Of a stretch of 64,000 bases of DNA, positions 1 through 64,000 are shown one piece after another. Source of the stretch: an uncultured Gemmatimonadales bacterium. Lineage in GTDB: Bacteria > Gemmatimonadota > Gemmatimonadetes > Gemmatimonadales > Gemmatimonadaceae. The number at the start of each line of letters is the position of its first letter. Position 1 is the stretch's first letter. The notes beneath the pieces are model-generated. The model made no database searches, was not told the origin of the DNA, and saw nothing but the letters and a program-made list of their open reading frames with translations. The translations under genes and the position numbers were made by a program. The stretch covers positions 2,336,001-2,400,000 of the forward strand of contig CAWKMU010000003.1 of the NCBI GenBank assembly GCA_963850905.1. Direction: 5' to 3'.

Positions 1-2101
1 TCACGACCGTGTTGGGCAGGTTGAGTTGCAGCGACTGCCAATGGTCGCCACGATCGAACGACACCCACATCCCGGTCACTGTGCCAGCGTAGAGCAGATC
101 GGGATCCGCAGGATCCTCGCGCACCACGCGGACGCCGGCGGTCTGCGGCAACCCAGCCACGATCAGCTGCCAGTGCGCACCGAAATCGCGCGTCCTATAG
201 ATGTATGGGTGGTCGTCCGAGTTGTTCTCGACGGCGGCGTACGCCGTGCCCGCACTGTCGTGCGAGGCCTCGACGATGTTCACTCGCGTCGCACCGGGGC
301 GTTGCGACATGTCAGCCGGAGTCACGTTCGTCCACGTCGCCCCTCCATCGCGCGTCACCTGAATCAATCCGTTGCTCGTGCCCACCCAGATCTCGCCCGC
401 GGCCACCGCCGACGGGGCGAGGGTGGCGATTGAGTGAGTGCGGGGGGAGACGGCGCGGCCGCTGTCGCGAGCGCCTGGCTCGGTCGTGAGGTCTGGGCTC
501 ATCCGGCGCCAATCGCGGGCGCCGTCGTTCGAGACCAGCACGTACTGCGCGCCCATGTAGAGGACGTGCGGGTCTTGTGTCGAGAACGCCAGTGGCGGCG
601 CTGCCCCAAACCGATCCTCCCGGGACGGTGTGTAGAACACTGCGACCTGACCCGTCTCCCGGTCGTACCGTCGCAAGACGTGGTACCATCCCTGTGTGAA
701 CACCCACCGGTCGTCGAGCGGGTCGGTGACGATATATCCGTCCTCGAACCCACCGACCGGGTACCAGTCGTTGTCCCGTATGGCACCGAAGTCGCTCCGA
801 CTCAGGACGCATGCCGTGCCGCTGTCCTGCTGCGCCGCGCACACGCGGTACGGGAAGTGGCTGTCCGTCGACACGTGGTAGAACTGTCCGTTCGGGAGAT
901 TGTACCACGGCGTCCACGTTTCGCCGCCGTCGACGGTGACGGTCGGCCCCTGATCTACCCCCATGAGCATCCGCTTGGGGTTCGTAGGGTCGATCCAGAG
1001 ATCGCGCACATCATCCCCGCCGGGCGATCCCTTGAAGGCGGCGACGGTGTGTCCGCCATCGATAGATCGGTACATCGCCGTGCCCATGAGGTAGATCACG
1101 TCCGGGTTCTTGGGATCGACGTAAATCGGGCCGCCTCCTGCACTGAGGATGTGGGTTGTAGCGACACGCCACGTTGCGCCGCCGTCGTCGGACCGATAGA
1201 GCCCCGTGGCATCCCGGCCTCGGACGTGGGCCTCGGCGTACAGGCGCTGACCCTGCGTCCCCGATGCCACTGCGACGGCAAAGCCCGCTGCGTTGCTCGG
1301 CAGTCCGCGCCCTGGCACGGGCCGCCAGGTCGCGCCGCCGTCAACAGACTTGTATATGCCGGATCCGTGAGCGGACGCCGACTCCGGTCCCGCAGATGTA
1401 GCGAAGAACACCTGCCGCTCGAATGTCGCATACACGACGCGCGGGTCTGCGTAGTCGACGGCGAGTCCGGTGACACCGGTGTTGGCGTCCTTGAAGAGCA
1501 CGCGCGTCCACGTGTGTCCGCCGTCGGCGGTTCGATACACGCCGCGTGCGGGGTAGGCGCCGCCGTCGTATTCGCGGGCACCGATCGCGGCAACCAACAC
1601 CACGTCTGGGCGGTGAGGATCAACCACGATCGACGTGATGTATCGTGTGCTGTCGAGTCCCATCTTGCGCCACGTTTTGCCGGCGTCGACCGATTTGTAC
1701 ACGCCGTTGCCCGGGGTGAAGGACCAGCCCGTCGGATCACCGGTGCCGACATAGACGATGTTGGGATTGGATGGCGCGACGGCCACCGCTCCGATCGACG
1801 CCACATGTTGCTCGTCGAAGATGGGCTTCCAGACCGTGCCGCCATCGGTGCTCTTCCATACGCCCGCTTCCGGCGTGCCGATGTAGTAGACCGTCGGATC
1901 TCCAGGCACGCCGGATACTGAGTAGACGTTGCCCGCGCGGTAGGGGCCAATAGATCGCCAACGCATTCCGGCGAAAACGCTGGAGTCAACCGGTTGCGCG
2001 TCCACGGCCGGTACCAGGACAATCGCGCTCGAGATCACGATGAGTGTGAGGCCCCACGACCGCCCTGCCTCAGAGACAACGTCACGCCACCGTCGGCGCA
2101 T
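1..2101 (-). CDS. Secreted BNR/Asp-box (VPS10/sortilin-like) beta-propeller protein, glycosyl-hydrolase-like; truncated by the window edge
   Basis: Manual translation from ATG 2101: signal peptide, then ...FAGMRWRSIGPYRAGNV...GVWKSTDGGTVW..., repeated S/TxDxGxxW Asp-boxes, ...VSFDRGDHWQSLQLNLP at the edge. Absent from the ORF track because it has no stop in the window. Confidence 0.85.
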   Translation of the reverse strand, partial: MRRRWRDVVSEAGRSWGLTLIVISSAIVLVPAVDAQPVDSSVFAGMRWRSIGPYRAGNVYSVSGVPGDPTVYYIGTPEAGVWKSTDGGTVWKPIFDEQHVASIGAVAVAPSNPNIVYVGTGDPTGWSFTPGNGVYKSVDAGKTWRKMGLDSTRYITSIVVDPHRPDVVLVAAIGAREYDGGAYPARGVYRTADGGHTWTRVLFKDANTGVTGLAVDYADPRVVYATFERQVFFATSAGPESASAHGSGIYKSVDGGATWRPVPGRGLPSNAAGFAVAVASGTQGQRLYAEAHVRGRDATGLYRSDDGGATWRVATTHILSAGGGPIYVDPKNPDVIYLMGTAMYRSIDGGHTVAAFKGSPGGDDVRDLWIDPTNPKRMLMGVDQGPTVTVDGGETWTPWYNLPNGQFYHVSTDSHFPYRVCAAQQDSGTACVLSRSDFGAIRDNDWYPVGGFEDGYIVTDPLDDRWVFTQGWYHVLRRYDRETGQVAVFYTPSREDRFGAAPPLAFSTQDPHVLYMGAQYVLVSNDGARDWRRMSPDLTTEPGARDSGRAVSPRTHSIATLAPSAVAAGEIWVGTSNGLIQVTRDGGATWTNVTPADMSQRPGATRVNIVEASHDSAGTAYAAVENNSDDHPYIYRTRDFGAHWQLIVAGLPQTAGVRVVREDPADPDLLYAGTVTGMWVSFDRGDHWQSLQLNLPNTVV

Positions 2102-2227
2102 AGAAGAAATGCCTCGTGAGAATCGGCGCTCTGTCATGGCGCAGCGCCAAGAGATGTGAGAGACCGGGCGCACCCCGGTGCTATCGTGACTATACGCTAC
2201 CTCACGTCGAGGCGGCGAGCCATGAGG

Positions 2228-2256
2228 TTGACCGGCCCTTGCACGTCAGGTACGAT
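2228..2256 (+). promoter_or_regulatory. Putative sigma70 promoter for the DUF3830 gene
   Basis: TTGACC-17 nt-TACGAT. Confidence 0.5.
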
Positions 2257-2265
2257 GAGCGCCCG

Positions 2266-2313
2266 CGAGGGTCAGCGGTCAGGGACAACTCGAGGGTCAG
2301 CGGTCAGGGACAA
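2266..2313. repeat. Tandem direct repeat, 23 bp x2 (period 25), built from GGTCAG-type units
   Basis: cgagggtcagcggtcagggacaa at 2266 and 2291. Confidence 0.9.
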
Positions 2314-2342
2314 ATGGTAAGCCGGCCGTGCGCACCCTGGCT

Positions 2343-2380
2343 GGCCTTGGACCGGTAGGGGCGACGCATTGCGTCGCCCG
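2343..2380 (+). repeat. GTAG-family REP palindrome
   Basis: ggccttggaccgGTAGgggcgacgcattgcgtcgcccg; near-identical copies at 6132 and 54165. Confidence 0.85.
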
Positions 2381-2444
2381 CTGTTGTCGGTCGGGTTGGG
2401 ATCCGGACAGGCCGGGGCGGATAACTAATGATGGAGGTCAGACG

Positions 2445-2894
2445 GTGGCTGATCTGAGCACGGCGGCATCCAACCGGATGCGGATGACGGTCGGTGACAT
2501 CGTGTTGTGGGGAACGCTGGAGGAGCAACTCGCGCCAGCGACCTGCGCGGCATTTCGTAGGCTGCTCCCGTTGACGGCCACGGTGCTGCACGTCCAATGG
2601 AGTGGCGAGTCCACGTGGGTCCCACTCGGCGACCTCTCACTGGGGATCGGGCCGGAGAATGCGATACACCAGCCGACCCCCGGGCAGATCCTGCTCTATC
2701 CGGGAGGGGTGAGCGAAACCGAAATCCTCATCCCTTACGGTCAGACGGCATTCGCCGCGAAAACCGGTGCGTTGTCGGGCAACCACTTCCTGACAATCGC
2801 TGGCGACCGGAGTGCATTGGCCGAGATCGGCCGCCGTGCACTGTGGGAAGGCGCGCAAAAGGTGACGTTCGCGCTGGAGAATCCGAACGGCTGA
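2445..2894 (+). CDS. DUF3830 family (cyclophilin-like fold) protein
   Basis: HVQWSGE...PENA...PGQILLYPGGVSETEILIPYG...GNHFLTI; GTG start after GGAGG. Confidence 0.8.
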   Translation: MADLSTAASNRMRMTVGDIVLWGTLEEQLAPATCAAFRRLLPLTATVLHVQWSGESTWVPLGDLSLGIGPENAIHQPTPGQILLYPGGVSETEILIPYGQTAFAAKTGALSGNHFLTIAGDRSALAEIGRRALWEGAQKVTFALENPNG

Positions 2895-3193
2895 CGGCCG
2901 GATTCGGACTCGGGATTCGGGGATTTCCTCGCTCCCCGTTGCGGTGGAATTGGTTGCGCCTGTTGACCGCCGACGTTGGTCAAATCGGTCGGCGCTTCAC
3001 GCCACCGCTGATCCCAACCCCTGCTTCTGCATGAGCTTGTCACATCGACGCCATGCCAAGGCCAAACTGACCGACGGGATGCACGTTGTGGCAGTATGTG
3101 ACCTTTCTACTGGCGTTTCGGTCAGGATGTCCGAGAGGCATCAACAACGACTGCCTCGACATTCTATGTGCAGCTCGGCGGCGGAGGGGCGAG

Positions 3194-4696
3194 ATGAGCG
3201 CTCCAACAAAGCGACGGACAACGCGGATAGCGGGAGACGGCGGGCCGGCGGCGCGCGCGCGCGTAAGCGGCGCCGTGCCACTCAGCTCATCGCCCGCATG
3301 GGCGCAGTTGGGCGACGACCTCATCAATAGAACGGATCTGGACCGAGCAGGAGCGGAGCGGGTGCTTCGCGTGGTCGAGAATGCGCTCGGCGGACTCGAG
3401 CGCGAGCTCGAGGTGCGGGCCCAGCAGATCGTCGAGCAACGTCACTTCATTGAACAGGTGGTGGATGCACTCCCCGTCGGCTTGTATGTCGTCGACCGGG
3501 AGTATCGCGTCCAGGCCTGGAACCACACGCGCGAAACTGGCTTGCAAGGCATCGCGCGCGGTGAGGCGTTGGGACGCACGATCTTCGAGATCTTGCACCA
3601 CCAGCCGGCGGAATCGCTGCGCCGAGAGTTCGACCACGTCTTCGCGACCGGCGAGCTCAGTCAATTCGAAACGGAGTCGCGGGCGTCGTCAAAGGGAAGC
3701 GGCCCACCGCGAACCTACCGCATCTCCAAGATCCCGCTGCGTCTGAACGGTGACGAGGTCACGCACGTGATCACGGTGGGTGAAGAGGTCACGTCGTGGA
3801 AGGAAGCCGAGAAGCGGGTGGCGCAGACCGAGAAGCTCGCTGCCATCGGCCAGCTCGCCGCGGGCGTCATGCACGAAATCAACAATCCGTTGGCGACGGT
3901 TGCCGCCTGCGCTGAGAGTATGACGCTGGGTCTCGAGTCGGCGAATGGGATGACTGACGCGTCGGCTGCACCTGCGGCCGGAGGATCCGTCGGACAATAT
4001 CTCGAGTATCTCCGAGTGATCGATGCCGAGGTGCGGCGCTGCAAAGGCATCGCCGATGCGCTGTTGAATTTCAGTCGCACTGGGGCTCGTGAGCGCTCGC
4101 CGGTCGATCTCAATGGCGTGGTGGAGCAGACGCTGTTCCTGCTGAAGCACCACCGTCGGTTTCATCGCAGGGTGGTGCACCTCGAGCTCGAGCGGAACGC
4201 TGCAGCGCTTGTCAGCGGAAACGCGGAGCAACTGGTGCAGGTCTTCATGGCGCTGCTTCACAACGCAGCGGACGCGGTCGACGGACATACTGGCGCTGAT
4301 GGCGGCGAGTCGCACGGCAGTCGCACGCCCGCCGCGCCGCGCAGGCGTGCGACTGATCGCCCGCAGGGCGCGCGACGCGGTGACGGCCGCATCACGGTGC
4401 GGACCCGTTGCAACAATGGCTGCGTCGTCGCCGAAGTCCGCGACGGCGGCATGGGCATTCCACGGTCGCTCCAGTCCAAGATCTTCGAGCCGTTCTTCAC
4501 GACCAAGCCGACGGGTCAGGGCACTGGCCTCGGGCTGTCGGTCTGCTATGGCATCGTCGCCGATCACGGGGGCCGATTGGAAGTCGAGAGTGAGGCAGGG
4601 AGCGGCAGCACATTTCGAATCGTGCTTCCCAGTGCGGATGCGGAACCGATCCGGGGAGCTGGTGGCGCGCAGAACCTCGAGGGGGCCGAGGCATGA
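3194..4696 (+). CDS. PAS-domain sensor histidine kinase (NtrB-like)
   Basis: PAS region, H-box AAGVMHEINNPL, DGGMGI, FEPFFTTK, GTGLGL. Confidence 0.92.
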   Translation: MSAPTKRRTTRIAGDGGPAARARVSGAVPLSSSPAWAQLGDDLINRTDLDRAGAERVLRVVENALGGLERELEVRAQQIVEQRHFIEQVVDALPVGLYVVDREYRVQAWNHTRETGLQGIARGEALGRTIFEILHHQPAESLRREFDHVFATGELSQFETESRASSKGSGPPRTYRISKIPLRLNGDEVTHVITVGEEVTSWKEAEKRVAQTEKLAAIGQLAAGVMHEINNPLATVAACAESMTLGLESANGMTDASAAPAAGGSVGQYLEYLRVIDAEVRRCKGIADALLNFSRTGARERSPVDLNGVVEQTLFLLKHHRRFHRRVVHLELERNAAALVSGNAEQLVQVFMALLHNAADAVDGHTGADGGESHGSRTPAAPRRRATDRPQGARRGDGRITVRTRCNNGCVVAEVRDGGMGIPRSLQSKIFEPFFTTKPTGQGTGLGLSVCYGIVADHGGRLEVESEAGSGSTFRIVLPSADAEPIRGAGGAQNLEGAEA

Positions 4697-6060
4697 AAGA
4701 GCAATTGCGCATCAAGGTATTGATCGCCGAGGACGAGGAGATGCTGGGGAACGTGCTCGAGCAGTTCCTGACCAGCCGGGGTCACGAGGTCACGGTGGTC
4801 CGCGACGGCCGGGCTGCGCTCGAAGCGCTCCGACGCGAGGCGTTCGACGTGGCGCTGCTCGATATCGTCATGCCCGAGCTGGATGGGCTCGAGGTGCTGC
4901 GACAGGTGATCGACGAGCCATCGCCACCGCAGGTGATCATCATCACCGGCAACGGGACGATCGAGACGGCGATTTCGGCGATCCGGCTGGGCGCCTACGA
5001 CTACCTCTCCAAGCCGTACCGGATGGCGGAGATCGATGTGCTCGTGCGCCGCGCCTGGGAGAAGCGCCAACTCGCGCGCCAGAACGCGCTGCTGCAGACG
5101 CATCTCGAGCGGGCCAACGGCGCGCCCGACGTGCTGACCCGCTACGGGCCAATGCAGGCCGTGCTCGCGCTCGTAGAGCGCGTTGCGAAGAGCGACTCCC
5201 CGGTCTTGATCAGCGGTGAGCCAGGGACAGGCAAGGAGATCATCGCCCGTCTGCTGCACCGACTCTCCGGCCGGGCCGAGGCGGGGGGCGGGATGGTCGA
5301 TGTCGACTGCGCCGCACTGGGCGATGCACAGATCGAAAGCGAGCTCTTTGGACATGAAAAGGGCGCGTTCCCGGGCGTCTTGAAACGCAAGACAGGTGCG
5401 CTGGAACTCGCCAGCAGCGGCACGCTGTTTCTCGATGAGGTTGGGGCGCTCGACATCCGCGTGCAAGGCAAACTACTGCGGGCACTCGAGACTGGGAGCT
5501 ACGTGCGGTTGGGGGGCAACCATAAGTTGTCGATCGACACCCGAGTGGTCGCGGCCACCAAAGCCGATCTCGCGGCGGCCGTGGCCGCCCGCTCGTTCCG
5601 CAGTGACCTGTACTATCGAATCAACACGATCAGCATCTCGCTCCCCCCGCTGCGCGAACGCGTGGTCGACATTCCGATGTTGACGGAGCACTTCCTCAAG
5701 CACTTCGGCGGCTCAAATCCGCCGACGCTGACCGCCGACGCCTCCGCCGCGCTCGAGAGCTACACGTGGCCCGGCAACGTCCGCGAGCTGCGCAATGTGA
5801 TCGAGCGAGCCGTACTCTTGGCCTCTGGTGGCGTGATCACACGCAACGATCTGCCGATCATGCCCGGCGGCTCGACGCCTTTCGGCGGCGACAGCGACGG
5901 TCACCAGCTCACACTCTCCGACCTGGAACGCCGTCACATCGAAGCGGTGCTGCTGCGCGCGAATTGGCACCAGGGCCGTGCCGCGACACAGCTGGGGATA
6001 TCGAGCAAGACGCTGTATAGGAAGATCAGGGAATACGGGTTTGTGAGGCCCAGGGGGTGA
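4693..6060 (+). CDS. NtrC-family response regulator (REC-AAA+-HTH)
   Basis: REC domain, GEPGTGKE, ESELFGHEKGAFPGV, FLDEVG, WPGNVRELRN, Fis-type HTH; ATGA overlap with the kinase. Confidence 0.93.
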   Translation: MKEQLRIKVLIAEDEEMLGNVLEQFLTSRGHEVTVVRDGRAALEALRREAFDVALLDIVMPELDGLEVLRQVIDEPSPPQVIIITGNGTIETAISAIRLGAYDYLSKPYRMAEIDVLVRRAWEKRQLARQNALLQTHLERANGAPDVLTRYGPMQAVLALVERVAKSDSPVLISGEPGTGKEIIARLLHRLSGRAEAGGGMVDVDCAALGDAQIESELFGHEKGAFPGVLKRKTGALELASSGTLFLDEVGALDIRVQGKLLRALETGSYVRLGGNHKLSIDTRVVAATKADLAAAVAARSFRSDLYYRINTISISLPPLRERVVDIPMLTEHFLKHFGGSNPPTLTADASAALESYTWPGNVRELRNVIERAVLLASGGVITRNDLPIMPGGSTPFGGDSDGHQLTLSDLERRHIEAVLLRANWHQGRAATQLGISSKTLYRKIREYGFVRPRG

Positions 6061-6214
6061 CGGCGGGCCTGGGGTCTAGGGTTTGGGGTAACTAGGCAAA
6101 ACGCGCGGGCCGATCACTGCGCACGGTGACCGGCCTTGGACCGGTAGGGGCGACGCATTGCGTCGCCCGTCGTTGTGGTCGCGGTTGCGGTTACCCAAAC
6201 CCCAAACCCGCCGT
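6060..6214. repeat. Composite inverted-repeat element with an internal REP, filling a convergent intergenic gap
   Basis: acggcggg..ggggtctagggtttggggtaac / gttacccaaaccccaaacccgccgt arms; REP at 6132-6169. Confidence 0.8.
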
Positions 6215-6883
6215 TCAGGCCTTTACAACGTACCCGACGCCGCGCACGGTGGTGATGAGTTTCTTGTCGTGCCCCGCATCCACCTTCTTGCGCAGATGAT
6301 TGATCACCACATCGACGATGTTGGTGCCGGGGTCGAAGTGATAGCCCCACGCGTACTCCGTGATCAGGGTTCGGCTCATCACTTTGCCAGGGTGGCGCAT
6401 CAGGTACTCGAGGACGGAGTACTCCTTGGGCGTGAGATCAATTAGTTCATCCCCGCGGCGTACCTCGCGGGTGTCCTGCTGCAGGCTCAAATCGCCGATT
6501 CGGAGCAGGGGCGTAGCCAGGGCACGCGGGCGGCGGGACAGCGCTTCGACCCGGGCGAGGAGCTCCTCGAAGGCGAACGGCTTGGTCACGTAGTCGTCGG
6601 CGCCCGCGCGCAGCGTCTGCACTTTGGCATCGACTGCGTCCTGTGCCGTGAGGACCAGCACCGGACGCTCGAAGCCGCGGGCGCGCAGGGTATGGAGTAC
6701 CTGCAGGCCGGGCTTCCCCGGCAATCGCATGTCCAGGATGATCAGATCGTACGCGTCGGAGGCGGCGAGCCGCTCGCCCTCCTCGCCGTCGGCGACGAGA
6801 TCCACGCCCCAGCGCTGTTCTTCGAGGCCGCGCTTGACGAACTGCCCGACCGTCGGATCGTCTTCGATGACGAGGACTTTCAT
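6215..6883 (-). CDS. OmpR/PhoB-family response regulator (CusR/QseB-like)
   Basis: MKVLVIEDD...ILD...GADDYVTKPF...LTPKEY...TVRGVGY. Confidence 0.95.
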   Translation of the reverse strand: MKVLVIEDDPTVGQFVKRGLEEQRWGVDLVADGEEGERLAASDAYDLIILDMRLPGKPGLQVLHTLRARGFERPVLVLTAQDAVDAKVQTLRAGADDYVTKPFAFEELLARVEALSRRPRALATPLLRIGDLSLQQDTREVRRGDELIDLTPKEYSVLEYLMRHPGKVMSRTLITEYAWGYHFDPGTNIVDVVINHLRKKVDAGHDKKLITTVRGVGYVVKA

Positions 6884-6922
6884 GAATGGTCCAAATCTAG
6901 TGGCCCGCACTAGCTTTCCCCT

Positions 6923-8461
6923 ATGGCCAGCATACGCGCTCAGTTAGCGATGGCGTACGCGGTGATCCTCGTGGCAACAGTGGCGGTCGTGGGTGGCTTG
7001 GTCTACGACATCGCGAACGAGAATCATCGAGAAGAAGCTGCGCGAGACCTGGACATGCGGGCACGGGCCAACGTCGATCTCGCGGCCAGCGCGATTTCGG
7101 ATGCCGTAGGTAGCGGGGGGACTCTGTTGACCAAGACAACAGAGGCACGGCGCTCGACGACTGCGGATGTGTACCAGCCAACCATTTACGTCGCGGGCCC
7201 AGAGCTGAGTAGGCTGCTCGACCGTGTGCCCGACTACGTCCTTCTCTTGGATCCGACTGGACACACGTTGTACACGTCTTTCGTCCGGCAAATCAGTTTC
7301 GAGGATGCGCTCGAGTTGGCGCAGGTGGCAATGAAACTCCCGCTGGATTCTGCGCTGCATCCTGTGCAGGTGGCCGGCAAACGATACATGCTGTCACTGA
7401 GCGTGCCGCCGCTCACGCAAACGGGTATCGGCCGCGTCGTCGCGGGCGTGGAGGCGGCACCCGGCGAAGCCGCCTCGCAAGCCGTGCTGACCATTGATCT
7501 CGTGCTCCTGCCCGTAGTCATCGCACTGTCGCTGTGGGCGGCCTACGCCGTGTCTGGCCGCGCATTCCGGCCCATCGACGTCATCATGAATGAAGTCGAA
7601 GCGATCACCGACGGTCGCAGCCTGCATCGACGCCTGGTCGTCGATGGCGCCGGCGATGAAATGCGACGGTTGAGCGAGACATTGAACCAGATGATTGCGC
7701 GGCTCGAGTCATCCTTCAGCGGACTCCGGCGATTCACGGCCGATGCGAGCCACGAGCTCAAGACGCCGCTCACGGTACTGCGTGCGGACGTCGAGCGTGC
7801 ACTCACGACGCCATCACACTCGACCGATCAACTCGTCGCGCTCGAGGAGGCACTGCAGGAGACGCGTCGGATGTCGGACCTGGTGGATTCGCTGCTCACG
7901 CTCGCACGAGCCGATGAAGGTCGGTACGACATGATTCAAGAGCCGGTCGCCCTCGACCCGGTCGTGCACGAAGTCTTCGAGTCTGCACTCATCCTGGGAG
8001 AGGACGCCGATCTCGCCGTGTCGCTGCTGGTCCTGGAGCCGACGACGGTTCTCGGTGATCCCGCGCGCCTGCGGCAGCTCTTCATGAACCTCGTGATGAA
8101 TGCCATCAAGTACACGCCTCGTGGTGGCCGCGTCGAGCTCTCGCTGAGTCATCGGTTGGATGGCGTCACTTTCTCGGTGCGCGATACGGGTATCGGCATC
8201 GCGCCGTCGGACCTGCCGCATATCTTCGAGCGATTCTGGCGGGCCGACCGGGTGCGCTCTCGCTCGTCGGAGCGCGGCGGCTTCGGGCTCGGGTTGGCGA
8301 TCAGCCAGTGGATCGCACAAGCTCATGGTGGATCGATAGTTGCGACGTCACGTCTTGGGCGTGGCAGCATGTTTACCGTCCACCTCCCGACTGCGGCCGC
8401 CGAGGCAAACGCCCACGCCGAGGCCCCGGCGCCAGCGGCCCCGACCGCAGTCCCGATTTAA
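6923..8461 (+). CDS. Membrane HAMP sensor histidine kinase
   Basis: Two TM segments, HAMP, FTADASHELKTPL, NAIKY, DTGIGI, GFGLGL. Confidence 0.93.
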   Translation: MASIRAQLAMAYAVILVATVAVVGGLVYDIANENHREEAARDLDMRARANVDLAASAISDAVGSGGTLLTKTTEARRSTTADVYQPTIYVAGPELSRLLDRVPDYVLLLDPTGHTLYTSFVRQISFEDALELAQVAMKLPLDSALHPVQVAGKRYMLSLSVPPLTQTGIGRVVAGVEAAPGEAASQAVLTIDLVLLPVVIALSLWAAYAVSGRAFRPIDVIMNEVEAITDGRSLHRRLVVDGAGDEMRRLSETLNQMIARLESSFSGLRRFTADASHELKTPLTVLRADVERALTTPSHSTDQLVALEEALQETRRMSDLVDSLLTLARADEGRYDMIQEPVALDPVVHEVFESALILGEDADLAVSLLVLEPTTVLGDPARLRQLFMNLVMNAIKYTPRGGRVELSLSHRLDGVTFSVRDTGIGIAPSDLPHIFERFWRADRVRSRSSERGGFGLGLAISQWIAQAHGGSIVATSRLGRGSMFTVHLPTAAAEANAHAEAPAPAAPTAVPI

Positions 8462-8473
8462 GCAATTCTTAAT
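8457..8473 (+). promoter_or_regulatory. Putative OmpR-family (PmrA/QseB-like) direct-repeat box upstream of tonB
   Basis: TTTAAG-CAATT-CTTAAT, half-sites 11 bp apart, in an AT-rich patch. Confidence 0.4.
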
Positions 8474-8613
8474 CTTCCAGCAATTCCGGGTAAATAACCG
8501 GCCAATAATTTCTCTCTCGACATGACGGCCGAGTTTGCGCGACATGCGTGGGTCGGCCGTCGTGCAGTCGTGCAGGAGTCATTGGCGTAGACTACCTGGA
8601 TTTCGGGAGTGCC

Positions 8614-9303
8614 ATGTTTAACACCCTGTTGGAGTCGAAGGCGTCAAGGCATCGGAGCACCAGCGGGACGGTGTTCAGTGTCATCGCGCACGTGGTAATC
8701 ATCACGGGCGCGGTGTACGCCACTGCCCACGCCGGGATCAAGAACCAGAAGGAGAAGGTCGAGAAGCTCAACTTCGTGCAGGTGAAGAAGGCTCCGGAAC
8801 CGCCCAAGCCGAAGCCGCAGGAGCAGCTCGTTGCACCGCCGCCGCCCAAGGGCTTCCAGACTCTCGCGGCGCCCGTCAACATCCCCGACGTCATTCCGAG
8901 CGTCGACCTCACGAAGAAGGTCACGGACGAGGCCGACTTTTCAGGAAAGGGCGTGCAGGGCGGCAACGCCAACGGCAAGGCGGGTGGCGTTCAGACGGAC
9001 CAGCCGTACTTCGACTTCCAGGTCGAGAAGCAGGCTGCGCCGTATCCAGGCAGCCCCTCGCCGCGCTACCCGGACATGCTGCAGACCGCCGGTATCGCGG
9101 GCGAGGTGATCGCCCAGTTCGTCATCGACACGTCCGGGCACGTCGAGATGAACACCTTCAAGGTGATCAAGTCGGACAATGACCTCTTTACCGAGGCCGT
9201 CAAGGCGGTGCTCCCGAAGAAGCGCTACTACCCGGCCGAGGTCGGAGGGCGCCACGTGAAGGAGCTCGTAGAAGAGCCGTACGTCTTCAACATGAAGAGC
9301 TAG
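8614..9303 (+). CDS. tonB: Energy transducer TonB
   Basis: TM helix with SxxxH (SVIAH), Pro-rich linker, C-terminal PRYP...GEVIAQFVIDTSG. Confidence 0.88.
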   Translation: MFNTLLESKASRHRSTSGTVFSVIAHVVIITGAVYATAHAGIKNQKEKVEKLNFVQVKKAPEPPKPKPQEQLVAPPPPKGFQTLAAPVNIPDVIPSVDLTKKVTDEADFSGKGVQGGNANGKAGGVQTDQPYFDFQVEKQAAPYPGSPSPRYPDMLQTAGIAGEVIAQFVIDTSGHVEMNTFKVIKSDNDLFTEAVKAVLPKKRYYPAEVGGRHVKELVEEPYVFNMKS

Positions 9304-9407
9304 CCCTCAACTCCCATGGGTGGGTCGCTGGGCGTGCGCCAGCGTCCGGCCCGCACGCCATTCTCCGTCCCCCGCACGATTTCCGTCACCGTCAGAGGTT
9401 TCAACAT

Positions 9408-10148
9408 ATGAATGTCTCGCTGACCGATCTCTTCGCCTCGATGGGCTGGTTCGCCAAGGGCATCGTCGCTGTGCTCATGATCATGTCGATCTTCTCGCTG
9501 ACGATCATGATCCAGAAGTGGTGGAACCTGCTGCAGGCGCAGAAGCAGACGCGCAAGTTCGCGCCCGAGTTCTCGCAGTTCCTGGAAGAGGACAATCTCG
9601 GCGAGGCGGTGAAGCTGGCCGAGGGCTACAAGAAGTCGCACGTCGCTCGCGTGCTCGGTGGCGCGCTCGGTGAGATCCGCCCGCTCATTCAGGATGGTTC
9701 GGTCACGGTCGCTGACATCAACTCGGCAGAGCGTGCGGTCGAGCGTGAGATGCTGATGGAGATCGTATTGCTCAAGCGCGGCCTCGGCGTGCTCGCGACG
9801 GTCGGCGCCACTGCGCCGTTCGTCGGACTGCTCGGAACGACGATGGGTATCGTCAACGCCTTCCAAGGCATGGCCGTCTCCGGTTCGGGTGGTATCGGCG
9901 CGATCTCGGCTGGTGTCGCCGAGGCGCTGATCACGACCGCCTTCGGTCTGCTCGTGGCCATTCCGGCGGTGTGGGCGTACAACTATTTCGCGACGAAGAT
10001 CGACAACCTCACGGCCGAGATGACGTATTCCTCGAAGGAGATGATCGACTATCTGATCAAGGGCGTCTCGGGTGAGTTCGGTCGTTCGCGGTTCACGCGC
10101 GAGTTCAACACCGCCGCGACCAGCGGCACCGGTCCGATCTCGCAGTAA
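9408..10148 (+). CDS. exbB: ExbB/TolQ proton channel
   Basis: LATVGATAPFVGLLGT...GVAEALITTAFGLLVAIPA. Confidence 0.92.
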   Translation: MNVSLTDLFASMGWFAKGIVAVLMIMSIFSLTIMIQKWWNLLQAQKQTRKFAPEFSQFLEEDNLGEAVKLAEGYKKSHVARVLGGALGEIRPLIQDGSVTVADINSAERAVEREMLMEIVLLKRGLGVLATVGATAPFVGLLGTTMGIVNAFQGMAVSGSGGIGAISAGVAEALITTAFGLLVAIPAVWAYNYFATKIDNLTAEMTYSSKEMIDYLIKGVSGEFGRSRFTREFNTAATSGTGPISQ

Positions 10149-10226
10149 ACGACGCCACATGCCGGCGAGCGACGTCGTGTGACGATCGCTCGCTGGTATG
10201 TTCACCGCGTGACGAGGTAACCATAG

Positions 10227-10698
10227 ATGGCCATTCAAATGTCGGGCGGCGGCGTGAAGGCCGAGCCGAACGTGACGCCAATGATCGACGTCATGCTCGT
10301 GCTGCTGATCATCTTCATGATCATCGTGCCCGCACTCAACGCTGGTTTCAAAGCACAGCCGCCTAACGGGAAAAACCTCAAGGCGCACCCCGAGGACAAC
10401 ACCGACCTGGTGTTGGGCATCGATGTGAACGGCGTGTACTACCTGAACAAAAAGCCGATCAAGAACGAAGATCTGCCGACGCTGCTCAAGTCAGATCTAT
10501 GCCACCCGCACTGAGGACAAGATCATGTACCTCAAGGCGGACAAGAACCTCGACTACGGCAAGATCGTGACGGCAATCGACATCGCATCGCACAACGGGG
10601 TGCGAGTGACCGGCATGATCACCGAGCAGACGCCAGGGACGCGGTCCATCGTCGCGGGTGACAACCCGATGGACCTCAGTAAGAAGGGAGGGTCCTAA
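10227..10698 (+). CDS. exbD: ExbD/TolR, with a frameshift near 10495
   Basis: EPNVTPMIDVMLVLLIIFM; continues in another frame as EDKIMYLKADKNLDYG to TAA 10698. Confidence 0.88.
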
Positions 10699-10700
10699 CC

Positions 10701-11147
10701 ATGGCAATGTCGACTGGCCAACGCGGCAGCCTCCAGAACGAACCGAACGTGACGCCGATGATCGACGTGCTGCTCGTGCTGTTGATCATCTTCATGATCA
10801 TCATCCCGTTGTCGCGAAAGGCGATCGACGTTCAGCTGCCGGACCCGACACCGCCGACCACGCCGCCGCCGAAGAACAACGACCAGATCGTGCTCGAGAT
10901 CCATCCGGGTGGCGTGATGGATATCAACAAGCAGCCCGTTACGAAGGACGGGTTGATGGCGAAGCTGCATGAAGTGTACGACCCACGGCCAGACAAGATC
11001 ATCTTCATCAAGGGTGATTCCGCCGTGAAGTTTCAGGACGTCATCCAGGCCATGGACGTCGCCCGTGGCGCCGGCGTGAAAGTGATCGGCGTTCCACCGA
11101 AGGAGGCAGAGGGCGCAGCTCCGGCGGCCGCTGCTCCGGGGCAGTAG
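10701..11147 (+). CDS. exbD: ExbD/TolR, second copy
   Basis: EPNVTPMIDVLLVLLIIFM...IKGDSAVKFQDV. Confidence 0.9.
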   Translation: MAMSTGQRGSLQNEPNVTPMIDVLLVLLIIFMIIIPLSRKAIDVQLPDPTPPTTPPPKNNDQIVLEIHPGGVMDINKQPVTKDGLMAKLHEVYDPRPDKIIFIKGDSAVKFQDVIQAMDVARGAGVKVIGVPPKEAEGAAPAAAAPGQ

Positions 11148-11166
11148 CGCTCGGCTGGAAACGACA

Positions 11167-11943
11167 GTGCCGGCGAGCCGAAGACGCTACCGGCCGCCGG
11201 TCGGATTTCCAACTGCGGAAGAAAGGCGAGGGCGGTGGCAGGCTCCGATCATTTCGATCGTCCTCCACGCCCTCGCCTTTTTCGCGTTGCTGATCCCGAC
11301 GGTGGCATCGGTGAAGCTCATAGCCGAGCGACGACAGTGGGGACTGCACGGCCTCGTTCTCGGTGGGGGTGGGGGTGCGCAGCCGGAGCGGGTTCAATAC
11401 GTGCGGGCCGCTGTGCCGGCCCGCGCGCCAACGACGCGTCCGGTCGTGCGGCCGCCGCCCAAGCCGAATCCGCCACCCGTCATCACGCCTCCGCAACCGG
11501 TGCCGCCACCGCCAGCACCCGTGTCGCCGCCCGCCCCCGACAGCACCGCGACGGGCGCCCCCGCCGGAACTGGTACGCCGAGCGCGGGACCCGGCAGCGG
11601 CGGCGGAACCGGTGCAGGCAAAGGTCCGGGCGTCGGTAACGGCAAAGGTCCAGGCACGGGCGGCGACCCGGCCGCGCGAAAGCTGGGAGCCGTGCCGCCG
11701 GAGACCATTGTCGCGGGGCTGGATGCGCCGAAAGACGCTCGGCCGCGACACCTCGTCGCCATCTTCATCGTGACATCGACCGGCGAAGCGAAACTCGTGT
11801 CATTCACCCAGACCAACAACGGCGGGCTCAATCGGCAACTGCGCGAAGAGTTCGAGCAGATGACGCGATCGCGATGGCAGCCGGCGGCCCTCGACGGCGT
11901 TTCGGTCCCGGACACAGTTCCCTACGTCGTGCAACTGCCCTAA
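11167..11943 (+). CDS. Pro/Gly-rich membrane-anchored TonB/TolA-like protein
   Basis: SIVLH TM motif, Pro-rich then Gly-rich linker, degenerate TonB-C-like end (WQPAALDG). Confidence 0.6.
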   Translation: MPASRRRYRPPVGFPTAEERRGRWQAPIISIVLHALAFFALLIPTVASVKLIAERRQWGLHGLVLGGGGGAQPERVQYVRAAVPARAPTTRPVVRPPPKPNPPPVITPPQPVPPPPAPVSPPAPDSTATGAPAGTGTPSAGPGSGGGTGAGKGPGVGNGKGPGTGGDPAARKLGAVPPETIVAGLDAPKDARPRHLVAIFIVTSTGEAKLVSFTQTNNGGLNRQLREEFEQMTRSRWQPAALDGVSVPDTVPYVVQLP

Positions 11944-12124
11944 AACGCCTAACTGGCAGCAGTTGCACCCTAGCCAAGGCTTCTAGCGGCGCATACGTTT
12001 CCTGCGCTCTGGCGGCTCCCCATGTGCGCGGCCCACGCCCGCCGGCGCACGAGATGGCCGCAGGACCCCGCCGAGGTGCCCTTCGTGAGAGGTGCGTCTC
12101 GGCCCGACCCGCCAGAGAGGCACA

Positions 12125-13671
12125 ATGCACAGCGTCGCCGCCTTGCCGGACGCCGCAGCATTGCAAAGCGCTGAACGCCACGAGTTCGTTCGGGCGATGA
12201 CGCTGACCGATGCGACGATGCTCGTGGCCGGCTCGATGATCGGCTCGGGGATCTTCATCGTGTCAGCCGACATCGGCCGCACGGTCGGATCGCCGTTCTG
12301 GCTGCTGATCGTCTGGTTGCTCACGGCCTTCATCACCGTGCTGGGCGCCCTCGCGTACGGGGAGCTCGCGGCGATGTTTCCCCGCGCCGGCGGCCAGTAC
12401 GTGTTCCTGCGCGAGTCGCTTGGGGCACTGCCCGGGTTCCTGTACGGGTGGACGTTGTTTCTCGTCATTCAGACCGGGACGATCGCGGCCGTCGCCGTGG
12501 CGGTTGGCAAGTTCCTTGGGGTGTTGATTCCGGCCATCGGTGCGGACCGGTACGCAGCCTTCCCGCATGCAGACATTGTCTTGGAGTCCTCGGCTGCCAC
12601 GCGCCGGCTGATGCCATGCAGCTCGGGCTTTCCCCACAACGCGTTGTTGCGATCGTTACGGTCTGGATCCTGACGTGGGTCAACTTGCGCGGAGTTCGGG
12701 AAGGGAAGATGGTCCAGACCACGATGACGACCATCAAGACCGCGGTACTCGCCTTGCTGGTCATCCTCGGACTCACGATCGGCAGACACGCCGAAGCCAT
12801 CGCGGCGAATTTTAGCGTCGGGACACTTCGTCGGGATCAGCGCGCTGACCCCGGCCTTTGTCCTCGCGTTCGGGGCTGGCCTCGTCGGCTCGCTCTTTTC
12901 GGCGGACGCCTGGAACAACGTGACCTTTGCTGCCGCCGAGGTGCAGAACCCGCGGCGCAACCTGCCGCTCGCGCTGGTCTTCGGCACCGGGGGAGTCACG
13001 CTGCTCTACGTACTGGCCAACGTGGCCTACCTCTGCATGCTCCCATTCCATGGGGATCCGCACGGCACGACGGTCTTGGCCCGCGGCATCCAGTACGCGA
13101 CTGAAGACCGGGTCGGCACCGCCGCGGTGGAAACGATTCTTGGCGGAGCCGGTGCTGCGGTCATGGCGGTCGCGATCATCGATCTCGTCCGTCGGGTGCG
13201 TCAACGGTCTCATTCTCGCCGGCGCGCGCGTGTTGTACGCCATGGCGCGCGACGGGCTCTTCTTCCGGCAGCACGGGCGCCCTCAACGCGCGTCAGGTGC
13301 CAGGCGCCGCGCTCGTCGTACAGGCCATCTGGACCTCGCTCTTGTGCCTCAGCGGGACCTACGGCCAGTTGCTCAACTACGTGATCTTCGCGGTGCTGAT
13401 CTTCTACGTCCTGACGACCATCGGTCTGTTCGTGCTGCGTCGGACGGAGCCGACCGCCGAACGCCCCTATCATGCGGTCGGCTACCCATACCTGCCTGCG
13501 CTCTATATCGTGCTCGCTGCCAGTGTGGCGACTGTCCTGCTGATCGCCGAGAAGACGCGAGCCCAGTCGGTCTCCGGGCTGGTGCTGGTTTTGATTGGCG
13601 TGCCAGTGTTTTATGCTTGGCGTGCACACAGTCGCGATCACAGCGACGCGGCATCTCTCGTCGCGCCGTAG
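12125..13671 (+). CDS. APC-family amino acid permease, several frameshifts
   Basis: GSMIGSGIF, YGELAAMFPRAGGQY, AAEVQNPRRNLP, GARVLYAMARDG, RPYHAVGYP spread across frames. Confidence 0.88.
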
Positions 13672-13703
13672 TCATCGCTTTCCACGGACCCTCTGACCTC
13701 ACT

Positions 13704-15883
13704 ATGCCCTCTTCGCAGTCTTTGCTCGCTCTGATCATTGCCCTCAGTGTTTTCACGCTCCTGGTCGCGGTGTGGCTCGCGCGATGGGTCCTCGCTCGCG
13801 AGCGCGGCAAGCCCGAGATGCAGCGGATTTCCGACGCCATCCAGCAGGGCGCGGAGGCGTTTCTCGCGCGCCAGTATCGCACGATCGCGGGTCTGGCGAT
13901 CGTCGTGGCCGTCTTGATCTACGTCGGCTACGCCTTCTTCCGTCGTGGAAACGCATCCGACCCGGTGAGCGACCCCAAGACGCTCGCGGCGTACTTTGCC
14001 GTTTCGTTCATCCTGGGCGCCTGAGCTCCGGCATCGCCGGATACGTTGGCATGTGGACGTCGATCCGCGCGAACATCCGCGTGGCGGCCGCGGCGATGTC
14101 GTCGCTCAACGGCGCGATGCAAACGGCGCTTCGTGGGGGTGCGGTTTCCGGCCTTTTCGTCGTCGCGATGTCGCTACTCGGGGTCGGCGGGCTCTTCGCC
14201 CTGCTCGCAGGCTTCGCCCCCGCGGGGGTGAGCTCGAATGAGTGGCTCCCGCGGATTCCCTTCCTGATCGTCGGCTACAGCTTCGGCGCCTCCTTCGTCG
14301 CGCTCTTCGCCCAGCTCGGCGGCGGCATCTACACCAAAGCTGCAGACGTGGGCGCCGATCTCGTCGGGAAGGTCGAGGCGGGCATCCCCGAGGACGATCC
14401 GCGCAATCCAGCCGTTGATCGCGGACCTCGTCGGCGACAACGTCGGAGACTGCGCCGGTCGCGGCGCGGACCTGTTCGAATCCACGGCGGCCGAGAACAT
14501 CGGCGCGATGATTCTTGGGGTGTACGCTCTTTGGTTATTTCGGCGTACCCGGGATCCTGTTTCCCCTGGTCGATCGGGGCGTTCGGCCTGATTGCCTCGA
14601 TCATTGGGGTCATGACGTGTCCGCACGCGCGAAGACGGCGACCCGATGCACGCGTTGAATCGCGGCTTCTACCTCACGGCCGTGCTGGGCCTCATTGGCT
14701 TCGCGATTGCGAGCCGGTGGCTGTTGGGCTCGCCGACACAGCCGGCGCCGGATGCGTGGTGGCACTTCCTGATCTGCGGCGTGATTGGACTCCTGACGTC
14801 GATCGCGTTCCTGCTCATCACGCAGTACTACACCGAATACGCGTACGCTCCGGTGAAGTCGATTGCGGAGGCCAGTCAAACCGGCCCCGCGACCAATATC
14901 ATCAGCGGCATTGCGGTCGGCATGGAGGCGACGGTGCTCCCGGTCCTCACGATTGGCGTCGCGATCGTGGTGAGTTATTACGTCGGTCGGGCGAGTGGCC
15001 TCACGGGCGCCCACGGCGAGTTGATCGGCGGTCTGTACGGCACCGCGATCGCCACCATGGGTATGCTCGAGTACCGCGGGCTACGTCCTGGCGATGGATA
15101 CATTCGGTCCGATCACCGACAACGCCGGCGGCATCATCGAGATGTCCCAGCAGCCGGAGTCGGTGCGCGCGATCACCGATCGGCTCGATGCGGTCGGCAA
15201 TACGACCAAGGCGTTGACCAAGGGGTACGCAATCGGATCGGCGGCACTCGCGGCGTTCCTGTTGTTTTCGGCCTATCTCAACGAGGTGTTCAACTACACC
15301 GGCCAGCACATCGAGGTGAACATCGCACGACCTGAGCTGTTCGTGGCCGGCTTGCTCGGCGCGATGCTGGTCTTCTGGTTCACCTCGCTCGCCATCAAGG
15401 CGGTTGGCCGTGCAGCCTTTTCCGTGATCAACGAGGTCCGGCGCCAGTTCAAGGAAAAGCCCGGTATCATGAAGGGCACCGACGCACCGGACTACGGCCG
15501 CTGCGTCGACATCGTGACGATCGGTGCCTTGAAGGAAATGGTGGCCCCTGGCGCGTTGGTGGTTGGCATGCCGATCGTCGTCGGGCTTGTGTTCCGGTAT
15601 CTGCGGGCTCGGTGCCGAAGCGGTCGCCGCCTTCCTCATGGTCGCGACGATCACCGGGATTCTCATGGCGATCTTTCTCAACACCGGCGGCGGTGCCTGG
15701 GATAACGCCAAGAAGTACATCGAGACCGGCGTGTATGGTGGCAAGCGCTCGGAGACGCACAAGGCGAGCGTGGTTGGCGACACCGTCGGCGATCCATTCA
15801 AGGACACCGCCGGTCCGTCGCTGCACGTTCTGATCAAGCTGTTGAGCACGATCACGCTCGTGCTGGCGCCGCTCTTCATCTAG
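13704..15883 (+). CDS. hppA: Membrane-bound pyrophosphatase, K+-independent H+-PPase type, several frameshifts
   Basis: [47 protein letters not shown] (Lys form), [14 protein letters not shown]. Confidence 0.93.
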
Positions 15884-15928
15884 GGCGACGCGAGCGATGG
15901 CGAAACCACACGACGGGGTGGGTGCAGG

Positions 15929-17516
15929 TTGACTGCTGTCTCGGGACCTCCGACAACTCGGCACTCATTGGCTGCGCAGCTGCGAAGCTGCAAATCCATC
16001 GACAAGCTGATCGCCGAATCGCAGACTCCCGAGCACCGGCTTCGGAAAAGCCTCGGCCCGTGGTCTCTGACCGCGCTGGGCATCGGCGCCGTCATCGGCT
16101 CCGGCATCTTCGTCCTCACTGGTACCGCGGCGGCCGGCGAGTACTTCAAGGCCCCATCGATCCTGCACGCGCAGGTGCTCGATATCGTCGTGAACTTCCT
16201 GCGGGGCGGCGGCGCGGCCCAGGTCCTCATGCATGGCCGGCCCGCGGCCGGCCCGTCGATCGCGATATCGTTCTTTCTCGTTGCCGTCGCCTGCAGCTTT
16301 GCCGGGTTGTGCTACGCCGAGCTCGCGTCGATGATCCCCATTGCCGGCAGCGCGTACACGTATTCCTACGCGACGCTCGGTGAGATCTGGGCCTGGATCA
16401 TTGGGTGGGATCTCATCCTCGAATACGTCGTGAGCAACGTTGTCGTCGCGATCAGCTTCAGCGCCTATACCAAGGCGCAGCTAGCGGCCTTCCACATCAA
16501 TCTTCCCGATCGCTGGTCCACTCCCGTCTGGGAGGCGGGGCACTTCACTGGGTCGATTTTCAATTTCCCGGCGTTCCTCATCGTTTTCCTTCTGACCGTG
16601 CTCCTGGTACGCGGCATCCGAGAGTCGGCCGAGGCGAACAACGTCATAGTGGCGATCAAGATCGGGGCGATCTTGGTCTTCCTTGTTGTCGGCGGTGCGC
16701 TCGTCAACCCAACGAACTGGCATCCCTTCGCCCCGAACGGATTTGGGGGCATTGTCACCGGTGGCGCGATAGTTTTCTTCACGTACATCGGATTCGATTC
16801 GGTATCCACGGCAGGCGAAGAGTCGCGCAACCCGCAGCGTGACCTGCCGTTCGGCATCATCGCGTCACTGATCGTGTGTACCGTCCTGTACGTGGGCGTC
16901 TCGGTCGTGCTGCTCGGCATGATGAAGTACACGACGTTCGTGTCGGGCGAGGCGGCCGACGCCCCGGTGGCCTACGCCCTGGCGGCGCTTGGGGCCAGTC
17001 GGTGGTCGCGGTCGATCATCGTGATCGGCGCGCTCATGGGCATGATCTCGTCGATCCTCGTCTTTCAGTACGGTCAGGCTCGCATCTCGGTATGCGATGT
17101 CGCGCGATGGGCTCTTCCCCAAGTTGTTTTCCGCCGTCCATCCGAAGTTCCAGACGCCCCACTGGTCGACGTGGGTGGCCGGACTCGCCGTCGGGCTCCC
17201 CGCCGGCATTTTCGCCGTCAGCGACGCCGCGGATCTCTCCAACATCGGCACCCTCTTCGCGTTCGTCCTGGTCTCACTCGGCGTGATTGTGCTGCGCCGG
17301 ACGCAACCCGACCGCCGCCGAGCATTCAAGGTGCCGCTGGTCCCCCTATTCCCGATCATCTCCATCGTGCTCTGCGGCGGGCTCATGACCGGCCTGACGG
17401 TGATCACATGGATCCGCTTCGTCGTCTGGCTGATCCTGGGACTGCTGATCTACTTCTTCTATAGCAGACATCGCAGCGAGTTTGCCCAAAGCAAGACGCT
17501 AGACGCTGGACGCTAG
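15929..17516 (+). CDS. APC-family (cationic amino acid transporter-like) permease, frameshift near 17090
   Basis: GAVIGSGIF, CYAELASMIPIAGSAY, YIGFDSVST, SNIGTLFAF; start approximate. Confidence 0.9.
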
Positions 17517-17531
17517 AGTAAAACAAACCTC

Positions 17532-17572
17532 GAGGGCCAGCCACGGCGCGTCGTGACTGGCCCTCTCTGTTT
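17532..17572 (+). terminator. Likely intrinsic terminator hairpin
   Basis: gagggccag...ctggccctc followed by tctgttt; related hairpin at 20371-20415. Confidence 0.6.
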
Positions 17573-17591
17573 CCGTCGCTCCCCAGAAAGC

Positions 17592-17729
17592 GGGCGGCAT
17601 GAATGCTGCCTCTACATGTCGGCCCGGTCGGCGCTGGATCCGAATTCGTCGACTGGCTCCGCTAACGCCGGGGCGCGCTCCGCAATCTCATGTCACCACC
17701 GACATGTAGGGGCGGCCTTCAGGCCGCCC
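17592..17729. repeat. Inverted pair of variant GTAG REPs
   Basis: gggcggcatgaatgctgcctCTACatgtcgg (17592-17622) versus ccgacatGTAGgggcggccttcaggccgccc (17699-17729). Confidence 0.7.
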
Positions 17730-17765
17730 ACATGCCGATGTAACGCCGCCCGCACCGTTGTTTGA

Positions 17766-18737
17766 TTATGGCCCCGTCGGCGCCACCTGGTGCACGTGTG
17801 CATGGCCGCCGGGTTTGATGCCCGCAGTTCGCAACGCCATCCGAACCGCGCCGCGCACCGGATCGATCTCGCGTGGGTCGAGTTGGGCGCCAGGCACGGC
17901 AGACTTGAGCCGGTGCTCGAGACGCGTCCGAAGCGGGGAGCGGCGCGCCAGTAGCCCACCCGCCAGCGCCACGGGCGCACTCGCCCGCTCGTCCGTGAAG
18001 AGCCGGCGTGCCAGCGCTACGACGTGCAGCACCAGCTCCTCCGTTGCGAAGCTCGCGATCGCGACCGCCCGAGCATCGCCGCTGTCGGCGCATTGCAGGA
18101 CTGCAGGGGCCAGCGAGGCCAGATCGGCCGGCGTCGCGCTGGCGGCCCATCCGATCAGGTCTTCGACAGACGACACCTCGGCCGCCGTCACCACCACGCC
18201 TGTGAGCGCCGTCTCGGGCTCACGCCCGTCCGCCGCCGCCGTGACGACGCTGAGCGCGCGTCTCCCGATCCACGCTCCGCTACCCTCGTCCCCGCAGACC
18301 GGGCCCCAGCCACCACAGCGCGCGACAGTGCCGGTGGGTCCACGACCGTAGGCTATCGATCCCGTGCCCGCAATGAGCAGAATGCCGGCGCTGTCGCCAA
18401 AGGCGTCCTCCAGTGCGACGACTGCATCGGGCTGTACCACGACCTCGTCAGCCAGCCCACGTGCGACCAGCGCACGCTCGAGCGCGTGACGCTCGGGCTC
18501 GCGGCCCACACCGGCCACGCCGACGGAGAGTACGGTCGGTGCAGTGCCGCCATGCTGCTCGGCAGCGGCGAGCGCGTCCGCCACCACGGTCGCGATCGCA
18601 GCCGCTGACCGCTCGACATCGCCAGGTCGGACGGCGCTCGGCCCGCCTTCCGCCGTCCCGACTGTCGTGCCGGTTTCATCCGCGACGACCGCCCGAGTCC
18701 GCGATCCTCCGCCGTCGACACCCACGACGATGCGCAT
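17766..18737 (-). CDS. BadF/BadG/BcrA/BcrD-family N-acetylglucosamine/N-acetylmuramate kinase
   Basis: VGVDGGGSRT, IAGTGSIAYG, RCGGWGPVCGDEGSG. Confidence 0.88.
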   Translation of the reverse strand: MRIVVGVDGGGSRTRAVVADETGTTVGTAEGGPSAVRPGDVERSAAAIATVVADALAAAEQHGGTAPTVLSVGVAGVGREPERHALERALVARGLADEVVVQPDAVVALEDAFGDSAGILLIAGTGSIAYGRGPTGTVARCGGWGPVCGDEGSGAWIGRRALSVVTAAADGREPETALTGVVVTAAEVSSVEDLIGWAASATPADLASLAPAVLQCADSGDARAVAIASFATEELVLHVVALARRLFTDERASAPVALAGGLLARRSPLRTRLEHRLKSAVPGAQLDPREIDPVRGAVRMALRTAGIKPGGHAHVHQVAPTGP

Positions 18738-20275
18738 CACGCGATTGCTCCACGAGTCGCGGCCGTCGCACGCTCTGGCGCCGGGTGTGTGAGCGACGAC
18801 AATACGCCTGCCGCCAGTGTGATCGACGTGCCGATCAGCACATACCACGGCCACGTGATCCGAGCCAATGGCGCCAACGCGGACGCGGTGGCTGGAATAG
18901 CGGCGGCGATCTGCCGTGCGAACACCACGAGCGACATGGCGCCGATGCCGACCGCCATCCCCGTGATCGCATCGCGCTGGGCGGCTCGCGGCCACCAGAG
19001 GCCCAGGAAAAATCCCCCAAGCAAGCCGCCATAGGTGAAGGATGCGATCGCAAGCGCGATGGCCACGACGGGCGTGCCCTGCTGTCGGTACAGCAGCGCG
19101 CCCGCGGTCAGCACCACGCCCCAACAGAGCGTGAAGAGTCGACCCGCGCGAAACGCCGCCGGGGAGTCGGGTGTCTGGCGAGTCAATGGGAGATACAGGT
19201 CATGGGTAGTGGCCGCGGCGAGCGAGTTGATCGCGCCTGAATGCGTGCTCATGGTGGTCGCGAGCACGGCTGCGACAATGAGCCCAACGAGTCCCGTTGG
19301 CATGCGGTTGAGAATGAATGTCGGAAAGATCTCATCGGGTGTGGCGAATGGTCGTCCCTGGTAGTATGCGAACAAGCCGACGCCGATGAGCAGGAATACG
19401 GCGAACTGCACAAACACGGCGATGCCGCTCCCGATCAGTGCGCGTCTCGCGTCTCGGAGGTTGGCTGCCGCCAGCAGGCGCTGCACGATCAGCTGGTCCG
19501 CCCCGTGCGAAGCCATTGCCAGGAATGCACCGCCAATCACGCCGGCCCAGAGCGTATACGGCCGATCGACGGTGAACGCCGGGTCGATGACACGCAGCTT
19601 GCCCACCGATGCCGCGTGGTGGAGAATCGTCGGCCAACCACCCGTCACGCTGTCGCCGAGGAGGACGACCGCCGCGGTCGCGCCGATGAGATAGACTCCA
19701 GTCTGCAGGACGTCCGTCCACACGACGGCCCGCATGCCCCCATGATAGGTGTAGATGACGGTCAGCACGCCAAGGACGCAGATGGCCACAGGTTTGACGT
19801 ATTCTGGCGCGACAGCCGATCGCAGGATGAGGCCAATGGGAATGGCTGTGGCGAACACGCGCACCGAATCTGCGAGCGCGCGCGTGACCATGAACACTAC
19901 GGACGCGAACCGTCGAGTACTGACGCCGAACCGCCGCTCGAGCAGCGCGTAGGCGGTGACGAGCTCCCCCTCGAAATAGCGAGGGAGGAGCGTGAAAGCG
20001 ACCACGATGCGTCCGAGGATGTATCCCGCCGCGACCTGCAGAAAAGTGAAATCTCCCAGGTACGCCAGGCTGGGAATACTGATGAACGTGATCGCACTGG
20101 TCTCGGTCGCCACCACCGAGACGAGGATGGCCCACCATGGGATCTCGCGGTCGGCGATGAAGTAGTCGCGGGCGTCGCGTTGCGAGCGGCCGAGCCGGAT
20201 GCCAAGCGCAGTCGTGCCGGCGAGATAAAGAACGACGATGACAGCGTCGAGCGGGTGAAAGACTGGTGGGTTCAC
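18737..20275 (-). CDS. Sodium:solute symporter, putative amino-sugar transporter
   Basis: SVVATETSAITFISIP, GGMRAVVWTD, HGADQLIVQRLL; stop overlaps the kinase start. Confidence 0.9.
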   Translation of the reverse strand: MNPPVFHPLDAVIVVLYLAGTTALGIRLGRSQRDARDYFIADREIPWWAILVSVVATETSAITFISIPSLAYLGDFTFLQVAAGYILGRIVVAFTLLPRYFEGELVTAYALLERRFGVSTRRFASVVFMVTRALADSVRVFATAIPIGLILRSAVAPEYVKPVAICVLGVLTVIYTYHGGMRAVVWTDVLQTGVYLIGATAAVVLLGDSVTGGWPTILHHAASVGKLRVIDPAFTVDRPYTLWAGVIGGAFLAMASHGADQLIVQRLLAAANLRDARRALIGSGIAVFVQFAVFLLIGVGLFAYYQGRPFATPDEIFPTFILNRMPTGLVGLIVAAVLATTMSTHSGAINSLAAATTHDLYLPLTRQTPDSPAAFRAGRLFTLCWGVVLTAGALLYRQQGTPVVAIALAIASFTYGGLLGGFFLGLWWPRAAQRDAITGMAVGIGAMSLVVFARQIAAAIPATASALAPLARITWPWYVLIGTSITLAAGVLSSLTHPAPERATAATRGAIA

Positions 20276-20325
20276 GCGCGGGGAAAATGGGGTGGGCGCG
20301 GCGATCGGAGAAGGGTGAATTGCAG

Positions 20326-20462
20326 AACGGCGGGCCGGGGCCTGCGCGATCGAGGCAGGAGACGACCAGAAACGAGCAAGGGCCAATCACAGTCGCTGCG
20401 ACTGGCCCTCTCGTTCTCTTTCCCCGACGCCCGTGACGCCGCCGGACCCCTGACCCGCCGTT
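20326..20462. repeat. Composite inverted-repeat element enclosing a hairpin
   Basis: aacggcggg (20326) / cccgccgtt (20454-20462); inner hairpin 20371-20415. Confidence 0.7.
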
Positions 20463-20468
20463 TAGGAC

Positions 20469-20864
20469 CTACGCAGAGAACGAACTCCCGCACCCACACC
20501 CACCAGTCGCACTCGGATTCTTGAACGTGAATCCGGATCCCTGCATGGATGAGACGTAGTCGATCGTGACGCCCTGGACGTACTGGGCCGAGAATGGGTC
20601 GACGAACACTTTGAAATCGCCCTGGTCGACGATGACGTCGTCCTCGGCGCTCTGATCTTCAATGAGCAAGCCGTATTTGAACCCGCTGCACCCGCCGGGC
20701 TGCACGCTCACGCGGAGCCCGCCAGTCTCGGGCGAGACACCCTCGGCCGCCATGAACCGCTGGACCTCGGTCTTCGCCACGGGCGTCAGCGTCAGCACGG
20801 CCGACTGCGTCTCGGGCACTGTCTGCGGCGTGGTCGGCGCGGTCGCCTGTTGGGTCGTGGCCAT
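20469..20864 (-). CDS. HesB/IscA/ErpA-family Fe-S carrier
   Basis: GGCSGFKY and NPSATGGCGCGSSF; AGGAGG RBS. Confidence 0.95.
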   Translation of the reverse strand: MATTQQATAPTTPQTVPETQSAVLTLTPVAKTEVQRFMAAEGVSPETGGLRVSVQPGGCSGFKYGLLIEDQSAEDDVIVDQGDFKVFVDPFSAQYVQGVTIDYVSSMQGSGFTFKNPSATGGCGCGSSFSA

Positions 20865-20949
20865 CAAATCCTCCTGGAAGTCTCTGTAAACTATCGTGTT
20901 ACTAACGTGCAATCAACCGAAAAGGTTCCGGGTCACGGGCGCCGGGCCG

Positions 20950-22782
20950 TCAATTGCCGGCCGCCTGCGGGACGGCGTGGCCCTCGCGGGGAGGCTGCGT
21001 TTCGCTGACAAGTGGCTGGGTCTCGGCGGCGAGCGACCGCGCGATCCACACAAACGCGGCGACCGCTGCCGCAAGGAGCGCGATTCCGACCTCCGGCGGG
21101 CCAAAGATCAGCTTGCCGATGCCGAAAAGGGCCGAATAGACGGCCGCAACCCCGGCCACCCAATTCGCCCAGGCACGGCCGCCGCCTGCCAGTGGCTCTG
21201 CTCCATAGCCCGTGCGAATGGCGACGTGCCGCCACCCCGGCCCGCCGGGCCGAACCCGACGATAGAACGCATCGAGCACGGCATCGCTCTCCGCCGGCGT
21301 CGCCCAGGTCGCGGCCAACCACGCGATCGTCGTCACCGCCACGGTAACCACCATGATGACGGCGTTCGCATTCGGATCGCCTGGCGCGAAGTGGTGCGGC
21401 ACGACCGACAGCAGGATGAGGGACGTGCAAAACGACACGACCATCGCGCTCAATTCGGACCACGCGTTCACGCGCCACCAATACCAGCGGAGGATGTACA
21501 CGAGGCCCGCGCCCGCGCCGAGCGAGATCAAGAGATTGAACGCCTGTTCCATCGTCTTGATCTGCCACGTCACGAGGATCGATCCCAGGAAGAGCAGGAT
21601 CGTGGCGGCCCGCGAGACGGCGACATAGTGTCGCTCTGTCTCGTGACGCCGCACGAATCGCTTGTAGAAATCATTGACCAGGTACGACGCCCCCCAGTTC
21701 AGCTGCGTGCCGATCGTGGACATGTACGCGGCGGCGAAACCTGCGAGCATGAATCCGCGCCATGGGGTGGGGAGGAGGTCGACGAACGCGTGCACATAGC
21801 CCGACTCCTTGTCCTGCAGCGTCGGATAGAGGATCACGGTTGCCAGGCCCGTCACGATCCACGGCCACGGGCGCAGCGCGTAATGGGCGATCTGGAAGGA
21901 CAGGGTGGCCAATACGCCATCACGCTCGGACCGCGCCGCGAAGATCCGCTGGGCCACGTAGCCGCCGCCTCCGGGCTCCGCGCCGGGATACCAGGCTGCC
22001 CACCACTGCACGAACAGAAAGACGCCGAGTGAAAGCACGGGCATCCACGCGTAGGCCGTGATGCCGTGGGCGCCGCCGAATCGGATCGGCATGACCGAGA
22101 GCGCAGCCGTCTCGGACCCGAAATGCAGCGCAAGCTGGCGCTTCATGGCGTCGATCCCGCCGACCGCTCGCACGGAGAAGACCGCGAGGACGACGACCGC
22201 GGTCATCTTGATCACGAACTGGATGAGGTCCGTCCAGAGCACCGCCCACAGGCCCGCGGCCACTGAGTAGCACGCGGTGACGACGAAGCAGATCCCCACG
22301 GCGACGATCGGCGAGATGCCGAGGGAGATCGTGAGAATCTTGATCATCGCGCGCGTGACCCACCCGATGATCACGAGGTTGATCGGAATGGCGAGATAGA
22401 TCGCGCGGAATCCGCGGAGGAAAGCGGCTGGACGGCCGCCATACCGGATCTCCGAGAATTCGACATCGGTCATGACGTTGGCGCGCCGCCAGAGGCGGGC
22501 GAAGAAGAACACGGTGAGCATCCCGCTCATCACGTAGTTCCACCACAGCCAGTTCCCTGCGACCCCCTTGGTGGCGACGAGGCCGGTGACGAGCAACGGC
22601 GTGTCCGCTGCAAAGGTCGTGGCGACCATCGAAGCCCCAGCGAGCCACCAGGGCGCCGCGCGGCCGGAGATGAAATACTCGCTGAGGCTCTCCCCGCCGC
22701 GCTTCGTGAAATACAGCCCGATGACCGTCGACAACGCGAAGTAGCTGGCGACGATCGCCCAGTCGATCAATGTTAGGTTCAT
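20950..22782 (-). CDS. Sodium:solute symporter
   Basis: SMVATTFAADTPL, GNWLWW, GGGGYVAQRI, AAYMST. Confidence 0.9.
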   Translation of the reverse strand: MNLTLIDWAIVASYFALSTVIGLYFTKRGGESLSEYFISGRAAPWWLAGASMVATTFAADTPLLVTGLVATKGVAGNWLWWNYVMSGMLTVFFFARLWRRANVMTDVEFSEIRYGGRPAAFLRGFRAIYLAIPINLVIIGWVTRAMIKILTISLGISPIVAVGICFVVTACYSVAAGLWAVLWTDLIQFVIKMTAVVVLAVFSVRAVGGIDAMKRQLALHFGSETAALSVMPIRFGGAHGITAYAWMPVLSLGVFLFVQWWAAWYPGAEPGGGGYVAQRIFAARSERDGVLATLSFQIAHYALRPWPWIVTGLATVILYPTLQDKESGYVHAFVDLLPTPWRGFMLAGFAAAYMSTIGTQLNWGASYLVNDFYKRFVRRHETERHYVAVSRAATILLFLGSILVTWQIKTMEQAFNLLISLGAGAGLVYILRWYWWRVNAWSELSAMVVSFCTSLILLSVVPHHFAPGDPNANAVIMVVTVAVTTIAWLAATWATPAESDAVLDAFYRRVRPGGPGWRHVAIRTGYGAEPLAGGGRAWANWVAGVAAVYSALFGIGKLIFGPPEVGIALLAAAVAAFVWIARSLAAETQPLVSETQPPREGHAVPQAAGN

Positions 22783-22856
22783 CTCTACTACGACGAGGGT
22801 CTCGTGAAGCTGAAACGCGACGTGCCGCCAGGCCGGGCCGATCCGGCGAGGTCCAG

Positions 22857-24212
22857 GTGACCGACCCGGGGCCATCCCCTGGGCGCTCGGCTCAACATAT
22901 CGCGAAATTGGCCCGCGCGACGACCGTGGCGGCGGGGGTCGTCGTTGCGATATCGGCGGCCTCCGTCGGGTGTGTCGTCGGGCACCACCTACCCCCACCG
23001 GCGGTCCGAACTGGCCGGATCGTCCCCGGCATCACCGTTCTCCTGGAGGATAGTCTCAGCCTGGTGAGCGGCAAGCGCGTGGCACTGCTCACGAACCAGA
23101 CGGGTGTCGATCGATCGGGTGAGACCGACGCAACACTGCTGACGCATTCGCGCGCCGCCGTATCGAATGGCGTGATGCTCGTCGCTCTCTTCTCGCCGGA
23201 GCACGGGCTGCGGGGCACCGAAGATCGCCAGTTCGTCGCCGGCGGCGTCGATACGGGGACGCGAGTGCCGGTGTACTCACTGTATGGCGCGACGGTCCTC
23301 GAGCCTCCGGACAGCTTGCTGCGCGGGCTCCAGGTCATGGTCATCGATCTCCAGGACATCGGCACCAGGACCTGGACCTATGTCGCGTCGATGGTTTACG
23401 CCATGCGCGCGGCCGCCCGGGTCCATCTGCCGGTCGTCGTGCTCGATCGGCCAAATCCGATTACTGGGTCGCACACTGACGGCCCGATGCTCGATAGTCT
23501 TCTGGCCAATCCCGACGCTGCGGCGCCGGGTCGTCCCGCACGGCCGTACGCACTCGCGCCCATCCCGCTGCGCCACGGCCTGACGATGGGCGAGCTTGCG
23601 CTCTACTTCAACGACGTGCTTGGCCTCCACGCCGACCTGCATGTCGTACCGGCGCGCGGGTGGCGACGCCCCGTGTGGTTTGATGAGACCGGACTTCCAT
23701 GGGTACGGCCCTCGCCGAATCTTCCGTCGCTCACAAGCGCACTCGTGTATCCGGCCCTCGTGGCGTTCGAGGCGACCAACCTGTCGGTTGGCCGCGGCAC
23801 ACACGACGCGTTCCAGCATCTTGGCGCACCGTGGCTCAACGCGCCCCGCGTGGTCGCGCTGCTGGCCGACCGAGGGGTACCGGGCGCCCGGTTCACTGCA
23901 GAGCAGTTTGTCCCCCGCCACCCGACCGACGGCAAGTACGGCGGGCGGCAGATCGCGGGCGTCCGCGTCAACGTCACCGATCGCAATGCCTTTCACGCCG
24001 GACGCGTGGGCGCTGCGCTACTGTGGGCCATCGCGCAAGTCAACCGGGATTCACTGCGGATCGACACCCTCGCGTTCGACCTGAGATTCGGGTCGCCCGA
24101 CGCGCGGGTGGCGCTGCTCCGCGGCGACGATCCCGACGCAGTCATCGATCGATCGCTGCCCGCGGTCGTCGCATTTGTGCAGCGCGCACTGCGATATGAG
24201 TTGTACAAGTAG
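22857..24212 (+). CDS. namZ: Exo-beta-N-acetylmuramidase NamZ-like (DUF1343)
   Basis: LLTNQTG, FSPEHGLRG, DLQDIGTRTWTY, LDRPNP, RHGLTMGE, PSPNLP, SVGRGT; start approximate. Confidence 0.88.
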   Translation: MTDPGPSPGRSAQHIAKLARATTVAAGVVVAISAASVGCVVGHHLPPPAVRTGRIVPGITVLLEDSLSLVSGKRVALLTNQTGVDRSGETDATLLTHSRAAVSNGVMLVALFSPEHGLRGTEDRQFVAGGVDTGTRVPVYSLYGATVLEPPDSLLRGLQVMVIDLQDIGTRTWTYVASMVYAMRAAARVHLPVVVLDRPNPITGSHTDGPMLDSLLANPDAAAPGRPARPYALAPIPLRHGLTMGELALYFNDVLGLHADLHVVPARGWRRPVWFDETGLPWVRPSPNLPSLTSALVYPALVAFEATNLSVGRGTHDAFQHLGAPWLNAPRVVALLADRGVPGARFTAEQFVPRHPTDGKYGGRQIAGVRVNVTDRNAFHAGRVGAALLWAIAQVNRDSLRIDTLAFDLRFGSPDARVALLRGDDPDAVIDRSLPAVVAFVQRALRYELYK

Positions 24213-24299
24213 ACGACGTCTCGTAACTTTCTGCGGCTGGGGCGTCGCTCCCGCCGTTGGATTGCCTGAACCGCGCCCGTCGCGGCCGCGTGGCTACAC

Positions 24300-24995
24300 A
24301 TGATACGTCTGTGGGAGTGGATCAAAAGCGGGTACCTACGCCTCGTCGAGCCCATCGCGTCCTTTCTGGTCCGGCAAGGAGTGCATCCGAACGTCATCAC
24401 GACGCTCGGGACGTTTTGCTCCGTGGCTGGCGGCGTCATTTACGGCGCTGGCCATATCCGGACGGGCGGCTGGTTTCTCGGACTAACGGCCTTTTTTGAT
24501 GTCGTCGATGGCACAGTGGCGCGTCGGACGGGCCAGAGCAGTGTCTTCGGCGCGTTCTACGACTCCACGCTCGACCGGATCGCGGACGCCGCAGTGCTTG
24601 CCGGGCTGGCAGTGTTCTACGCGACGAGTCCGCTGCATGCGAGCGTGCCAATGCTCGTCGTCACCCTGGCGGGCATCCTCGGTGGCTTTCTCGTCTCCTA
24701 CACCCGGGCCAGGGCCGAGGCTTTGGGTATCGATGCCAAGGTCGGCCTGATGCAACGACCGGAGCGCGTCGTGCTCCTGTCGGCGCCGCAAGCGTTCTTC
24801 GGTCTCGCCCTCGGTGGTTGGGTGCTGGCCGCCATTGTCGTTCTCCTGACCGTCACCTCGTGGGCCACTGCGATCCAGCGAGTGATCGCTGTGTATCGCG
24901 CGACTCGACCCACCTCGCAGGTGGCGGTCACTCCTCCTCCACGATTCTCTCGCGCGACACCGGCCGCTCCACGGCCCGCGCTCAAGGGCAAATGA
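24300..24995 (+). CDS. CDP-alcohol phosphatidyltransferase, phosphatidylinositol-phosphate synthase-like
   Basis: DVVDGTVAR...GAFYDSTLDRIAD; SYTRARAE...GLMQRPER; coupled to the MIPS gene. Confidence 0.88.
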   Translation: MIRLWEWIKSGYLRLVEPIASFLVRQGVHPNVITTLGTFCSVAGGVIYGAGHIRTGGWFLGLTAFFDVVDGTVARRTGQSSVFGAFYDSTLDRIADAAVLAGLAVFYATSPLHASVPMLVVTLAGILGGFLVSYTRARAEALGIDAKVGLMQRPERVVLLSAPQAFFGLALGGWVLAAIVVLLTVTSWATAIQRVIAVYRATRPTSQVAVTPPPRFSRATPAAPRPALKGK

Positions 24996-26311
24996 CTGAC
25001 TCCGTTCGTTCGACCATCCAACCTGCCACCGGACGCCTCGGCGTCATGACACCCGGCCTCGGCGCTGTCGCCACGACTTTCATGGCGGGCGTGGAGAGCA
25101 TACGGCGCGGAGATGCGCTGCCGATCGGTTCGTTGACCCAGATGGCGACCATCCGCCTGGGGCGCCGAACGGAGAACCGCGCGCCGCTGATCAAAGACCT
25201 GGTACCGCTCGCGAGCCTTGACGACCTCGTATTCGGCGCATGGGATCCGATCCCGGACGATGCCTGCACGGCGGCGCGGAAGGCCGGTGTCCTCGCACCG
25301 CAAGACATCGAGCGTGTGGCCAGTTTCCTCTCGACCATTACGCCGATGCCGGCCGCATTCGACAACAAGTACGTCACGCGGATCAACGGCTCGAATGTCA
25401 AACGTGGCAAGACGAAGCGCGACCTGGCGGAGCAGATTCGCCAGGACATTCGCGACTTCAGAAGCCGCGCCAAGGTAGATCGCGTCGTCATGGTGTGGTG
25501 CGCGTCGACGGAGATCTTCATTAAGCCCGGTGCGGCGCATGCGACGATCGAGCAGTTCGAGAAGGCGATGGAGCGAAACGACGATGCCATCGCCCCGTCG
25601 ATGCTCTACGCCTACGCGGCGATCATGGAGGGCGTGCCGTTCGCCAACGGGGCTCCGAACCTGACGGTCGACATGCCGTGCCTGGTCCAGCTGGCGAAGG
25701 ACCGGGGTGTCCCGATCTCAGGCAAGGATTTCAAGACCGGCCAGACCTGGATGAAGACGGTGATTGCGCCGGGCATGAAGGCCCGCATGCTGGGCTTGGC
25801 CGGGTGGTACTCGACGAACATCCTCGGGAACCGCGACGGCGAGGTGTTGGACGATCCGGCCTCGTTCAAGACAAAGGAAGAGTCGAAGCTCAGCGTGCTG
25901 CATTCGATCTTGCAGCCCGAATCCTATCCGACGCTCTACGGTGAATTCTCGCACGTGGTGCGGATCAACTACTACAAGCCCCGCGGTGACAACAAGGAAG
26001 GATGGGACAACGTCGACATCGTCGGCTGGATGGGCTACCCGATGCAGATCAAGGTGAACTTTTTGTGCCGTGACTCCATCCTCGCTGCTCCGCTCGTCTT
26101 GGACCTCGCGCTCTTTTCCGACTTTGCGCAGCGGGCTGGACTGAAGGGCATACAGGAGTGGCTGTCGTTCTATTACAAGAGTCCGATGGCGGCAAGCGGA
26201 TTGCACCCGGAACATGACTTGTTCATCCAGCAGACGAAGCTGAAGAACACGATACGGCATTTGGCCGGTGAGGAGCAGATCACGCACCTCGGACTGGAGT
26301 ACTATGCATGA
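24992..26311 (+). CDS. ino1: myo-Inositol-1-phosphate synthase
   Basis: GLGAVATT, GKDFKTGQT, STNILGNRDG, GDNKEGWD, CRDSILAAPL. Confidence 0.95.
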   Translation: MTDSVRSTIQPATGRLGVMTPGLGAVATTFMAGVESIRRGDALPIGSLTQMATIRLGRRTENRAPLIKDLVPLASLDDLVFGAWDPIPDDACTAARKAGVLAPQDIERVASFLSTITPMPAAFDNKYVTRINGSNVKRGKTKRDLAEQIRQDIRDFRSRAKVDRVVMVWCASTEIFIKPGAAHATIEQFEKAMERNDDAIAPSMLYAYAAIMEGVPFANGAPNLTVDMPCLVQLAKDRGVPISGKDFKTGQTWMKTVIAPGMKARMLGLAGWYSTNILGNRDGEVLDDPASFKTKEESKLSVLHSILQPESYPTLYGEFSHVVRINYYKPRGDNKEGWDNVDIVGWMGYPMQIKVNFLCRDSILAAPLVLDLALFSDFAQRAGLKGIQEWLSFYYKSPMAASGLHPEHDLFIQQTKLKNTIRHLAGEEQITHLGLEYYA

Positions 26312-26330
26312 CCAGGACGCAGAGGGTGGC

Positions 26331-26802
26331 ATGACCAGGACCCTGAGGGTGCCGCGGAGGAGCCTCGCCGCGGCGCACCGCCGGGTCGTCGCCGCCAGTC
26401 TGCATCATTGCGGCGGGCGTGGGTTGTCGCGAGACGTACAGTGGACCGCCGCCGCTCCGGCTGTGGACCAACGACCTGGCGTTCCAGGTGTCGACCGAGC
26501 CCGTCCCGCCCCCGGCGCGCGAGGACATCGTCTTCAAGGTGGTGGTGCGCGACAAGAACTCGGGCAAGGCAATCGAGACCGGCGAAGGCCGCGTGTACGC
26601 GACGAGTGCCGACCGGGTGAACACCTGGGATGGGCTCGCGCCTACCCAGCAAGCCGGTACGTACACGGCGAAACTGAATTTTCTCACGTCGGGCAACTGG
26701 GCCATGGGTATGCAATTCCGGCGCGACTCCACGGCTCCGCTCGAGACATTGGACTGGACGCAGGACGTCCATCCGGCGACGGGCGAGGCGGACATCAAGT
26801 GA
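26331..26802 (+). CDS. Putative lipoprotein with an Ig-like (YtkA/FixH-like) domain, frameshift near 26400
   Basis: Basic N-terminus, then ...AGVGC lipobox-like motif, GTYTAKLNF..GNW. Confidence 0.55.
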
Positions 26803-27094
26803 AGCTCTTCCATCGAACGAGCGTTGCGCCTGCAGACGTCTTGCACGCGGCCGACACCTTTTTCCCGCAATCTCGGCCTGACCATGACGGCGAATGCGCC
26901 TCGAGCTCGCACATTTGTCGGGCCGCTTGGGGCCGTCCGAATCACTGCAGGTGCCGAGGGAGGGCACTATACGTTCGTCGAGGCCGCAGACCGATCAGAT
27001 CGGCGAGAGCCGCCTCGACAAGAACGTGAAGAAATTCTTCGTGTCGTTGCACCGACGGGCCGAGCCCCGCCATGCGCTCGAGGCAGGTTACTGA
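26799..27094 (+). CDS. Small hypothetical protein, frameshifted
   Basis: VKLFHRTSV...EGGHYTFVE...TDQIGESRLDKNVKKFF...AGY; overlaps neighbours at both ends. Confidence 0.55.
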
Positions 27095-28294
27095 TGGCTG
27101 GCCGCACCACCTCGGAAACGAGCACGCACAGAGACGCGCCTGCGCCAGGGGCGACTCCCAGCGCGCCCCCGAACGGCGCTACCCCGTCGCTCGCCAAACC
27201 CGCCGACAGCGCGCGAGCGAGCGGCGCCGGACTCGATCGCGCGCAACAGCTGGATCTGTACTACTACATGCGGCTGACGCGCGCGCTCGAGGAGCGACTC
27301 GTCAACCTGTATCGCCAGACCAAAGTCGTCGGCGGCCTGTTTCGATCACTGGGCCAGGAGGCTGACGCGGTGGGCAGCGCCTACGCGCTTGACCGGAGCC
27401 GCGGCGATGTGCTCTCCCCACTGATTCGCAATCTGGGCTCGATGCTCGTCCAGGGGGCGCGCCCCGCGGAGATCATTCGACAGTACATGGCCAAGGGCGA
27501 CTCGCCCACGCGTGGGCGCGAGTTGAACATCCATTTCGGGGATCTCGTCCGAGGATATCGTCGGACAGATCTCGCATTTGGGTGACATGGTGCCGGTCAT
27601 GGCTGGCGTGACTCTGTCGTTCAAACTGCGCGGCGAGCCACGCGTCGGTCTCGTCTATGTCGGCGACGGCGCGACGTCGACCGGGTGCATTCCATGAAGG
27701 GATCAACTTCGCGGCAGTGCAGCGTTGCCCGCTCGTCGTGGTCGTCGAGAACAACGGCTATGCCTACTCGACGCCCGACGAGCAAGCAAACGGCCGCCGC
27801 ATCGTTCGTTGACAAGGCGGCCGGCTACGGCGTGGCGGGCGAGCAGGCCGATGGCAACGACGTCCTCGCGACGTACGACGCCACCAGGCGCGCCGTCGAC
27901 CGGGCGCGCGCTGGCGGCGGGGTCACGCTGGTCGAGCTGACGACGTACCGGCGCAAGGGGCACGCGGAGCACGACAATCAATCGTACGTGCCAGCCGGAC
28001 GAGATCGAGCGCTGGGAGCGCGAGAACGATCCAATCGATCGCTACACGCGCGTCCTGGTCGAGAGCGTGGGCGTGAGCACGCGGGAGCTGACGACGATCG
28101 ATGACCGCGTGCAGTCGGAGGTCGACACGGCGACGGATGAAGCGGAAGCGTCCCCCATGCCGGAAGGACCGGACGCGCTCGTGGGTGTATATGCCGATCC
28201 ACCCCAGGTCGAAGCGCTCTGGTTCCGAGCGGGCATCGCGTCGGCTGTATCGGCGCACGAGCGTCCGGCTGGGTGGGGCACCCACGATGGCTGA
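27094..28294 (+). CDS. 2-oxoacid dehydrogenase E1 alpha subunit, frameshifted
   Basis: RSLGQEA, ThDP motif GDGATSTG...ENN, TYRRKGHAEHD. Confidence 0.9.
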
Positions 28295-29264
28295 GATCAC
28301 CTACCTCGAGGGCATCCGACAGGCGCTCTTCGAGGAGATGGAGCGGGATCCCGCGGTGTTCTGCCTGGGCGAGGACATCGGGGCCTACGGTGGCGCGTTC
28401 AAGGTGACGGAAGGGCTGCAAGCGCGCTTTGGTGAGCGACGCGTCATCGACACCCCGATCTCGGAGATCGCCATCGTCGGCGCCGCTGCGGGTGCGGCGC
28501 ACATGGGCATGCGGCCAGTCTGTGAAATGCAGTTCATCGATTTCATATCCTGTGCGTATGACATGCTCACGAACTACGTCGCGACCGCCCGGTATCGAGC
28601 TATGCTGCCGTGCCCGATGGTGGTCCGCGGACCCAGCGGCGGGTATGTGCGAGGCGGCCCGTTTCACTCGCAGAATCCGGAGGCTGCCTTTCTGCACACG
28701 CCGGGACTCAAGATCGTCTATCCCGCGACCGCGTCCGATGCGAAAGGCCTCCTCAAGGCCGCCATCCGCGACGATGACTGCGTCCTGTTCTTCGAGCACA
28801 AGTATTTGTATCGACGCATCAAGGACGAGATGCCGGCAGGCGACCACGTCGTGCCAATCGGAAAAGCGCGCATGGCTCGCGCCGGTCGCGACCTTTCGAT
28901 CATCACGTACGCGGCGACGGTGTGGAAGGCGTTGGAGGCCGCGGATCAACTCGAGCGCGAGGATGGCTTGTCCGTCGAGGTGCTCGACCTGCGCACGCTG
29001 CTGCCGCTCGACGACGACGCGATCATCGCGTCGGTCAAGAAGACCAATCGGGTGTTGATCGTGCACGAGGACACCCGCACGGGCGGCATTGCGGGCGAGA
29101 TCACCGCCCGCATCAACGAGCGCGCATTCGAATGGCTCGACGCGCCGGTCTTGCGCGTGACGGCTGCAGACGTGCCACTCCCGTACTCCCCCCCGCTCGA
29201 GGACTACGTGCTGCCGCAAGCGGCGGACATCGTGCGGGCGGTGCGACAGCTGGCGCGGTACTGA
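28287..29264 (+). CDS. 2-oxoacid dehydrogenase E1 beta subunit
   Basis: GEDIGAYGGAFKVT, DTPISE, EMQFIDF, FHSQ, DLRTLLPLD. Confidence 0.95.
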   Translation: MAEITYLEGIRQALFEEMERDPAVFCLGEDIGAYGGAFKVTEGLQARFGERRVIDTPISEIAIVGAAAGAAHMGMRPVCEMQFIDFISCAYDMLTNYVATARYRAMLPCPMVVRGPSGGYVRGGPFHSQNPEAAFLHTPGLKIVYPATASDAKGLLKAAIRDDDCVLFFEHKYLYRRIKDEMPAGDHVVPIGKARMARAGRDLSIITYAATVWKALEAADQLEREDGLSVEVLDLRTLLPLDDDAIIASVKKTNRVLIVHEDTRTGGIAGEITARINERAFEWLDAPVLRVTAADVPLPYSPPLEDYVLPQAADIVRAVRQLARY

Positions 29265-29267
29265 GAC

Positions 29268-29645
29268 ATGCCCGGTTCGGGACCCGAACCCGGCGACGGG
29301 GGGTCTGGGGGCGTCCCCAAGCGAAGCGACCCCCCGGGAGACGGCGCGGCTGGCGGGGCGGGGGCCTCCCGTCGTCGGCCATTTGCCGTGCTCGGCTGCC
29401 TCATGACCGTTGCCGGCTTCTTCAGTGGGGCGATGGTTGCAGTACTGGTCGCGAAGGTGCGAAGTGCGATGATGCACTGCACGCCGGTCGATCCCGAGTT
29501 GCCAGCGTGCAATTGGCAGCAGTTTGCCGGCGTGGGCGGCCTACTCGGGGCCCTGAGTCTGCCAGCCCTGGTATACTGGCGGTTGCGCAGGTCCGCGCCC
29601 GGGCGTCGCGACAATGCGGCGGCGACCGGCTATAGGGATTTGTGA
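29268..29645 (+). CDS. Small two-TM hypothetical membrane protein
   Basis: Two hydrophobic helices with a Cys pair between them; 3 bp after E1 beta. Confidence 0.6.
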   Translation: MPGSGPEPGDGGSGGVPKRSDPPGDGAAGGAGASRRRPFAVLGCLMTVAGFFSGAMVAVLVAKVRSAMMHCTPVDPELPACNWQQFAGVGGLLGALSLPALVYWRLRRSAPGRRDNAAATGYRDL

Positions 29646-29656
29646 CCAGCGGTCGG

Positions 29657-29764
29657 CCGGTAGGCGATGCATTGCGTCGCCCGACGGGGAGGCGGCCAAA
29701 TCGTTTAATCCGGTAGCGGCGACGCATTGCGTTGCCCCACGGGGAGGCGGCCAAGTCGTTTAAT
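29657..29764. repeat. Tandem duplication (about 53 bp) of a degenerate REP plus tail
   Basis: ccggtag..gcattgcgt..ccc.acggggaggcggccaa.tcgtttaat at 29657 and 29710. Confidence 0.8.
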
Positions 29765-29841
29765 TTGGAAGGCGGCGGTCCGCATCCGGTCCTAATGAAC
29801 GGCGGTGGTCGGTACGCCGCCTCTTGAACGAGGGTATTTCG

Positions 29842-31248
29842 GTGGCACGTGTTGACATCATCATGCCCCAGATGGGCGAGTCGATCGCCGAGGGCACGGT
29901 ATCGAAGTGGCTGAAGAAGATCGGCGATACGGTCAAACGGGACGAGCCGATTTTCGAGATCTCGACCGACAAGGTCGACGCGGAGATTCCCGCACCTGCG
30001 GCGGGCACCTTGGCCGAGATCCTCGTCAACGAGGGCCAGACCGTGGCCATCCAAACGGTGGTCGCCCGGCTCGAGACCTCGGCGGGCGTACCGGTCGGCG
30101 ATAACGGCGGCGCGGACCGCGGCGGGGCAGCCGCCCGGCCGGCGGCTGCCCCCGCCGTGGCCGCCGCGGCGCCTGCGGCATCGCCCGCACTCGCGGCACC
30201 GAAGGCTGCCGCACCAGCGGCGACCCCGCCCAGCCGGGTCGCCCCTGGTGCGCCAGCACGACCGCAGCCAGCCGGGGCGCCCGTCGGCGGAGGCAATGGT
30301 CGCTCGCTCGAGGAGCGTCTGCGCACCAAGTCGTCACCGCTCGTTCGCAAAATTGCCGCAGAGCACGGGATCGAGTTGGCCACGCTGACCGGATCGGGCA
30401 TCGCCGGGCGTGTGACGAAACGTGATATCGAGTCGCTACTCGAAGCAGGGGTCCCCGCGACGCTTGGACGACCGGGCGTGCCGGTTGGCGGCGGAGCGGG
30501 TGTCCTGATCCCTGCTGAGGGGCCGCTCCCGGAAGCCTGGCCCGGGGACGTCGTCGAGCCCATGTCCAAGATGCGGTCGCTCATCAGTGACCACATGGTG
30601 CTGTCGCGGCGCACATCGGCGCACGTCACATTGTTCTTCGAGGTCGACCTCACACGCGTCGCGCGAATTCGAGCGGCGAAGCGCGCGGAGTTCGAGGCCG
30701 CGAATGGTCAGAAGCTGACCTTCCTGCCGTTCATCATTCGGGCGGTCATCGACGGCCTCAAGGCGTATCCGGCGGTGAACGCATCCGTCGCCGGCCATAA
30801 CGTCATCTACCGCAAGCAGTACAACATCGGCATCGCCGTGGCGCTCGATTGGGGCCTCATTGTACCGGTCATCAAGCACGCCGATGAGCTGTCGCTGGTC
30901 GGACTCACCCGTGCATTGAACGATCTCGCTGCGCGGGCACGCACCAAGCGCCTGCAGCCGGAGGAAGTCCAGGAAGGGACGTTCACGATCACGAACCCCG
31001 GTGTGTTCGGGTCCTTGATGGGGACGCCGATCATCAGTCAGCCGCAGGTCGCCATCATGGGTGTCGGTGCCATCGAGAAACGACCCAAGGTGATTACCGG
31101 ACCCGACGGAGAGGACACGATCGCGATCCGGACGTGCTCCTACTTCTCGATCTCGTTCGACCACCGCATCATCGACGGGGCCGTCGCGGACCAGTTCCTG
31201 GCCCACGTCAAGAGGCAGCTGGAGACATATCCGGAGTCCGCGTTGTGA
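29842..31248 (+). CDS. Dihydrolipoamide acyltransferase E2
   Basis: Lipoyl domain STDKVDAE, E3-binding SPLVRKIA, catalytic DHRIIDG. Confidence 0.95.
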   Translation: MARVDIIMPQMGESIAEGTVSKWLKKIGDTVKRDEPIFEISTDKVDAEIPAPAAGTLAEILVNEGQTVAIQTVVARLETSAGVPVGDNGGADRGGAAARPAAAPAVAAAAPAASPALAAPKAAAPAATPPSRVAPGAPARPQPAGAPVGGGNGRSLEERLRTKSSPLVRKIAAEHGIELATLTGSGIAGRVTKRDIESLLEAGVPATLGRPGVPVGGGAGVLIPAEGPLPEAWPGDVVEPMSKMRSLISDHMVLSRRTSAHVTLFFEVDLTRVARIRAAKRAEFEAANGQKLTFLPFIIRAVIDGLKAYPAVNASVAGHNVIYRKQYNIGIAVALDWGLIVPVIKHADELSLVGLTRALNDLAARARTKRLQPEEVQEGTFTITNPGVFGSLMGTPIISQPQVAIMGVGAIEKRPKVITGPDGEDTIAIRTCSYFSISFDHRIIDGAVADQFLAHVKRQLETYPESAL

Positions 31249-31508
31249 GCGGAAGTCGTGCACTCTCGCTGCAGCGGACGATCGTCACCCCGGCGGAGCG
31301 CGGCCGGTTTCTCGACCGCGCCCGCGTGCAGCGCGATCATTTCTCCTCTCACGCCTGTCGGTATTGGGTGTTCGAGGAGTCCGAGCTCCCCGGCGCGTTC
31401 ATCGAATTCACCGAGAGTGGCGATCTCCGCGCACTGACCGCTGCACTCGCCGGTGCGCCCGATCCGGTCCTGGATCCCACTCGGATCTACGAGGAGGTGG
31501 CGCTATGA
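31245..31508 (+). CDS. Small hypothetical protein, ABM/NIPSNAP-like alpha/beta pattern
   Basis: GTGA overlap with E2; RYWVFEE..PGAFIEFTES. Confidence 0.6.
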   Translation: MSGSRALSLQRTIVTPAERGRFLDRARVQRDHFSSHACRYWVFEESELPGAFIEFTESGDLRALTAALAGAPDPVLDPTRIYEEVAL

Positions 31509-31514
31509 GCTGCT

Positions 31515-31546
31515 GGGGTGTGGGGAGTGGGGTTTGGGGTTTGGGG
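31515..31546 (+). repeat. Five GGGG tracts at 7-nt period, potential G-quadruplex
   Basis: ggggtgtggggagtggggtttggggtttgggg. Confidence 0.8.
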
Positions 31547-31656
31547 AACGTCAACAAACCCGATCCCGGGGTCCGGCGCCAGGAGACAACCTGCAAAGGC
31601 CGGTTACGGCGCGCTGCGGCTGGCTCAACACGTGGCACAACTGTCAAGGACTGACG

Positions 31657-31923
31657 ATGGCGTTTCGCACGGTATCGGTGGACGGCAAGACGTGGCGCGT
31701 GTTCCCCTCAGGCCTGGTCACGCAGTACGACCGCGATGAGTTCGGGTTGATGTATGTCCACGGTGACGGCGACGCGCGAGACGTCCGCGTAACCCGATAC
31801 TCGCCCAAAGGCGCTCGCTCCCGCGACGAATCTTTTTTCCAGCTCGCCGACGCAGATCTGCTGCGACTGTTTCACGAGTCACAGCCGAGTTTCACATCAC
31901 CAGAAGCGGGCTACGCGAAGTGA
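31657..31923 (+). CDS. Hypothetical protein
   Basis: AAGGA RBS, MAFRTVSVDGKTWRV..., GTGA overlap with the next gene. Confidence 0.7.
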   Translation: MAFRTVSVDGKTWRVFPSGLVTQYDRDEFGLMYVHGDGDARDVRVTRYSPKGARSRDESFFQLADADLLRLFHESQPSFTSPEAGYAK

Positions 31924-32828
31924 CTTCAAGCGGGGGCGGCGGGGGCAGCGCCGCGCCCCCGTCTCGACGAGCCGATCTGCACACGCATTCGACGGCATCC
32001 GATGGCGCCGCATCGCCCGCGTGTCTGGTCGAGCAGGCGCGGGCTGCGGGGCTCGCAGCGGTCGCACTGACTGACCACGACACCGTCAGTGGTGTGGCCG
32101 CGGCGCGAGTGGCAGCGGCACGCTTGGACATCGAGGTGATCGCGGGCGTCGAGCTCAGTGCGGTCGAGGATGATGGCGAGGTGCACATCCTGGGGTTGCA
32201 TCTGATGACGGCCGAAACGCTGGAGCCCATGCTCGAGCAGCTCCGCGAGGCGCGCGTGCGACGGGCGGTGACCATGCTGGAGCTGCTCAACGCGTTGGGC
32301 GTACCGGTGACGATGGGTGACGTCATGACACAGGCCGGCACTGCGGCCGTCGGCCGACCGCACGTCGCGCGCGCGCTCATCGCAACTGGATGGGCAAAGG
32401 ACGAGCGAGACGCGTTCGACCGCTTTCTGGGCGGCGGGCGACCGGCGTATGTCGCCAAGCAGCGCCTCCCTATCGTGGACGCCGTTCGAATGATCCACGA
32501 CGCTGGCGGCGTCGCGGTGCTTGCGCACCCCGGACGTCAAGGCACACTCGCGCGCCTCACGGCGTTGCGCAACGCGGGTCTGGATGGCGTGGAAGTGCGG
32601 CACCCGAGCCACTCGGCCGAAGACGAGGCTCGCCTCGCGGCGATCGCGGGCGCGCTCGCGTTGCTGCCCAGCGGTGGGTCCGATTGGCATGGTGCAATGG
32701 ACGGCCCCCGCGTGCTCGGCGCCGTCAGTGTGCCGGCCGAGTGGTCCGACCGGCAGGCAGCGCAGGCGCGACGTCGTCAGCAATCGAGAAGTGACCAATG
32801 GAGCTTGCCGGGCGCGTCGCACTCGTAA
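31920..32828 (+). CDS. PHP-domain phosphoesterase (TrpH/YciV-like)
   Basis: DLHTHSTASDG, LTDHDT, GRPH, LAHP, GGSDWHG. Confidence 0.93.
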   Translation: MTSSGGGGGSAAPPSRRADLHTHSTASDGAASPACLVEQARAAGLAAVALTDHDTVSGVAAARVAAARLDIEVIAGVELSAVEDDGEVHILGLHLMTAETLEPMLEQLREARVRRAVTMLELLNALGVPVTMGDVMTQAGTAAVGRPHVARALIATGWAKDERDAFDRFLGGGRPAYVAKQRLPIVDAVRMIHDAGGVAVLAHPGRQGTLARLTALRNAGLDGVEVRHPSHSAEDEARLAAIAGALALLPSGGSDWHGAMDGPRVLGAVSVPAEWSDRQAAQARRRQQSRSDQWSLPGASHS

Positions 32829-33529
32829 CCGGCGCGGGCATCCGCGTTGGACGCGCGATCGCCGTGGGATTGGCCGGAGCGGGCGCGCGCATCGCCGTCC
32901 ACTATAATGCATCCGCGAAGGGCGCCGACGGCGTCGTTGCGGAGATCCAGGCTGCGGGTGGAGACGCCGCAACGTTTCGCGCCGATCTCTCACGCGCCGA
33001 GACCTCCACGACACTCATCGAGGCGGTGGTCGAGCGGTTCGGCGATCTCGACGTCCTCATCAACTGCGCCGGGGTGATGCAGCGGACGCCGCTCGGCACC
33101 ATCACGCCGGAGATGTGGGACACGATCTTCGCCATCAATCTTCGGGCGCCGTTCTTCGTCGCCCAGGCGGCTGCCCCACACCTGTCGAAGCGTGGTGGCG
33201 CCATCGTCAACATTGCCGACCTGGCCGGCCTGGAGACGTGGTCGGGGTACATCCCGCACGGCATCAGCAAAGCGGGCGTGATCCAGATGACTCGCGCGCT
33301 CGCCCACGCCCTGGCCCCGCGAATCCGCGTCAACGCGGTCGCGCCGGGTGCCGTGCTGCTGCCGGAGCACTGGGACCAGGCGGCCGCTGATCACATCATC
33401 GCGACCACGCCGTTGCGGCGGTTGGGAAACACGTCGGACGTGGTGGGGGCGGTGCTGTACCTGCTCCGGGCGGACTACGTGACCGGACACACACTCGTCG
33501 TTGATGGCGGGCGCCGTGTCAGGACTTGA
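32798..33529 (+). CDS. Short-chain dehydrogenase/reductase, pteridine reductase-like
   Basis: TGAGIRVG, VHYN, IVNIAD, SK motif, VDGG. Confidence 0.88.
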   Translation: MELAGRVALVTGAGIRVGRAIAVGLAGAGARIAVHYNASAKGADGVVAEIQAAGGDAATFRADLSRAETSTTLIEAVVERFGDLDVLINCAGVMQRTPLGTITPEMWDTIFAINLRAPFFVAQAAAPHLSKRGGAIVNIADLAGLETWSGYIPHGISKAGVIQMTRALAHALAPRIRVNAVAPGAVLLPEHWDQAAADHIIATTPLRRLGNTSDVVGAVLYLLRADYVTGHTLVVDGGRRVRT

Positions 33530-34403
33530 CCAACGGAGCCTTCTGGCCGCCTCGGGGGCAGCTATTGGTCCACTCCGCGCCGAGCAGGAGGCGGTGCCGC
33601 GCCCGAGAGACCCGAACGCTGGGCCGCAGCAGTACGGCACCATCGTGGTGGTTGGGGGCGGCTGCTACGGGAGCTACTACGTGCGTCAACTGGGCCGCGC
33701 GCGCGCTGCTGGTGCACTGACGTGGAAGCGAGTCGCGGTCGTCGATCGAGATCCATCCTGCGCGGTCGGTCGCAGTCTCGCCACCGGCGAGACTGCGACG
33801 CCGGGTGTGGAACTCGCGACCACCGACTGGGATTTGTTTTTCAAGGAATACCTCGGATCCGCATGCGCGGATCCCGACGCAGCGTCGGCTGATGCGATCG
33901 TGCCCTCGCCGCTCATGCCCCACCTCATGTTTGAGTGGATACTCGCGCGCGCGAAGCTGCATTGGCCACATCGTGTGGTCGAGACGCGGCCCGTCGAACC
34001 GCTGCCCGACATGCCGTGGCAGCGCAGCGCACCGGATGGCACGCGGTATGTGAGCTTTGCGGAATGGGTGTGCCCCGTGAATTGCATCGAGCCGGCCACC
34101 TGTCCCAAGACGCGGGGCCCGCGGTGGTGGACGATGCCGACCGCCGTGCAGTCCTATGTCGCAGCAGCGCACGCGGCCGATCAGCCGCTGGCCGGGCCCG
34201 TTATCTTTCATTGTACACACCGGGCCTACGGCGTCGGAATGTTCGATACCGCGACGGCGGTCCAGGCAGATGTACTGATTCGAGACGCACCGCGGCGCGG
34301 GCCGGTGGACCTGATCGTCGGGACGGTGTCCCACTGTCACGGCGCCTTGAGCGTGGTTAGGATTGGCGCCGCTGATGGAGAGAACGGTGGAATCGTCGAC
34401 TGA
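33516..34403 (+). CDS. Hypothetical protein with a Rossmann-like N-terminus and a Cys/His-rich C-terminus
   Basis: VVVGGGCYG..VVDRD; CPVNCIEPATCP; HCTH; SHCHG. Confidence 0.7.
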   Translation: MSGLDQRSLLAASGAAIGPLRAEQEAVPRPRDPNAGPQQYGTIVVVGGGCYGSYYVRQLGRARAAGALTWKRVAVVDRDPSCAVGRSLATGETATPGVELATTDWDLFFKEYLGSACADPDAASADAIVPSPLMPHLMFEWILARAKLHWPHRVVETRPVEPLPDMPWQRSAPDGTRYVSFAEWVCPVNCIEPATCPKTRGPRWWTMPTAVQSYVAAAHAADQPLAGPVIFHCTHRAYGVGMFDTATAVQADVLIRDAPRRGPVDLIVGTVSHCHGALSVVRIGAADGENGGIVD

Positions 34404-35361
34404 GTACGATGTCATTATCGTCGGAGCAGGTCCGGCTGGGCTGACCGCGGCGCTGTACGCCGGGCGCTCCATGTTGCGCACGGTGGTGCTCGAGCTCCTG
34501 GCGCCGGGCGGTGAGCTGTTGAAGACGGAAACGATCGAGGACTATCCCGGCTTCGAGCACATCGACGGATCAAAACTCGCGGAGCTCTTCGAGAGTCACG
34601 CGCGGAAGTTCGGCGCCGAGATCCGTCCGTTCACCACGGTGACCGCCGTGCGCAAGCGGCCCGACGGGACGTTCGACGTCGAGACCGAAGGCGGCGAGCG
34701 GTTTCACGCACCGACCGTGATTGTGACTTCCGGTGGCACCCCGACCCACCTGAGTGTGCCTGGTGAAGAGGCGTATGCGGGCAAAGGCGTCTCGTACTGC
34801 GCGATTTGCGATGGCGCTTTCTTCAAGGGCCACACGATCGCGGTCGTGGGCGGTGGCGACGCCGCGGTCGAGGAGAGCGACTTCCTGACGCGGTACGCCG
34901 AGAAGGTGTATCTCATCCACCGCCGCGGCGACCTCCGTGCGTCCAAGATTCTGCAGCAGCGGTTGTTCGCCAATCCCAAGATCGAGGTCATTTGGGATAC
35001 CGTCGTCCGCGAGATCGTGGGTGACGCCAACGGGCTCGTACACCAGCTTCGCTTGCACAACCTCAGGACAGGCGCCGACGTCGATCTCGCCGCGACAGGG
35101 ATCTTCATTTTCGTCGGGTTTCGACCGAACACCGGCATCGTCGAGGCCCACGTCGATCACGATGACATGGGGTATCTGATCACCGACATCAACATGCAGA
35201 CGTCGCTCCCGGGGCTGTTCGCGGCCGGGGATGTGCGTGCGCAGCTCACTCGGCAGGTCACGACGGCTGCGGGCGATGCGACGACTGCGGCCATCGCGGC
35301 TGAGAAATACTTGACTGGCCGGCGCGGGAACCCGCCGAGTGTGGCGCCCGTGATCGGGTGA
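34375..35361 (+). CDS. trxB: Thioredoxin reductase
   Basis: GAGPAGL, GVSYCAICDG, GGGDAAVEE, HRR, AAGDV. Confidence 0.95.
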   Translation: MERTVESSTEYDVIIVGAGPAGLTAALYAGRSMLRTVVLELLAPGGELLKTETIEDYPGFEHIDGSKLAELFESHARKFGAEIRPFTTVTAVRKRPDGTFDVETEGGERFHAPTVIVTSGGTPTHLSVPGEEAYAGKGVSYCAICDGAFFKGHTIAVVGGGDAAVEESDFLTRYAEKVYLIHRRGDLRASKILQQRLFANPKIEVIWDTVVREIVGDANGLVHQLRLHNLRTGADVDLAATGIFIFVGFRPNTGIVEAHVDHDDMGYLITDINMQTSLPGLFAAGDVRAQLTRQVTTAAGDATTAAIAAEKYLTGRRGNPPSVAPVIG

Positions 35362-35377
35362 ACGGGAGGGTAGCGGT

Positions 35378-36028
35378 ATGATTGTCACAGCCACAAACGT
35401 CGGACCATTTCAGGAGAACGCGTATCTGGTCGTCGACGAGACCACCAACAAAGCGGTCTTCGTCGATCCGGGTGATGAAGGCGATCGGCTGCTGGAAGTC
35501 CTCCGCCGGTCGGGCGCCACCCTCGAGGCGATCTGGCTCACGCACGCGCACGTGGACCACATTGGCGCGATTGCAGCCCTGCGGCGCGTGCACGACGTTC
35601 CGATCTTGCTGCACCCGCTCGACGAGCCGGTGTATGCGGCGGGCGAGTCAGTGGCGCGGATGTACGGTATTCCGTTCGAGCGACCGCCGCATCCGGATGC
35701 GCCGTTGGCTGAAGGGCAGGCACTCCGGGTGGGGACGGCGGCGTTCGAGGTGATGCACGTGCCCGGACATGCGCCGGGCCACGTGTTGTTCGTCGGAGAT
35801 GACCTGGTGCTGGGCGGCGACCTCATATTCGCCGGTTCCATCGGACGGACCGACTTGCCGCTCAGCGATCCGGCCGCCATGCAGGAGTCGCTCAATCGTG
35901 CGGCGACGCTGCCCGAAAGACTGGTGATCCATCCCGGGCACGGCGGATCGACCACGGTTGGTCGCGAGCTCAAGAGCAATCCATTCCTATCGGGCATGGC
36001 GCGGGTGCTGGCGCAGGCGAGGAAGTAG
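35378..36028 (+). CDS. MBL-fold metallo-hydrolase, glyoxalase II-like
   Basis: THAHVDH, PGHAPGH, GDLIFAGSIGRTD, PGHG. Confidence 0.93.
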   Translation: MIVTATNVGPFQENAYLVVDETTNKAVFVDPGDEGDRLLEVLRRSGATLEAIWLTHAHVDHIGAIAALRRVHDVPILLHPLDEPVYAAGESVARMYGIPFERPPHPDAPLAEGQALRVGTAAFEVMHVPGHAPGHVLFVGDDLVLGGDLIFAGSIGRTDLPLSDPAAMQESLNRAATLPERLVIHPGHGGSTTVGRELKSNPFLSGMARVLAQARK

Positions 36029-36033
36029 GGCAG

Positions 36034-36370
36034 AACGGTGGGGTCATGGGCTAGGGGACGACCACCGCACGTGGGACTCGGCGGGTAGGGGCGACGCAAT
36101 GCGTCGCCCTACGGTGCGGCAATGCATCGCGGGATTCGGTGGCGCCCGCACGCGAGCGCGCGGACGTTGTGTGTGGTTGCGCCAACGGCGGGCGACGCAT
36201 GCGTCGGCCCCACGGTGCGGCAATGCATCGCGATTCGGTGGCGCCCGCACGCGAACGCGCCGACATTGTATGTGGTTGTGCCAACGGCGGGCGACGCATT
36301 GCGTCGCCCCTACCCGCCGCACGACAACCATCGTTGTAATCCGTTGACCCCGATCCCTGACCTCGCCGCT
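36034..36370. repeat. REPIN/BIME-like cluster: three REPs, two ~100-bp tandem units, perfect 30-bp inverted repeats, outer heptamer arms
   Basis: 36080-36109 is the exact reverse complement of 36289-36318; internal units duplicated. Confidence 0.88.
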
Positions 36371-36378
36371 AGCCTCCT

Positions 36379-36849
36379 GTGAGCCGCTACCTCACAATCG
36401 CCCTGCTCTCCGCCCTTTGGCTGGGCGCTGCCCTCATCGTGGCTGCCGTGGTAGCGCCGGCCGCGTTTGCGGCGCTGCCATCGCGGACCCTGGCTGGGGC
36501 TCTCGTGGGCCGCGTGCTCCCGGCGGTCTTCCTCTCGGGATGCGTCATCGCGATCGTGGCCGTGGTACTCAATGCAAGGGACGCGACGGCGGCTGGAGCG
36601 GCCATTCGCATCGCGGCGTCCATCGTCTGGGCTGCCACCTGCGCCACTGCACAGTTCATCGTGAGTCCGCGCATCGACCGGCTCCGCGAGGCGGCCGGCG
36701 CGCCGATTGACGCGTTGGCGCCAGACGCACCGCTGCGCGTCGCCTTCGGCCGCTTACACGGCGTGAGCGTGGGACAGCTTGGGCTCGCGATGCTGGCGGC
36801 GCTGCTCGTGCTCATCCTCGCTGCGCGAGCAACCATACGAAATGGATAG
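36379..36849 (+). CDS. DUF4149/TMEM205-like membrane protein
   Basis: LWLG...VAPAAF...AG..VGR...FGRLHGVS. Confidence 0.8.
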   Translation: MSRYLTIALLSALWLGAALIVAAVVAPAAFAALPSRTLAGALVGRVLPAVFLSGCVIAIVAVVLNARDATAAGAAIRIAASIVWAATCATAQFIVSPRIDRLREAAGAPIDALAPDAPLRVAFGRLHGVSVGQLGLAMLAALLVLILAARATIRNG

Positions 36850-36857
36850 ATTACAGT

Positions 36858-38355
36858 ATGGCCACACGACTTAGAAACGAGCGGGATCCTCTCGGTCTCG
36901 TCGCCGTACCCAACGACGCCCTCTATGGGGTCCAGACCGAACGGGCGCGGCAGAACTTTCCCATCAGTGGGCTGACCGCGCCGCCAATCTTTGTGACGGC
37001 CACGACGTGGATCAAGAAAGCGGCCGCGCTCGTGCATCGCGAGACCGGGCGGCTCGACGCGGAGCGCGCCGACGCGATCGTCCGAGCGGCCGATGAGATC
37101 TTGAGCGGCAAGCATCTCGAGCACTTCGTCGTGGATGTGTTTCAGGCCGGAGCAGGCACCTCGCACAACATGAACGTGAATGAGGTCATCGCGAACCGCG
37201 CCAACGAATTGCTCGGTCACGCGCGCGGCAGCTACGAGCGCGTGCATCCGAATGACCACGTGAACATGGCGCAGTCGACGAACGATGTCATTCCCACGGC
37301 GATCAGGCTCGCGTGCCTCGCGCAACTGGATAAACTCATCGCGGCGGGGACCGAGCTCGCGCAGGCGTTTCGTCGTCAAGCGCTGGCCACCGATGATGTC
37401 GTGAAAGCCGGGCGGACGCATTTGCAAGATGCCATGCCGATTCGCCTCGGCCAGGAGATGGGCGCGTACGCCGGCTCGATCGAGCGCGGCCTGCGACGTG
37501 TCGAGCAGGCCGCGGACTTCTTGCGTGACCTGGGCATCGGCGGCAGTGCGGTCGGGACCGGTGTTAACGTCGAGCCGCAATATCCGAAGCTCATGGTGCA
37601 GTACCTCCGCGACATCTCGGGTCTGGATCTGCGTGAAGGGGAGGACCGCATCCAGCTCATGCAGAGCATGGGCGATGTCGCCGGGTACAGCGCCCAACTC
37701 CGTGTCCTCGCGCTGGATCTCAGCAAGATCGCGAGCGACCTTCGCCTGCTCGCGAGTGGTCCGCGCACGGGCCTCGACGAGATTCGGCTGCCCGCCGTGC
37801 AGCCGGGCTCGTCCATCATGCCGGGTAAGGTGAATCCTTCCATCCCGGAAATGGTCAATCAGGTGTGCTTTCAAGTGATCGGATGCGACGCGTGTGTAGC
37901 GGCTGCGGCAGAACACGGTCAGCTCGAGCTCAACGTCATGATGCCGGTCATCGCGTACAACGTGCTGCTCGCGGGCCAGATCCTGACCGGGGCGATGCGT
38001 ATCCTCGCGACCCGAGCCGTCGACGGGCTGGAGGCGAATCGTGAGCAGGCCGCGTACTGGGTGGAGCGATCCGCCGCCCTCGCGACCGCGCTCGCGCCGC
38101 AAATTGGCTACGCCCGTGCCGCTGAGCTGAGCAAACAATCCGTGAAGGAGAACGTCCTCATTCGCGACCTCGTCCGGCGCGAGCATGTGCTTGCCCGCGG
38201 CGGAGATCGATGACGTCCTGGACCTGCGGAAGATGACGGAGATCGGAGTACCCGGTGAGTCGCCGAAAAAGGCAGCATCGAAGCCGGCGGGTGGAAAGGG
38301 AAAGCCGGCGCGGAAAGCGGTCGGTGCTGGCACAGGGCGACGGGGGAGGAAATAG
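36858..38355 (+). CDS. aspA: Aspartate ammonia-lyase / class II fumarase family, frameshift near 38195
   Basis: HPNDHVNMAQSTND, GRTHLQDA, GSSIMPGKVNP; the corrected frame ends at TAG 38355; aspA versus fumC is not certain. Confidence 0.85.
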
Positions 38356-38460
38356 GGGCGGTCGCGCCCGTCGGCCGGCCGTTTGTGTGCGGCGTTCCGG
38401 TCGTCGTGTCCGCCGGAGGTCCGTTTGGGAGGCGCGGGACCGTCTAAGGACGCCAGCCTC

Positions 38461-38489
38461 TTGCAGTTGCGAGCCGCGGACCCTAACCT
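38461..38489 (+). promoter_or_regulatory. Putative sigma70 promoter giving a leaderless Rrf2 mRNA
   Basis: TTGCAG-17 nt-TAACCT, 6 nt before ATG 38496; no SD. Confidence 0.55.
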
Positions 38490-38495
38490 GCAGAC

Positions 38496-38951
38496 ATGCG
38501 CATTACGACCTGGGCGGAGTACGGGCTGATTTGTGCTCTGCACTTGGCCAGGCGCGCGACCGAAGGCCCCGTGACCGGCCGCGAGTTGGCGGCGCTGGAG
38601 CGGCTGCCGGCCGACTACGTCGAGCAGATTCTGTTGCGTCTGCGACGGGCGGATGTGGTGCGGAGCACACGAGGCGCGCACGGTGGCTACGTGCTGGCGC
38701 GGCCCGCCGAGTTGATCTCGGTTCGTGAGCTCATTGCGGCGTCCGAGGGAACGACCTTCGACCTGCACTGTGTCAGTCACCCGGTCGAAGAAGAGCGCTG
38801 CTCGGCCTCGCACAATTGCAGCATTCGGCCGGTGTGGGTGCTCCTCCAGCAAAAGATCGACGACGTGCTGGAAGGCGTGCACCTGTCGGACCTCCTGGAC
38901 GAGGAGGCCGTCGTCCGACAGCGGGTTGGCCTCCCGGTACTGCAGGCGTAG
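38496..38951 (+). CDS. Rrf2-family regulator with three Cys (IscR-like)
   Basis: YVEQILLRLRR..VRSTRGAHGGY; C-x9-C-x5-C. Confidence 0.92.
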   Translation: MRITTWAEYGLICALHLARRATEGPVTGRELAALERLPADYVEQILLRLRRADVVRSTRGAHGGYVLARPAELISVRELIAASEGTTFDLHCVSHPVEEERCSASHNCSIRPVWVLLQQKIDDVLEGVHLSDLLDEEAVVRQRVGLPVLQA

Positions 38952-38987
38952 GCCGCTGGCCAGCGCCCGGCGCGCGTCCACCATCGC

Positions 38988-39560
38988 GTGCTGAAGCCCG
39001 ACTTCATTCGGAGTTGGCAAGCGGACCGCGCGCGCCGCGCACAGGCGACGGCGTACGTTGCCACGCTGCTGGCGGAGCCATCGGCGTCGGATGTCCGTTG
39101 GCTGACAGAGGGCGCGACGGCCGGCGACGAGGACCACGCCCGGTGGGAGCTGCGGTACGCGCGGTGTGCCGCGGGGTTGCTCGCTGCGCGGCGTGACGCG
39201 CTCGACGACCGTACCGCGTCACTCGTCTCGGCCGCCCTCGAGCGTGCGTGGCGACGAGACGCCCGCGTCGCCCCCGACCGTCGAGAGATCGCGACGCGGC
39301 AATTCAACACGCGGCTCGCCGCCTACACCGACGCTCTGGCTGAGAAAGATGGTCGCGAGGGCGCCAGCACCAAGCTCGCGCGCGTGTTGCTGGGCTTTTC
39401 GGGGCGTCTCGATCCCACGCCAACTGAGTTGGCTGCGGCAGGCGAACGCCTCGGCGGATATCTGCGCGAGAGCTCCGACGCGCTGAGACAAGCGTTTGGC
39501 GCGGCCGCATTGCCGGAAAACGAGCGGCCGTCGGCGGCGGCTGCGCGTCCCAAAAAATAG
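38988..39560 (+). CDS. Hypothetical helical protein
   Basis: 190-aa ORF on the same strand after Rrf2; no recognised motif. Confidence 0.6.
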   Translation: MLKPDFIRSWQADRARRAQATAYVATLLAEPSASDVRWLTEGATAGDEDHARWELRYARCAAGLLAARRDALDDRTASLVSAALERAWRRDARVAPDRREIATRQFNTRLAAYTDALAEKDGREGASTKLARVLLGFSGRLDPTPTELAAAGERLGGYLRESSDALRQAFGAAALPENERPSAAAARPKK

Positions 39561-39657
39561 GACCGCGTTCCGCTCGCGCGTCCGGCCGCGTACAAACAAA
39601 AACGCGAAAGATCTTTATGTAGATTCTTACGCGATCACGATCATTGCGTGACACAGC

Positions 39658-39685
39658 TTGACATAGGTCGCAGTCTCCGTACCTT
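39658..39685 (+). promoter_or_regulatory. Putative sigma70 promoter of the susC/susD locus
   Basis: TTGACA-16 nt-TACCTT, with AT-rich sequence upstream. Confidence 0.55.
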
Positions 39686-39773
39686 GGCGCCCTTCGGCAT
39701 TCATACGCCGTGCACCCGGTTGATTCGACTGTCAACCTGGTGCACGGCGCAGACGTTCATGCGGAGGAGCGCA

Positions 39774-42768
39774 ATGCACAGACTCGTTCGGCGCAGAGGA
39801 CACTGTCGGGTCATGGCACTCTGTGTCGCCGCGGCTGTCGCTAGTGGATTGGCGAGCAGCGCGGGGGCACAGACCAGAATCACGGGACGGGTTGTGGACC
39901 CTGACAATGCCCCGATTGGGACCGCGCAGGTCCAAGTGACCGGCACCACCATCGGCACCAACAGCTCGGATAGCGGCACCTTCACGCTGCAAGTCCCGGC
40001 CGACGGAAAGACCCTCACCGTCCGTCGCATTGGCTTCCTGGGGAAGACGGTGCCCATCACGGCTGGGCAGACGAGCTACACGATTACGCTCACGCGCGAC
40101 GTGCTGCGTCTCGAGGCGCAGGTCGTGACGGGCGTCGCGACGACGGTGTCGTCGCAAGAGCTCCGCCAACGACGTCGCAGTCGTCAACACCCAGGCGGTC
40201 AACGAGGTGCCCGCGCCTACGATCGAGAACGCCATTCAGGGGCTCGTGCCCGGAGCGCTCATCTCGCAGAACAACGGTGGTGAGCCCGGCGGGGGCATGC
40301 AGATCCAGATCCGCGGGGTCACGTCGATCAATCGCCAACGCCTCGCCGCTCTACGTGATCGACGGCGTGATCATGTGACAACGACCAGGCCAGGAGCCAG
40401 GGAACAACGCGATCACGTTCTCGACCGATGGCGGCGTCCAGCAGGACCCGACGGACCTCGGCACGAACCGGATCGCCGACTTCAATCCGGAAGACATCGA
40501 GTCGATCGAGGTCCTCAAGGGCGCGTCCGCCTCGGCGATCTACGGATCGCAGGCGTCGGCGGGCGTCGTCATCATCACGACGAAGCGGGGCAGGGCGGGA
40601 AGCCCGCCTGGAACTTCTCGCAGAAGGTCGGCCACTTCGAGGCGGCCGCACACGATGAACATTCGCCAGTTCCCCACGCTGGCGAGCGCGCAGGCATGGT
40701 ATGTGAACGACGTCAAAGGCGGCGCTACCGGGTCGGCGCTGGCGGCTGACAACGCGTTCATTCAGGGCATCTACGCGGGCAACCAGGAGTACCAGACTCA
40801 GCTCTTCGGCAGCAAGCAAGCGTCCTACGAGACGGACTTGAGCGTGAGTGGGACATCTGGGCCAGACGCAGTACTTCCTCTCGGCGCTGTCCAAGTTCGA
40901 CAACGGCTCGCTGCTGAATACGGGATACAACAAGCAGTCGATCCGGTCCAACGTCACGCAGCAGATCGGCAGCCATCTGTCGGCCACGGCCAACCTGTTC
41001 TACGCCCACTCGACCTCGAATCGCGGCATCACGGGCAACGACAACAACGGCATCAGCCCGTACGACGTGTTCTGGTATACGCCCGGGTTCATGAATCTGA
41101 ACCACGTGAATGCCGATGGGACGTGGGGCCGCAACTACTTCGGCAACGCGAACCCGTTCGCGGACACGTAAGACATGTCGACGCCGGAGAACATCCAGCG
41201 ATTCATCGGCGGCGGCAACATCAATTGGACAGCCTTACAGCACAGAGCACCAGTCACTGCAGGTCAACGTGCTTGGGCGGGGCGGATATCGCTCACGTGC
41301 AGGACGACGCTCTTCGCGCCATCGAACATCCAGTTCGAGCAGGCGCAAGCCCTTCCAGGGTGTCGCACGACGCAGACGGCCGATAACTCAGTACATCAAC
41401 TACTCGATCAATCTGATCCACCACTACACGGGTCTCTCCTGGCTCGACGCCACGACGTCCGCCGGATTCGTCCGCGAGAAGCGCGGACTAATTAATCCGG
41501 AGACCGTGTCGCAAAACCTGCTCGCGGGCTTGGATAACCCGGCGTCGGGCACGGTGCAGACGAACTTCTACAACAGCACTGCCGCGCACGACCAGTCGCT
41601 GTACGCCAGGAGCAGCTGCTGCTCGCTCGACTCGCGTCTGTCGGTAGCCGCAGGCGTGACGGCGGAGCGGTCGACCAACGATGGCCACATCAACAAGTTC
41701 TACTGCTATCCGCACTATCGCGGCCTCGTATCGCATCCCGCAGTTCGTCTGTTCATCGACGAGCTCAAGCTGCGTGCCGCCTATGGCCAGTCGGGCACAG
41801 CAGCCGCAACTACGGCGTGCGCTACACAGCCGACTCGACCGCGGTGGATGCCGGGCCTGCCAGGCGAGTTCCAGCCGGCTAATTGTCGGCGATCCGAACA
41901 TCTAGCCAGAGTCAGAGACGGAGATCGAGACTGGGCTTCGATGCGACGATGTTCCACTCCCGGGCCCAGTTCACCTTCACAGTCTACCAGAAGCGGGTCA
42001 CGAACCTGTTGCTGCGAAGCGAACTGAGCCCGTCGCGCGGCTACAGCTATCAGTGGCTGAACGGCGGACGAGTTCACGAACCAGGGCGCGGAGATCTCGC
42101 TCAGCGCGACGCCGATTCAACTGCGCAACGGATTCACTGCCGTGAGCACGATCAGCTACTTCCGCAACTACAGCGTCGTGAACTCGTTGGCCGTTCCGTC
42201 GTTTGACGTGTTCTTCGTCGACGATCACGCCAGGGCGTTCGGTCACCGACGTCGTCAACGCGAACTACTCGGGCGTGCAGCCGCAGCTGGGCGATGTGAT
42301 GCCGGATTTCACGATGGATTTCAACCAGGAGATCCACTACGGCCCCTTCCAACGCGCACGCGGTCGTGCAGTGGAACAAGGGCGGGGCGATGATGAACCA
42401 GACGGAGCTTTATTACGACTACGGCTCGCTCTGGGGCGATTCGGCGTACGCGGCGAACTGGGCGAAGCGGTTCAACAACAACGACTACAACTGGATCGAG
42501 GGCGCCGGGTTCGTGAAGTTGCGGTCTCTGTGGCGCTCAACTACACGCTGCCGCAACAAGTGGTTCAGCGGCTTCGCAGGCGGACGTTTCTCGAGCGTGC
42601 GTCTCTCGCTCGAAGGCCGGAACCTCCTGCACTTGTACAACAGCGGTTACAACGGTCTGGACCCCGAGATTGCGTGGCGGCGGCAGCCAGAACCTGATGC
42701 GTAACATCGAGATCACGCCGTACCCACCATCCCGCAGCTATTTCCTCTCACTCGACGTGGGCTTCTGA
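39774..42768 (+). CDS. SusC/RagA-family TonB-dependent transporter, many frameshifts and in-frame stops
   Basis: Signal peptide, N-terminal ITGRVVD domain, plug QIRG..S / NPEDIESIEVLKGASASAIYG..AS.GVVIITTK, KLRAAYG, GDPNI*PE, C-terminal Phe (SLDVGF). Confidence 0.88.
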
Positions 42769-42770
42769 CG

Positions 42771-44373
42771 ATGCCGATTTCTCAACGCGTGACCGGCAGC
42801 CGTCCGGAGCGCAGTATCGCACACGGGCACGGCACACTCTCCGAGCGAGCGTCCTCGCGGCGCACGATCGTGCTTGCTAGCCGCGGTCGCCTGTACAGAC
42901 AGCGCCGTGCCGTATTTCGACGCACCAAGCCGGAATTCCCAACTCGCACAACCGGCATCCAAAACGCGGTGACCGGCTTTTTCTCCGGGATGCGCGTGGA
43001 TGCCTATCTGTATGCGTACATCTCAGCGGGGTACGCCCGCGATCTGTTTTATTTCGTCTGCGCGGCCCCGTCAGTGCTGACGATCCCGCGGGGCTTGGTA
43101 CCGGTCGCACCCGGCAACTTCTTCTTCAACGACACGTGGGATAACGAATATCTGACGATCAGGCAGGCGAACGCGATCCTGACGAGCCTCGCCAGCGGTC
43201 CAGGTTCACGTCGCAACAAGTCGCGGCGATTCAGGGCGTCGTGCAGACGATGAAAGCCTACAAGTTCATGTCCTGGCCGAGACGCGCGACACGCTCGGAA
43301 TCCCGCTCTACGCGATGGACGGCGACCCGACGAGCCCACCGTACTGCAACAAGGACGTGTGGAAGTACATCGTCGCGTTGCTCGATTCGGCGAGGGTAAT
43401 CTCAAGACCGCCGGCTCGATTCCGTTGCCCGTCAACGTTGCCGCCAGGATTCGCGGCCGTGTCATTGCAGGCGGCGCCGAGCACGGCTCTGGGCTCGTTC
43501 GCCTCGTTCAACCGCGCGCTCGCCGGCAAGGCCGGGCTCGAGTAGGCGTACGCCATATGCCAGAAACACGCCGGCCACACATCCAACACCCACGACTGCC
43601 TGGGGGGCCATGGTTCGGCGCCTGCAAGCGGCGGACAGCGCGCTCACAGCGTCGGCGCTGTACAACCCGCCGTGATCGCGCCGCCGGTGGCGGGGCCGTT
43701 CCGCCGGTCCCTACATCGTGTATCACAACTTCAGCGGAGCGTCCGGGCGACATCCAGAACGAAATCTTTACGTCGTATTTCAATTACAACACGACTCTGG
43801 GATCTCCAGTACACTGTTGACACGCTCAACGATCTCCGGTGGCTCAACAAGTTCGCGCCCGACCCCAACCCGGTGCAGGTCGCCCAGTACGCCGGCGTGT
43901 CTCGAGCGCCAAGAACTACGTTCCCTACTCGTCGGTCTCCGCGCCGATTCCCGATCGTCCGGGCCGAGGAGCTGGCCTTGGTGGAGGCGCAGATCCAACT
44001 CGGGCTGGGAAATTTCGCCAAGCCGCTTAGCCTCGTGAACCAGGTGCGAACCCAGGCGGGCGGCAGCAACCTCACGCCGTACCCGGCGACGGACGCCTCT
44101 GGTGGCAACGCGTTCGTGCAGGTTCGGAAAGACCTCATGAAGGAGCAACGGATCTCGACGGTGTTCGGAGATGAGCGGCGACCGGATGATCGCCCTTCGC
44201 ATGTACCACCTCGAGGCCGTTGCGGACACGACGTGGCAGTCTACAGGCCAGGACCCGATTCTCTGGTCGCCGCCGCGAACGGCCACCCGACCGATTACCA
44301 CACGACTATCTCTTCGATACCGACGACAGGAGTACACGGAACGCGGCGGTTCTACACGCTGACATGCCCGTGA
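42771..44373 (+). CDS. RagB/SusD-family lipoprotein, frameshifted
   Basis: Follows susC by 2 bp; ..AAVAC lipobox-like motif; FPIVRAEELALVEA..LVNQVR..AG, KEQR. Confidence 0.8.
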
Positions 44374-45506
44374 GGCTGCCACTTGGTAGCTGGCTGCCCC
44401 GTCGAACGCCGCGCGCTCTGCGCGGCGTTCGTCGTGGGGGGCCTCTGTGCTGCCGGTGTATCTCGGCGCCCAGGGGGCCGGAGCCCAACCGGGCTCCGGC
44501 ACCCTGCACCCCAAGATCCTTATCAGCTACGACATGGAGGGCGTCTCCGGACGCGCTGACGCCGGATTACGTGCTGTTCGACCACCCCGCCCAGTACGCT
44601 ATCGGGCGCAAGGCGCTGACGTCCGACGTCAACGCGGCCATCCGGGGGCTCGTCAAGGGCGGGGCCGGCTCGATCTGGGTTCAGGATGCGCACGGGTCCG
44701 GGAACGTGTACGAGCCCGATCTCCTGGTCAGCGAGATGGACCCACACGCGTCGTTCGATTTTCGGTCGCACTCATATGATCCGTACTCGACCGGTCTCGA
44801 TGGCTCCGTCGACGCCATCGTGTGCATCGGCGCCCACGCCCGGGCGAACACGCCCGGGTTCATGGCGCATACCGTCACCTTCGACGTCGATTTCCGCGTC
44901 AACGATGTCGAATTCAGCGAGATACACCTGATCGCTGCGTCGGCGGCCCGCTGGGGGATTCCCGTGATCATGGGCTCCGGCGATGACGTGCTGCGGGAGC
45001 AGGTCAAGACGGATTTCCCGGAGCTCGAGTATGCGACGGTGAAAACGGCCAAGAGCCATGGCGTCGCGGAGCCACTGGCGCCGGGCGAAGCGGAGCGCCG
45101 TATCGAGGCCGCGGCACAGCAGGCGATGCAAAAATTCCGGGCGGGGAAGTTCCGGCCGTACTATCTGGAGCCACCCTTCGACATTCGCCTCTCGTTCCCG
45201 GATTACGAGGAGGCTGAAGGCGCCGCTCTCAATCCGAACGTCTTGCCCGACGGCGATCTCGCCGTGCGGATCGTGCGCCCGTCCTTCGTCGAAGGGTACG
45301 AGATCGCTCGGCTGTCCATCGGCCTGGCGATCCAGCACGCCGAGATGGCAATGCTCATGCGCCGGCTCGGCCAGGATTCGACAACACGGAAAGCGATGGG
45401 CGAGTTGGAGGGCGGGATCATCGCGCGTTGGCTCGATCCGGACCACGCGCCGGCGTGGGCAAAGACCGGCACCAAAGCCCGCGCCCAGAACGCGCTTTTG
45501 GGGTGA
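44370..45506 (+). CDS. M55-family (DppA-like) D-aminopeptidase with a probable signal peptide, N-terminal frameshifts
   Basis: ILISYDMEGVSG (alternate frame), DVNAAIRG, DAHG, IGAHARA, FMAHT, SGDD. Confidence 0.85.
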   Translation: MRLPLGSWLPRRTPRALRGVRRGGPLCCRCISAPRGPEPNRAPAPCTPRSLSATTWRASPDALTPDYVLFDHPAQYAIGRKALTSDVNAAIRGLVKGGAGSIWVQDAHGSGNVYEPDLLVSEMDPHASFDFRSHSYDPYSTGLDGSVDAIVCIGAHARANTPGFMAHTVTFDVDFRVNDVEFSEIHLIAASAARWGIPVIMGSGDDVLREQVKTDFPELEYATVKTAKSHGVAEPLAPGEAERRIEAAAQQAMQKFRAGKFRPYYLEPPFDIRLSFPDYEEAEGAALNPNVLPDGDLAVRIVRPSFVEGYEIARLSIGLAIQHAEMAMLMRRLGQDSTTRKAMGELEGGIIARWLDPDHAPAWAKTGTKARAQNALLG

Positions 45507-45528
45507 TACGTAGGACACCGAGGTTCCT

Positions 45529-47446
45529 GTGAAGAGCAGAGACTGGAGAGAGGCCGGCACGCAACCCAATCTGCGCGTGGGTTGGTGGCGCCGGTCCGTC
45601 ATGCCGGTGATGGTGGGGATGGTCATGGCTGCGCCGCAGCTCGTCGGTCAGCAACCGGCCGCACCGCCCGGACCGCCGCCAGGTTACACCAAGCAGGACT
45701 CGATGATCGCGATGCGCGACAATGTGCGGCTGCACATCGCGATCTACACGCCGACCGATGCCCAAGGCCCGCTGCCGATCATGTTCCTGCGTACGCCCTA
45801 CGGCATCGACGGGTACGCTCAATGGTTCGACAACTATCTCAAGGAGCTCGCGGCCGACAAGTACATCTTCGTCTTCGAGGACATTCGCGGCCGGTACGAG
45901 TCGGAAGGGCAGTTCGTGATGCAGCGGGCGCCGGCCCACCGGAAAGACCCCAAGGCGGTCGACGAGAGCACGGACGCGTACGATACAATCGACTGGCTGG
46001 TGAAACACGTGCCCAACAACAACGGCCGCGTGGGTGAGCTCGGGATCTCGTACGACGGCTGGACGACGGTCATGACAATGCTCGACCCCCATCCAGCGCT
46101 CAAGGCGGTCTCTCCGCAGGCGTCACCGGTCGACATGTTCCTCGGCGATGACTTCCACCACAACGGCGCGTTCCGGTTGAGCTACGGCTTCGAGTACGCA
46201 TCGTCGATGGAAACGCCCAAAGGCCAGCCCCGATTCACCTTCGACCAATACGACACCTACAGCTGGTATCTCGGCCTCGGTCCGCTCTCGACCGTCGACG
46301 CGAAGTATCTCCACGGGAAGATCCCATCCTGGGAAGATTTCGTGAATCACCCGAACTACGACGAGTTCTGGCAGCGGCAGACGGCGTTGCCCTACCTCGA
46401 CCGCGTGAATGTGCCGACGCTGAGCGTCGCCGGCTGGTGGGATCAGGAAGACTTCTATGGACCGATCACCATCTACGAGGCGCTCGAGAAGCACGATACC
46501 GAGCACAAGAACTTCCTCGTCGTCGGCCCGTGGTATCATGGCGGCTGGGGGTTCGAGGCCGAGGGAAACAAGCTTGGGGCGATCGACTTTGGCAGCCCGA
46601 CGGCGGCGTATTTCCGCTCGGAGATCATGGCGCCCTTCTTCGCCTATTATCTCAAGGATCGCGGCACCGGGAAGTTCCCGAAGGTCAGGACCTTCGAGGC
46701 CGGCACGAACAAATGGCGAGAGTTCGACAGCTGGCCGCCGAAGACCGGCGTCGCGAGCGAACATCTCTACTTCACGTCGGCCGGTGGTGCGTCATTCGAC
46801 AAGCCGACACGCGCGGCCGGCGACAGCGGATTCGACAGCTATGCGTCCGATCCCCGGCACCCGTGCCGTACCGACATCGGCCGATCCCCAGAGGCATTGG
46901 GTGGCGCACCTGGCTGGTCGAGGACCAGCGCTTCGTGAACGATCGGCCCGACGTGTTGACGTACGAGACCGCACCATTGGACGCCGACGTGACGCTTGCC
47001 GGGTCGATCACCGCGCATCTGTTCGCCGCCACGACCGGGCAGCGATGCCGATTGGGTGGTGAAGCTGATCGACGTGTATCCCGACACCATGCCGGCCCCG
47101 CAGGCGTCGATGGGCGGCTATGAGTTGATGGTCGCCAACGATGTGTTCCGCGGACGATTTCGTGAGAGCTTACACGACGCCGCACCCGATCACGCCGAAT
47201 CAGGTGGAGGAGTACAAGGTCGACCTCCACACCCAGGACTACAAGTTCCTGAAAGGCCACCGGATCATGGTCCAGGTGCAGAGCAGCTGGTTCCCGATCA
47301 TCGACCGGAACCCGCAACAGTACGTGCCCAACATTTTTGCAGCGACGGACGCCGACTACCGCGTCGCACGCGAGCGGGTCTACCGCAACGGCGCACAGGC
47401 ATCGTATCTCGACCTACCCGTCGAGACCGGCACGACCACGCAGTAG
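45529..47446 (+). CDS. CocE/NonD hydrolase, alpha-amino acid ester hydrolase-like, frameshifted
   Basis: RTPY, GISYDG, DDFHHNGAFRL, WDQED, GPWYHG, DWVVKLIDVYP, QSSWFP; start may be ATG 45601. Confidence 0.92.
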
Positions 47447-47483
47447 ACGCGGCGCACTCGTCCAGTTCCCCCGAGGAGGAATA

Positions 47484-49403
47484 GTGTCACTTGGTCCTTC
47501 ACGTCCCGTGCGCCGCATGGGCGCCACCGTTGCTGTCCCCGGCGCGTGGCTCACGCTACTCGTCGTGGCGAGCCTGGTTGATTCGGCGTACCTCCGCAGT
47601 CAACAACCGGTCGGTCCGCCGCCCGGGTACAGCAAGCAAGACTCCATGATCGCGATGCGCGACCATGTGCGTCTGCACGTCGCGATCTACACGCCAATCG
47701 GTGCGTCAGAGCCGCTGCCCATCATGCTGCTGCGCACCCCATACGGCATCGATGGCTATGCAGCGGAGTTTGGCAGTTACCTCAAGGAGCTCGCTGCCGA
47801 CAAGTACATCTTCGTGTTCGAGGATTTGCGTGGCCGGCACGAGTCGGAAGGCCAGTTCGTCATGTTACGGCCGCAGCGCAACCCGAAGGACCCGGCGGCC
47901 ATCGATGAGAGCACCGACGCGTACGACACAATCGACTGGCTCGTGAAGCACGTACCGAATAACAATGGTCGCGTCGGCGAGTTGGGCATCTCCTATGATG
48001 GGTGGACGACGGTCATGACGACGCTCGATCCGCATCCCGCGTTGAAAGCGGTGTCGCCACAGGCATCGCCGTCCGACATGTTCATCGGCGACGATTTTCA
48101 CCACAACGGCGCGTTCCGGCTGAGCTACGGCTTCGAGTATGCGGCACTGATGGAAACCGGGAAGGACCAGGAGATGTTCGCCTTCGACAGGTACGACACC
48201 TACGACTGGTACCTGCGACTCGGCCCGCTGTCAACGCCGACGCGAAATACCTGCACGGCAAGATCCCGATCGTGGGAAGACTTCGTGAACCATCCTAACT
48301 ACGATGCGTTCTGGCAGCGGCAAGGCGTGCTGCAGTTCCTCGATCACGCGACTGTGCCGACCCTGAACGTCGCTGGGTGGTGGGACCAGGAAGACTTCTA
48401 CGGACCCGTCACTATCTACGAGGCGCTGCAGAAGCACGACGCCGCGCACAACAATTTCCTCGCGGTTGGCCCCTGGAACCATGGAGGCTGGGCCGATTCT
48501 TCTGGACAGAAGCTCGGCGACATCGACTTCGGCAGTCCGACATCGGACGATTTTCGTCGAAATGTCATGGCGCCGTTCTTCGCCTACTATCTGAAGGGCC
48601 GTGGCCCAGGCGGTTTTCCCGGCGCGGTGACGTTCGAGGCGGGCGCGAATAAGTGGAGGCACTTCGACAGTTGGCCACCGAAGACGGGCGTGACGCCGGA
48701 GCGCCTCTACTTCCAGGCGAACCACGCCGTGTCATTCGACGTACCGAAGGCCGCCGCGAGTGATAGCGGGTTCGACAGCTACGTCTCGGATCCCTTCCAT
48801 CCGGTGCCCTATCGCCGCCGTCCGATTCCGCCGACCTACATCCCAGGCGGATCCGGGTGGACGACATGGCTCGTCCAGGACCAGCGCTTCGTCGATGGCC
48901 GGCCGGATGTCCTGACGTACGAAACTCCGCCCCTCGATCACGATGTCACGATGCTGGGTGCGATCACGGCCCATCTGTTCGCCGCGACGACAGGGTCAGA
49001 CGCGGATTGGATCGTGAAGTTAATTGACGTTTATCCGGACACGGCGCCAACCGGCATGAAAGCGTCGTATGGTGGCTACGAGCTCATGGTCGCCAACGAT
49101 GTGCTTCGTGGGCGCTTTCGCAACGGCTACATCACGCCACAACCGATCGCACCGGGCCAGGTGGACGAGTACAAGATCGATCTGCATACGCTGGACTATC
49201 GGTTCTTGAAGGGCCACCGAATCATGGTACAGGTGCAGAGCACCTGGTTTCCGATCATTGATCGGAATCCGCAGCGCTACGTGGCCAGCATCTTCGCTGC
49301 GAAGGATGCCGACTACCAGATCGCACGCCAACGCATTTATCGGAGCGGCGCCCACGCGTCGTACCTCGAATTGCCCGTCGAAACGGGTACGACGACGCAG
49401 TGA
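47484..49403 (+). CDS. CocE/NonD hydrolase, alpha-amino acid ester hydrolase-like, second paralog
   Basis: Same motifs as the first copy (GISYDG, WDQED, GPWNHG); short compensating frameshift near 48235-48270. Confidence 0.93.
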   Translation: MSLGPSRPVRRMGATVAVPGAWLTLLVVASLVDSAYLRSQQPVGPPPGYSKQDSMIAMRDHVRLHVAIYTPIGASEPLPIMLLRTPYGIDGYAAEFGSYLKELAADKYIFVFEDLRGRHESEGQFVMLRPQRNPKDPAAIDESTDAYDTIDWLVKHVPNNNGRVGELGISYDGWTTVMTTLDPHPALKAVSPQASPSDMFIGDDFHHNGAFRLSYGFEYAALMETGKDQEMFAFDRYDTYDWYLRLGPLSTPTRNTCTARSRSWEDFVNHPNYDAFWQRQGVLQFLDHATVPTLNVAGWWDQEDFYGPVTIYEALQKHDAAHNNFLAVGPWNHGGWADSSGQKLGDIDFGSPTSDDFRRNVMAPFFAYYLKGRGPGGFPGAVTFEAGANKWRHFDSWPPKTGVTPERLYFQANHAVSFDVPKAAASDSGFDSYVSDPFHPVPYRRRPIPPTYIPGGSGWTTWLVQDQRFVDGRPDVLTYETPPLDHDVTMLGAITAHLFAATTGSDADWIVKLIDVYPDTAPTGMKASYGGYELMVANDVLRGRFRNGYITPQPIAPGQVDEYKIDLHTLDYRFLKGHRIMVQVQSTWFPIIDRNPQRYVASIFAAKDADYQIARQRIYRSGAHASYLELPVETGTTTQ

Positions 49404-49471
49404 TCGGCTTGACATCAGTCCCAGCCAGACGCGCAGCGTCGTCGACACGAGGGCCGTAACGACGTTACACC

Positions 49472-50842
49472 GTGTCAGCACGCTGCGTGGGCGTTCCGTC
49501 GCTCCGATTCGGAGCGGTTTCACGCTACTCGTCCTCGGGGTCGCCATGGGCGCATGCGGGACCGCCCGGTCGGCGCCGGCATCGCCAAGCGTCACCAACT
49601 GGGCGCGGGCGCACGCGATTCGGGTCCCTGCAGTCGACCAACCAAACGCCGATTCCTCATTCGGCTTTCTCGACTCGCTGGTCGGTTCAGCACGCATCCT
49701 CGCGCTTGGCGAGTTGATTCACCGCGGCCACGAGCCTCTCGAGTTCCGCAACGAGGTGATTCGCTATGCGGTCACGCATCTGGGATTCACCGCCGTGGCG
49801 CTGGAGTCGGGTTTCACCGAAAGCGCCGTGGTCGACAGCTTCATTCACGGCGGAGCGGGCAACGTCGACAGCGTGCTTCGCGCGGGGCTCAACTGGAACT
49901 TTTCGACACTCCCAGAGAATCGTGAGCTCGTGCAGTGGCTTCGCGAGCACAACGCGCATGCTGCTCACCAGGTCCGCTTCTATGGCTTCGATCTCACCGG
50001 AGGCGACCCCGCCAACAAGGCCGATCTCTACCTCGGCGCGCCCAAGGCCATTTCGGCGGCGTTGACGTACATGATCGCGGTCTCGCCGCACTCCGCCGGC
50101 GATTTCAGGTCGGGCCTCGCTCCGCTCATTCTGCGATTCACTCCGCTGCGCTTTAAGGAGTACACTCCGGGAGAGCGGCGTCGGCTGACGAACCTCCTCG
50201 ATAGTCTGTATCGCACGCTCGTCGCCGACTCAGCGCACGATGTGCGCGCCAGCTCAGCGGTGGCATACGCGCGCGCGGTGCGGAATGCGTGGACCGCGCA
50301 ACGACTCAATGAGCTCCTCGGGATGTCGGCATCGGAATTGGCCGACTCCGCAAGGCCGCGGAACATTCTTGCGCGACTCGCTGATGGCCGAGAACGTCCG
50401 CTGGATCGTGCAACAACACGCAGATGGGCGTGTGCTGGTATGGGCTCACAACGCTCACATCATCAACGCCCCGACGACCGTTTGGGAGTTGGGACCTAAC
50501 GGGCAGGGCGTGCCCGTGGGTCCGGAGTATCGAATGGCAGGGCAATATCTGCGTGAATGGTACGGCAATCTTGAGGTCATTATGCTGTCGACGACATCGA
50601 AGACGGTTGGCTTCAACGGCAGCCCGTCGGATCCCGGCAGCTTCGACGCGGCGTTGGCGCCGATCGGCATCTCACCGTTCGTGCTCGATCTACGAGCGAG
50701 CGATGATCTTCCGCCGGTCCGGGCACAACTGGCGCGGCCATGGCCATTCAGAGTGCACACGATGTTTCAACGCATCGTCCCGCGAGAAGCGGCCGATGCC
50801 ATCGTCTACTTCGATCAAGTCACCGCGACGAAGGATCAATGA
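49472..50842 (+). CDS. Erythromycin esterase (EreA/EreB-like) family lipoprotein, frameshifted
   Basis: GVAMGAC lipobox-like motif; LALGELIH..E, ALES, WLREHN, FYGFD, RDSLMAENV, WAHNAHI; start approximate. Confidence 0.82.
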
Positions 50843-50882
50843 AACAGGCCGAGGGGTTACGGACCGACAACCAGGGGGAAGC

Positions 50883-51961
50883 ATGCTCAGACGGCTCATT
50901 GGGAGAAGCGGAACATCGTGTTCGCGGCGATTGCGGTTTCTGCCGCCGTGCTGCCTGGTCAGGGGCCGAAAGTCCTGATCATCTACGACATGGAGGGCAT
51001 TTCCGGGGTGATCAGACCTCCATACGAGCGCTTTGGGGCGCCCGAATATCCGCAGGGACGCGAGTCACTGACGGCTGACGTGAATGCGGCGATTCGAGGA
51101 CTCAAGGCCGGCGGTGCGGGGTCCATCTGGGTGGAGGATGGGCACGGGTCCGGCAACAGCGAAGAGCCGGATATCCTGGTGGACAAGATGGACAAGAACG
51201 CGAACTTCGAGTTTCGCGAGCGTCGCTACGACCCCTACTCCACGGGGATCGATGGGTCGTTCGCCGCGATCGTCTGCGTCGGGATGCACGCGCGCGCCCG
51301 CACCAGCGGGTTCATGGCGCACACCGGGACCTTCAATGTCGCGTGGAACGTGAATGGTGTCGACCTGAGCGAAACCCACATCGTCGCGCTGTCCGCCGCA
51401 CGCTGGGGCATCCCCGTGGTCATGGTCTCGGGAGACCAGGTGCTCAAAGAACAACTCGCCACGGATTTCCCGGAGCTGCAGTACGCCGAAGTGAAGGAGT
51501 CGCACGGCCACAGTCTGGCCAATGCAGTGCCGCGCGCAGAAGCGGACCGCCGGATCGAAACGGCGGCCCGCGAGGCGATGCAGCGATTCACGGCCGGCAA
51601 GTTCCGTCCGTACTACCTGCCGGGCCCGTACGAGTTTCACATGACGTTCCGCACACGAGAACAGGCCGAGATGGCCGCCGGCACCCGCGGCGTTGTGCCT
51701 GACGGCGACCTGGGAGTTCGCTTCACGAGTCCCACGTACATCGATGGCTACCTGATCGCCGAGGATGTCGTCTCGCACGGCATGAACTACTTGCCCTTGC
51801 TGCTGCGAGTGCTCCGACACCAGCCGGGCGGCGACGCGCTCATCAAGCAGTGGACGGATCTCATCTGGCTCCAGATCGATCCGGACAGCCTGCCTGCGTG
51901 GTCGCTGCCCCCCGCGCAGGTGGCTAGTGATCAACACAAGCGCTATTACGGCGATCAGTAA
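50883..51961 (+). CDS. M55-family D-aminopeptidase, second copy, probable signal peptide
   Basis: IIYDMEGISG, DVNAAIRG, DGHG, VGMHARA, FMAHT, SE, VSGDQ; start 50883 requires a frameshift (in-frame GTG at 50918). Confidence 0.9.
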
Positions 51962-52078
51962 GCCCGGCTAGCGCGCGGCTGATCGCGGCGGGCTGTTGCC
52001 ACCCCCACGCGCAAGCCGTCACTCGAGCGAGACGCCTCGTGTTTCGCTCGAGTGTCATGGTCGCCTTGGGGGGCACCA

Positions 52079-52645
52079 ATGGGCAAGAAAGACGCGATGT
52101 TGGTTGGAGCCATCGGGCTCCCATTGCTCGTCGTCGCGATCGCGACGATCGGATGCTTCGGTCGCCAGGGCCTGCCAGGCGTCCGCCGGCGTCTCTTGCT
52201 GCGCATCGCGGCGTGGGCAGCGCTCGGATGCGTGGCGGGTGACGTCGCACTCATCGTGGTCGGCTGCCCCTTGGGCGCCGCACTCGAGCACGCGCACCCG
52301 GGGATGATGAATGCCGCGATCTGCGGCTGGCACGCGACGATCTTCCCGGGCCTTTGGGCGTACTGGTTTCTCGCGACCTGCACGGCGATGTTCGCGATCT
52401 GGGCGTGGCTCGCCCCGCACGTGCCGGCCTGGGAATCGAGTGGCGGCCGGCTCGCCGTGGTGTCCGCCCTCATGGCATTGCCGTTGGCCACGATGCTCAT
52501 CACGGCCGTCTCGACCAACCCCGGCGGCTTGCCGCCCGGTGAGCTGGCGCAGGCACTGGTGTTGTGCGTACCCACAGTCTTCGGCGCGGTCTATGTCCCG
52601 CGGCTCACCGTGCCATTTCTGAAGCCCGGCACGTTCGCGATCTAG
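52079..52645 (+). CDS. Hypothetical multi-pass membrane protein
   Basis: About five hydrophobic segments. Confidence 0.6.
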   Translation: MGKKDAMLVGAIGLPLLVVAIATIGCFGRQGLPGVRRRLLLRIAAWAALGCVAGDVALIVVGCPLGAALEHAHPGMMNAAICGWHATIFPGLWAYWFLATCTAMFAIWAWLAPHVPAWESSGGRLAVVSALMALPLATMLITAVSTNPGGLPPGELAQALVLCVPTVFGAVYVPRLTVPFLKPGTFAI

Positions 52646-52681
52646 AAGCGTTTCGGGAGGGCGCTAAAGCGCCCTGGAGGT

Positions 52682-53662
52682 CTACTCTCTTGCGGCGTTC
52701 AGGCCGCACCGGAGGTGCTCCAACACGCCGGGCCGCGGTTCAGGCGTCCCCCAGTACGGAGTCTTATTGACATCGACCGGGACAATCGTGCCGTCGGCGT
52801 CCATGACGCAATCCGTTCCGTGGAACTCCAGTTGCATCGCACTCGCAGCGCGCCGACCGACGCCGGCCGCCCTCGCTGCATCGGCACTTGCCGCACCAAG
52901 CGCGATGTCTTCGCCGTCCACGGTCCAAAAGAACGAATGCTCTCGACGACGAGCGCCGAAGCGCTGGTGCTTGATTGCAAGGTCCGTCCAGATTTGCGAG
53001 ACGACGGTGGCCGGTCCGACACCGTGGACCCGAAAATACGCGCCCTCTGGGTTCTCGATGTATCGCTCAATGACCAATGTTGAGTCGCTCCACGCGGCGT
53101 CCGGTACTTCGTCGCGCCGGCACACGCGATACGCCTCTTGCCGACGCACCTCGTCGTTCAGACCACCTGTGAACCGCTCCAATGTCTGGTCGCCACGTGC
53201 AACGAGCCGTCGCTCGGGCCCACCGGCGGCATTGAGGTTCGTCTTGATGATGACCCGCTCATCGGCGGGGCCCGCGTGCGTTGCCGCTGCAGACGGCAAG
53301 CCGTGCGTGGCTAGCCGCTCGTGCAACGTCCGCTTGCGGACGTCGGTCGCGTGTGCATTGAGCGTCACCACGCCGCGCGCTGCGAGCGAATCGTACAGGG
53401 CCGACTCGTGCTCCAGCACCCCATCGGTCTCGCTGGTGTCGATGTGCATCACCACGACGCGGGCGGCCCGGCCGATCGCGTTCGCCAGCCGAACTCCGGA
53501 TTCGCCCGGCTTGATCGCCAGGCGCATCGCGTGGGGGCACACCGCTTGGATGAGATACTTGTCCCACGCATTACACTCGCACACGACTACCGGGGCAGAC
53601 CCCAAATACCGGGTGAGCTTCCGGCGTACGTCGGTGCGGAGGCTAGCGAGCAGGCTCCCCAT
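52682..53662 (-). CDS. Hypothetical ATP-grasp-like protein
   Basis: VIIKTNLNAAG, VIERYI, GTDCV...VDVNKTP pattern; GGAGG RBS. Confidence 0.6.
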   Translation of the reverse strand: MGSLLASLRTDVRRKLTRYLGSAPVVVCECNAWDKYLIQAVCPHAMRLAIKPGESGVRLANAIGRAARVVVMHIDTSETDGVLEHESALYDSLAARGVVTLNAHATDVRKRTLHERLATHGLPSAAATHAGPADERVIIKTNLNAAGGPERRLVARGDQTLERFTGGLNDEVRRQEAYRVCRRDEVPDAAWSDSTLVIERYIENPEGAYFRVHGVGPATVVSQIWTDLAIKHQRFGARRREHSFFWTVDGEDIALGAASADAARAAGVGRRAASAMQLEFHGTDCVMDADGTIVPVDVNKTPYWGTPEPRPGVLEHLRCGLNAARE

Positions 53663-53867
53663 AGGCCTCCTGTCTGCGGAAGGAGACAGCAATCATCCTG
53701 CCACTTGGGTGAGGGCGTTTCGTCCCAAAAAATGAGACCACGGCGCTCAAGGGAGACAACGGCAGCGACCTTGGGCGGCCAGGCTGTCGTCTGTTCTCTA
53801 CAATCTGTAGGGCTACTTTGTTGGTCTACCGAGGGCGCTTCGCGCCCTAGAGAGCAGCGAGGCAGAA

Positions 53868-53925
53868 AGTAGAAAGTAGACAACGGCTGGGTCCGCGGGC
53901 CGCCAGCCTTTGTCTACTTTCTACT
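53868..53925. repeat. Long hairpin with a 16-bp perfect stem of AGTAGAA heptamers, downstream of tRNA-Leu
   Basis: agtagaaagtagacaa / ttgtctactttctact, plus inner ggctgg/ccagcc. Confidence 0.8.
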
Positions 53926-53963
53926 CTCTGTAGGTCTACTTTCTTGCCGGCCGAAGGCCCGGC

Positions 53964-54048
<85 letters not shown>

Positions 54049-54071
54049 GGTCGGCGAAGGATAGCGGCGCT

Positions 54072-54258
54072 GGGGGTCAGGGGCCAGACGGGCACGAACG
54101 GCGGGGTCAGGGGTCAGGGGTCAGGAAACACACCGAGAACCCAGTCACGGCTGCACCATAACCTGCCTTGGACCGGTAGGGGCGACGCATGCGTCGCCCG
54201 GAGTTGTCGTTAGGTCGTCGTTCCCCGACCCCTGGTCCCGGACCCCTGACCCCTGTGT
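54072..54258. repeat. Composite element: (GGGGTCA)n arm, REP (54165-54200), (TGACCCC)n arm
   Basis: aacggcggggtcaggggtcaggggtcagg ... gtaggggcgacgcatgcgtcgccc ... cccctgacccctg. Confidence 0.82.
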
Positions 54259-54300
54259 TGTATCTTGTGACCACAGCCCTCCTACCCCCGTCCCCACAGA

Positions 54301-54771
54301 ATGGCCCGAGCTGTTCCGGACACCGAGACCGAGCCTATCGCGCGCAACCGTCGCGCTCGGCACGAGTATCACATTTTCGAGAGCTGGGAGGCGGGGCTCG
54401 TCCTGACAGGCACTGAGGTCAAGGCACTGCGCAACGGGAAGGCGAGTCTTGCGGACGCATATGGCATTGTCAAAGATGGCGAGGTCTTTCTGTTGAACCT
54501 CCACATCGCGCCGTACGAGCAGGGGCACCAGTTCAACCACGAGCCGACGCGCACGCGCAAGCTGTTGCTTCATAAGAAGGAAATCCGTCGGCTGATCGGC
54601 TCCGTGGAACGCCAAGGACTGACCCTCATCCCTCTCGACATGTACTTCAAGCGCGGCCGCGCCAAGGTCGTGATCGGTCTCGCTCGCGGGAAGAAGCTGC
54701 ATGACAAGCGAGCAGACGAGCGCAAGCGCTCCGACGAGCGCGAAATGGCGCGGGCAGCCCGCTTCCGGTGA
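54301..54771 (+). CDS. smpB: SsrA-binding protein
   Basis: NRRARHEY, EAGLVLTGTEVKALR, RKLLLH, GKKLHDKR. Confidence 0.98.
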   Translation: MARAVPDTETEPIARNRRARHEYHIFESWEAGLVLTGTEVKALRNGKASLADAYGIVKDGEVFLLNLHIAPYEQGHQFNHEPTRTRKLLLHKKEIRRLIGSVERQGLTLIPLDMYFKRGRAKVVIGLARGKKLHDKRADERKRSDEREMARAARFR

Positions 54772-56117
54772 TTCTCGCGCACGCGCTGGTCTACGCGCTG
54801 CAGGTCGTCGCCGTCGCAGGGACGCCGGCGCCCACCGCCCGCTCACTCACTGTCCGCGTGCTTGGGTCGCATGACGTCCGACATGTACCGGTCGTGGCCC
54901 GGGCCGATGGCCAACTCGGCGTCAACGCCGGACTCTTGGCCACTGCACTGGGCGGCTCGGTCCATCGCCTCGCGACAGGCCGATTCACCCTCGCCGTACC
55001 CGGTGCGACGCTGGAGATGGCGGACCAGAGCGGGTTCGCGACGTCTTCCACTGGTGTCATTCCACTGCCTGCGCCGGCCTGGGTCGAGGGGACGACGCTG
55101 TACGTGCCGCTCGCCGTCGTTGCTGACGTTCTCCCACGCGTCGCTAGTGGTGTCATCTACGACCCGGAGAAGGCCGAGGTGCGCGTCTTCACCGCGCTCT
55201 TGCCGGGTGCGGCCACGCATGTGGCGTCTCGCCACCCGACTGGAACAACCTCCGATGTATTCCAGGCGCCGGCGGCGACCGCCGGAGTCACGTCGGGCAG
55301 CGACACCGACTCGACCGGAGTCGCGCCGTCGGGCGACGTGTTACTCGGCGAGCGTGATAGCGCACCCGCGGCGTCCAGGCCGACCTTGATCCACCACCGG
55401 CTCGTCGTCGTCGACGCCGGGCACGGGGGGCCCGACCACGGGATGATCGGTCCAGTCGGGTCGACACATCCGATCTACGAGAAAGACATCACGCTCGCTG
55501 TTGCGCTCAAGGTCGGCGATGCGCTGCGAAACCTGGGGCTGGACGTGCTGGAGACGCGGACGACCGACACGCTTATCGCGCTCTCCGACCGCGGCCGGAT
55601 CGCCAATGAGCACCACGGCGACCTCTTTCTGTCGATTCACGTGAATGCGGCCAACCCGAACTGGCACGACCCATCGGCCGCCCGCGGATTCGAGACATAC
55701 TTCCTCGCCGCCGCGAAGACCGAGGACGACCGGCGGGTCGAGGAGATGGAGAACGAAGCCGTCAAGTTCGAGACGGGCGCCAACGCGCCGACCAACGATC
55801 CGTTAGATTTCGTCATCCATGACATGGCGCAGAATGAGCACCTGCGTGAGTCCGCCGACCTCGCGGAGATCATCCAGCGACACCTCGCGGGGATCGAGCC
55901 GGGTCCGGATCGCGGCGTCAAGCAAGCCGGCTTTCGCGTGCTCGTGACCGCATACATGCCTTCGGTGCTCGTGGAGATCGGCTTCGGTACCAATCCCACC
56001 GAAGCGCACTACCTGGCCTCGCCGGCTTCGCAACGCACGATTGCCAGGGCGATCGCCGAAGCAACTGCCGATTACCTGGCGCGCTACCAGCGCCGCGTGA
56101 GCGTCGCGGGCCAGTGA
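54768..56117 (+). CDS. N-acetylmuramoyl-L-alanine amidase (Amidase_3)
   Basis: VDAGHGGPD, EKDITL, SIHVNA, GFETY, VLVEIGF. Confidence 0.93.
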   Translation: MILAHALVYALQVVAVAGTPAPTARSLTVRVLGSHDVRHVPVVARADGQLGVNAGLLATALGGSVHRLATGRFTLAVPGATLEMADQSGFATSSTGVIPLPAPAWVEGTTLYVPLAVVADVLPRVASGVIYDPEKAEVRVFTALLPGAATHVASRHPTGTTSDVFQAPAATAGVTSGSDTDSTGVAPSGDVLLGERDSAPAASRPTLIHHRLVVVDAGHGGPDHGMIGPVGSTHPIYEKDITLAVALKVGDALRNLGLDVLETRTTDTLIALSDRGRIANEHHGDLFLSIHVNAANPNWHDPSAARGFETYFLAAAKTEDDRRVEEMENEAVKFETGANAPTNDPLDFVIHDMAQNEHLRESADLAEIIQRHLAGIEPGPDRGVKQAGFRVLVTAYMPSVLVEIGFGTNPTEAHYLASPASQRTIARAIAEATADYLARYQRRVSVAGQ

Positions 56118-57049
56118 GTCCACGCCCGCCCTCGCTCACGGCCGAGGCGGCGGGACTTGAATTTCAGAATCCGATCGTCCTCGCCGCCGGCACCGCAGGT
56201 TACGGTCGCGAGCTCGCCGACGTGATGGATCTCGATCGCCTCGGCGGACTCGTCACCAAGGCAGTGAGCGTCGAACCCCGCTCGGGTGCTCCGGCGCCGC
56301 GCGTGGCCGAGTTCTCCGGAGGGATGATCAATGCTGTCGGCCTGGCGAATCCGGGCCTGGACGCGGTGCGCAGAGAGCACTTGCCGTGGCTGGCCACGCA
56401 TCTCGCGCGGGCGCGCGTGCTCGTCAACGTCGTCGGCAATACGGTCGCGGATTTCGAGACGGTGGTGTCATCGCTGACCAACGAGACCGGTGTCGCCGGC
56501 TTCGAGCTCAACGTGAGCTGTCCCAACGTGCGGTGCGGCGGCGTCGAGTTTGGCGCCGACATGGACGTGCTCGCCGACCTGGTCACGCGGGCGCGGCGCG
56601 TCTCGACGCGACCGCTGTTCGTTAAATTGTCGCCGACGCTGCCGGACATTGCCGCGACGGCGCAGGCCGCCGTGCGCGCAGGGGCCGACGCGATTACGGT
56701 CGTGAATACCGTCCCAGGATTGGTCATCGATGTCGAGCGGCGACGTCCCGCGCTGGGATTCGGAACCGGTGGAGTGAGTGGGGCGGCCATCAGGCCCATT
56801 GGGGTGCTCGCGACCTGGCGCGTGACGCGCGCGGTGTCGGTTCCTGTCATGGGTGTCGGAGGCGTCGCGAGTGTGGAGGACGTGCTGCAGTACGTGCTCG
56901 CCGGCGCAACACTCGTCGGCATTGGAACGGCGGCGCTGCAAGACCCTCGAAGTCCGCAGCGACTCGTGCGCGGCTTGGAGCGCTGGTGCGAACAGCACGG
57001 ATTGGCCAGTTTGAGTGAGATGAGAGGACAGTTGCAATGGCCGACGTGA
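56114..57049 (+). CDS. pyrD: Dihydroorotate dehydrogenase, family 1
   Basis: NPIVLAAGT, NAVGLANPG, ELNVSCPN, VKLSP, GGVSG. Confidence 0.95.
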   Translation: MSPRPPSLTAEAAGLEFQNPIVLAAGTAGYGRELADVMDLDRLGGLVTKAVSVEPRSGAPAPRVAEFSGGMINAVGLANPGLDAVRREHLPWLATHLARARVLVNVVGNTVADFETVVSSLTNETGVAGFELNVSCPNVRCGGVEFGADMDVLADLVTRARRVSTRPLFVKLSPTLPDIAATAQAAVRAGADAITVVNTVPGLVIDVERRRPALGFGTGGVSGAAIRPIGVLATWRVTRAVSVPVMGVGGVASVEDVLQYVLAGATLVGIGTAALQDPRSPQRLVRGLERWCEQHGLASLSEMRGQLQWPT

Positions 57050-57783
57050 CCAGCACCATAACCACCCCTTCGGCACGTTCGACGCGCCGGGTCACCCCCA
57101 TCGTCGCCCTCGACGTGTCGGACGAGCCGTCGGCTGATCGGTTTGTCGATGCACTCGGCGCCCTCTGTCGCTTCTATAAGGTGGGCTCAGAGCTTTTCAC
57201 TGCAGTAGGCCCGACGATCGTGCATGCGCTCAGCGAGCGCGGGTGCAGCGTGTTTCTCGATCTCAAGCTGCACGACATTCCAAACACTGTCCGCGGTGGC
57301 TGTCGAAGCGCGGCTCGCGCTGGCGCTCGGCTGGTCACGGTGCACGCGGTAGGCGGTCACGACATGATCGTCGCGGCTGTCCAAGGTGCTCGAGAGGGTG
57401 ATCCGGAGTGCCAAGTGTTCGCGGTGACCGTCTTGACCTCGCTCGATGCCCGACGTCTGGGTGACACGTGGGGGCGGCGCGACCTCGACGTGGGAGCGGA
57501 GGTCGTGCGACTCGCCACCGTTGCGCGCGAGGCGGGCGCGAAAGGCATCGTGTGTGCCGGGCCGGAAGTCAGCCGTGTCCGAGGCGCGCATGGTGACGCG
57601 CTGGCCATCCTGGTGCCCGGGGTTCGCCTCGAGGGCGCATCGACGGACGACCAACAGCGGGTGACCACTGCGCGCGCGGCCGCGGCCGCTGGAGCTGACT
57701 ATGTGGTCATCGGTCGGGCGGTGACGGGTGCACCGGACCCCCGTACGACGATGCAGCAGGTCCTTCGCGAGCTCGAGGGGTGA
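57037..57783 (+). CDS. pyrF: Orotidine-5'-phosphate decarboxylase
   Basis: VALD, KVG, DLKLHDIPNT, PGVR, DQQRV, IGR. Confidence 0.96.
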   Translation: MADVTSTITTPSARSTRRVTPIVALDVSDEPSADRFVDALGALCRFYKVGSELFTAVGPTIVHALSERGCSVFLDLKLHDIPNTVRGGCRSAARAGARLVTVHAVGGHDMIVAAVQGAREGDPECQVFAVTVLTSLDARRLGDTWGRRDLDVGAEVVRLATVAREAGAKGIVCAGPEVSRVRGAHGDALAILVPGVRLEGASTDDQQRVTTARAAAAAGADYVVIGRAVTGAPDPRTTMQQVLRELEG

Positions 57784-57813
57784 GGCGGTGGCACTGCCTC
57801 CTCCGGTTGTCCC

Positions 57814-58197
57814 TCAATCCGCCAGGGTAGGGGGCGACGGCGCCTCGAGAATGACGACGTTGTAACCCTCGGGGTCGTGCAACACCCCCCATGCGCGGGA
57901 CGAGTCGTCTGCGCGAGCGTGCACGTCGATGAATCGTTCCTTGCCGATCGCGGCGACGGCCGCCGCGAGATCGGCCACCTCCAGGAAAAGCACGGCCTTG
58001 TCTTGCGACGGGTAGGGTTCCGAGCCTTTCCGTTCCAGGCAGACGAAAGCCTGCCCACCGTCGAACTTCGCGTAGCGCCCCGGCCCTTCCTCAGACAGCT
58101 GAAGACCCAGGGTGTCGCCATAAAACCGCTTGCCGCGGTTGAGGTCGTCGGAATACAGCTCGACCCCGACGAGGCGGGCGTTGAGTTTGCCTGTCAT
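57814..58197 (-). CDS. VOC/glyoxalase family protein
   Basis: FYGDTLGL...LFLEVADL...DPEGY; GGAGG RBS. Confidence 0.85.
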   Translation of the reverse strand: MTGKLNARLVGVELYSDDLNRGKRFYGDTLGLQLSEEGPGRYAKFDGGQAFVCLERKGSEPYPSQDKAVLFLEVADLAAAVAAIGKERFIDVHARADDSSRAWGVLHDPEGYNVVILEAPSPPTLAD

Positions 58198-58231
58198 GTA
58201 TCAGCCTCCCCGAATTAGGCCAGAGACTCGG

Positions 58232-58356
58232 GTTGAACGTTGAACTTTAGTCGTCGGGCGTTAGACGTTGGAGAACACACCTCGAGGCCCGCTAGATCCA
58301 CCGGGGCTGCGTCTTGAGGTTTGTTCCAGCGTCCAGCGTCTACGTCCAGCGTCTGT
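58232..58356. repeat. Degenerate heptamer inverted arms (GTTRRAC / GTCYAGC)
   Basis: gttgaacgttgaac..gttagacgttgga versus tccagcgtccagcgtctacgtccagcgtct. Confidence 0.55.
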
Positions 58357-58363
58357 AGTTCCC

Positions 58364-58392
58364 TTGCGTCACGTTCCTAAGTCCCATACGTT
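58364..58392 (+). promoter_or_regulatory. Putative sigma70 promoter of the rpmJ-rpoA operon
   Basis: TTGCGT-17 nt-TACGTT. Confidence 0.55.
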
Positions 58393-58481
58393 TCAAAGCT
58401 TGTCGCTAATCGTTGACCGTCCGGCCGACCCGTGGTCGGCAGAGCGGCGGTCAGCGTCATTGTCGTGTCAGGAGCGCGTCC

Positions 58482-58598
58482 GTGAAGGTCCGAACGAGTG
58501 TGAAACCGATTTGTGAGCACTGCAAAGTGATCAAACGCGGGGGCGTCATGCGCATCATCTGTAAGCGCAACCCCAAGCACAAGCAGCGCCAGGGTTAA
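58482..58598 (+). CDS. rpmJ: 50S ribosomal protein L36, Zn-binding form
   Basis: [21 protein letters not shown]...HKQRQG. Confidence 0.98.
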
Positions 58599-58601
58599 AA
58601 T

Positions 58602-58979
58602 ATGGCTCGCATTGCAGGGGTCGACCTGCCCCGTGAAAAAAAGGTCGAAATCGGCCTGACCTATATCTTCGGCATTGGCCGCACGTCCGCCCGACACATT
58701 CTCGAGGAGACGGGCGTCAGCCCGGCGCTCCGTATCAAGGAGTTGTCGGACACCGACGTGAACCGTCTGCGTCAAGCCATCGAGCGCGACTACCGCGTCG
58801 AGGGCGCGCTGCGAACCGAAGTGGCCATGAACATCAAGCGGTTGATGGACATTGGCTCCTATCGCGGCATTCGCCATCGGCGAGGCCTGCCGGTGCGTGG
58901 ACAGCGAACGCATACCAACGCGCGCACGAAGAAAGGTCCTCGTCGCGCCATCGCGGGCAAGAAGAAGGTGACCAAGTAA
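58602..58979 (+). CDS. rpsM: 30S ribosomal protein S13
   Basis: [10 protein letters not shown]...[16 protein letters not shown]. Confidence 0.99.
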
Positions 58980-58980
58980 C

Positions 58981-59358
58981 ATGGCAACTGCGAAAAAGAC
59001 CAAGCGCGTGATCGAGGCGGAAGGCATCGCCCACGTCAACGCGACCTTCAACAACACGACCGTTACGATCACGGATCCCCGCGGCAACACGGTCGCCTGG
59101 GGGTCGGCCGGCAAGGCGGGCTTCAAGGGGTCGAAGAAATCGACCCCGTTCGCGGCGACGGTGGCGGCGGAGCAGGTGGCGCGCGAGGCGATGACGCTCG
59201 GCGTGCGCCGCGTGCACGTCCGTGTGCAGGGTCCAGGAAGTGGACGCGAGTCCGCGATTCAGGCGCTTGCCACGGCGGGGTTGCAGGTCAAGTCGATCAA
59301 GGACGTGACGCCAATCCCACACAACGGTTGCCGGCCGCCGAAGCGGCGGAGGGTCTGA
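58981..59358 (+). CDS. rpsK: 30S ribosomal protein S11
   Basis: [25 protein letters not shown]. Confidence 0.99.
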
Positions 59359-59361
59359 GTC

Positions 59362-59994
59362 GTGCGCTACACAGGACCCAGCTGTCGGCAATGTCGACGT
59401 GAAGGCACCAAGCTGTTTCTCAAGGGAATGAAGTGCTTTACGGAGAAGTGCCCGGTCGAGCGGCGCCCATACGCGCCAGGTCAACACGGGCAGAGCACGG
59501 CGCGTCGACGCAAGTCGTCGGAGTACGCACGGCAGCTCCGTGAAAAGCAGAAAATCAAGCGCATCTACGGGTTGAGCGAGCGCCAATTCCGCAACGTGTT
59601 CGAGCGCGTGAACCCAATGCCCGGCATCACCGGGCACAACCTGCTCGCCGCGCTCGAGAGTCGTCTCGACAACCTCGTCTATCGGATGGGGTTTGCGTCG
59701 AGCCGAAAAGCGGCGCGCCAGCTCATTCGTCACCGGCACGTCGAGGTGAATGCGCGCTCCGTCGACATCCCGAGCTACCTGGTTCGGCCGGGTGAGGAGA
59801 TCCGCGTTCGCCCGAAGTCGCGTGAGCAGACGGCGATCCTCACGGCCTTGGATCAGTCGTCGCGAGGCGCGCCGGTCGCGTGGCTGGCGGTCGATCGTGG
59901 GTCGTTCAGCGGACGCATGCTCGAGCGCCCACAGCGGGCCAGCATCCCGATTGCAGCGCAGGAGCAGTTGGTGGTGGAGTTGTATTCGAAGTAG
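59362..59994 (+). CDS. rpsD: 30S ribosomal protein S4, Zn-binding form
   Basis: CRQCRREG, LREKQK, LESRLDN, VELYSK. Confidence 0.99.
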   Translation: MRYTGPSCRQCRREGTKLFLKGMKCFTEKCPVERRPYAPGQHGQSTARRRKSSEYARQLREKQKIKRIYGLSERQFRNVFERVNPMPGITGHNLLAALESRLDNLVYRMGFASSRKAARQLIRHRHVEVNARSVDIPSYLVRPGEEIRVRPKSREQTAILTALDQSSRGAPVAWLAVDRGSFSGRMLERPQRASIPIAAQEQLVVELYSK

Positions 59995-59998
59995 CGGA

Positions 59999-60118
59999 AA
60001 CGGCGGGATCAGGGGTCAGGCATCAGGGGTCAGGGAACTAACCAAACGGCAAGAAGCGAGTCGCCGCGACCAGCGGTCGCGGTTTGTTCCCTGACCCCTG
60101 ACCCCCGACCCCGCGGTT
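59999..60118. repeat. Composite heptamer-arm inverted element between rpsD and rpoA
   Basis: aacggcgggatcaggggtcagg.. / ..ccctgacccctgacccccgaccccgcggtt; inner hairpin ccgcgacc-agc-ggtcgcgg. Confidence 0.82.
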
Positions 60119-60225
60119 CCGCGGTCGGGGCCCTAACCCCCGTACGGAGCCGCCGCGCGTTAGGGGCGGGGCGGAACGTTGCCGGGCACGCCGCTCGGTA
60201 GGACCAAATTTCAGGATCAGAGACA

Positions 60226-61293
60226 ATGGCACAAACAATCGACCTTCGGGGTCTCGTCCGCCCGCAGCTCGTAGAAGCGACCAAGCGCGAGGACAATCCC
60301 AACGTCGCCGAGTTTCGGCTGCAACCCCTCGAGCGAGGCTTCGGCCACACGCTCGGCAATGCGATGCGGCGCATGCTGCTGTCATCGCTGCGGGGATCCG
60401 CGATCTGGGCATTCCGGATCGACGGGGTCGTGCATGAGCACCAGACGATCCCGGGTGTCGTCGAGGACGTGCACCAGATCATCGGGAACCTCAAGACGCT
60501 CACGCTCAGCCTCGAAGACGGACTCGAGGATGCGCTGCTCCGCATTCAGAAGACCGGCCCCGGCGCGGTCACCGCGGCTGACATCGCACTGGGCTCCGGC
60601 GTGCGGATCATCAATCCGCAACACCACCTGTTCACGCTGCAGGACGATCGCGAGATCCACATGGACCTCTACGCGAAGCAGGGACGGGGATACACGGAAG
60701 CCGACCAGCACGTGCTCGAGCGCGGCATGCCGATCGACGTCGTCCGGATCGATGCGATCTACAATCCCGTGCGGCGAGCCAACTTCGCCGTTGCGGAGAC
60801 GCGTGTCGGTCAGCGCACGGACTACGATCGTCTGACGCTGACGGTCGAGACCAACGGCACGATCACGCCGGAAGAGGCGGTCAGCTACGCTGCCGCACTC
60901 GCGCAGACGCACTTCCAGTACTTCGTCGGGTTCGGTTCGCACGTGTCCGCGCCGGTAACGCCAGGTGGCGAGACCGCGGGCGGGGACTCGGTGCGGCTGG
61001 CCGAGCTCCAGACGCCGATCGACGATCTCGAGTTGTCGGTGCGGTCGGTCAACTCGCTCAAGAATTCGAACATTCGGTCGCTCGGTGACCTGGTTCGCCA
61101 GACGGAAAGCCAGATCCTTCAGGTCAAGAACTTCGGCAAGAAGTCGTTGCAGGAGATCGCGGACCTGCTCGAGCGCAAAGGACTCAACTTTGGCATGCGG
61201 TACGAGGAAAGCCCCGACGGTGTGCGGATCCTCGATTGGGGCACGCCGCCCAGCCGGGCGGCGGCGAACGCACCGGATGACGAAGACGAGTAG
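60226..61293 (+). CDS. rpoA: RNA polymerase alpha subunit
   Basis: PLERGFGHTLGN, RVGQRTDYD, LELSVRSVNSLK, NFGKKSL. Confidence 0.99.
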   Translation: MAQTIDLRGLVRPQLVEATKREDNPNVAEFRLQPLERGFGHTLGNAMRRMLLSSLRGSAIWAFRIDGVVHEHQTIPGVVEDVHQIIGNLKTLTLSLEDGLEDALLRIQKTGPGAVTAADIALGSGVRIINPQHHLFTLQDDREIHMDLYAKQGRGYTEADQHVLERGMPIDVVRIDAIYNPVRRANFAVAETRVGQRTDYDRLTLTVETNGTITPEEAVSYAAALAQTHFQYFVGFGSHVSAPVTPGGETAGGDSVRLAELQTPIDDLELSVRSVNSLKNSNIRSLGDLVRQTESQILQVKNFGKKSLQEIADLLERKGLNFGMRYEESPDGVRILDWGTPPSRAAANAPDDEDE

Positions 61294-61302
61294 GGAGATC
61301 CT

Positions 61303-61773
61303 GTGACGCACCATCGAAAGGCCGGCCGTCAACTCCGGCGGACGAGCGAACAGCGCCTCGCCTTGATGCGCAACCTGGCGATCTCATTGATCGAGCACGG
61401 TGCCATCGAGACGACGGAGGCCAAGGCGAAAGAGCTCCGACCATTCGTCGAGAAGCTCATCACCAAGGCGAAGCGCGGGACGCTCCACGCACGCCGATTG
61501 GCGGCGCGCGACGTGCACGTCCGTCGGACGGCCGACACCCTGTTTAAGGAAGTCGGACCGGCGTTCGCCACCCGCACCGGCGGCTACACGCGCATTCTGC
61601 GGACCGGCCACCGGAAGGGCGATGGCGCCGACATGGCGCGCATCGAGTTGATCGACATCGTGACGGCCGACGGATCCGGCGGCAAGTCGAGTGGGTCCAA
61701 GGCGGCCGCGAAGAAGCAACCCAAGGCCGCCAAGGCCGCTTCCAAGAGCGCAGCGAAAGGGGCCAAATCATGA
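61303..61773 (+). CDS. rplQ: 50S ribosomal protein L17 with an Ala/Lys-rich tail
   Basis: IETTEAKAKELR, GGYTRI, RKGDGA. Confidence 0.98.
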   Translation: MTHHRKAGRQLRRTSEQRLALMRNLAISLIEHGAIETTEAKAKELRPFVEKLITKAKRGTLHARRLAARDVHVRRTADTLFKEVGPAFATRTGGYTRILRTGHRKGDGADMARIELIDIVTADGSGGKSSGSKAAAKKQPKAAKAASKSAAKGAKS

Positions 61774-61997
61774 AGCGCACGATCGCGCGGAATAAGTGCT
61801 ACGTGTGTGACCGCGGCGTATCGTTCGGGAATAACGTCTCGCACGCGAACAACAAGACGCGGCGAGTCTGGAAGCCGAACCTGCAAGTTGTCCGCGTCGT
61901 GCACGAGGGGACGATCACGAAAGTGCGGGTGTGCACGCGGTGTCTGCACGCTGGCAAAATCCAGCGTGCCCCGCGTGGTGGAGCGCGAGTGGCGTAG
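61770..61997 (+). CDS. rpmB: 50S ribosomal protein L28
   Basis: CYVC..GNNVSHANNKTRRVWKPNLQ..VCTRC. Confidence 0.96.
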   Translation: MKRTIARNKCYVCDRGVSFGNNVSHANNKTRRVWKPNLQVVRVVHEGTITKVRVCTRCLHAGKIQRAPRGGARVA

Positions 61998-62002
61998 GAG
62001 CA

Positions 62003-62972
<970 letters not shown>

Positions 62973-63007
62973 CTGGATGACCCCGAACCCTGGAGGGGCG
63001 GACTGAC

Positions 63008-63998
63008 ATGCGCGCGCTCGTGACTGGCGCGGCCGGTTTCGTCGGCCAGTGGCTCGTTCGCGCTCTCCTGGACGCCGGCCACGACGTCACCGGCCTCACG
63101 CCCGTCGATCCGACTGCCGCGGCCGCGCTTGCTGTCGACCGACGAGCAGGCCGCCGTGGATTGGGTTCTGGGCGACGTTCGCCGCATCGACGATATCCGC
63201 CGGGCCCTCGACGTCGGCGCCCCCGACTCGGTATTCCACCTGGCTGGGATCAGCTCCGTCCCCGGCGCGAGCGGCGACCCCGGCGCAGCGGCCGAGGTCA
63301 ACGTCGTAGGGGCCGCACAGCTCCTGGGTGAGATCCGCGTCCGACGGCGAGTCGGCGTGCTCGACCCGGCTGTGCTCATCGTCGGCAGCGCCGAGCAGTA
63401 CGGACGACACGACAAGAGCGATCTGCCGCTCGAGGAGACGGCGGAGCAGCGCCCGCTCACCGTGTATGCGGCCACCAAGGCGGCGCAGGAGATCATCGCC
63501 CTGGAGGCGTTCCGCAGCGAAGGCGTCCGCGTCATCGCGACCCGCAGCTTCAATCACAGTGGACCGGGCCAGTCGGGAGCCTTCCTCCTGCCGGCCCTCG
63601 TCCGCCGCGCGCTCGCCATCCGGTCGAGCAGTGGCGACCGCCGCGCCGCGTTGGCGCTCGGGAACGCGACGTCGACGCGCGATTTCCTGCACGTCGCGGA
63701 CGTGACGCAAGCGTATATTGCGTTGGCAGCGCGCGGGCGCGCAGGAGAGGTCTACAACGTGTCGAGTGGCGTCGGGGTATCGGTCAAGGAGCTAGCCGTC
63801 CAGGTCCTGGCGGCGACGGGCGTCAAGGCGCCGTTGACGACTGATCCCTCGCTCACGCGGACCGTGGACGTGCCGGCCCTCGTCGGCAACAACGCGCGCC
63901 TCCGTGATGCCACGGGCTGGGAGCCGGAAAAGACCGTGCGCGACCTCATCGAGGACCTCGTGACCTACTGGGCGGCGCGTCCCACGGCGCAGGTGTGA
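63008..63998 (+). CDS. NAD-dependent epimerase/reductase (Rmd-like), frameshift near 63130
   Basis: VTGAAGFVG, GSAEQYG, YAATK, RSFNHSGPGQ, RDFLHV. Confidence 0.88.
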
Positions 63999-64000
63999 CA

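What the first reader, a model, noticed from the sequence alone, without database searches (positions are those of the whole stretch)
39658..51961. SusC/SusD locus loaded with D-aminopeptidases, amino-acid-ester hydrolases and an Ere-like esterase: candidate D-peptide/antibiotic scavenging system
Seen: one same-strand, closely spaced run of promoter, susC, susD, M55, CocE/NonD, CocE/NonD, Ere-like, M55. All five enzymes have signal-peptide-like or lipobox-like N-termini, and there is no glycoside hydrolase. Established: SusCD pairs import macromolecule fragments; M55/DppA cleaves D-Ala-D-Ala and D-Ala-Gly-Gly; alpha-amino acid ester hydrolases act on alpha-amino esters and amides including D-phenylglycyl beta-lactams; Ere-family enzymes include macrolide esterases. 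Inference: this is a PUL-like locus for D-amino-acid peptides, aminoacyl esters or peptide antibiotics rather than glycans. I am not aware of this combination being characterised.
Basis: partly seen in the sequence, partly recalled or inferred. Interest (0 to 1): 0.8.

Follow-up and report, generated by a model that had tools for sequence, protein, structure and literature searches.

The report
Importer-linked D-peptide trimming locus
An uncultured Gemmatimonadales bacterium carries an inserted seven-gene block that pairs an outer-membrane importer of the kind known for sugars with five likely exported hydrolases and no sugar-cutting enzyme, and it probably feeds on short peptides bearing mirror-image (D) amino acids rather than destroying antibiotics, though no substrate has been tested.

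Summary
The locus is real. A conserved promoter-like site precedes susC, susD, M55a, CocE1, CocE2, an Ere-fold gene and M55b on one strand. The window's frameshifts are most likely assembly errors. SusC passes TIGR04056 in an intact orthologue, SusD has the SusD fold, and all five hydrolases keep their catalytic residues. The block is absent from the same chromosomal site, beside tRNA-Leu, in three congeners. The full seven-gene set occurs in only 3 near-identical species. The conserved core is importer plus M55: all 5 of 10 genus genomes with this M55 place it in a SusCD locus. In the M55a clade, 7 of 7 loci lie directly behind a TonB-dependent importer, which outside this genus is an unrelated Oar-type receptor, mostly with S12 D-peptidase-family and CocE genes. 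Both M55s belong to a subfamily, apparently unstudied, with signal-like leaders and a C-terminal extension predicted to dimerise. Most of that subfamily has no importer nearby. The antibiotic reading is weak: the Ere-like protein scores 60 against a cut-off of 750 and is closer to Bcr135/136. Verdict: probable D-peptide utilisation locus, a new variant of peptide-type SusCD systems. Substrate untested.

The parts
39658..39685 (+). sigma-70-type promoter-like site, TTGACA-N16-TACCTT
   Evidence: sequence; same motif upstream of orthologous susC in G278, G405, G402 but not G343; not called by scan
39707..39748 (+). 5' leader hairpin before the susC ribosome site
   Evidence: -51.7 kcal/mol, z -4.55 for 39690-39800; orthologues fold a hairpin here but z is only -0.3 to -2.3
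39774..42768 (+). SusC/RagA-type TonB-dependent transporter (frameshifted in this assembly)
   Evidence: intact G278 orthologue 1004 codons, TIGR04056 413 bits vs cut-off 368, TIGR04057 54.5 vs 46.2; tblastn pieces; one of 22 SusC-like genes in the genome
42771..44373 (+). SusD/RagB-type lipoprotein (frameshifted in this assembly)
   Evidence: intact orthologue L001:1629-3239; profile hits SusD structures; AF2 pLDDT 88.5; Foldseek 98 matches at E<=1e-3, all 40 listed rows SusD/RagB-type
44370..45513 (+). M55a: long-form M55 (DppA-family) Zn peptidase with signal-like leader
   Evidence: Pfam M55 2.7e-48; DppA-equivalent D/E/H/H/E and catalytic H invariant in 62 sequences; clade tied to importers
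45529..47446 (+). CocE1: CocE/NonD (S15) hydrolase of the alpha-amino acid ester hydrolase type
   Evidence: TIGR00976 266 vs 66; 1MPX E 5e-146, 4PF1 E 1e-144; Ser-Asp-His triad, two Tyr and acidic cluster kept
47484..49403 (+). CocE2: tandem paralogue of CocE1 (76% identical)
49414..50842 (+). Ere-fold hydrolase, Bcr135/136-like; start codon uncertain; one frameshift at 50366
   Evidence: Pfam PF05139; PDB 2RAD/3B55 E 4.8e-19, EreC 6e-5; below all Ere cut-offs; ExxH, E, R and H motifs present
50883..51961 (+). M55b: second long-form M55 (51% to M55a) with C-terminal helical extension ending YYGD
   Evidence: Pfam 4.7e-57; AF2 pLDDT 93.8; 1HI9 Z 35.4, rmsd 2.0 over 271 residues, model range 17-294; homodimer prediction via the extension
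53965..54048 (-). tRNA-Leu(CAG): right-hand landmark of the inserted region (not part of the operon)
   Evidence: flanking gene and smpB only 273-310 nt apart in G084, G334, G403 versus 14.7 kb here

Best explanation
This is an accessory seven-gene block, likely one operon, in which a SusC/SusD pair probably imports short peptides or aminoacyl amides that carry D-amino acids and five likely periplasmic hydrolases would trim them to free amino acids for growth. SHOWN: gene identities and folds, conserved catalytic residues, insertion at an otherwise empty site, and recurrence of importer + long-form M55. INFERRED steps: (1) SusD binds and SusC imports the peptide, as for RagAB; (2) the two Zn-dependent M55 enzymes remove N-terminal D-residues (D-Ala/Gly type, by analogy with DppA), probably as dimers held by the new C-terminal extension; (3) the two AEH-type serine hydrolases, whose acidic cluster binds a free alpha-amino group in known members, release other N-terminal residues or cleave aminoacyl esters/amides, with stereo-preference unknown; (4) the Ere-fold protein is an optional ester/amide hydrolase; (5) products cross the inner membrane by transporters encoded elsewhere. 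The likeliest natural source is cell-wall stem-peptide debris or D-residue-containing non-ribosomal peptides in soil organic matter.
For: Importer-M55 link: all 5 of 10 genus genomes with the long M55 have it in a SusCD locus, in three different layouts (full set in G000/G278/G405; SusC-SusD-CocE-M55b in G343; SusC-SusD-Ere-M55a in G402), plus SusD-M55b on contig L075. M55a clade (SH-aLRT 99.8): 7 of 7 loci have an importer gene directly upstream, SusD in 3 and an Oar-type receptor (PF25183) in 4; L094 (68% to M55a, not in the tree) has the same layout. So the link survived a change of transporter family. [quoted passage not shown] DppA is the only PDB sequence match of M55b and stands far above all other structural matches (Z 35.4 vs 9.8); it is described as a D-aminopeptidase (PMC2651629, PMC7017815, passages). 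Tight spacing and conserved promoter. Dimer model: score 0.80, best of 3 controls 0.00; that mark was reached by 20 of 30 solved homodimers and 1 of 23 single chains (counts hold only roughly: own alignment, zinc riding along); runs agree in at least 89% of contacts, pLDDT at least 92.
Against: No substrate, expression or localisation data. M55b is only about 26% identical to DppA and far below the DppA equivalog cut-off (95 and 120 vs 430 bits), so D-specificity is extrapolated from one enzyme; a Fervidobacterium M55 raised amino-acid release from feather keratin, an L-protein (PMC7017815, passages). Most long-form M55 genes have no importer nearby: of 80 metagenome loci 7 were near one (1 duplicates G343), 28 lay beside lepA, 22 had neither, 23 were too short; 6 of 6 fetched from the genus of G406 lay beside lepA; 15 of 18 non-genus Gemmatimonadota regions had no SusC in up to 20 kb. 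The Oar-type loci reduce to about three independent lineages. S12 and CocE genes are abundant (14-15 and 16 in G000) and are not significantly enriched near the genome's other 21 SusC genes (4 vs 2.0 expected within 6 kb, p 0.13). The window's own locus has no S12, racemase, regulator or permease; G000 (82% complete) gave no TIGR01928 match and no DadA over cut-off. The second-best CocE structure, 4PF1, is recalled as an aminopeptidase acting on ordinary L-peptides (paper not held).
Confidence: 0.5

Rival explanations
1. A general peptide/aminoacyl-amide feeding locus without D-specificity: the long-form M55 and AEH-type enzymes are broad aminopeptidases for small L-residues, one of several peptidase-type SusCD loci in a genome that lives on peptides.
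For: Other SusC loci of G000 are followed by S9 peptidases or CocE/S12 genes (L061, L064, L161). All 4 M55 genes of G000 have signal-like leaders. An M55 aided keratin breakdown (PMC7017815). Peptidase-bearing SusCD loci are described in Flavobacterium (bioRxiv 10.1101/2022.09.27.509832, passages). 4PF1 ties with AEH as best structure; its L-aminopeptidase activity is recalled, not read.
Against: The recurring companions of the M55a clade are S12, S13 and a racemase rather than the common L-aminopeptidase families; the only structurally characterised M55 is D-specific.
Confidence: 0.3
2. An antibiotic-inactivating or antibiotic-scavenging island (aminopenicillins/cephalexin by the AEH-type enzymes, macrolides by the Ere-like enzyme).
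For: AEH likeness with full active site; Ere fold with catalytic residues; accessory insertion beside a tRNA.
Against: Ere cut-offs missed by more than tenfold; nearest solved relatives are Bcr135/136, for which only small-ester activity is reported (PMC7979712, passages); Ere gene absent from G343 and all non-genus loci; AEH substrates of that kind are semi-synthetic; 16 CocE paralogues in the genome; no integrase, transposase or efflux gene found in the block; GC3 like host genes, 0.80-0.84 vs 0.78-0.82. Cleavage of natural D-residue peptide antibiotics as food falls under the best explanation.
Confidence: 0.07
3. A pile-up of exported hydrolase genes behind a strong susC promoter in a rearrangement hotspot, with no substrate shared between transporter and enzymes, or a decaying susCD.
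For: Accessory genes differ between congeners and further unrelated genes fill the site next to tRNA-Leu; 22 SusC and 16 CocE genes per genome make chance adjacency easy; susC/susD carry about 100 frameshifts in this assembly.
Against: Importer + M55 persists at three chromosomal positions within the genus and with an unrelated receptor family outside it; 0 of 21 other SusC genes have an M55 within 10 kb (0.2 expected); substitutions in susC/susD are mostly synonymous (196:67 and 108:67), orthologues have intact frames, and short-read contigs lack the extra bases where listed.
Confidence: 0.13

Closest known systems
RagAB of Porphyromonas gingivalis and BT2263-2264 (peptide-importing SusCD pairs); peptidase-bearing susCD locus TRV642_0198-0209 of Flavobacterium collinsii
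   Same: Tandem susC/susD without CAZymes, peptide cargo proposed or shown (bioRxiv 10.1101/755678: search listing only; 10.1101/2022.09.27.509832: passages). The SusD model matches RagB among many SusDs.
   Different: Phylum Gemmatimonadota; partner enzymes are M55, AEH-type S15 and Ere-fold rather than S9/S37/M24/M43; SusD is only 10-16% identical to any solved SusD, so the fold gives no ligand class.
DppA D-aminopeptidase of Bacillus subtilis (MEROPS M55, PDB 1HI9)
   Same: Fold (Z 35.4, rmsd 2.0 A, 271 residues), Zn ligands and catalytic His positions, and location beside a peptide uptake system (PMC7017815 passages).
   Different: About 26% identity; signal-like leader; about 50-residue C-terminal extension with a conserved aromatic-aromatic-Gly-(Asp) end (120 of 120 homologues match the pattern); predicted dimer through that extension whereas DppA is a D5 decamer (PMC2651629 passages); linked to an outer-membrane importer rather than an ABC transporter.
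Alpha-amino acid ester hydrolases of Xanthomonas citri (1MPX) and Acetobacter turbidans (2B4K); S15 peptidase 4PF1
   Same: Full-length match (E about 1e-145), Ser-Asp-His triad, oxyanion tyrosines and Asp-Glu-Asp cluster.
   Different: Natural substrate not established here; the three best structures score almost equally, so beta-lactam acyl transfer cannot be told from aminopeptidase activity; W209 of the Xanthomonas sequence is F here.
Erythromycin esterases EreA-D and Bacillus cereus Bcr135/Bcr136
   Same: PF05139 fold and residues matching EreC E47, H50, E78, R261, H289 by motif.
   Different: Far below Ere cut-offs; closer to Bcr proteins; signal- or lipobox-like leader; not on a mobile resistance cassette.
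D-stereospecific S12 peptidases (Pab87/CubicO, BogQ, TriF, ClbP, Lip3/Lip7)
   Same: S12 genes accompany the orthologous importer-M55 loci; Pab87 is their best PDB hit; these enzymes cleave D-residue bonds (PMC2651629, PMC12903863, passages).
   Different: No S12 gene in the window's own locus; the passages read mention no link of these enzymes to a TonB-dependent importer.

Membership tests
SusC/SusD (RagAB-type) transporter pair | SusC/RagA-subfamily TonB-dependent transporter | tested here: met
   TIGR04056 413.2 vs 368.25 and TIGR04057 54.5 vs 46.2 on the intact G278 orthologue
SusC/SusD (RagAB-type) transporter pair | Tandem downstream lipoprotein with SusD fold and lipobox Cys | tested here: met
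   2-nt gap; Foldseek 98 matches at E<=1e-3 led by SusD structures; Cys at least 90% conserved; Pfam/NCBIfam SusD models gave no hit
Polysaccharide utilisation locus (classical PUL) | Co-localised CAZymes | tested here: not met
   No glycoside hydrolase or lyase among the locus ORFs; all seven genes otherwise assigned
Utilisation locus (any substrate) | Co-transcription and substrate induction | not testable with these tools
   No RNA holder listed; only spacing and a conserved promoter-like motif
Peptidase M55 | Pfam model, fold, binuclear Zn ligands and catalytic His | tested here: met
   PF04951 165 and 194 bits vs 25; D24, E26, H76, H124, H135, E152 invariant in 62 sequences and aligned to DppA D8, E10, H60, H104, H115, E133 (the roles of these DppA residues are recalled)
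DppA D-aminopeptidase (equivalog) | NCBIfam NF058634 cut-off | tested here: not met
   95.4 and 119.7 bits vs 430
DppA D-aminopeptidase (equivalog) | D-stereospecific activity | not testable with these tools
   needs an assay
DppA D-aminopeptidase (equivalog) | Self-compartmentalising decamer | tested here: inconclusive
   Only two copies could be modelled; they pair mainly through residues 291-331, mostly outside the DppA-aligned part; higher oligomers not tested
Alpha-amino acid ester hydrolase (CocE/NonD, S15) | Ser-Asp-His triad, oxyanion Tyr pair and acidic cluster | tested here: met
[quoted passage not shown]
   needs an assay
Erythromycin esterase (EreA/B/D resistance enzymes) | NCBIfam curated cut-offs | tested here: not met
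   60.5/750, 48.8/800, 32.4/750; G402 orthologue 41.4/750
Ere/Bcr136 fold superfamily (PF05139) | Pfam model and catalytic Glu/His set | tested here: met
   72.5 and 67.1 bits vs 26.4; motifs present; Atlas hits all PF05139
Exported (periplasmic) enzymes | Cleavable signal peptide or lipobox | tested here: inconclusive
   No SignalP; hydropathy rule and inspection only
tRNA-integrated mobile island | Empty site in relatives | tested here: met
   273-310 nt in 3 of 5 congeners searched, 3.8 kb in G402, G343 flanks on separate contigs
tRNA-integrated mobile island | Integrase or duplicated tRNA 3' end | tested here: not met
   No integrase in Pfam scan; no tRNA repeat longer than 12-14 nt of chance level in 38901-53900

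The most novel reading that the evidence does not exclude
A dedicated outer-membrane uptake and periplasmic trimming system for D-amino-acid peptides: a D-peptide counterpart of the PUL, built around an unstudied exported, dimeric M55 D-aminopeptidase subfamily that has kept its tie to a TonB-dependent importer while swapping between SusCD (Gemmatimonadota) and an Oar-type receptor (probably Acidobacteriota). It would let abundant soil bacteria eat cell-wall necromass peptides and D-residue peptide antibiotics that ordinary peptidases cannot cut.
Probability: 0.4. Interest if true: 0.78.

Novelty: new variant of a known kind. Interest (0 to 1): 0.55.

Why it matters
D-amino acids from bacterial cell walls build up in aged organic matter, and extracellular D-aminopeptidase activity rises with sediment depth (PMC6752024, passages). 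The library searches run here (listings only) showed no paper on a TonB/SusCD importer coupled to M55 enzymes or on exported M55 enzymes; subscription papers are mostly not covered. If right, the locus names a transporter and five enzymes that can be tested directly for how uncultured soil bacteria recycle D-peptides. It also offers a new M55 architecture and new D-selective biocatalyst candidates. It should not be counted as an antibiotic-resistance locus on present evidence.

Tried and rejected
Promoter/terminator scan found no promoter and no terminator after M55b. Single-sequence PDB search and Pfam/NCBIfam missed SusD; profile and fold were needed. No RNA holder listed. Pseudogene reading of susC/susD rejected: synonymous bias, intact orthologues, and short-read contigs lacking the extra bases at 43744, 43796, 43895, 43953, 44025, 44167, 47040, 47169 and 50366 and supplying missing ones at 46859, 50868 and 50915 (78 further rows were not shown, so most susC indels were not checked this way). 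Enrichment of CocE/S12 near the genome's other SusC genes was not significant. Long-form M55 was not found in 400 phylum-level or 250 family-level draws around G406 at E<=1e-90 and in 7 of 151 genus-level genomes at E<=1e-40, so it is patchy. The taxonomy of the Oar-type loci could not be fixed: cluster look-up gave no organism names and the records are not held as genomes; 'probably Acidobacteriota' rests on GC 0.52-0.56, receptor type and tree neighbours. Fusion search returned 1 protein of 8000 candidates (M55 + esterase): no fusion support. No integrase or att repeat. No racemase route in G000. Paper searches gave nothing on the natural role of AEH or on peptidase activity of Ere-like proteins; the 4PF1 paper (Michalska 2015, title seen in a reference list) is not held, so its findings are recall. 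L094 and L054 dropped out of the IQ-TREE set by my motif filter (L054 is in the FastTree clade). Earlier-scan look-ups by place and sequence were empty. Supplements were not read.

Full report
Setting. The window is G000:C3:2336001-2400000 of a 4.49-Mb, 82%-complete assembly. Relatives at 94-95% protein identity are titled uncultured Gemmatimonadales. L002 is the same DNA as L034 (G278), L001 as L055 (G405), and L074 matches L035 (G343); each is counted once.

Observation. Pfam on 29 ORFs confirmed two M55 genes, two S15+PepX_C genes, an Ere-family gene in two pieces and the N-terminal domains of a TonB-dependent receptor, and found no CAZyme. The window's susC and susD are shattered by frameshifts, so intact orthologues were used. 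G278 SusC passes TIGR04056 (413 vs 368) and TIGR04057. The L001 SusD misses Pfam and NCBIfam, but its 112-sequence profile hits SusD structures (best E 1.8e-8), and its AF2 model (pLDDT 88.5) gives 98 Foldseek matches at E<=1e-3 led by SusD/RagB proteins at 10-16% identity. Gene gaps are -4 to 40 nt. A TTGACA-N16-TACCTT site at 39658-39685 was not called by the scan but is kept in G278, G405 and G402, not G343.

Frameshifts. Against orthologues the window has 49 (susC), 53 (susD), 4, 3, 6, 1 and 0 frame-breaking indels, while substitutions are mostly synonymous (susC 196:67, susD 108:67) with 3 stops in all. Most indel positions are the same against G278 and G405, so they are window-specific. 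Short-read contigs differ from the window at 12 such places among the rows shown, including a 151-nt contig with no other difference at 50366. These are most likely long-read consensus errors; most susC indels were not individually checked.

Enzymes. M55a and M55b (51% identical) keep residues aligned to DppA D8, E10, H60, H104, H115 and E133, invariant in 62 homologues. The M55b model (pLDDT 93.8) matches only 1HI9 (Foldseek E 1e-23; VIA Z 35.4, rmsd 2.0, residues 17-294; next Z 9.8). Both fall far below the DppA equivalog cut-off. They belong to a large subfamily of about 350 residues (best 120 of 1101 hits) with hydrophobic leaders (106 of 113 by a crude rule) and a conserved C-terminal aromatic-aromatic-Gly motif (120 of 120). 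A two-copy prediction scored 0.80 against a best control of 0.00. That mark was reached by 20 of 30 solved homodimers and 1 of 23 single chains, counts that hold only roughly here; contact agreement was at least 89% and pLDDT at least 92. The interface is mainly residues 291-331, largely the part DppA lacks. DppA is itself an oligomer, so likeness may contribute. CocE1 and CocE2 (76% identical) match Xanthomonas AEH 1MPX (E 5e-146), 4PF1 (1e-144) and Acetobacter AEH (2e-142), far above cocaine esterase (1e-57), and keep the triad and the acidic cluster (residue set from PMC3890990, abstract and first third of the text). The Ere-like protein keeps the catalytic motifs (PMC7979712 passages) but scores 60 against 750 for EreB and matches Bcr structures (5e-19) much better than EreC (6e-5).

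Recurrence. Five of 10 genus genomes carry the long M55, and all five have it in a SusCD locus: the full seven genes in G000, G278 and G405; SusC-SusD-CocE-M55b with two S12+DUF3471 genes upstream in G343; SusC-SusD-Ere-M55a in G402. Contig L075 has SusD-M55b. The M55a clade (SH-aLRT 99.8, 7 loci of 85 sequences; FastTree 0.998 with L054 included) also holds L090, L098, L102 and L116, where a non-SusC Oar-type receptor lies directly upstream; L094 has the same layout. These loci add S12 peptidases (best PDB hit Pab87 for the one tested there and for one in G343), CocE, an RpiR/MurR regulator and, in L094, an S13 gene and an OSBS/N-acylamino-acid racemase gene. Pab87 prefers D-Ala-pNA about 65-fold and trims muropeptides (PMC2651629 passages); other S12 members cleave D-residue bonds in lipopeptides (PMC12903863 passages). 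Against generality: of 80 metagenome loci only 7 are near an importer, 28 lie beside lepA, 22 have neither and 23 are too short. Only 3 of 18 non-genus Gemmatimonadota regions hold a SusC, 3-6 kb away and all in one genus. The Ere gene appears only inside the genus.

Base rates. G000 has 22 SusC, 16 CocE, 14-15 S12, 4 M55 and 2 Ere-like genes. No glycoside hydrolase was found among the neighbours scanned around its other SusC genes (a selection of ORFs at E<=1e-8 or 1e-6), several have peptidases, and CocE/S12 enrichment near them is not significant. So 'SusCD without CAZymes' is ordinary for this organism. The M55 link is the distinctive part.

Origin. In G084, G334 and G403 the left flanking gene and smpB are 273-310 nt apart, room for the tRNA-Leu only; here they are 14.7 kb apart. 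The block is therefore an insertion, without integrase or att repeat and with host-like GC3. G343 and G402 carry their versions elsewhere.

Mechanism and rivals. The best reading (0.5) is import of D-residue-bearing short peptides followed by periplasmic N-terminal trimming. A non-stereospecific peptide locus (0.3) remains strong because D-specificity rests on one distant enzyme plus neighbours, an M55 has been tied to keratin breakdown (PMC7017815 passages), and G000 shows no racemase or DadA route. Uncoupled gene pile-up gets 0.13 and antibiotic inactivation 0.07.

Comparison and novelty. It works like RagAB or the peptidase-bearing susCD loci of Flavobacterium (listing; passages), is a true SusCD pair, and is not a classical PUL, a DppA orthologue or an Ere resistance gene by the tests run. 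Searches (listings) showed no description of this combination or of exported M55 enzymes. Earlier AI notes of this scan report similar D-peptide-type SusCD loci in other Gemmatimonadota genomes; they are unchecked and not independent support, and the shared operator and D-to-L route they mention were not found here (the racemase was searched, an operator was not searched systematically). Cheggour 2000, Remaut 2001, Morar 2012, Li 2018 and Michalska 2015 were seen only as citations. Verdict: new variant of a known kind, interest 0.55.

Noticed in passing
window 52682-53692 (-): 336-aa gene with no Pfam/NCBIfam hit; Atlas neighbours are unnamed clusters (0.98), one auto-named ATP-grasp, nearest named ones RimK/D-Ala-D-Ala-ligase-like (0.93). 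It lies between the locus and tRNA-Leu and was not seen at this place in G278 or G405.
   Followed up: partly
L094 3870-17844; L098 478-16703; L116; L102; L090: Probable Acidobacteriota loci: RpiR/MurR regulator, Oar-type TonB receptor, long M55, two to four S12 peptidases, CocE, plus S13 and an N-acylamino-acid-racemase-type gene in L094. A cleaner D-peptide locus than the window's and a good target in itself.
   Followed up: partly
L084, L089, L091, L154-L159 and others: The largest clade of long-form M55 with signal-like leaders sits directly downstream of lepA (28 of 80 metagenome loci; 6 of 6 genomes fetched), with no importer: a possible housekeeping envelope role.
   Followed up: partly
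G000:C3:264718-265563 and C3:1130519-1131334 (L162, L163): The genome's two other M55 genes are short-form but also carry signal-like leaders; M55 matches occur in 190 of 401 phylum genomes, so exported M55 may be general in Gemmatimonadota.
   Followed up: partly
G000:C3:2066000-2086000 (L064); C3:1783000-1803000 (L061); C4:340000-360000 (L161): Other peptidase-type SusCD loci in the same genome: SusC-SusD-CocE-hydrolase-S12 with a divergent S12-S9-CocE run; SusC-SusD followed by S9 peptidases and an esterase (twice).
   Followed up: partly
window 39707-39748: Strong leader hairpin before susC (z -4.55); orthologues fold a hairpin at the same place with different sequence but weaker scores.
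   Followed up: partly
window 36190-36209 and 54180-54199: Palindromic REP-like 20-mer, 2 matches in the window against 0 in 100 shuffles; similar copies lie upstream of the promoter in G405.
   Followed up: partly
L044, L046, L048: In one distant Gemmatimonadota genus: metallophosphoesterase, long M55, DUF5916 barrel-type gene, then SusC/SusD, with S15 genes on the opposite strand (plus S12, M19 and an amidohydrolase in L044).
   Followed up: no
G000 genome-wide: 22 SusC-like genes of one expanded subfamily whose SusD partners largely escape Pfam and NCBIfam models, so annotation pipelines will under-call SusCD pairs in this lineage.
   Followed up: partly
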